A DNA stretch of 20,000 nt from an uncultured virus (IMG/VR IMGVR_UViG_3300035680_001736). Lineage: Duplodnaviria > Heunggongvirae > Uroviricota > Caudoviricetes. Positions 1 through 20,000 of the stretch are shown piece by piece. Where the stretch lies: the IMG/VR virus record IMGVR_UViG_3300035680_001736; one strand, given 5' to 3'. Below the pieces are notes generated by a model. The model was given only the letters and a program-made list of their open reading frames with translations, searched no databases and was not told the DNA's origin. Positions within the stretch are counted from its first letter, which is position 1; each line of letters opens with the position of its first letter. Both the position numbers and the translations under genes were made by a program.

Positions 1-11
1 TTTATTATTGT

Positions 12-641
12 ATGAAATTAACTGTAGTAATAAACGAAAGTCAAAAAAAAGTTTTAATCACTGAATCAATCGTTGATGAATTGATTGGTGTTTTAAAAAC
101 TAACTACGAAACTGTTAAAAATATTATTGAGGAAACCTCTAAGGAATTTGGGGGTCATTTTAATATTTTGATATCGTGGGGGGCGACTATTGGTGGTTTA
201 ATTGAGCCATTATCAAGATTTATACGTGGTAACTATTCAGGGCTATCTGACACAGAGTTGAGTATAGTATTACTTGGGGTTATTGCAATATACTTCCAAG
301 ACAATAAATCAAAAGTTAAAGAAGTTCTTAATGTTATTAAAGAAAAAGGTTTAGAAGAACCATTCAAAATGGCATTATATAAAAGTCAGGAATTTAAAAC
401 CGCTTTTATGGATTTCATGGGAAGTTTAAATTTACATTTATATAAAGTGACAAACTTGATGTCATATGCGTTTTTAGCCCCGATTTTATTCTATTTGGCC
501 CAATACGCCACAAGTGGTGAAATTGATAGTTCTACTGTTAAGGAAATTTCAGATAGATTGTTAACTTCAGGACTACTAACTGTATCATCAATAGGTCTTA
601 GAAATTCAATTAGTAAAATAATTAAGAGATTTTCTTCTTAG
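12..641 (+). CDS. Hypothetical protein with shared N-terminal leader (MKLTVVINESQKKVLITE) and hydrophobic helices
   Basis: 209-aa ORF; leader resembles those of ORFs starting at 3108, 3709 and 8269; a possibly truncated TATTTAT motif (tttatt) at window start. Confidence 0.7.
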   Translation: MKLTVVINESQKKVLITESIVDELIGVLKTNYETVKNIIEETSKEFGGHFNILISWGATIGGLIEPLSRFIRGNYSGLSDTELSIVLLGVIAIYFQDNKSKVKEVLNVIKEKGLEEPFKMALYKSQEFKTAFMDFMGSLNLHLYKVTNLMSYAFLAPILFYLAQYATSGEIDSSTVKEISDRLLTSGLLTVSSIGLRNSISKIIKRFSS

Positions 642-1632
642 GATAGTTCATAATAGCGGATTTTATCTTTGCAACGTCCTTATCAGATAACCTAAATCTT
701 TTTGCATTATTTTCAAACCAATCATCAACAACATCAATCATAGGTAATCCCATAATCTTCGATTTTCTTTTGAGTCCTCTATATTGAGCCTCAATTTCAT
801 CTGGTTGTAAAAAATATCCAACATTTGACCCTTTATAATCGGTAATATCGAGTCTACCTTCAACATCCTGTCTCAAATGTTGTAGTTCGTGTGCAATATC
901 GTCATTAAGATTTCCAACTATAGAATGTAATGATTTTTGTAGTCTCTCAGGTACATACTGAATTAAAATTTGTAATTGTTGCCCCTCAGACACATAACCT
1001 GACTGTATTAAAAAGTCAGCACCTGATTTAATCTCTTCAAAATCAACCTGTCTAACATCCAAAAAAACGTCAAACTCAGGAAAATTCATTATCTCATAAC
1101 TTTCTTGACCATTTAAGTCATAAGGTAACATAATTTCATCAGTTTTACCTGATTTTAAAACCGTTACAATATCTCTAATTACAGTTCTAACTGCCAAAGT
1201 GGGTACTTTTTGTTCCCTTAAATCCCTTACAAGTTCATCCTCGTCAATATCATAATCAAAAACAAATTCATCAATAACAACATTTTCATAATTTTCTGTG
1301 TCGAAGAATTGGAGTACCGAAGATAAGTAATTTTGAACTCCACGTTTGAACGTCCACATATTTCTATCTAAATGACGTAATATATCTTCCTTTTCTACTT
1401 TTTTAAGTTGTAAAAGAACAAGTCTACTAACTCTATCTTTGATATCGGTAATAGTTATTTTTACCCTCATGTATGGGTATGGCTCACCAACTCTTATCAT
1501 ATTTCTATAACCCAATAACTCAATCTTGAAATTAATATTACCGTTTAAATTTTGTATAAGTTCCCCGGTATAATTGAAAGTATTATCTTTTAATAGACCA
1601 TTAATCCTATCTATCGCTTTTTCACTTAACAT
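622..1632 (-). CDS. Hypothetical protein with C-terminal HEXXH (zincin-like) domain
   Basis: AHELQHLRQ followed by YFLQPDEIEA; TATTTAT 4 nt before ATG. Confidence 0.65.
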   Translation of the reverse strand: MLSEKAIDRINGLLKDNTFNYTGELIQNLNGNINFKIELLGYRNMIRVGEPYPYMRVKITITDIKDRVSRLVLLQLKKVEKEDILRHLDRNMWTFKRGVQNYLSSVLQFFDTENYENVVIDEFVFDYDIDEDELVRDLREQKVPTLAVRTVIRDIVTVLKSGKTDEIMLPYDLNGQESYEIMNFPEFDVFLDVRQVDFEEIKSGADFLIQSGYVSEGQQLQILIQYVPERLQKSLHSIVGNLNDDIAHELQHLRQDVEGRLDITDYKGSNVGYFLQPDEIEAQYRGLKRKSKIMGLPMIDVVDDWFENNAKRFRLSDKDVAKIKSAIMNYPKKKIS

Positions 1633-1647
1633 ATCAATAAATACTCT

Positions 1648-1676
1648 TTGACCGATAATAATTTTTCACTTATATT
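1648..1676 (+). promoter_or_regulatory. sigma70-like promoter TTGACC-N17-TATATT for guaC
   Basis: Direct reading, 17-nt spacer; shares TTTGA-N10-TTTTTCACTTATA with the promoter at 15585. Confidence 0.6.
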
Positions 1677-1695
1677 TTAGTGTTAAACAAATAAT

Positions 1696-2703
1696 ATGGA
1701 TAAAAAGTTCGATTTCAAAGATATCACATTGGTTCCTGAAACCATATCATCAATTTCGTCTCGTAGTGAAATTGATATTTTGACTGATTCGCGTCATTTA
1801 CCCCTTATGGTATCACCAATGGATACTGTCATTGATTATACAAGTTCTATCGATTTTTGGCAAGAAAACATGGTTCTATGTTACCCAAGAGGTTTGGAAC
1901 CAACTTATACAGGTTTCAAATCAATATCATTAGATGAATTTGAGAAATTGGTAAATACCAAGTGTTCGGTACTACCAAAAATACTGGTTGATATTGCCAA
2001 CGGTCATATGGAAAAACTATACAATTTATCCAAAAAGTTTATGGAACAATACCCATATGGTGAATTAATGATTGGAAATATTGCCAACCCAAAAACATAT
2101 GAAAAATTTGCCGAGATTGGTGTTAAGTATGTTCGTGTTGGTATTGGTGGTGGTAGTGGTTGTTTAACATCGGCAAATACTGGTGTCCATTACCCAATGG
2201 CGTCTTTAATTAAGGAATGTTTTGAAATTAAAAAACAGTGGGGGTATAATTCTAAAATTGTTGCAGATGGAGGCTTCAGAAATTACGATGACATTATTAA
2301 AGCTCTCGCTTTGGGTGCTGACTATGTAATGTTAGGAGGTATGTTGAATAAAACTTTGGAGTCATGTTCAGACACTCTGTTGTTTGGTAAGTTTAAATTA
2401 TCCAAAGAACGAGCAATTAAAATTTGGGAAAAGTATCCGTTTATGAGAAAGTATTTCTACAAAAAGTTTAGAGGTATGAGTACAAAAGAAGTTCAGAAAA
2501 AATGGGGCCGAGGTAAAATTAAAACATCCGAAGGTGTCCATCGGATGAATAAAGTCGAATACACATTAACGGGTTGGACTGAAAACTTTAAGGATTATTT
2601 GAGGTCGGCAATGTCTTATACCAATTCAAAAAATCTTGAGTCATTCAAATACTCTGATTTTGTGTTCATAACAGAAAACGCCCGTAAAAGATACGATAAG
2701 TAA
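1696..2703 (+). CDS. guaC: GMP reductase (IMPDH/GMPR family, no CBS domains)
   Basis: FKDITLVP..SSRSEI, SPMDTV, DIANGH, catalytic loop RVGIGGGSGCLT, ADGG, GADYVMLGG, FRGMS, LRSAMSY; IMPDH not fully excluded. Confidence 0.8.
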   Translation: MDKKFDFKDITLVPETISSISSRSEIDILTDSRHLPLMVSPMDTVIDYTSSIDFWQENMVLCYPRGLEPTYTGFKSISLDEFEKLVNTKCSVLPKILVDIANGHMEKLYNLSKKFMEQYPYGELMIGNIANPKTYEKFAEIGVKYVRVGIGGGSGCLTSANTGVHYPMASLIKECFEIKKQWGYNSKIVADGGFRNYDDIIKALALGADYVMLGGMLNKTLESCSDTLLFGKFKLSKERAIKIWEKYPFMRKYFYKKFRGMSTKEVQKKWGRGKIKTSEGVHRMNKVEYTLTGWTENFKDYLRSAMSYTNSKNLESFKYSDFVFITENARKRYDK

Positions 2704-3108
2704 TTACCAAGTACGACACGCCCAATATCTTGGTTTCCATCTTGGTCCAGGATTGTCACAATTGTGTCTCGCTCTGAAAGATTTTCTTCTTTCAGGATTA
2801 TTTTTCTTGATTGTCATTCTTTTTCCTTTTGCGGACTTACCACCAAAACCAAAGTTTACCTTAACAACTTTACCATTTTCATTCTTAACATAAACTTTAA
2901 ACTTTTTAATATCACCTTGCATGATTTTACCAAGCTGTACTTTTCTACCCTTATACTCCGCTTCATTTAAAACGTCAGTTGATTCGAAATCAGTTTCAAC
3001 AACACTTCCATATTCATCTTCATATATGATACCTTCATTCATCTGAGCGGTAACCATCTCAATAATTCTTTTCAAATCTGATTCTGTCAATCTTATAATT
3101 TTACTCAT
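2704..3108 (-). CDS. Phage-type basic protein (KVNFG...RRKSFRARHNC...YWAC) with shared N-terminal leader
   Basis: C-terminal motif recalled from large-phage hypothetical proteins; leader MSKIIRLTESDLKRIIE; TATTTAT at 3125-3131. Confidence 0.7.
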   Translation of the reverse strand: MSKIIRLTESDLKRIIEMVTAQMNEGIIYEDEYGSVVETDFESTDVLNEAEYKGRKVQLGKIMQGDIKKFKVYVKNENGKVVKVNFGFGGKSAKGKRMTIKKNNPERRKSFRARHNCDNPGPRWKPRYWACRTW

Positions 3109-3135
3109 GTGGTATGTTTTTTAAATAAATATCCC

Positions 3136-3143
3136 TATATTTG
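3136..3143 (+). promoter_or_regulatory. Bacteroidota housekeeping -7 element TATATTTG
   Basis: Matches TAnnTTTG; 17 nt before ATG 3161. Confidence 0.5.
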
Positions 3144-3160
3144 TATCAAATAAATTTCCT

Positions 3161-3373
3161 ATGAAAAAATTTTTGATGGTATTTTTAGTTGTAATTAGAT
3201 TATACGTATGTTATAGAGTAGTTGGTGGTTTAATTATGAACTCAATAAACCCCCAACAACACCCATTAGACAATATCACATGGTGGATTTATTATTTGAT
3301 TTTTGACATTTGGTTACAGCAAATCATACCAAATAATGTTTCCGAATCTAATGATGAATCAGAAAATAGTTAA
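3161..3373 (+). CDS. Small membrane protein
   Basis: 70 aa, two hydrophobic segments. Confidence 0.6.
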   Translation: MKKFLMVFLVVIRLYVCYRVVGGLIMNSINPQQHPLDNITWWIYYLIFDIWLQQIIPNNVSESNDESENS

Positions 3374-3374
3374 T

Positions 3375-3599
3375 TTATTTAGATGAATATTTTTGAGATA
3401 AAAAAGATAGACCAAAGAAAAAGGCCGAAATAAAATACAAAACCAAATTTGCGTTCCACAAACTTCCTGTTAGTAAAATAAGTTGATATTGAACCAAATC
3501 GAAACCGAAAGGGTTGAAGAACATCCCTAACATCAAAAACTTTACCGACAGGTTTCCCACAAAAATTTTCCTCCAGGTTGATTTTGTTATCGCCATCAC
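3375..3599 (-). CDS. Small membrane protein (2 TM)
   Basis: FLMLGMFFNPFGFD and LVLYFISAFFFGLSF hydrophobic stretches; TATTTAT at 3650-3656. Confidence 0.6.
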   Translation of the reverse strand: MMAITKSTWRKIFVGNLSVKFLMLGMFFNPFGFDLVQYQLILLTGSLWNANLVLYFISAFFFGLSFLSQKYSSK

Positions 3600-3708
3600 T
3601 CATGTTTTGTAATTTACTTTTTATAGAACGAGTCTAAAATACTTTTAATATAAATATTGGTATCGAAGAATAATTCACAGTCAAATAATATTTATAAATA
3701 AAATTGTC

Positions 3709-4239
3709 ATGAAAAGAATTACGATAAACGAGGGTGAACTTAGAAAAATAATTAGACAACACCTGAAAGAGGAAATGGGAATGGATTCTAAAGAAACTCA
3801 AGAATCTAAACCAAAATGTATGACCACCAATTCTATCCCATTGACTGAACTTGTTGGTGAGGCCGGTGATTATGATTTATATTCTCCAGGTGTGACAAAA
3901 AGAAAAAGAGGAGTAAACTCAATGGTGGACACTTTAGGTATTTTAAATAACCTAAGATTATTTAAAGACGTTAATGACGGTGGTGCCCATCTTTCTTATG
4001 AAATGATGAATCATTTGAATAAATTTAAAAACAAAAACTACTACGATGAAACATCAGGAGAATGTCATAAAGCCATGGATAAAGTAATCGAACTATATAA
4101 AGAAAATGAACACGGGACAGAACTAGTTAAAGACATTGAAAGGGTACTCGCTCTTCAAACTAAAGATGACGAGTATACCCCATCTCCAAGAGCGAAAGAA
4201 TATTTAAAAAGATGTTTAATGTTAGTTAAAGAAAAATAA
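3709..4239 (+). CDS. Hypothetical protein with shared N-terminal leader (MKRITINEGELRKIIRQHLKE)
   Basis: 176-aa ORF; TATTTAT at 3689-3695. Confidence 0.7.
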   Translation: MKRITINEGELRKIIRQHLKEEMGMDSKETQESKPKCMTTNSIPLTELVGEAGDYDLYSPGVTKRKRGVNSMVDTLGILNNLRLFKDVNDGGAHLSYEMMNHLNKFKNKNYYDETSGECHKAMDKVIELYKENEHGTELVKDIERVLALQTKDDEYTPSPRAKEYLKRCLMLVKEK

Positions 4240-4240
4240 A

Positions 4241-4314
4241 CCTCGAAAGAGGAGTCTTAGGACCGTTATGTTACATAACAGGAAAAGGGGAAGTTCGCTA
4301 CTGTCCCCTTTTTT
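4241..4314 (+). ncRNA. Candidate structured RNA: four consecutive hairpins ending in a terminator-like stem
   Basis: CCTC-GAAA-GAGG; GTC-TTAG-GAC; GTTATG-TTA-CATAAC; AAAAGGGGA-N12-TCCCCTTTT plus T tract. Confidence 0.4.
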
Positions 4315-4363
4315 GTTGCCCTAATATTTATATAATAAATAAATTATCTAAAAAATAAAAATT

Positions 4364-4492
4364 ATGGCAAAATCAGGTAGCGCTGTTGGGTCTAAAGAAA
4401 CTTTTGGTACACGTAAAAAAGGAAAGTCTAAAAGAAAGTACGGACCAAAAGAAGAAAAACCCAAAGCTTACAGAGGTCAAGGAAAAAAATAA
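4364..4492 (+). CDS. Small basic protein (42 aa, ends AYRGQGKK); not in ORF track
   Basis: Hand translation MAKSGSAVGSKETFGTRKKGKSKRKYGPKEEKPKAYRGQGKK; TATTTAT at 4325-4331. Confidence 0.7.
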   Translation: MAKSGSAVGSKETFGTRKKGKSKRKYGPKEEKPKAYRGQGKK

Positions 4493-4513
4493 ACTCAAAC
4501 TAAAACTGAAAAA

Positions 4514-4801
4514 ATGAAAAAAATTGTTGCTCTTTTTGGAGAAGCCCTTCTTTGGTTAAAAGGTATTTTTAACGACGAGAAAGGTAATCCCTCATCAAAA
4601 AGAATTGTGGGTATGGGTTGTGCCATAGCACTATGTTTAACCATGTATCACAATAGCTTTTCCAATGTTGATGTTGCACCTGCAGAATACTTAGTTGACG
4701 CGGTTGCATTATTGGCGTTTGGTTGTCTAGGTCTTGCAAGTTTTGACAAGTTCACAGACAGAAGAGGTAGAAAGAAAAAGGATGAAGAAGAACCTAATTA
4801 A
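4514..4801 (+). CDS. Holin-like two-TM protein
   Basis: SSKR motif before TM1, second TM, highly charged C-tail RRGRKKKDEEE. Confidence 0.5.
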   Translation: MKKIVALFGEALLWLKGIFNDEKGNPSSKRIVGMGCAIALCLTMYHNSFSNVDVAPAEYLVDAVALLAFGCLGLASFDKFTDRRGRKKKDEEEPN

Positions 4802-4805
4802 AATA

Positions 4806-4829
4806 ACCCCCTTTTATAGGGGGTTTTTT
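4806..4829. terminator. Intrinsic terminator between convergent genes
   Basis: AACCCC...GGGGTT stem followed by T tract. Confidence 0.65.
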
Positions 4830-4968
4830 ATTTTCGTTTTTTCTTAACAGGTTCTGGTTTCTTATCAATTGTTTCAACTGATATTGGACCGTTCTTAAAT
4901 TTGTCCAAGTCGTAAGTCCAAATTGAGATTGTGTCCTCGGTTTCGTATTTTCTTGTTATTTTACTCAT
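4828..4968 (-). CDS. Small hypothetical protein (46 aa); not in ORF track
   Basis: Hand translation MSKITRKYETEDTISIWTYDLDKFKNGPISVETIDKKPEPVKKKRK; begins 2 nt after the upstream stop. Confidence 0.6.
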   Translation of the reverse strand: MSKITRKYETEDTISIWTYDLDKFKNGPISVETIDKKPEPVKKKRK

Positions 4969-4970
4969 TA

Positions 4971-5150
4971 TTACAATAAAAAATTAATTACTAAATTTGT
5001 TACTAACATTAAAGGAATACTCCAAAGGAATATATTTAATAGTTTTTTTAATTCATCCCACAAAGATACAAATTTTTCATCTTCCAAGTAATACATTCCA
5101 AATCTTCTTGAAAAAGTAAAAATTAAACATTGTATGATGAAATAAATCAT
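4971..5150 (-). CDS. Small membrane protein (probable start at ATG 5150)
   Basis: The track start at 5177 lies inside the dnaK terminator; TATATTTG at 5155-5162 directly precedes ATG 5150. Confidence 0.55.
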   Translation of the reverse strand: MIYFIIQCLIFTFSRRFGMYYLEDEKFVSLWDELKKLLNIFLWSIPLMLVTNLVINFLL

Positions 5151-5165
5151 TTGACAAATATAAAC

Positions 5166-5192
5166 AAAAATCCCCACCGAAGTGGGGATTTT
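5166..5192 (-). terminator. Intrinsic terminator of dnaK
   Basis: AAAATCCCCAC-TTCG-GTGGGGATTTTT on the minus strand. Confidence 0.85.
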
Positions 5193-5207
5193 AACATTTT
5201 TTTACGA

Positions 5208-7085
5208 TTACTTAGGTTGTACTTCTTCAAAATCTACGTCTGAAACTTCTTCATCCATAGTTTGACCGCCTTCACCTTCAGAACCAGACTGACTATAAAT
5301 TCCTTGGGTAATTGTTTGAGATGTGATTGCAACTTTTGCAGTTGCGTCTCTAACCTTTTCAACTTCCTTCTCTTGTAGGGCTGTTTTTAATTCAGCCAAA
5401 GCATCGGTTAATTGAGTTTTTTGTTCATCGGTCATTTTTTCTTCTAAATCCTTTAGAGTTTTTTCAGCTTGGAACGCCATAGAATCTCCTTGATTTATTA
5501 TGTCAGCATTTTCACGAGCTTTAGCGTCCGCTTCGGCATTTAACTCAGCATCACGTTTCATTTGTTCAATTTCCTCTTTAGAAAGTCCTGTCGAACTTTC
5601 AATACGGATTGATTGCTCTTTGTCAGTGGCTTTGTCTTTTGCTGAAACATTGATAATACCGTTAGCATCGATGTCAAAAGTTACTTCGATTTGTGGAACT
5701 CCTCTCATTGCCGTTGGAAGACCATCAAGGAAGAAACGACCAATTGTTCTATTGTCTTGAGCCATTGCTCTTTCTCCCTGTAGAACGTGAATTTCTACTG
5801 ATGGTTGATTGTCAACTGCGGTTGAGAAAACTTGTGACTTTTTTGTCGGAATTGTTGTGTTTGACTCAATAAGTTTTGTGAATACTCCACCCATCGTTTC
5901 AATACCGAGTGAAAGTGGTGTTACATCCAACAACAATACGTCTTTAACGTCACCTGCGAGTACTCCTCCTTGAATTGCAGCACCAAGTGCTACAACTTCA
6001 TCAGGGTTAACTCCTTTTGATGGTTCTTTACCGAAGAACTTTTTAACTGCCTCTTGGATTGCAGGAATTCTAGTTGAACCTCCAACCAAGATAACTTCAT
6101 CGATGTCTTTTGGTTTCAAACCTGCGTTTTTCAAGGCCGATTTACATGGTGCAATTGTACGTTGTACCAAACTGTCAACCAACTGCTCGAACTTTGCCTT
6201 TGTCATTGTACGAACCAAGTGTTTTGGCATACCATCTACCGGCATAATGTAAGGAAGATTGATTTCCGTTGATGGTGAAGATGAAAGTTCAATCTTTGCT
6301 TTTTCAGCTCCTTCACGAAGACGCTGAAGTGCCATTGGGTCTTGATTCAAATCCAAACCATTTTCATCTTTGAACTCTTGAACGAGCCAGTCGATAATTG
6401 CTTGGTCAAAGTCATCACCACCTAGGTGTGTATCACCGTCAGTTGACAAAACTTCAAATACCCCATCACCAAGTTCAAGAACCGATACGTCGTGAGTACC
6501 ACCACCACAGTCAAACACAACAACTTTCATATCCTGACCTTTTTTGTCAAGACCATAGGCAAGTGCCGCCGCGGTTGGTTCGTTAATAATACGTTTAACA
6601 GTTAGACCTGCAATTTCACCGGCTTCTTTTGTTGCCTGACGTTGAGCATCATTGAAATATGCTGGTACTGTAATAACCGCATCAGTTACTGTTTCACCCA
6701 AATAGTCTTCGGCAGTTTGCTTCATTTTCTGAAGAACCATCGCCGAAATTTCCTGAGCTGAAAACTTCTTGTCCTCAATTTGAACACGAGGAGTGTTACC
6801 CTCACCTTTAACCACTTTATAAGGAACACGCTTGATTTCTTTTTTACTTTCATCGAAACTTGCTCCCATAAAACGCTTAATGGAGTAAACTGTTTTATCA
6901 GGATTTGTAACCGCTTGACGTTTTGCCGGGTCACCAATCTTTCTATCACCACCATTTGCAAAACCAACAATCGAAGGGGTGGTTCTTTTTCCTTCACTGT
7001 TTGTAATCACAACAGGTTCGCCATTTTCCATAACGGCAACACATGAATTTGTTGTTCCTAAATCAATACCTATAATTTTACCCAT
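5208..7085 (-). CDS. dnaK: Molecular chaperone DnaK (Hsp70), Bacteroidota-like
   Basis: [74 protein letters not shown] resembles Bacteroidota DnaK. Confidence 0.98.
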
Positions 7086-7114
7086 AGTTTAAAAAATTAT
7101 TTTTATTTTTTTAA

Positions 7115-7143
7115 AGTATATTAAAAAACTTTTATGGAGTCAA
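7115..7143 (-). promoter_or_regulatory. sigma70-like promoter TTGACT-N17-TATACT for dnaK
   Basis: Direct reading on the minus strand, 17-nt spacer. Confidence 0.65.
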
Positions 7144-7179
7144 CTCCAAATCTACATTATTAACTAATGTGCCAAAACA

Positions 7180-7206
7180 AAAAAACTGACAAAATGTCAG
7201 TTTTTT
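7180..7206. promoter_or_regulatory. Inverted repeat AAAAAACTGACA-AAA-TGTCAGTTTTTT: terminator and/or operator upstream of dnaK
   Basis: Perfect 12-bp arms; T tract on both strands. Confidence 0.6.
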
Positions 7207-7228
7207 ATAAAAATATATGACAAATATA

Positions 7229-8269
7229 TTATTTTTCGAGTTCTAAAGTATATAATCTCATGAAATTTCTTTGCAGTTTGTCACCGGCCTTATTGATTCT
7301 TGGTTGGAAATTATTAATCAAATCTAACAAACCTTCAGTTTTTTCTATATACCGTGCCGGTTTTTCACCGTAAACTCTCATCCATTTGTAATAATCGGTC
7401 ATAAACCATTTATATAAATTGTTCAAAATAGACAGTAGTTTATCGGGGTTCACTTCTTGAATTTTATTTGTCAACTTATCAAAAAACGTATCGGCATCAA
7501 AGTTTTTCATGACTGATGCGTTGGACCAAAGTTTAGTTTTTTTGAATTCTTCAAAGGGTAATATTGATGTTTGGCTAACCGCCTCTTGTGATTTTGCATT
7601 TACTTCATATGGTTCTGAATAGTATATCATATCCAAAAATTCTTGCCAAACTTTGTAAATTTCTTTGTTTACGTTATAGTTTTTACCTCCAACCCAACTC
7701 AAGGTGGTATTAAATTGTTTTGCTCCTGATTCAGCCCTTCGATAACTCTCTAACATGTGATTACATTCGTGAATTATCGTATCTCTAAGGTCATATAGTG
7801 CTTTGTCTTTCAATTCTTCATTGAACTCAATCCCTATTTTAAAACTTATAAATAATTTTACATACAAAGTTTGAGTAATCTCCTCCAAAATATACTTAGG
7901 TAACTCAAGTGTGGGTGATTTTAAATATGACCCACCAAATGATTTTTTGTCTATTGATTGAAATCCTCCTCCTGACGTGAATCTGTTTTCTTTTGTATTT
8001 TTTGGAATTTTCAAACAAGAAAAATCAATTTCAATTTTTTCCACGGGTAACTCAATATAATCATCCATACTTGATTGAAAAATTTGTGAAATATCTTTCA
8101 AGTCTATAATGATTTTTTGTTTGGATGGAATTCTTGATTCCATAAATTCAAGGACCTTAGGTTCGAGTTTTTGGTATATCAAATTACTGTAGGACAAGGA
8201 AACCCGGGAGACTCCCAAATCTTCTTTAATAAGTGTTTTCAATTGGTTCTCAGATAACAAAACTTTCAT
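7229..8269 (-). CDS. HEXXH zincin-like protein with shared N-terminal leader (MKVLLSENQLKTLIKE)
   Basis: IIHECNHMLE ... YYSEPYEVNA; TATTTAT at 8274-8280. Confidence 0.65.
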   Translation of the reverse strand: MKVLLSENQLKTLIKEDLGVSRVSLSYSNLIYQKLEPKVLEFMESRIPSKQKIIIDLKDISQIFQSSMDDYIELPVEKIEIDFSCLKIPKNTKENRFTSGGGFQSIDKKSFGGSYLKSPTLELPKYILEEITQTLYVKLFISFKIGIEFNEELKDKALYDLRDTIIHECNHMLESYRRAESGAKQFNTTLSWVGGKNYNVNKEIYKVWQEFLDMIYYSEPYEVNAKSQEAVSQTSILPFEEFKKTKLWSNASVMKNFDADTFFDKLTNKIQEVNPDKLLSILNNLYKWFMTDYYKWMRVYGEKPARYIEKTEGLLDLINNFQPRINKAGDKLQRNFMRLYTLELEK

Positions 8270-8327
8270 ATCTATAAATATTACAAAAAAAAATTAAAAA
8301 ATATATTTAGTTTTCAACTTTATCTCG

Positions 8328-8334
8328 TATTTAT
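8328..8334 (+). promoter_or_regulatory. TATTTAT putative phage promoter element ahead of the leader peptide
   Basis: Same motif precedes about a dozen transcription units in this window. Confidence 0.5.
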
Positions 8335-8340
8335 TTCAAA

Positions 8341-8370
8341 ATGAACAAGAATTTAATAAATAATAAATAA
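8341..8370 (+). CDS. Asn-rich leader peptide MNKNLINNK (putative attenuator peptide)
   Basis: ATG AAC AAG AAT TTA ATA AAT AAT AAA TAA; 4 of 9 codons are Asn; lies between the promoter motif and a terminator. Confidence 0.65.
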   Translation: MNKNLINNK

Positions 8371-8374
8371 ACGC

Positions 8375-8400
8375 AAACCTCCTTCGGGAGGTTTTTTTTT
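8375..8400 (+). terminator. Intrinsic terminator in the 5' leader (attenuator)
   Basis: AAACCTCC-TTCG-GGAGGTTT with 9-T tract, ending 13 nt before ATG 8414; flanking genes are divergent, so no long gene ends here. Confidence 0.85.
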
Positions 8401-8413
8401 ACCCTAAAGTAAT

Positions 8414-9271
8414 ATGAAAAACACAAAAATTTATCACGAGTTGGTCCAAAAGATGAGGACCTTTTTCCTAAACAAAGGTTTTCTTGAGGTTCCGACCCAA
8501 TCAAGATTATCAATTCTCGCAGCATGTGAGAATCCACACTCAATCACAACGTTTGAGTATCAAGGTCAAATTTGGCCATTACCACAAACAGGTCAAATGT
8601 GGTTAGAGTATGAATTGTTACAAAATTCCGAATGGCCAGGTGTGTTCTGTATCTCAACATCATACAGACAAGAAAAAGACCCAATCCCAGGTCGTCACGA
8701 ATTAATCTTCCCAATGTTTGAATTCGAGTCAAAGGGTGGTATGAAAGAATTACTTAAATTAGAATCTGAATTACTTGCGTTTTTAGGTTTTGATTCTCCT
8801 GTTGAAGTGAATTATGACGATGTTTGTGAAGAATATGGCGGAGTTCCGATTTTGGAAAACGAACACGAAACTAAAATGTGGAAAGAAAAAGGTGATGTGG
8901 TGTCATTACAAAATTTCCCTGTTAGAACTAACCCATTTTGGAACATGAAGTCAGGTGAAGGTGACAAATTCAATAAAGTAGACGTTATTCTTTACGGTCA
9001 AGAAACAATTGGTTCTGCTGAAAGAAGTTGTGATGTTGATGAAATGAGACAAATGTTCTATACTATAGAAAACGGTGGTTATTCTGCCAAATTGTTTGAA
9101 TTGTTTGGTAAAGAAAGAGTTGAAAAAGAACTTGAAGAGTTTTTATCTCACAAATTCTTTAAAAGATTTGGTGGAGGTATTGGTTTAACTCGTCTTGCCA
9201 GAGCATATCAAATGATGAAAGACTCTCACGATGAATTACACATGAATTATGGTGATGTAAACAAATTTTGA
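8414..9271 (+). CDS. Class IIb aaRS catalytic-domain-only protein, AsnRS-like; probable asparagine synthetase (archaeal AsnA/AS-AR type)
   Basis: Motif 1 FFLNKGFLEVPT, QTGQMWLE (cf. AsnRS QSGQLYLE), motif 2 SYRQE..RHELIFPMFEFE, QETIGSAER, motif 3 GGGIGLTRL; no anticodon-binding OB domain; Asn-rich leader. Confidence 0.75.
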   Translation: MKNTKIYHELVQKMRTFFLNKGFLEVPTQSRLSILAACENPHSITTFEYQGQIWPLPQTGQMWLEYELLQNSEWPGVFCISTSYRQEKDPIPGRHELIFPMFEFESKGGMKELLKLESELLAFLGFDSPVEVNYDDVCEEYGGVPILENEHETKMWKEKGDVVSLQNFPVRTNPFWNMKSGEGDKFNKVDVILYGQETIGSAERSCDVDEMRQMFYTIENGGYSAKLFELFGKERVEKELEEFLSHKFFKRFGGGIGLTRLARAYQMMKDSHDELHMNYGDVNKF

Positions 9272-9439
9272 ATGAAAAATTTTAAGGTTAAAAATAGATA
9301 TACCAAAGAAATGTCAGATAAATTTTTATCCGACTACAAATCTTCTGGTGAATGTTCTGTTGAAAATCCCGACTTTTACGGTAATTGGAACTGGAAAAAA
9401 TACGGAACCGAAGAATATAAAAATTCTTTCAAAAAATAA
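9272..9439 (+). CDS. Small hypothetical protein (55 aa); not in ORF track
   Basis: TGA-ATG abutting upstream gene; MKNFKVKNRYTKEMSDKFLSDYKSSGECSVENPDFYGNWNWKKYGTEEYKNSFKK. Confidence 0.55.
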   Translation: MKNFKVKNRYTKEMSDKFLSDYKSSGECSVENPDFYGNWNWKKYGTEEYKNSFKK

Positions 9440-9442
9440 AAA

Positions 9443-9682
9443 TTACTGAATTTGACTCAAAGACATAATGGTGTCATTCGAAAGGGTGACACCATTTTTT
9501 GTTTCATAGGAAACATAACTTACCGATAAAACTTTATCTTCAGTTGGTATAAAAACTTCACCATCTAAGTTAGAAAAATACACACCCTGATTAGTTTCAA
9601 CTTTAACACCTGTCAAAGTTTCATCTGTTTGTGAATCTAAAAAAATGATTCTAAAAAATACTGTAATAAGAATTGTCTTCAT
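9443..9682 (-). CDS. Stand-alone CarboxypepD_reg-like (SusC/TonB-receptor N-terminal type) domain
   Basis: D..T.E.L.GV.V....G..SNLDG.......LSVSYVSYETK pattern. Confidence 0.6.
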   Translation of the reverse strand: MKTILITVFFRIIFLDSQTDETLTGVKVETNQGVYFSNLDGEVFIPTEDKVLSVSYVSYETKNGVTLSNDTIMSLSQIQ

Positions 9683-9773
9683 ATTGCAATATGTATGTTA
9701 AATTTTTCAATTGTCAAAATTGATAATATTACTTAACATTTCCTTAATGTATTTATAATATATCCTTAATACT

Positions 9774-10124
9774 ATGAAGCAGATTATATTTTTGGTGTTT
9801 ATGTTCTTACAGGTTGTAGGACATTCACAAGTAGAAGAAGTTGTGTTTAAAAATGACAAAGGTCAAATCGAACAACGTGGTCATTTATCAAATAATCTAA
9901 AAACTGGTGAGTGGATTGCTTATTATGAAAATGGAAGCATATTTTCTGTAGGTTATTATGATAAAGGTAGAAAAGATGGAATCTGGACTACATATTCACC
10001 AGTTGGAATTAGAGTATCTCAAGTCAAATATTTTAAGGGTAAAAAATATGAAGGTTGGATGTATGATATGGAAGGAAATTTAGTTGAGAAAAGAATTTTT
10101 AAGGATTATATCACAAATGATTAA
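9774..10124 (+). CDS. Exported MORN-variant repeat (YwqK-like) protein
   Basis: Signal peptide-like N-terminus; repeats GEWIAYYENG, GYYDKGRKDGIWTTYSPVG; TATTTAT at 9750-9756. Confidence 0.75.
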   Translation: MKQIIFLVFMFLQVVGHSQVEEVVFKNDKGQIEQRGHLSNNLKTGEWIAYYENGSIFSVGYYDKGRKDGIWTTYSPVGIRVSQVKYFKGKKYEGWMYDMEGNLVEKRIFKDYITND

Positions 10125-10804
10125 TTCTTCTTTGGTTTTTCTGACGCATACTTAACACCCATTATAGTTCCGACAATACTGAATGCATTTGTTAATAATA
10201 TACCAAACATATTACTCCAAGTTGAGCCAATTATTTGGGTATCTTGACCTGTGAACAATGCCACAGAATATAATGCCGTAGTAACTATTCCAACTCCAAT
10301 AATTACAATTAAAGCAACTCTTACAATTGTATTTATTAACTCAAATTGAGTTTTCTTTTGTAACACATCCAAATCATTTTCGGCATGTTGTTTTGCCTTT
10401 TCAGCATCAACCCTTGCTTGTTCGGATTTAACCATCTCCACCGTTAATTCTTCCGTCAACCTCAAATTATCCAATTTCCACTCGTTTAATTCTCTGTTTT
10501 GGACTTCAAATGTTAATTTAGATTCTTCAACTTCATTTAATGTTGTTTGAAGTTCGTCTAATATCTTTTGATTTTGGGCGTTTAAGTCGGATAGTTCTTT
10601 GTTTTGGGTTTGAATTTGTTTGGTAATGTCAAGTCTCTTCTTTCTATTTGCAACATCTCTTTCACCACACTTTTTAAGGTATTCTTTAAAATATTCATCC
10701 CCATCAGAATTAATTACCTTAACTATATTTCCTTCCAAAAATAAGTTTTTGGTTTCTGATAAGATAATTAATTCTTGTTTTATTTCAGGGGTGAATTTTA
10801 TCAT
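10121..10804 (-). CDS. Coiled-coil protein with two C-terminal TM helices
   Basis: Long E/Q/K/L-rich stretch then two hydrophobic helices; ATGA overlap with the receiver gene. Confidence 0.75.
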   Translation of the reverse strand: MIKFTPEIKQELIILSETKNLFLEGNIVKVINSDGDEYFKEYLKKCGERDVANRKKRLDITKQIQTQNKELSDLNAQNQKILDELQTTLNEVEESKLTFEVQNRELNEWKLDNLRLTEELTVEMVKSEQARVDAEKAKQHAENDLDVLQKKTQFELINTIVRVALIVIIGVGIVTTALYSVALFTGQDTQIIGSTWSNMFGILLTNAFSIVGTIMGVKYASEKPKKN

Positions 10805-11232
10805 TTGTAAATTTTAAACGGAGCGGTTCTGTTTTTGTAACCTTCATAATCTTTCTTAAACTCCTCCAATCTTGGTTCAATCTCATCTGATTTTATAATC
10901 CAAAATTGAGCACCTGACTGAATTGCCTTTGCCTGTTCTTCGGGTTCGTTTGAAGATGAAATAATTCCGATTACAACATTATTACCGTATTCAAAGTTAA
11001 TCTTTCTAATTAACTCAATACCATCAAAGGAAGACCCAATGATATTCAAATCAACAAACACACATTCAGGCTTATCAGAGCTATTTGATTGCCATTTTTC
11101 AAATAATTTGGCGGCCTCATCTGAACTATTCAAACTTTTTAAAGATAATGTTATATCAAGAAGCGAACAGCTATCTTCAAATACTAAATGGAATAAATCC
11201 TCGTCATCTACAAGTAAAATTGAATCAATCAT
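10801..11232 (-). CDS. Single-domain response regulator (receiver only)
   Basis: ILLVDDED, phospho-Asp in VFVDLNI, DGIEL, ISSS, FWIIK; no output domain. Confidence 0.92.
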   Translation of the reverse strand: MIDSILLVDDEDLFHLVFEDSCSLLDITLSLKSLNSSDEAAKLFEKWQSNSSDKPECVFVDLNIIGSSFDGIELIRKINFEYGNNVVIGIISSSNEPEEQAKAIQSGAQFWIIKSDEIEPRLEEFKKDYEGYKNRTAPFKIYK

Positions 11233-11240
11233 AGTTTTTT

Positions 11241-12494
11241 TTATTTTATTTTTATTTTCAGTTTAGTTCCTATCTCATTTTTCTCACATCTTACCAAAAA
11301 CTTGTGTTCTTGTAATATCGCAACACATATGTTTAATCCGAGTCCAGTTCCTGACTCTTTTTGCCCTTCTTTTCTTGTGTATGGTTTTGATAAATGGTCA
11401 AAATCTTTTTGGTCAATACCTCGTCCATTATCCTGAACCATTAACTCATCACCTTCCATATATATTTTTACAAATTTTGTTTCAGAATCATTATACTTCA
11501 ATCCATTCCTAATTAAGTTGTCTATTGCCGTACAGAATAGAGCTTCATTAACTTCTATGGTTGGTAGTTCCTCAATAATTACCTGACTATGATAAGCAGT
11601 TGATGATAAATAATCATTTAGTATCGCTCTTAAATCACATTCAGCTTTATTTAATACCACATCTTTTTTAACCAAATTGGTAAATTCATAAACACCTTTA
11701 TAAACTTTTTGTGAGTGTCTTAATCCCTCCTTAATCATTTTAAGGGGAGCCTCAATCTTTAAAGTTTCTATGTCCTCAGGTTTTAATCTTCTTTCCAAAG
11801 AACTTATACCTCTCGGGATATAAGTATTAATTCCAGAGTGCATGTCGTGTCTCAATATTTTAGCCGCGTGCTCGAGATAAGTGTTTTGTTTTTCAATTTC
11901 TTTTGACTTTTCAACAATTTCAGATATGTCTCTTGCAATTTTTAATACTCGATAGGTTTCTCCTGTTTCATTTATAATTGGATTGTAGGTGGCACTTAAA
12001 TAAATCTTGTTACCGTCCTTTTTCTTTCTGATAATGTCCCCACTAAAATAAACACCTGATTTAAGTTTGTTCCAAAAATTAATATACCCATTTGAATTTT
12101 TTTCATCATCAAAAACAAAAATACTATGATGTTTTCCTATAACCTCTTCTGATTTATACCCCATTGCATCCAAAAATGAATCATTGGCAAAACAAACTAT
12201 ACCATTAGTATCAAATTCAATCACAGGACTTGAACGATTAATCGCATCCATTCTATTTGCTAACGCTCTTTCTTTTTGTGTGATTTTTTCAGTAAGTTTT
12301 TTATTTTCCCTTTCATTCTTAATATATTGTCTGATAAAGGAATATAAAAAATATGTTATTGTCAAAAATAGAATATATTCCGACCCCCTCGTAACTGGTG
12401 ATGAAGGAGTGATATCAAGTAATACTGTAGTTTTCAGGATTAAGAAAACAACTACTATTAATGAAATTAAGTTTAATTTTAATTTTAACGACAT
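11241..12494 (-). CDS. Membrane PAS-domain sensor histidine kinase
   Basis: 2 N-terminal TM; PAS/PAC (IEFDTNG..AN..F...GY..EEVIGKHHS...FW...RKKKDG...YNPI); H-box LRHDMHS; N box NLIRNGLKY; DNGRGI; GTGLGL. Confidence 0.93.
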   Translation of the reverse strand: MSLKLKLNLISLIVVVFLILKTTVLLDITPSSPVTRGSEYILFLTITYFLYSFIRQYIKNERENKKLTEKITQKERALANRMDAINRSSPVIEFDTNGIVCFANDSFLDAMGYKSEEVIGKHHSIFVFDDEKNSNGYINFWNKLKSGVYFSGDIIRKKKDGNKIYLSATYNPIINETGETYRVLKIARDISEIVEKSKEIEKQNTYLEHAAKILRHDMHSGINTYIPRGISSLERRLKPEDIETLKIEAPLKMIKEGLRHSQKVYKGVYEFTNLVKKDVVLNKAECDLRAILNDYLSSTAYHSQVIIEELPTIEVNEALFCTAIDNLIRNGLKYNDSETKFVKIYMEGDELMVQDNGRGIDQKDFDHLSKPYTRKEGQKESGTGLGLNICVAILQEHKFLVRCEKNEIGTKLKIKIK

Positions 12495-12563
12495 TCATCA
12501 ATAAATATCAATATACTCTTTAAGTTAAAAAAAATATTACTATAATTAAGGTTTTTTTAAAAT

Positions 12564-12589
12564 AAAAAACCCGTCGGTTAGACGGGTTT
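12564..12589 (-). terminator. Intrinsic terminator after the phosphoesterase gene
   Basis: AAACCCGTC-N5-GACGGGTTT with T tract on the minus strand. Confidence 0.8.
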
Positions 12590-12593
12590 CAAA

Positions 12594-13283
12594 TTAAATA
12601 AACTCCAATTTATTCGTTACAGGGTCCCATTCTACCGTTAGTGGTTTTTGGGTGTATTGATACTGTTCGTCTAATACCGAGGCATTGATGAAGTGAGTAT
12701 CTCCGTCAAAAACATAACCATACCCTGAATGTATGTGCCCGCAGACATGAATTTTAGGTTTAATTGTTTTAATTCTTTTTGTCAGTAATTCACATCCAAG
12801 ATTATCATACTGACCCATAATTGTATCCAAATAACCAAATGCCGGTCCGTGAGTAATTAATATGTCAGTATCATCAGGAATGTCATTCCACTTCTGTGTA
12901 AGTTTATGACCATTCTTTGGTAGATTAAACGCCCAATTATAGAACTCGGGCTGCCATGGACTACCATAAATCTTTACATAATTTTCCGTATCAACTCCGT
13001 AACCAAGAAAACTATCTTGAAGATAAACAATGTCATTATAAAAACCGACAACCTCTTTGGCCATTTCGGGTTCCTTTTCAAACCCAAAGTCGTGATTACC
13101 GGCAATGAATGTCTTTACAGTATAATTTTCCAAACTGTCAAACCACTTGCAGAATTTTTGGATTTCATACTTATAACCCATTGATGAGATATCACCAGCG
13201 TGAATCAGTAAGTCACCTCCTGGCAAATCTTCAGTAATTTGCTTGTGTTTGTTGTGAGTATCTGATATAAAAGTTATTTTCAT
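12594..13283 (-). CDS. Calcineurin-like metallophosphoesterase (MPPED/239FB-like)
   Basis: SDTH, HAGD, GNHD, THGP, GHIH motifs. Confidence 0.92.
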   Translation of the reverse strand: MKITFISDTHNKHKQITEDLPGGDLLIHAGDISSMGYKYEIQKFCKWFDSLENYTVKTFIAGNHDFGFEKEPEMAKEVVGFYNDIVYLQDSFLGYGVDTENYVKIYGSPWQPEFYNWAFNLPKNGHKLTQKWNDIPDDTDILITHGPAFGYLDTIMGQYDNLGCELLTKRIKTIKPKIHVCGHIHSGYGYVFDGDTHFINASVLDEQYQYTQKPLTVEWDPVTNKLEFI

Positions 13284-13801
13284 TTTTTTACTTGGGTTTC
13301 CTCCAATTCAACAGATGTTGGTCTGCCAAAGATAAGAACATTTACTTTAAGTTTACCTTTCTCTTTATCAATAAATTCAATGTTTCCCTTAAAGGATGTA
13401 AATGGACCTTCAGTTACAGTAACTTCATCTCCAACACTGAATATGTCTGAAAAACTTTTTGTTTTGTTTTCTTCGTGAATTCCAATCATTCGGTTTACTT
13501 CTTGGTCTGATACAATTTGGATATTTCCAGCTCTGTCAGACAACAATCCCGTTGCTCCATCAATTTTTTTAACAACTTGTTTTAATTCCCCAATTGCGGA
13601 TGTTTCAACAAAAACATAACCAGGAAACAAAACTTTTTCACGTTGTGTTTTTTTACCATCTTTCGTGGCAAATACTTTTTCCATTGGAACTACAACTCTT
13701 CCGATTACCCCATTGAGTTCCCCTTTGTCGGCTTCTTTTAAAATTCTTTCTGAGACTTTTCTCTCACGATTTGCTTGTGCTCTTACAATGTACCATTCCA
13801 T
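13280..13801 (-). CDS. nusG: Transcription termination/antitermination factor NusG
   Basis: WYIV, LFPGYVFVE (NGN); VGDEVTVTEGPF (KOW); IFGRPTSVEL. Confidence 0.95.
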   Translation of the reverse strand: MEWYIVRAQANRERKVSERILKEADKGELNGVIGRVVVPMEKVFATKDGKKTQREKVLFPGYVFVETSAIGELKQVVKKIDGATGLLSDRAGNIQIVSDQEVNRMIGIHEENKTKSFSDIFSVGDEVTVTEGPFTSFKGNIEFIDKEKGKLKVNVLIFGRPTSVELEETQVKK

Positions 13802-13813
13802 AATTTTAATTTT

Positions 13814-14359
13814 TTAGTCCCACCAACCATCAATATGTTTGGCGATAAATTTATATGCTTCTTTTTTATCTTTCATGTATTCCTTACGGGCGGCTTTCAT
13901 TGCCGCTCTGAAATCCTCAGAATATTGTTCTTTATCTTCAGGAGTTTTAACCTTCTCGGTTTTTGAAACCATTTCACTAACATTTGGTCGGTCTTCAAGT
14001 GGTATAAATTCAAAAGTTGTCTTACCCCACTTCTCTTCAATTATGTCGTGAGCCGGTTCTTCATAAAACTCCCAACTATCACGGGTCATGTGAAGACGGT
14101 CAATCGCTTCTTGGATTTCCTCAGCAACTTCTTTAGCGGAAGTTATGTGAGTCCTATCAGACAAGAAGAAATCTCGGGTATGTTCGAGTTTTTTGATTAA
14201 TATTTCGTTAATGAAGTGACTATCATAGTCCTCATCCTTCCAAATTGTGGGAAGCCATCGAAAAACGTTCTTAATTTTTCGAATAAATCGCTTAACAGCG
14301 TATTTTATGTCTTTAAAGCTTTCCCCAACCATCTTTGTACTGTGTTTTATCGATACCAT
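13814..14359 (-). CDS. Phage-type hypothetical protein
   Basis: 181-aa ORF with RWLPTIWKDEDYD and terminal GWWD; exact start uncertain. Confidence 0.7.
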   Translation of the reverse strand: MVSIKHSTKMVGESFKDIKYAVKRFIRKIKNVFRWLPTIWKDEDYDSHFINEILIKKLEHTRDFFLSDRTHITSAKEVAEEIQEAIDRLHMTRDSWEFYEEPAHDIIEEKWGKTTFEFIPLEDRPNVSEMVSKTEKVKTPEDKEQYSEDFRAAMKAARKEYMKDKKEAYKFIAKHIDGWWD

Positions 14360-14404
14360 CTGATACTGTTTTAAAAAATTTAACTAATTTATTCCAAAAT
14401 TTTC

Positions 14405-14644
14405 TCATCGTATTAAATTATGAGGATTTATGTCGTGTTCTTCCATCAATTCACGTAGTTTTTCATAAACTGCGTCAACTCCTTTGTGATAACCGTCTTC
14501 TTCATCATATCCGTTGGTCAAACCGCGGTATGAGTTGGTCATTATCTCCCAAAGTACAAGTGCCATGTCGGTTGCCTTCACGCAACGCTCGTGAGCCATC
14601 TTATCATCGATGTCATCCAAATCAAATGTTAGTTTTGCTTTCAT
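14405..14644 (-). CDS. Hypothetical protein (probable start MKAKLTFDL at 14644)
   Basis: TATCTTTG (TAnnTTTG) at 14649-14656 directly precedes this ATG. Confidence 0.7.
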   Translation of the reverse strand: MKAKLTFDLDDIDDKMAHERCVKATDMALVLWEIMTNSYRGLTNGYDEEDGYHKGVDAVYEKLRELMEEHDINPHNLIR

Positions 14645-14673
14645 GGTACAAAGATAAGGCAAGTTTTTTAATG

Positions 14674-14708
14674 AAAAAAGGGACTTAACAAAAATTAAGT
14701 CCCTTTTT
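14674..14708. terminator. Strong bidirectional intrinsic terminator
   Basis: AAAAAGGGACTTAA-N6-TTAAGTCCCTTTTT, 14-bp arms. Confidence 0.85.
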
Positions 14709-14742
14709 CTATATATAGGCTCTCTGATGAGAGTGATAGTTT
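14674..14742 (-). ncRNA. Candidate ~70-nt small RNA or terminating leader
   Basis: Promoter, then CTCTC-ATCA-GAGAG hairpin, CTATATATAG palindrome and terminator; no ATG. Confidence 0.45.
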
Positions 14743-14747
14743 TGATA

Positions 14748-14776
14748 AATATACCTAAAAATCAAAAATATGTCAA
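14748..14776 (-). promoter_or_regulatory. sigma70-like promoter TTGACA-N17-TATATT overlapping TATTTAT
   Basis: Direct reading on the minus strand. Confidence 0.7.
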
Positions 14777-14799
14777 TTTTATGGTCAAAAATAGTGATT

Positions 14800-15012
14800 T
14801 TATTCGTTTTTACCTGAAACTATCTTACAAATTTGGTCTTTTTTTGAATCCTCAAATTTATTTATGTATTTTAACTTAATTTCTTCAGAAATTTCGTAAT
14901 CCCACTTGTTTATAAACTGTTCAAACAGTCTTAATGAAGAATTCACCTGTTTTCTAGTCTCACAGGACTCTAAAACCGACAATACCCATTGAAACTCTAT
15001 CAAAATATCCAT
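14800..15012 (-). CDS. Hypothetical protein
   Basis: 70-aa ATG ORF. Confidence 0.6.
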   Translation of the reverse strand: MDILIEFQWVLSVLESCETRKQVNSSLRLFEQFINKWDYEISEEIKLKYINKFEDSKKDQICKIVSGKNE

Positions 15013-15048
15013 ACTTTTAGTAAAATTAGGTTTATATTTATAAAATAT

Positions 15049-15330
15049 ATGAAAACTTGTCTTTCTGTTCTCTTAAATTATGTCTTTTCCAAAGATTTAG
15101 AGGCTTTATACGGTAAAGACAGTTATATTATCATAAATCATGTTAAATTTTGCACGGTTAACAAACATTATTTGATTGATTGTAAACTTTTTATGACCGA
15201 TATCTCTCTTTTTGAAGAAAGTCGGTTGGATGGACTAAATTTTTTAATCGAGGAAAGTTTAAAATGGTCAAATTTTGACCACGATAAGTTCGCATTAGTT
15301 GCAACTTATGATTTGGTCAGTCAGTCTTGA
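15049..15330 (+). CDS. Hypothetical protein (probable start ATG 15049)
   Basis: TATTTAT at 15035-15041 precedes this ATG; the track start overlaps the divergent gene. Confidence 0.6.
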   Translation: MKTCLSVLLNYVFSKDLEALYGKDSYIIINHVKFCTVNKHYLIDCKLFMTDISLFEESRLDGLNFLIEESLKWSNFDHDKFALVATYDLVSQS

Positions 15331-15497
15331 ATCAAACCCCTATTTTTAAAGTCGTAGTACACTTGTGGAGCCGCGTCGTGAGTCGTGATACTCGCTCCTG
15401 ACTTAATTTTCGAATCAATTTCTTCCATAAATTGACTAAAAACCCCGCTTCTGTGTGCGGAGTATAGTATTTCCTCTAAAAATTTTTCGTTTGACAT
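15321..15497 (-). CDS. Small hypothetical protein (58 aa); not in ORF track
   Basis: MSNEKFLEEILYSAHRSGVF...KNRGLIQD; TATATTTG at 15538-15545. Confidence 0.6.
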   Translation of the reverse strand: MSNEKFLEEILYSAHRSGVFSQFMEEIDSKIKSGASITTHDAAPQVYYDFKNRGLIQD

Positions 15498-15584
15498 TTT
15501 TACCTTAAAATTTAATGATATAGTAATAATAACTATACAAATATAGTAAAAAAATGATTAAAAAATTTTTTTTACAAAAAATAT

Positions 15585-15613
15585 TTGATGAGTTATGGTT
15601 TTTCACTTATAAT
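15585..15613 (+). promoter_or_regulatory. sigma70-like promoter TTGATG-N17-TATAAT for the PPIase
   Basis: Direct reading. Confidence 0.6.
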
Positions 15614-15630
15614 TAGTAAAAACATATAAA

Positions 15631-16056
15631 ATGAAAATAGTACAAAACGGTGACTCCGTAAAAGTTAACTACACAGGACGTTTAGAGGACGGTTCTGTAT
15701 TCGATTCTTCACTAACTGAAGGTCGTGAACCATTGGCTGCGGTATTAGGACAAGGTCAATTGATTAAAGGTTTTGAATCAGGATTGATGGGAATGTCAGT
15801 CGGAGATAAAAAGACAGTGGAAATTGACCCATCAGAAGCTTATGGTGATGTTGTTGAGGGTATGGTAAGTGAAGTACCTCTCGGGAATCTTCCTGAAAAT
15901 GTTAAAGTTGGTGACCAACTACAGGGTATGACCGAACGTGGTCCAGTAATGGTAGTTGTTAAAGAAGTGAATGAAACCTCAGCTATGGTTGATGCAAATC
16001 ATCCTTTGGCAGGTAAAAAACTTATCTTTGATTTGGAGTTGGTTAGTATCGACTAA
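15631..16056 (+). CDS. FKBP-type peptidyl-prolyl isomerase, SlyD/SlpA-like (no His-rich tail)
   Basis: VKVNYTGRLEDGSVFDSS, GQLIKGFE, PSEAYG, VDANHPLAGKKLIF. Confidence 0.95.
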   Translation: MKIVQNGDSVKVNYTGRLEDGSVFDSSLTEGREPLAAVLGQGQLIKGFESGLMGMSVGDKKTVEIDPSEAYGDVVEGMVSEVPLGNLPENVKVGDQLQGMTERGPVMVVVKEVNETSAMVDANHPLAGKKLIFDLELVSID

Positions 16057-16446
16057 TCACTCATACATCTTATCTTCGAGGTCGGGGTATATTTTCTCAA
16101 ACATTTTCATGAGAGCCCCGGCCTCGCTATTTGCCATATCCTCATTTCTCCCCCCAATATCGGAACCGTGTTTCCATTTTAACACATCTCTTTGATACTC
16201 ATGAACCCATTCATGAGACAAGGTCCTCAAAATATCCCGGTATATTCTACCTTTAGTTAAAACTTTTATTTCATTTTCTTCAGTACGACTACCAGTAGTC
16301 ATATTACCAGTTCTTTCTGAAATAAAGAATATCTTTAAGTTGTTTTTTAACGGATATTGTTTTTGTAAAAACCTCAAAAACAAATCAATCAATTTATAAT
16401 CTTTTTGAGGTATTCCTGAATTCCTGTGCGTAATTATAACCTTCAT
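16057..16446 (-). CDS. Small HEXXH zincin-like protein
   Basis: RTLSHEWVHEYQ ... NEDMAN; TATTTAT at 16454-16460. Confidence 0.7.
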   Translation of the reverse strand: MKVIITHRNSGIPQKDYKLIDLFLRFLQKQYPLKNNLKIFFISERTGNMTTGSRTEENEIKVLTKGRIYRDILRTLSHEWVHEYQRDVLKWKHGSDIGGRNEDMANSEAGALMKMFEKIYPDLEDKMYE

Positions 16447-16562
16447 TCTAAGTATAAATATTATCTAAACTTATTAGTGAGTTTTTTACAATAAAAAATT
16501 ACTGTGAAAGGAATGTGGAATGATAAAAAGCTGAGTTTGTTTAATAACTTTTTCATGTTAAT

Positions 16563-16588
16563 AAAAAAAGGGACCCTTTCGAGTCCCT
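16563..16588 (-). terminator. Intrinsic terminator after the outer-membrane protein gene
   Basis: AGGGACTC-GAAA-GGGTCCCT followed by T tract. Confidence 0.8.
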
Positions 16589-16611
16589 GTTTTGTTAAAA
16601 TTTATTTTTTA

Positions 16612-17397
16612 TTAGAATGTAATTTCTAAATTAGCAGTAATAGGTCTGTTAGCCAAACTTGGATTTGTAACAATAACAGTCTTATACATTGGATTAACCA
16701 TAATTGTCAAACGAGAATTGGCGTCAGTTCCCTTAGAGAATGATAAAGTTCTCTTTAATACAACACCCACATTAGTAAATCCGTTTTCTTTTTGGAAGTT
16801 TACTTGTGATTCACCGGTTACGTACCCAACAAATATGTCAGCATTGTAATCCAAATGGTAAGTAGCTTCAAAATAAATTGAACCTCTCTTATATGATTCA
16901 TTTTGATAAAACACATAACTTGTTAAGAAATCAATTCTTGATTTTGCATCACCTTTATATTTCAATACCGCTTCCAAAAAGTGATTGGTAGTAGCCTTAT
17001 TATAATGGAAATAATTTGTGTCAATCTGAGTTGGAGTGTTTTGACTAAAATAAATGTCCTGAACTCCAATTGATGTGTTAAAGACATTAAACAAAGCTGA
17101 ATTTTTCACAGTGTTTGCATATCCTTCTCTAAATTGGTTGTAAACAGCGTTAACCTCAGAGTTCAGTGTGAACCAACTTACTGGTTGATAATCCGCAGTC
17201 ATTTTTATTACAGGTTGTTTTCCTACGTCAACACCTCTCCACAAATTAGAGGTTGAAAGTCCAAAGTCACTTGTAAACGGGCTCTCTTTTTTTGCCGGTC
17301 TAAAGAATAGTCCTTTAGTTTTTACAGTATCTGCTTGGGAGAATGATGTTAATGTTGTTAAAACCCCAAGTAGAAAAAGAAATAATAATTTTTTCAT
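16612..17397 (-). CDS. Putative outer-membrane beta-barrel (TorF/Gcw_chp-like porin)
   Basis: Signal peptide, S.LWRG motif near the mature N-terminus, alternating beta-strand pattern, C-terminal Phe (ANLEITF). Confidence 0.65.
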   Translation of the reverse strand: MKKLLFLFLLGVLTTLTSFSQADTVKTKGLFFRPAKKESPFTSDFGLSTSNLWRGVDVGKQPVIKMTADYQPVSWFTLNSEVNAVYNQFREGYANTVKNSALFNVFNTSIGVQDIYFSQNTPTQIDTNYFHYNKATTNHFLEAVLKYKGDAKSRIDFLTSYVFYQNESYKRGSIYFEATYHLDYNADIFVGYVTGESQVNFQKENGFTNVGVVLKRTLSFSKGTDANSRLTIMVNPMYKTVIVTNPSLANRPITANLEITF

Positions 17398-17452
17398 TTT
17401 AAAAATTTATAAGTTTATTATAAAGGTAAATATCTAGAAAAAGACATAAAAG

Positions 17453-17974
17453 TCAATTCAAATAGTATGTTAACCCTTTGCTCCAATAATCCCCATACTC
17501 TTTGAAAAAGGATAAATCTGTTTCGTTGTAAGTAAAATTCGTAATAATTTCAACCCTTTCCCCAATTTCAGTAACTATCGGTTTTAGTTTTTTTGAGTCG
17601 AATTCTTCATCTAATTCTATATCATATTGAAAAAATTGACCTTTGGTGTAGTCTTCGATTATTAAAGATTTGTCATCCTCAAAAATATATTCGAAATCAT
17701 AATCCTCAAATTCATGGTCATTTTTAGATTCCCAAATTAAGTCGTCATTTTCGTTGTAAACCTGAATCATAAAATGTTCAGGGTTATTAAAAGGACCCAA
17801 AAAAATATCATCAGTTTCAAATATGTCATTTTTATTAACTATTTCACTAATGACATCAGGTTCACAATCACCATTTTCAACTTCTGATTCAAATAATTTC
17901 TGTCTTTGTTCATCTTCTAATAAATGAACGTAACATTCTGCACCACGACCACTTACAACTACCTTATACCTCAT
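17453..17974 (-). CDS. Acidic hypothetical protein
   Basis: 173 aa; ATGA overlap with the upstream gene. Confidence 0.7.
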   Translation of the reverse strand: MRYKVVVSGRGAECYVHLLEDEQRQKLFESEVENGDCEPDVISEIVNKNDIFETDDIFLGPFNNPEHFMIQVYNENDDLIWESKNDHEFEDYDFEYIFEDDKSLIIEDYTKGQFFQYDIELDEEFDSKKLKPIVTEIGERVEIITNFTYNETDLSFFKEYGDYWSKGLTYYLN

Positions 17975-18201
17975 TTCTCAATAATCATATTGGTGTTAGA
18001 AATTGGAAATCTTGCCACAGGAACTGATGAATACCCTGATGGTGCGGACTCACTCGATAGTTTTTGCATTACTTCGTAGTAATCTTGTAATGGTTTTACC
18101 GTTGGTACATCTTCGAATTTGTAAATTAAGTTTGAGACCTCAGCCGTACCGTCATACACCCAAACTTTTTTTTCTGTTGTGTTAAAAACTAGTGTTTGCA
18201 T
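17971..18201 (-). CDS. Hypothetical protein
   Basis: 76-aa ORF downstream of a consensus promoter. Confidence 0.7.
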   Translation of the reverse strand: MQTLVFNTTEKKVWVYDGTAEVSNLIYKFEDVPTVKPLQDYYEVMQKLSSESAPSGYSSVPVARFPISNTNMIIEK

Positions 18202-18221
18202 AAATTGTTAATATTTTTTAA

Positions 18222-18250
18222 ATTATAATTATTATTTTTTGAATTGTCAA
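18222..18250 (-). promoter_or_regulatory. Perfect consensus sigma70 promoter TTGACA-N17-TATAAT
   Basis: tgtcaa 18245-18250, 17-nt spacer, attata 18222-18227. Confidence 0.8.
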
Positions 18251-18699
18251 ATTTCTGAGCCAATTCTAAATTTTTCTTCAGGGGTTAGGAGACCCTTTCC
18301 AAATTTTTCTCTTCTATCCCAGTATCTTTCTTTAACATGCTGATGAATCGGTCTGGGTTTCCCGTCTTCATCAATTCTAACAAACACAATTTTTGTTTGG
18401 GTTACAATGTCTTGCTCACCTGTATAAACATTGTGTTTTCTAACTTCAATATAAAGTGTAACAGAGGTGTTTCCAAATGAAACAACTTCACCATAAACTT
18501 TCAAAATGTTTCCAACCTTCACCGCTCGTTTAAATAACAACTCATCAATTTTAAGTGTTACAATTTTTTGGGTGTCACAGATTTGTGAAGCATATGAAGC
18601 CGCAGCATCATCAATAAGTCCGAGTATCAAACCTCCGAACATATTTCCGTGAACACCCTCGTCACCTTTCTTACAAATGTAGGTTGTTATTAATTCCAT
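18247..18699 (-). CDS. Acyl-CoA thioesterase (HotDog fold, YciA-like)
   Basis: HGNMFGG..L..ID.AA, VT, F...VKVG, GNTSV, FVRIDEDGKPRPI. Confidence 0.9.
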   Translation of the reverse strand: MELITTYICKKGDEGVHGNMFGGLILGLIDDAAASYASQICDTQKIVTLKIDELLFKRAVKVGNILKVYGEVVSFGNTSVTLYIEVRKHNVYTGEQDIVTQTKIVFVRIDEDGKPRPIHQHVKERYWDRREKFGKGLLTPEEKFRIGSEI

Positions 18700-18700
18700 T

Positions 18701-18901
18701 TTAGTTATTAAACTGACCGATGTTCATCAGATAATTTATATAATCTCTTTTGGATGCGAGTTTTTGAAGGCTCTGATTAACTTGAATGATATAATCATCC
18801 GTGTTCATTCTTCCTTTTCTAAATCTTTCCGTAATTAATTCAATTCTTTTAATTGACTCTTGTTTGTCAACATAACTAACAGTTCCAGTATTATTTTCCA
18901 T
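18701..18901 (-). CDS. Hypothetical protein (probable start MENNTG at 18901)
   Basis: This ATG lies 4 nt after the upstream stop and avoids overlap. Confidence 0.55.
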   Translation of the reverse strand: MENNTGTVSYVDKQESIKRIELITERFRKGRMNTDDYIIQVNQSLQKLASKRDYINYLMNIGQFNN

Positions 18902-18905
18902 TGTA

Positions 18906-19253
18906 TTACTTATTTTCATCATTAAATTCTTCATCGTCAAGTCCATCCATTAATGTATTATCCCAATCTTCCATATCATCAGTGTATTCAAACGCACCAT
19001 CTGGTCCAATCTGAAAATCATCTGATACATAAGGTTCAATATTTTCTTCGGCACATTCTTCTGCCATTTTCATCGCATAATCTTTTTTTCTTGCGAATGG
19101 TTTCTCGGGACATAGTTCTTCTTTTCCTCTATAAACCGCCCACCACCATTGTTGCTCCTCCATCTTTTCAACTCGGAGCCTCATATCACGATACTTGGCA
19201 ACATAATCGTCCTCGTCAATTTGTTCCCACTTATGTTTTAAATCTTCCATCAT
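18906..19253 (-). CDS. Hypothetical protein with acidic tail
   Basis: 115 aa, WWWAVY, D/E-rich C-terminus. Confidence 0.65.
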   Translation of the reverse strand: MMEDLKHKWEQIDEDDYVAKYRDMRLRVEKMEEQQWWWAVYRGKEELCPEKPFARKKDYAMKMAEECAEENIEPYVSDDFQIGPDGAFEYTDDMEDWDNTLMDGLDDEEFNDENK

Positions 19254-19274
19254 ATTTTAGTTAACGTGTTTTTT

Positions 19275-19898
19275 TTAAGAATTACTTTCAACCTCTTCAA
19301 AAATACCTCTAACCATAACACCTTTTTCACCTTTGACTTGGTAATTTTCAGGATTATCCAAAATTTTATCTAAAGTTTCGTGAAGTTGTTTTCTTAATTG
19401 TTGTTCGTAAGTGTCTTCTATGTCATTAATCATACTCGGATTTCCATAGGCATAGATTGTTTTGTCTTGTGATATTTCGGGTGAGAATTCCAAAACAATT
19501 TTCTTTTTTGGTTCAAACGTTTCAGGGTTATAAATTGTTGGAGTAATGCAAGCTCCATCTAAAACTGGTTCGTGAATTTTTTTAGGGTCAAACATTTCGG
19601 GAGTTAGTGCTAAAGATAGTAAATAACATTTTCCCTTAAATTTTTGATTTGGTACAACTTTATAAATTTTAGGTTGTATGGTGTTGTTATTTTCATCAAG
19701 TGTAACTGGATGTTTCATAACAAAAATTTCATCACAGTCAGAAAATTCTTCACATTGTTTAATTCTTTCCAAATATGGTTCAAGTTCTTCACCATAAATC
19801 ATGTTATCAGTAAGTCCTTGAACATTTACTAAATAACCTTTTTTATTTTCCAGTTCTCCCGAACTTAAAATTTCTTTAATTAATTCTTGTATTTTCAT
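19275..19898 (-). CDS. Hypothetical protein
   Basis: 207-aa ORF. Confidence 0.7.
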   Translation of the reverse strand: MKIQELIKEILSSGELENKKGYLVNVQGLTDNMIYGEELEPYLERIKQCEEFSDCDEIFVMKHPVTLDENNNTIQPKIYKVVPNQKFKGKCYLLSLALTPEMFDPKKIHEPVLDGACITPTIYNPETFEPKKKIVLEFSPEISQDKTIYAYGNPSMINDIEDTYEQQLRKQLHETLDKILDNPENYQVKGEKGVMVRGIFEEVESNS

Positions 19899-20000
19899 AA
19901 CTTTCTATTGTAATGTTAATTTTACCTGATGTAATTAGTGCAATTGCTCTTTCACACTCTTTCCAGTTTTTACAACCACTTAAATCTATTTGGATTATAT
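19876..20000 (-). CDS. 3' end of a gene entering from outside the window
   Basis: Open frame ...IIQIDLSGCKNWKECERAIALITSGKINITIESYENTRIN* overlapping the next start. Confidence 0.45.
   Translation of the reverse strand, partial: IIQIDLSGCKNWKECERAIALITSGKINITIESYENTRIN

Follow-up and report, generated by a model that had tools for sequence, protein, structure and literature searches.

The closest described counterparts of the locus analyzed here are attenuators in which translation of an upstream ORF controls read-through of an intrinsic terminator. At pyrBI of Escherichia coli and Salmonella, with its leader pyrL, the signal is the UTP-dependent slowing of RNA polymerase, which alters the spacing between ribosome and polymerase. 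At rph-pyrE of E. coli, the upstream ORF is a full gene, the signal is UTP, and there is no enrichment of regulatory codons.

We analyzed a 20,000-nt stretch of DNA (the window) from the uncultured virus IMGVR_UViG_3300035680_001736, in which a promoter motif is followed by an asparagine-rich mini-ORF, an intrinsic terminator, and a gene for an AsnRS-like protein (Table 1). The source had originally been predicted to be a probable phage, and the T4-type capsid, portal, prohead protease, and terminase genes of this IMG/VR virus contig bear this out. The host of the device is a giant lake phage. A tRNA scan of the 20,000 nt found nothing, and searching the whole window against Rfam at the gathering score gave 0 matches, leader and attenuator families included.

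Table 1. Positions of the features in and around the leader locus.
Feature	Position	Strand	Basis or detail
Divergent 346-aa gene	7229-8269	-	ATG at 8269
Promoter motif TATTTAT of the divergent 346-aa gene	8280-8274 (element 8267..8280)	-	4 nt, then ATG 8269
Second promoter-like motif TATATTTA	8302..8309	+	Sequence only; 31 nt 5' of the mini-ORF ATG
Promoter motif TATTTAT	8328-8334	+	Sequence; 6 nt, then the mini-ORF ATG
Leader mini-ORF MNKNLINNK	8341..8370	+	ATG 8341, TAA 8368-8370
Intrinsic terminator, UUCG loop	8375..8400	+	Stem AAACCUCC/GGAGGUUU; hairpin 8375-8394; U-run of 9 at 8392-8400
Spacer from T-run to gene ATG, 13 nt	8401..8413	+	Sequence; ACCCTAAAGTAAT
Class IIb aminoacyl-tRNA-synthetase catalytic core, AsnRS/AspRS-like, 285 aa	8414..9271	+	Pfam PF00152
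55-aa ORF	9272..9439	+	ORF list; start overlaps the stop of the AsnRS-like gene (TGAATG)
Terminator closing the transcription unit	9467..9496	+	13-bp stem, GAAA loop, T-rich tail

The leader unit and its conservation

The predicted anatomy of the locus (motif, mini-ORF, hairpin with T9, 13-nt spacer, and gene) could be read back exactly. Asn occupies codons 2, 4, 7, and 8 of the mini-ORF (8344, 8350, 8359, and 8362), that is, 4 of the 8 codons after Met. The hairpin, which reads AAACCTCC-TTCG-GGAGGTTT, starts after a 4-nt gap from the TAA, so that the stop codon is 4 nt 5' of the A-U base of the stem and 7 nt 5' of its G-C core; the spacer that follows the T-run is too short for a promoter. 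TATTTAT is a general promoter motif of the source phage, as had been proposed: it precedes 29 of the 86 crude genes of the phage genome, at 4 to 7 nt from the ATG in 8 cases and at 13 to 20 nt in the others. The divergent 346-aa gene begins with the same architecture as the leader, namely TATTTAT, a short gap, and ATG. Based on this arrangement of motifs, we infer that transcription starts at or just before the mini-ORF ATG, yielding a leaderless or near-leaderless message. The second promoter-like motif, TATATTTA, may provide an alternative start; the form preceding most of the related leaders is TATATTTAT.

Downstream of the AsnRS-like gene, the 55-aa ORF is probably cotranscribed with it. 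This ORF was considered as a partner of the enzyme or a part of the conserved unit and was rejected after tblastn recovered it in 0 of 80 related loci. Three metatranscriptome runs yielded only short Logan contigs, all over the AsnRS-like gene and none on the leader (X17, 8416-8696, with no differences; X20, 8797-9049); contigs of this kind cannot reveal transcript starts or ends and may reflect DNA carry-over.

To assess conservation, we pooled 181 loci of the lake-phage clade, drawn from the at least ~600 viral loci of the gene family, and removed 74 duplicates, 6 loci whose upstream DNA was too short, and 1 lacking a start, which left 100 distinct upstream regions. A hairpin followed by a T-run was present within 90 nt of the gene ATG in 87 of the 100 regions and missing in 13, whereas only 1 of 500 shuffled upstream regions passed the same rule; as in the trp/his/thr class, these 87 regions have an intrinsic terminator in front of the structural gene. 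Among the terminator-bearing regions, 78 of 87 contain an ATG mini-ORF of 6 to 30 codons that ends at the hairpin; the picking rule accepted stop codons from 30 nt 5' of the hairpin to the hairpin end, a criterion that in itself narrows the distribution of stop codons. The related leaders comprise 59 distinct sequences in 29 families, and the hairpin stems differ wholly between families. TATTTA is located at most 30 nt upstream of 71 of the 78 related mini-ORFs, and a promoter motif falls within the spacer between T-run and gene in just 1 of 87 regions, in agreement with the original prediction that the terminator acts only on leader transcripts. Directly after the T-run, 56 of the 87 regions share a conserved element (GCCC in 48 and ACCC in 8).

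Across 77 loci, the ORFs closest upstream belong to 29 unrelated clusters, and in 55 of these loci they are divergent, indicating that the leader unit travels with the gene. The expectation that an Asn-rich mini-ORF and a terminator would be conserved upstream of homologues, with exchange between AAT and AAC, held for the lake phages and failed for the marine cyanophage clade, among whose homologues no leader device was found. The scanned genome fragment of the source phage (81.7 kb, with an estimated completeness of 28%) contains 30 terminator-like sites and a single promoter–ORF–terminator–gene arrangement, that of the leader locus. Promoter–terminator–gene as a general design of this phage was rejected: of the 30 sites, only that of the leader and one terminator behind a tRNA gene precede a gene start without an upstream gene end.

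Asparagine enrichment of the leaders

Asn accounts for 185 of the 824 codons (22.5%) of the 59 distinct leaders, compared with 95.5 ± 8.7 (~11.6%) in open-frame shuffles, and 0 of 1,000 shuffles reached the observed count. When each family was represented by one leader, the count was 91 of 438 against 50.3 ± 6.7 expected, and again none of 1,000 open-frame shuffles attained it. The concern voiced with the original prediction, that AAT codons arise by chance in AT-rich DNA, is thereby answered. Asn makes up 6.2% and 4.8% of codons in the other two frames of the leaders, 7.8% in other intergenic mini-ORFs, and 6.8% in phage genes. NN pairs are found in 30 of the 59 leaders against 8.7 expected. 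Judged from these codon counts, the leaders resemble the trp/his/thr class in having a short, putatively translated ORF that is rich in the codons of one amino acid.

In pairwise comparisons, Asn positions were kept in 181 columns, 19 of them with exchange between AAT and AAC, and lost in 29. Within families, substitutions are distributed 70/94/114 over the 3 codon positions, a mild third-position excess, and comprise 68 synonymous and 141 non-synonymous changes. Some leaders contain no Asn or a single one (MRKKTQK, MITKKKFTK, and MSKNLQHI). The AAT codons were also considered as the mere complement of minus-strand TATTTAT, consistent with the 2 copies of ATAAATA at 8357-8370 in the window leader. 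We rejected this idea because other leader families use AAC AAT, AAC AAC, and similar combinations without the motif, and it leaves the frame-specific enrichment of Asn unexplained.

The AsnRS-like enzyme

The 285-aa protein has a class II catalytic core, matching Pfam tRNA-synt_2 (PF00152) at 6.7e-14 and phrog_29758 at 4.9e-93. The best fold matches of its AF2 model (pLDDT 95.6) are AsnRS 1x54 and 8tc9, both at 6e-18, and archaeal AsnA 3rl6 was matched at 6.7e-16 (TM 0.70). A single-sequence PDB search gave no match, and a profile search was needed to recover AsnRS 2xti (1.2e-15), over the motif-2 region, and AsnA 3p8t (1.1e-7). We take SYR.E...RH to be class II motif 2 and GGGIGLTR, near the C-terminus, to be motif 3. 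The N-terminal OB-fold anticodon-binding domain is absent, the 285 aa aligning from residue ~140 of AsnRS chains, and the NCBIfam asnS models score 22 to 24 bits against cut-offs of 343 to 414. Judging by these searches and the modeled fold, the protein appears to be nearer AsnRS and archaeal-type AspRS than archaeal AsnA. This placement, together with the ties of its relatives to PyrD/PyrF or tRNA-Asn, makes the initial assignment as an asparagine synthetase a tentative one.

Relatives of the protein are fused to, or encoded adjacent to, PyrD/PyrF. In marine cyanophages, a tRNA-Asn(GUU) is located 6 to 11 nt downstream of the gene in 65 of 72 loci; this tRNA is structurally odd in that its acceptor stem has 8 bp and its variable arm is long. 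No tRNA-Asn was found beside lake-phage or cellular homologues. A link of the gene to the making or charging of Asn is favored by the AsnRS-like fold and the cyanophage tRNA-Asn, whereas the PyrD/PyrF fusions and neighborhoods argue against it. Within one bacterial order, the enzyme family is present in 5 of 81 genomes, and a DHO_dh match was obtained in 2 of these 5 (both adjacent) versus 3 of the 76 others over cut-off, a co-occurrence that, given the incompleteness of the MAGs, is suggestive and not clean. The viral aaRS-like family is widespread; at E up to 0.001, it comprises 664 cluster representatives. A search of the Protein Atlas gave only viral "tRNA ligase" clusters, and a table in PMC3037559 lists the cyanophage gene as "tRNA ligase, T4-GC 194."

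Geometry, candidate switch, and comparison with known systems

In 57 of the 59 leaders, 10 nt or fewer separate the stop codon from the core stem; in 52 the distance is 7 nt or less, and in 19 the stop codon falls within the hairpin. The Asn codons are mostly further upstream, 167 of 185 being at least 10 nt from the stem and 18 closer than that. Folding of 39 leaders and of the window revealed no antiterminator hairpin overlapping the 5' arm of the terminator. Folded together with the 5' arm, the 39 leaders gave a mean of −1.9 kcal/mol, weaker than that of shuffled leaders (−2.4 kcal/mol); in 31 of the 39 the 5' arm stays unpaired, and the terminator core has a mean of −9.6 kcal/mol. The window leader consists of A and U only, and its fold with the 5' arm is worth 0.0 kcal/mol; no pairing involves the first 34 nt of the RNA, and the hairpin is the only element of the centroid structure (−11.5 kcal/mol). 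The trp/his/thr-type attenuation put forward originally presupposes an antiterminator and therefore lacks support.

The missing antiterminator, the stop codons at or inside the hairpin, and the Asn codons further upstream point instead to a ribosome-occlusion attenuator of the pyrBI/rph-pyrE type, which requires no antiterminator and which would here be tuned to Asn codons, being switched ON by plentiful Asn-tRNA and OFF by its scarcity. We give this reading an even chance of being correct; its direction is the opposite of that first proposed, in which the enzyme was made only under Asn scarcity. Transcription would begin at TATTTAT, and the 5'-proximal mini-ORF would be translated as a (near-)leaderless message. 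A ribosome passing the Asn codons undelayed would reach the stop codon, on or against the 5' arm of the hairpin, and, if it were there while RNA polymerase was at the U-run, the hairpin could not close and transcription would read through into the AsnRS-like gene. When charged tRNA-Asn was short, the ribosome would wait at Asn codons at least 10 nt upstream, the hairpin would form, and transcription would terminate. The distances involved can be compared with data reported in PMC4824070 (Li et al. 2016), where bringing the stop codon closer, to 5 bp rather than 28 bp before terminator tR2, lowered termination from ~90% to <10% and the free RNA needed for hairpin folding is given as ~10 to 15 nt; the same article quotes Roland et al. 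for a 3-bp shift at the pyrBI boundary that relieves ~60% of repression.

Several observations count against occlusion. For the mechanism to work, a ribosome would have to engage the emerging 5' end and translate 9 codons in the time before the polymerase leaves the U-run, yet the whole leader is only ~60 nt long, and neither a pause hairpin nor a pause signal was found in it. In the window, stall sites N7 and N8 are only 6 to 9 nt from the stop codon, so that the 2 states would differ by a narrow margin, and stalling at any of the 18 Asn codons within 10 nt of a stem would have the opposite effect by blocking the hairpin. If the enzyme makes asparagine, synthesis under plentiful Asn would be illogical. 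The leaders with 0 or 1 Asn, the mild third-position excess, the 13 regions without a terminator, and the cyanophages without the device also weigh against it.

The leader might alternatively be translated in front of a leaky terminator, providing low translation-dependent expression or insulation, with Asn codons favored not as a sensor but, for example, because they make leaderless initiation efficient or keep an A-rich 5' end unstructured. The weak folding of the leaders relative to shuffles, the poor conservation of their peptides, and the existence of leaders with 0 or 1 Asn would all suit this explanation, which we nevertheless regard as unlikely. Lys codons (AAA/AAG) are equally A-rich and yet show no enrichment (121 versus 140 expected), whereas Asn is enriched ~2-fold and NN pairs >3-fold, and Asn positions are kept far more often than lost, in part through AAT/AAC exchange.

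Under classical logic, stalling at the Asn codons would prevent termination, and the enzyme would be made when Asn-tRNA is scarce. Leaders with regulatory codons are normally induced by starvation, and control of this kind would make sense for an asparagine synthetase or for an enzyme dedicated to charging tRNA-Asn; the AsnRS-like nature of the protein and the tRNA-Asn(GUU) adjoining the cyanophage gene, which ties the family to Asn-tRNA, are in line with it. Some families even have an NN pair at the stem base (NNPF and NNPIIY, each followed by the stop codon), where a stalled ribosome would cover the 5' arm, but Asn codons so near the stem are to a large extent dictated by its sequence, AAT-CCC. 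A ribosome stalled at any of the 167 more distant codons would leave the hairpin free, a ribosome at the end of the ORF would, by the distances reported in PMC4824070, sit on the hairpin, and the antiterminator structure is absent. We accordingly assign classical logic a distinctly low probability.

Factor-dependent antitermination, in which the leader RNA or DNA would serve to load a phage antiterminator (a NusG homologue, for example), the ORF would be incidental, and the terminator would give temporal control, appears very improbable. The window does encode a NusG-family protein (13280-13801, minus strand; Pfam 5.9e-19; PHROG "transcription antiterminator"), and the motif AAYYTA recurs in leaders; however, this motif is in the ORF frame in 26 of 28 occurrences, at 5 different distances from the ATG, the Asn enrichment is frame-specific, and the 81.7-kb fragment has no other promoter–terminator–gene site apart from the terminator of the tRNA gene and a candidate ORF-less leader (14643-14776, minus strand). 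That promoter, ORF, and terminator, a complete minimal unit, form a stand-alone micro-gene for a peptide or short RNA, with the AsnRS-like gene expressed independently, is scarcely credible given the short, almost invariably promoter-free spacer, the constant association of the unit with the AsnRS-like gene in 29 different neighborhoods, and the lack of conservation of the peptides.

The leader might act as a gate that opens when asparagine suffices, the gene behind it encoding an as yet undescribed enzyme that supplies pyrimidine synthesis from Asn or Asp, for example by ATP-dependent dihydroorotate formation, bypassing carbamoyl-phosphate synthetase, aspartate transcarbamoylase, and dihydroorotase, with a cyanophage version that uses a dedicated tRNA(GUU). 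The phage would then divert Asn to nucleotides only when translation can spare it. We consider this proposal unlikely; a cyanophage enzyme working with its odd tRNA(GUU) would point to a tRNA-linked step.

No Asn-specific leader attenuator was found in full-text literature searches or Rfam, so that the locus, if the occlusion reading is true, would be the first asparagine-reading leader-peptide attenuator and an unusual instance of a phage sensing an amino acid through a cis-element of its own. It would also be a natural switch built solely on how far the stop codon lies from the terminator, without an alternative RNA fold, and its minimal 60-nt unit of promoter, 9 codons, and hairpin could become a small synthetic part. 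The controlled enzyme family, with its links to PyrD/PyrF and an unusual tRNA-Asn, would likewise merit attention.

Like archaeal asparagine synthetase A, the AsnRS paralogue (3P8T/3RL6), and the catalytic domains of AsnRS (1X54, 8TC9, and 2XTI), the phage protein is a class IIb core of ~290 aa without an anticodon-binding domain. In contrast to archaeal AsnA, its better sequence and fold matches are to true AsnRS and archaeal-type AspRS, and it has relatives fused to PyrD or PyrF; such fusions are not known for AsnA. The leader shares with trpL, hisL, thrL, leuL, and pheL a mini-ORF rich in the codons of one amino acid, tandem codons included, followed by an intrinsic terminator and the gene, but it has neither a 2:3 antiterminator nor a 1:2 pause hairpin, and its logic is probably inverted. 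The distance rule that the phage device appears to exploit is supplied by the tR2 construct of PMC4824070, in which termination is almost lost when a stop codon stands 5 bp before the hairpin; that construct, as described there, is engineered, works in E. coli behind a long gene, and is not a natural sensor. In common with rph-pyrE, the upstream ORF stops a few nucleotides before the terminator, with translation suppressing termination in rph-pyrE and putatively so in the phage, and at 4 related loci (L019, L025, L031, and L076) an upstream gene of 79 or 93 aa ends 8 to 16 nt before the hairpin, L019 having a mini-ORF as well. Without claiming membership of the pyr regulon, we suggest by analogy that the phage leader works like the occlusion family. 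As at pyrBI, a short leader ORF extends up to or into an intrinsic terminator with no antiterminator, and a close ribosome would block the hairpin, full translation giving read-through. In contrast to pyrBI, the codon bias of the phage leader suggests that the variable would be how fast ribosomes move over Asn codons, the controlled gene is aaRS-like, the setting is a phage, and the leader, which begins 5 to 9 or 15 to 18 nt past a phage promoter motif, looks leaderless.

The leader unit and its conservation

Every element listed in the original prediction, from the promoter motif to the AsnRS-like gene, was found at its coordinates when the sequence was read directly (see the table). The predicted fold of the leader RNA leaves the first 34 nt unpaired, with the hairpin as its sole stable element (centroid −11.5 kcal/mol). 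TATTTAT stands upstream of 29 of the 86 crudely called genes in this genome, at one of two spacings from the ATG, namely, 4–7 nt (8 genes, including the divergent neighbor, with its ATG at 8269, and the histidine kinase) or 13–20 nt. At 6 nt, the leader ATG belongs to the first class and thus lies in this phage's normal gene-start context; we infer from the sequence that the leader mRNA is leaderless or nearly so.

In viral contigs, relatives of the 285-aa protein number at least 597. The lake-phage clade provided 181 loci, including that of the window, from which 74 duplicate 200-nt upstream regions, 6 loci short of upstream DNA, and 1 without a start were removed, leaving 100 distinct regions. 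A hairpin followed by a T-run is present within 90 nt of the gene's ATG in 87 of these, a rule that 1 of 500 shuffled regions passed, and 78 of the 87 also contain a mini-ORF (ATG start, 6–30 codons, stop no more than 30 nt ahead of the hairpin and no later than its end), bearing out the expected conservation of a short ORF plus terminator. The stems of different leader families are unrelated (for example, CCTCC/GGAGG, TCCTGACA/TGTCAGGA, TCCCCTC/GAGGGGA, and GTCCCTA/TAGGGAC), indicating that the structure is kept rather than the sequence. The surroundings vary: the nearest upstream ORFs fall into 29 clusters in 77 loci (55 divergent), and, of 80 loci, only 4 share the window's 346-aa neighbor and none has its downstream 55-aa ORF. 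TATTTA is located within 30 nt upstream of 71 of the 78 mini-ORFs, at 5–9 or 15–18 nt, and the spacer between T-run and gene holds it in only 1 of 87 regions, so transcription of the gene must cross the terminator. Together with the divergent orientation of the upstream neighbor, this agrees with the claim that the terminator can act only on leader transcripts. We conclude that the leader unit is a real, conserved cis-regulatory element.

GCCC (48 regions) or ACCC (8) directly follows the T-run in 56 of the 87 distinct regions despite their differing stems (8401–8404 in the window), a feature not shown by the phage's other terminators. Among the 13 terminator-less lake-phage regions, 8 share another 5′ layout, consisting of a GATATATA-like motif, a hairpin, A10, a TTTCT-like element, and the ATG; these loci form a subclade.

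The leader is neither universal among homologs nor a general device of this phage. None was found in the marine cyanophage clade (P-SSM7-like), for which 66 distinct upstream regions were compared; all 66 carry TAAATA, a match to the T4 late-promoter consensus, within 40 nt of the ATG (64 at 20–24 nt). In all 18 cyanophage regions with a terminator, TAAATA lies past it, which by sequence reads as the ordinary order of terminator, promoter, and gene, with no leader. The 81.7-kb fragment contains 30 terminator-like sites, of which only 2, the leader and one behind a tRNA gene, stand before a gene start with no gene ending upstream on that strand; the usual order elsewhere is gene end, terminator, TATTTAT, and next gene. 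A second promoter–leader–terminator–gene arrangement on the minus strand of the window comprises TTGACA, 17 nt, TATATT/TATTTAT, and a leader of approximately 40 nt with a small hairpin and no ATG, followed by a strong terminator (AAAGGGACTTAA...TTAAGTCCCTTT plus T-run) and, 29 nt further, the gene's ATG (14643).

The window is the final 20 kb of this 81.7-kb IMG/VR virus record (estimated completeness, 28%), and near-identical DNA is contained in lake-water metagenomes. The record encodes a T4-type major capsid protein, portal, prohead protease, terminase, ClpB-like ATPase, and a 3998-aa ORF. One protein carries Por_Secre_tail, a type-IX-secretion sorting domain typical of Bacteroidota, which is a hint, not proof, of a Bacteroidota host.

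Features of the leader, of the window, and of related loci (positions refer to the window unless a locus is named)
Feature	Location	Strand	Details
IMPDH/GMP-reductase-family protein	1696–2703	+	
DnaK (Hsp70)	5208–7085	−	full-length, 6e-257
Upstream neighbor gene	7229–8269	−	346 aa; opposite strand to leader
Promoter motif TATTTAT	8328–8334	+	6 nt before mini-ORF ATG
Mini-ORF MNKNLINNK	8341 (ATG) to 8370 (TAA)	+	
Hairpin AAACCTCC-TTCG-GGAGGTTT	8375–8394	+	4 nt past mini-ORF stop; T9 run to 8400
285-aa ORF (AsnRS-like)	ATG 8414	+	13 nt past T9 run
PAS histidine kinase, adjacent response regulator	10801–12494	−	
NusG-family protein	13280–13801	−	Pfam NusG 5.9e-19; PHROG "transcription antiterminator" 1.1e-29
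Second promoter–leader–terminator–gene arrangement	14643–14776	−	no ORF
Alternative 5′ region	~75 nt before gene's ATG		L021, L023, L039, L040, L048, L059, L191, L196; no T-run, no mini-ORF
tRNA(GUU) behind AsnRS-like gene	L082:2278–2364; L083:2298–2385; L092:1558–1642		

Asparagine codons in the leader peptides

The leader set comprised 59 distinct leaders encoding 52 distinct peptides in 29 families at 50% identity. Asn accounts for 185 of their 824 codons (22.5%), compared with 6.2% and 4.8% in the other two frames, 7.8% in other intergenic mini-ORFs of the same loci (361 of 4646 codons, 356 ORFs), and 6.8% in the phage's genes. Shuffles preserving composition and the open frame yielded 95.5 ± 8.7 Asn codons, with none of 1000 reaching 185; with one leader per family, the count was 91 of 438 versus 50.3 ± 6.7 expected, again reached by none of 1000 shuffles. 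Asn pairs occur in 30 of the 59 leaders (8.7 ± 2.6 expected), and Lys shows no enrichment in the same shuffles (121 versus 140 expected). Because the enrichment is frame-specific and exceeds composition, the earlier caveat that AAT codons are common by chance in AT-rich DNA is answered. The motif AAYYTA, which encodes Asn-Leu, occurs 28 times; 26 of these copies follow the reading frame, and their distance from the ATG takes five different values.

The accompanying expectation of synonymous AAT/AAC exchange is supported: in within-family comparisons, 181 pairwise columns retain Asn, with such exchange in 19, and 29 lose it. Across all substitutions, the third-position excess is only mild (70/94/114; 68 synonymous and 141 nonsynonymous, from pairs that are not independent). 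Two tandem minus-strand copies of TATTTAT lie inside the mini-ORF at 8357–8370 (ATAAATAATAAATA on the plus strand) and may give the divergent gene additional promoters; in the window's leader family, but in no other, they explain Asn-7 and Asn-8.

The controlled enzyme and its relatives

The 285-aa protein is a class IIb synthetase catalytic core that lacks an anticodon domain; its NCBIfam scores are far under every cut-off, Pfam supports a synthetase core, and the AF2 model has a pLDDT of 95.6. By fold, AsnRS ranked first (1x54 and 8tc9, 6e-18), ahead of AspRS, archaeal AsnA (3rl6, 6.7e-16), and GenX; profile scores were 1.2e-15 for AsnRS, 4e-14 for archaeal AspRS, and 1.1e-7 for archaeal AsnA. 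Since AsnRS and AspRS outscore archaeal AsnA, the asparagine synthetase originally proposed is possible but not indicated.

In cyanophages, a tRNA with anticodon GUU is located 6–11 nt past the AsnRS-like gene in 65 of 72 loci (L093–L172), and 5 of the remaining 7 have an odd 94–96-nt tRNA-like gene in that place; a 49%-identical relative (L092) shows the same gene–tRNA arrangement. The cyanophage tRNA(GUU) measures 83–94 nt; its acceptor stem has 8 bp, its D stem has 3 bp, and its variable arm is long, a build unusual for tRNA-Asn. No tRNA(GUU) was found beside lake-phage or cellular homologs. The arrangement suggests a dedicated enzyme–tRNA pair in cyanophages, where the gene is listed just as "tRNA ligase" (PMC3037559).

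Among 14 longer representatives, one is fused to PyrD (P0007) and one to PyrF (P0031). Cellular context was annotated for five metagenome-assembled genome (MAG) loci (L175–L179): L177 adjoins pyrF and a PyrD-phosphoribosyltransferase fusion, L178 is close to CTP synthase, and L179 has a DHO_dh gene next to it, whereas L175 and L176 appear to have virus-like or purine-linked surroundings instead. OMP decarboxylase was detected in all five genomes, the ATCase/OTCase N-domain in one, and CPSase large-subunit D3 in none, each search being positive in 14 of 14 control genomes. Within the order of one of the five, 5 of 81 genomes contain the family; just 2 of these 5 have a DHO_dh match, adjacent in both. 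For part of the family, but not for all of it, the pyrimidine link is real. The family's tie to asparagine has three lines (fold, leader codons, and tRNA) and that to pyrimidine synthesis one. The neighbors of L175, in a MAG labeled Neomarinimicrobiota, are Erv1/Alr, DUF5759, patatin, thioredoxin, RNase HII, and the ribonucleotide reductase large subunit, a set we take to be characteristic of giant eukaryotic viruses, so that this contig may represent viral sequence placed in a bacterial bin.

Mechanism and direction of the switch

A trp/his-type switch, as originally envisaged, requires an antiterminator. The window leader contains no sequence able to pair with CCUCC or GGAGG, and in a set of 39 leaders, the stretch between the ATG and the end of the terminator 5′ arm has a mean folding energy of −1.9 kcal/mol, weaker than the arm behind a shuffled leader (−2.4); the 5′ arm is unpaired in 31 of the 39, and the terminator core averages −9.6 kcal/mol. 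With no antiterminator, direct occlusion by the ribosome remains.

In 57 of the 59 leaders, no more than 10 nt separate the stop codon from the core stem, and in 52 no more than 7 nt; 19 have the stop inside the hairpin. The ORF-picking rule restricts these stop positions by design. Asn codons are at least 10 nt upstream of the stem in 167 of 185 cases and at least 13 nt in 152. In the window leader, 4 nt would separate a ribosome at the stop codon from the stem base and 7 nt from the G-C core; for one waiting at Asn-7 or Asn-8, the distances to stem base and core would be 10–13 and 13–16 nt, respectively. Termination at tR2 falls from approximately 90% to below 10% when a stop codon is placed 5 bp ahead of this terminator, folding needs approximately 10–15 nt of free RNA between A site and stem, and the pyrBI boundary is steep, with 3 bp relieving approximately 60% of repression (PMC4824070); the same principle has been stated for ribosome stalling and intrinsic terminators (PMC5021804). 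The published stop-to-terminator distances (PMC4824070) fit the leader geometry. Quick passage over the Asn codons would let the ribosome occlude the hairpin, with read-through into the gene, and a stall at these codons would leave the hairpin free to terminate, which is the most economical reading.

This reading inverts the claim that the enzyme is made only when Asn is scarce. With about even confidence, we regard the leader as a novel form of ribosome-mediated attenuation that is probably ON while Asn-tRNA is plentiful, a sense that would be reasonable if Asn (or Asp) were a substrate drawn into nucleotide synthesis. Its weak points are the kinetics of a leader of just 60 nt, in which no pause signal was found, the narrow margin between stall and stop in the window's own family, the 18 Asn codons that adjoin the stem, and a few leaders with almost no Asn. 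Non-sensing or other readings of the leader are a less probable, tentative choice. Production of the enzyme when Asn-tRNA is scarce would be expected if it makes Asn or charges tRNA-Asn, but the missing antiterminator and the opposite sense of the geometry make this unlikely. The phage's own NusG homolog could influence transcription–translation coupling or termination at the leader.

No description of the leader device was found in the literature on Asn leaders, phage leader-peptide attenuation, and aaRS-like pyrimidine enzymes, nor by a term search of PMC2965389. Among known systems, pyrBI and rph-pyrE attenuation works by ribosome occlusion. We propose that the lake-phage leader has this logic in common with both, the use of Asn codons as the variable being its own feature.

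Follow-up and report, generated by a model that had tools for sequence, protein, structure and literature searches.

A phage-encoded histidine kinase, stand-alone receiver and membrane-hairpin protein as a possible signalling route to lysis in large T4-like phages

A non-transcriptional two-component relay, which ends in a membrane hairpin and most likely acts on lysis, is proposed for three linked genes of an uncultured jumbo phage, a reading of the whole pathway for which we consider the chances to be even. The genes encode a sensor histidine kinase (HK), a stand-alone receiver (RR) and a coiled-coil/membrane-hairpin protein (TM), together termed the trio; they lie within the window, i.e. 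the whole stretch of 20,000 nucleotides analysed here, and their features are compiled in Table 1. We infer phosphotransfer between HK and RR, contact between RR and TM, and an effect on lysis. With somewhat less assurance, and rather short of an even chance, we suggest that a large T4-like phage clade, probably of Bacteroidota, possesses a new class of signal-gated, holin-like hairpin lysis effector, which would be driven from the cytoplasm via a coiled-coil helix. The helix would receive its input from a PAS or GAF sensor fused to it, in a one-component form, or, as in the window, from a phage His-Asp phosphorelay able to integrate one or two kinases.

Table 1. Coordinates of the trio, its domains and nearby features in the window.
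Feature	Position	Strand	Remarks
HK, sensor histidine kinase	nt 11241-12494	-	417 aa; ORF, Pfam, motifs
HK PAS domain, cytoplasmic, single	aa 85-198, nt 11901-12242	-	Pfam PAS_9, 9e-14
HK DHp, H-box RHDMHSG	aa 215-221; His216 codon nt 11847-11849	-	divergent DHp
HK HATPase_c	N box aa 325, G1 aa 355, G2 aa 382	-	Pfam, 5.7e-13
RR, stand-alone receiver (CheY-like)	nt 10801-11232	-	143 aa; ORF, Pfam
RR phospho-acceptor D61	codon nt 11050-11052	-	predicted
TM, putative output protein	nt 10121-10804	-	227 aa; coiled coil and C-terminal two-helix membrane hairpin
TM small N-terminal domain	aa 1-58, nt 10631-10804	-	LEGNI motif
TM coiled-coil stalk	aa 59-155, nt 10340-10630	-	
TM C-terminal two-helix membrane hairpin	aa 156-220, nt 10145-10339	-	second helix nearly invariant
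c7	nt 4514-4801	+	95 aa; two hydrophobic helices, highly charged C-terminus; 5.3 kb from TM
Intrinsic terminator	nt 12566-12590	-	hairpin, then T run; -15.2 kcal/mol, z -4.2
AT-rich spacer ahead of the HK gene	nt 12495-12565	-	71 nt

The genes are as tightly linked as an earlier note on this DNA had described, with 8 nt between the stop codon of HK and the start codon of RR, and with the stop of RR and the start of TM sharing the sequence ATGA. A synteny check showed that the third gene is kept beside the pair: of 80 related viral loci, 78 have RR immediately ahead of TM, and the remaining two have no upstream DNA. HK was found in 72 of the 80; among the other eight, seven have no upstream DNA and one (L043) has no HK within 5.5 kb. 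In 73 of 77 loci the RR stop and the TM start overlap, by 4 or 1 nt, and the gene order is retained in four MAG loci, down to a TM identity of 40%. In comparison with the three nearest relatives, purifying selection is strong, with dN/dS of 0.01-0.04 for RR and 0.05-0.11 for TM.

The 5' boundary of the trio transcription unit is formed by the intrinsic terminator that ends the upstream metallophosphoesterase gene; it had been placed at 12564-12589, and its hairpin and T run were recovered on the minus strand, reading from 12590 to 12566. The promoter of the trio presumably sits in the 71-nt spacer. The motif TATTTAT (12507-12501), behind which the earlier note had set the genes, is an unlikely -10 box, because it is situated just 7 nt ahead of the ATG of HK. 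Promoter-like matches in the region did not rise above chance (19 vs 21.0 in shuffles), neither a T4-late-like TATAAATA nor the Bacteroidota-type TAnnTTTG box was found in the spacer, and the single sigma-70-like match in it overlaps the HK start codon. Five metatranscriptome runs contain only 6-12% of the sampled words. Short contigs from four metatranscriptome runs match parts of HK, RR and TM, some with 0-1 differences; contigs of RNA libraries are not to be equated with transcription, and the gene parts that they leave uncovered carry no meaning.

The kinase carries an N-terminal membrane anchor (approximately aa 8-58), which the earlier note had missed, followed by the PAS domain, the DHp and a GHKL ATP-binding domain with all of its N, G1 and G2 boxes (HATPase_c 49.7 bits, cut-off 26.4). 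Its atypical H-box is real and invariant across 71 distinct related kinase cores. The DHp gave no match to Pfam HisKA, even at an E-value of 10; with phmmer, residues 195-404 align with HK853, and His216 falls on the H-box histidine of the latter. In the nearest relatives the kinase, at 530 aa, is longer and contains an additional PAS domain, which is missing from HK here. Some relatives carry, in addition, a second kinase with a periplasmic domain together with a secreted protein. The description of the PAS domain as chemoreceptor-like had to be corrected, the closest domains being of the flavin type, those of MmoS, NifL and Aer: the best PDB matches are 3ewk (MmoS, 4.4e-12), 2gj3 (NifL, 4.9e-11) and 8dik (Aer, 1.9e-7), and the NCBIfam model nifL_nitrog is matched at 1.2e-19, yet far below the family cut-off. 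In the alignments with these PDB matches, the tryptophan of the W-S/Q-G position of NifL, MmoS and Aer is a phenylalanine in HK. Judged by sequence, the domain is most similar to the flavin-binding type. Redox or energy state, as the earlier note suggested, may be the signal read by HK.

The receiver was recognized by Pfam Response_reg (35.2 bits, cut-off 30.2), and 56 receivers share its residues D9, D10, D61, S92-94 and K114 without exception. Across 78 loci the identity of RR amounts to 77-100%, and its C-terminal tail is conserved. As noted earlier, a DNA-binding output is lacking, the receiver domain being the only one detected in the 143 residues by Pfam, PHROGs and NCBIfam. Since RR is a stand-alone receiver with these residues intact, its output must be protein contact.

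According to the AlphaFold model of TM (pLDDT 86), a single helix (residues 37-185) would run into the first membrane helix, to be followed by the helical hairpin. TM belongs to no family in Pfam, PHROG, NCBIfam or PDB and matches no holin or antiholin family described in these collections or in BFVD. A fold search against BFVD returned just an unnamed family member, all other hits having E > 0.3, and the one match from a sequence search of the PDB (E 0.43) was dismissed as chance level. The hairpin family is viral: the ESM Atlas clusters, none of them named, consist of viruses to 96-100%. More than 7,600 related proteins are present in metagenomes.

The most informative relatives of TM are those in which the hairpin is fused to a sensor domain. 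A profile of the hairpin retrieved 110 representatives from 1.84 billion proteins, with the hairpin at the C-terminus in every one; three of them are PAS-PAS-, PAS- and GAF-coiled coil-hairpin proteins. One fused protein, P0156, combines a PAS domain of the HK type (46-48% identity, E 2e-34) with a C-terminal half resembling TM (48%, E 1e-38), and has 253 relatives in viral contigs. No kinase core or receiver was found in 83 fused loci, nor any receiver domain in five genomes with the fused form, and exactly one hairpin gene is present in each of five genomes searched. The PAS- and GAF-hairpin fusions, without kinase or receiver, therefore argue that the hairpin is the output module, and they lend support to the earlier proposal that the two-TM protein is the effector. 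A receiver-hairpin fusion was encountered neither among the 110 representatives nor in a word search for longer TM relatives; the one longer protein from the latter, P0121 (458 aa), has an unrelated N-terminal half and comes from a single contig. A quick tree, built from just 90 columns, groups the PAS-fused proteins on one branch (support 99) and those with GAF on a second (97), so that the fused loci, numerous as they are, may represent few independent observations.

Gene context, which is not to be equated with function, hints at the membrane event on which the hairpin may act. A gene for a peptidoglycan hydrolase, of one of three catalytic types, lies no more than 1.5 kb away in 70 of the 83 fused loci, on the same strand in 69 of these 70, and within 100 nt in 23 of the 83. 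Among trio loci, 40 of 81 have a hydrolase gene within the flanks examined (about 6 kb), in several arrangements. Control of lysis timing is therefore the best reading. It also had been the suggestion of the earlier note, which is supported by the context in relatives and not by the phage's own neighbourhood: no lysis enzyme stands beside the trio in this window, and none of the GH19, M15, c56, c4 and c10 proteins of relatives was found on the 81.7-kb contig. In the two nearest complete genomes, a c56-type hydrolase is located about 55-60 kb from the trio, and only one of the two has a GH19-like gene, 4.8 kb upstream; M15 is absent from the genomes G001 and G002. Holin candidates separate from the hairpin gene exist in the lysis cassettes of relatives, as exemplified by locus L124, with the order small two-TM ORF, sensor-hairpin, GH19 endolysin, Phage_holin_4_1 holin (27.1 bits, cut-off 22.2) and spanin-like ORFs. 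Phage_holin_4_1 is absent from five genomes, including this contig. The small protein c7, whose relatives adjoin M15 endolysin genes in other phages, may tentatively be considered a candidate holin that could partner TM; c7 has no Pfam or PHROG family, and the label holin is therefore founded on its features and context.

The relay could also operate as proposed, with the hairpin as output, on a membrane event other than lysis, such as superinfection exclusion, a controlled leak of ions or a depolarisation that serves host takeover, or the regulation of a membrane complex of the host. We regard this as unlikely, albeit with a better standing than the other alternatives. The nearly invariant, polar second helix would equally fit a channel or contact with a conserved host membrane protein, and the trio, here and in the nearest complete relatives, resides among chaperone, translation and transcription genes (DnaK, AsnRS-like, NusG), not among lysis enzymes. 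On the other hand, the hydrolase genes in the fused loci, among which three catalytic types replace one another at the same place, and the Pfam holin in the same cassette as the hairpin are hard to square with a non-lysis event, at least in those phages.

That TM is not the effector at all, and instead serves as membrane anchor, scaffold or phosphate-drain partner while RR targets another phage or host protein, appears improbable. Conservation of RR exceeds that of both neighbours (mean column identity 86% vs 70% for TM), which suggests several partners, and single-domain receivers often are sinks or shuttles. However, the fused proteins need no receiver, and their phages have none; the hairpin thus has its own role downstream of a sensor. 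A mere anchor, moreover, would not retain an almost invariant second helix.

The contig is viral, as the classification of its source record states. It was confirmed not to be cellular by its genes for a major head protein, portal, prohead protease and TerL, the major capsid protein being gp23-like, as in a T4-like phage. Relatives reach 320 kb. A cellular two-component operon, placed here by mis-assembly or recent capture and without a role in infection, is close to refuted: although domains of the kinase and receiver kind are typically bacterial and four relatives occur in MAG bins of four different phyla, phage structural genes share the contig, 316 relatives are found in viral contigs, including complete genomes of 321-322 kb, purifying selection is strong, and TM is missing from all but those four MAG contigs among 185,579 species genomes. 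The claim that complete two-component systems are unusual in phages fits a search of 50,697 GenBank phage records, which yielded no RR, no TM and only five partial HK matches. In the freely accessible articles searched, neither a holin fused to PAS or controlled by a receiver nor a kinase-receiver pair of a jumbo phage was found described; a jumbo-phage survey reports, in the part consulted, only a divergent receiver unlinked to kinases (PMC7824862). A shared N-terminal motif of several ORFans, searched for as a regular expression, was present in just two of 86 ORFs.

In the relay ending in the hairpin, the membrane-anchored HK would read a cytoplasmic cue via its PAS domain, autophosphorylate on His216 and pass the phosphate to Asp61 of RR. 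Translational coupling could ensure that RR and TM are made in fixed proportion. RR may then act on the cytoplasmic N-terminal domain or the stalk of TM, and the signal would travel along the continuous coiled-coil helix into the C-terminal hairpin as the effector. The hairpin most likely works on the inner-membrane lysis machinery, be it as a gated module resembling a holin or as a regulator of the antiholin kind, and the time of lysis would be set by the state of the infected cell.

When to lyse is a central decision in the life history of a phage, and the known antiholin controls of T4 and ICP1 work by direct protein binding. If true, a phage two-component path leading to a membrane effector, and not to a transcription factor, would be a new viral readout of host physiology; it would also be the first lysis clock of any virus under phosphorelay control, and a naturally occurring modular switch from sensor to membrane. 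Because its inputs are interchangeable (PAS, GAF, or kinase plus receiver), the proposal is directly testable, and the module could be put to use as a compact lysis switch under ligand or redox control. The hairpin family, abundant in metagenomes, is missing from cultured phage records.

Among known systems, the hairpin itself may be compared with the class II (two-helix) holins and pinholins, such as S21 68/71. The C-terminal 70 residues of TM appear likewise to comprise two membrane helices with both ends cytoplasmic and a short basic tail, and the second helix bears a stripe of small or polar residues (G201, T205, S209, T213). Unlike these holins, the hairpin has no family match and is carried on 150 residues of cytoplasmic input and stalk, and we know of no described holin with such a part. 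In pathways of the CheA-CheY-FliM type, a single-domain receiver works via protein contact, and RR resembles CheY as a stand-alone receiver with the D, D, D, S/T and K residues intact; by contrast, HK is, judging from its sequence, a class I HisKA-like membrane kinase and not a CheA, and the proposed target is a membrane hairpin protein specific to phages. Among solved kinase cores, that of HK853-RR468 of Thermotoga (PDB 3dge, 2c2a, 4jas) is the closest in sequence, and DHp and CA of HK align with it over some 210 residues (E approximately 1e-8); HK differs from it in its H-box, outside Pfam HisKA, and in a sensor part composed of membrane anchor and PAS.

In T4 lysis inhibition, the holin T acts together with the antiholins RI and RIII (PMC11413866). 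As far as the consulted part of this source goes, the proposed system would share with it a T4-like phage, a dedicated sensor that holds or releases a membrane lysis effector, and a timing responsive to signals; the second kinase with a periplasmic domain and the secreted protein of some relatives recall the periplasmic sensing by RI. By sequence TM is unrelated to T, RI and RIII, with no match in PHROG or Pfam, and while T4, in that account, relies on direct periplasmic binding, the signal here would be relayed from the cytoplasmic side, by His-Asp phosphotransfer or by a PAS or GAF domain joined to the hairpin. The holin/antiholin pair TeaA/ArrA of Vibrio phage ICP1 sets lysis time according to conditions (PMC7182436), and thus provides, next to T4, a second, unrelated phage lineage with condition-dependent lysis time. 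Unlike the trio, TeaA/ArrA is described, within the part of the source used, without a kinase, receiver, PAS or GAF module, and no sequence relation was detected. LytSR, for its part, is a cellular system that acts transcriptionally, via a LytTR DNA-binding regulator. In Firmicutes it is coupled, according to the sections drawn upon, to the holin-like proteins LrgAB/CidAB (PMC2996381, PMC5717393). The trio, as proposed here, likewise ties a two-component system to holin/antiholin-like membrane proteins; it differs in that RR has no LytTR domain and HK, with its order anchor-PAS-DHp-CA, is not of the LytS type, and in that the trio is phage-borne and its coupling would be from protein to protein.

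The trio of kinase (HK), receiver (RR) and third protein (TM) resides on a contig which belongs to a phage: it bears genes for a large terminase, a prohead protease, the portal (phrog_213, 4e-64) and a major head protein (phrog_138, 2e-66), and it is thus viral and not cellular. The window covers bases 61615-81614 of the 81,665-base IMG/VR virus record, estimated to be 28% complete by CheckV. The tight linkage of the three genes claimed in the earlier note was confirmed, and a clean intrinsic terminator was indeed located upstream of them (see table). The TATTTAT motif pointed out there is present but lies only 7 nt ahead of the kinase ATG; no promoter could be established for the trio, because promoter-like matches around it were not more frequent than in shuffles. 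At the distal end, a MORN-repeat gene (9774-10124, plus strand) converges on the TM gene, with tails overlapping by 4 nt and no terminator found between the two.

Positions of the features in the window and of related loci and proteins (L, related viral loci; P, metagenome proteins)
Feature	Position	Strand	Remarks
Kinase (HK), 417 aa	11241-12494	-	ORF
Receiver (RR), 143 aa	10801-11232	-	ORF; 8-nt gap after kinase
Third protein (TM), 227 aa	10121-10804	-	ORF; its ATG overlaps receiver TGA
Intrinsic terminator	12590-12566	-	-15.2 kcal/mol, z -4.2; ends upstream metallophosphoesterase gene
Holin-like candidate, 95 aa	4514-4801		two helices, charged tail; only such candidate in window
DnaK	5208-7085		full-length
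Class II aaRS catalytic core (Asp/Lys/Asn type), 285 aa	8414-9271		without anticodon-binding domain
NusG-like factor	13280-13801
FKBP-type prolyl isomerase	15631-16056
IMPDH/GMP-reductase-like protein	1696-2703
4HBT thioesterase	18247-18699
TATAAATA copies	3649, 3689, 3693, 4325, 7847, 8273, 9750, 15035, 16453
GIY-YIG/NUMOD3 insertion	L008:3144-3866		also L035, L053, L054, L073
P0156, 371 aa			PAS-PAS head, short coiled coil, hairpin
P0149, 251 aa			PAS head, short coiled coil, hairpin
P0129, 360 aa			GAF head, short coiled coil, hairpin

Besides its membrane anchor, the kinase has a single PAS domain (PAS_9, 9e-14) and HATPase_c (5.7e-13); the 530-aa kinase of the nearest relatives carries a second PAS domain which is missing here. 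By sequence, its PAS domain is closest to the FAD-binding PAS domains of MmoS (4.4e-12), NifL (4.9e-11) and Aer (1.9e-7). Pfam HisKA did not match the DHp region even at E 10; an alignment of the core to HK853 nevertheless spans about 210 residues and places His216 on the H-box histidine. The surrounding motif, RHDMHSG, described as atypical from the start, is invariant across 71 distinct related kinase cores. The receiver scores above the Pfam cut-off (35.2 vs 30.2 bits) with no additional domain in Pfam, in line with the claim that it has no output domain. No variation occurs at D9, D10, D61, S92-94 and K114 among 56 receiver sequences, and the mean column identity of 86% exceeds that of both the kinase and TM. 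In comparisons with the three nearest relatives, the receiver gives a dN/dS of 0.01-0.04 and TM one of 0.05-0.11.

Conservation of the third gene beside the pair, the synteny check suggested in the earlier note, was evaluated in the best 80 of 316 TM relatives in viral contigs. The receiver gene is immediately upstream of TM in 78 of these loci, the remaining two starting at the TM gene; the kinase is present in 72, seven of the others having no upstream DNA and one, L043, no kinase within 5.5 kb. Of 77 loci, 36 show a 4-nt and 37 a 1-nt overlap between the receiver's stop codon and the start codon of TM; the genes flanking the trio differ widely. Single kinases among the relatives carry PAS, PAS-PAS or GAF-PAS-PAS sensors. 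Many relatives have a second kinase, preceded by a secreted protein of about 205 aa that belongs to no known family: L022 (this gene pair at 3597-4241 and 4238-5557) and some 22 further loci. The second kinase has a periplasmic coiled-coil domain along with a signal peptide and shares the H-box; this arrangement could feed a signal from outside the cytoplasm into the same receiver. At five loci, a GIY-YIG/NUMOD3 homing endonuclease is inserted exactly between intact kinase and receiver genes. Among 185,579 species genomes, the TM protein was found in only four contigs, all from MAGs of four different phyla and all with the order kinase-receiver-TM.

Outside its own unnamed family, TM has no relatives in Pfam, PHROG, NCBIfam, PDB or BFVD. 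The AlphaFold model (pLDDT 86, pTM 0.33) predicts a small N-terminal domain (the LEGNI domain), followed by a single helix 37-185 continuing into membrane helix 1, and finally a second membrane helix. Conservation peaks in this C-terminal hairpin, with helix 2 nearly invariant; the stalk is variable, including a 7-residue indel, as a coiled coil would predict. In one metagenome contig, P0121 (458 aa) joins an unrelated 230-residue N-terminal half, with no receiver-sized part, to TM from about residue 10; this may be a genuine variant, or else an artefact of assembly or of a frameshift.

When a profile built from the C-terminal 88 residues of TM was searched against 1.84 billion representatives, it matched only 110 proteins, with the hairpin C-terminal in every one; three of them bear other heads. 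P0156 matches the PAS domain of the window's kinase with 46-48% identity (E 2e-34 and 7e-34) and the C-terminal half of TM with 48% identity (E 1e-38), and lacks DHp, CA, receiver and TM N-domain. This form has 253 relatives in viral contigs, the best 80 being 74-99% identical over their full length; the GAF-hairpin form is full-length in three contigs. In these 83 loci neither kinase core nor receiver was found, nor was a receiver domain in five fused-form genomes (three at least 91% complete); exactly one hairpin gene per genome was present in five genomes searched. Thus the LEGNI domain accompanies a receiver, whereas loci with a fused sensor have none, as one would expect of a hairpin that serves as the output; kinase, receiver and N-domain would then form one of several interchangeable inputs to it. 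In a quick, unrooted tree of only 90 columns, PAS-fused (99) and GAF-fused (97) hairpins each form one branch among those of the trio type, so the fused loci are not independent observations. The comparative evidence from these fusions supports the early proposal that the two-helix coiled-coil protein is the effector, and we consider it quite probable that the hairpin protein is the output of the pathway.

As to lysis timing, the function originally suggested, gene context in relatives supports it but the window's contig carries no GH19, M15 or c56 hydrolase. Of the 83 fused loci, 70 have a peptidoglycan hydrolase gene (GH19, Peptidase_M15 or a third type, named c56) no more than 1.5 kb away, 69 of them on the same strand; in 23 of the 83 the distance is no more than 100 nt. 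At the related locus L124, the order is small two-helix membrane ORF, sensor-hairpin, GH19 endolysin, holin (Phage_holin_4_1, 27.1 bits, cut-off 22.2; phrog_199 holin, 1.3e-5) and spanin-like ORFs. For the trio form, 40 of 81 loci have such a hydrolase in the examined flanks, where it may follow the trio directly, come two to five genes later past small membrane proteins, or precede the trio in either orientation. The adjacency of hairpin and hydrolase outlasts swaps of enzyme type, which speaks for a functional connection with lysis, as judged from relatives and not from the window. In the two nearest complete genomes a c56-type gene is about 55-60 kb from the trio, and in only one of them a GH19-like gene lies 4.8 kb upstream. 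The holin-like candidate of the window has no family match; its relatives flank M15 endolysins in other phages.

The capsid protein is gp23-like, with at most 41-43% identity to cultured phages (nearest, Flavobacterium phage immuto and Microcystis phage Mel-JY01), and the closest relatives of the trio sit on complete genomes of 321-322 kb. The DnaK encoded in the window shares 70-80% identity with that of MAGs nearly all labelled Bacteroidota, mostly Flavobacteriales, which fits, but does not prove, a Bacteroidota host. Cell-like genes are dense in the window (see table). TATAAATA, which we take to be the T4 late-promoter box, occurs nine times in the window (2.6 expected; nine reached in 0 of 200 shuffles), several copies being immediately upstream of ORF starts and none ahead of the trio. 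Outside the window, one 3,998-aa ORF (G000:C1:5225-17221 of the same contig, minus strand) immediately follows the head genes, with no PHROG match at 1e-5. By eye, three ORFans (622-1632, 7229-8269, 16057-16446) contain a zinc metallopeptidase-like HExxH motif, and in four (2704-3108, 3709-4239, 7229-8269, 12-641) the N-terminus is a short helix of similar kind; a strict regular expression for the common N-terminal motif matched only 2 of 86 ORFs.

Beyond gene anatomy, the mechanism is our inference. The PAS domain would sense a cue in the cytoplasm and so set kinase activity, and phosphate would pass from His216 to Asp61 of the receiver, which would be made in step with TM through translational coupling and bind TM at its N-domain or its stalk. 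The coiled coil, which runs on into membrane helix 1, may then alter how the hairpin packs or oligomerises, and the hairpin would promote or restrain hole formation. The hairpin could be a holin that is gated, or it could act as a regulator in the manner of an antiholin; because separate holin candidates exist, a regulator is slightly favoured. For the full statement, a trio pathway with hairpin output including lysis control, our confidence is evenly balanced.

The earlier remark that complete two-component systems are unusual in phages fits a search of 50,697 GenBank phage records, which gave no TM or receiver match and five partial kinase matches. No published account of such a system was found in the openly accessible literature, including passages of a jumbo-phage survey (PMC7824862). 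The trio resembles lysis inhibition in T4 (PMC11413866) and ICP1 (PMC7182436) in purpose, and LytSR with LrgAB/CidAB likewise pairs a two-component system with holin-like proteins; CheY-type pathways are alike in logic. The trio is a member of none of these, its new element being the probable phage-only membrane output of a two-component system.
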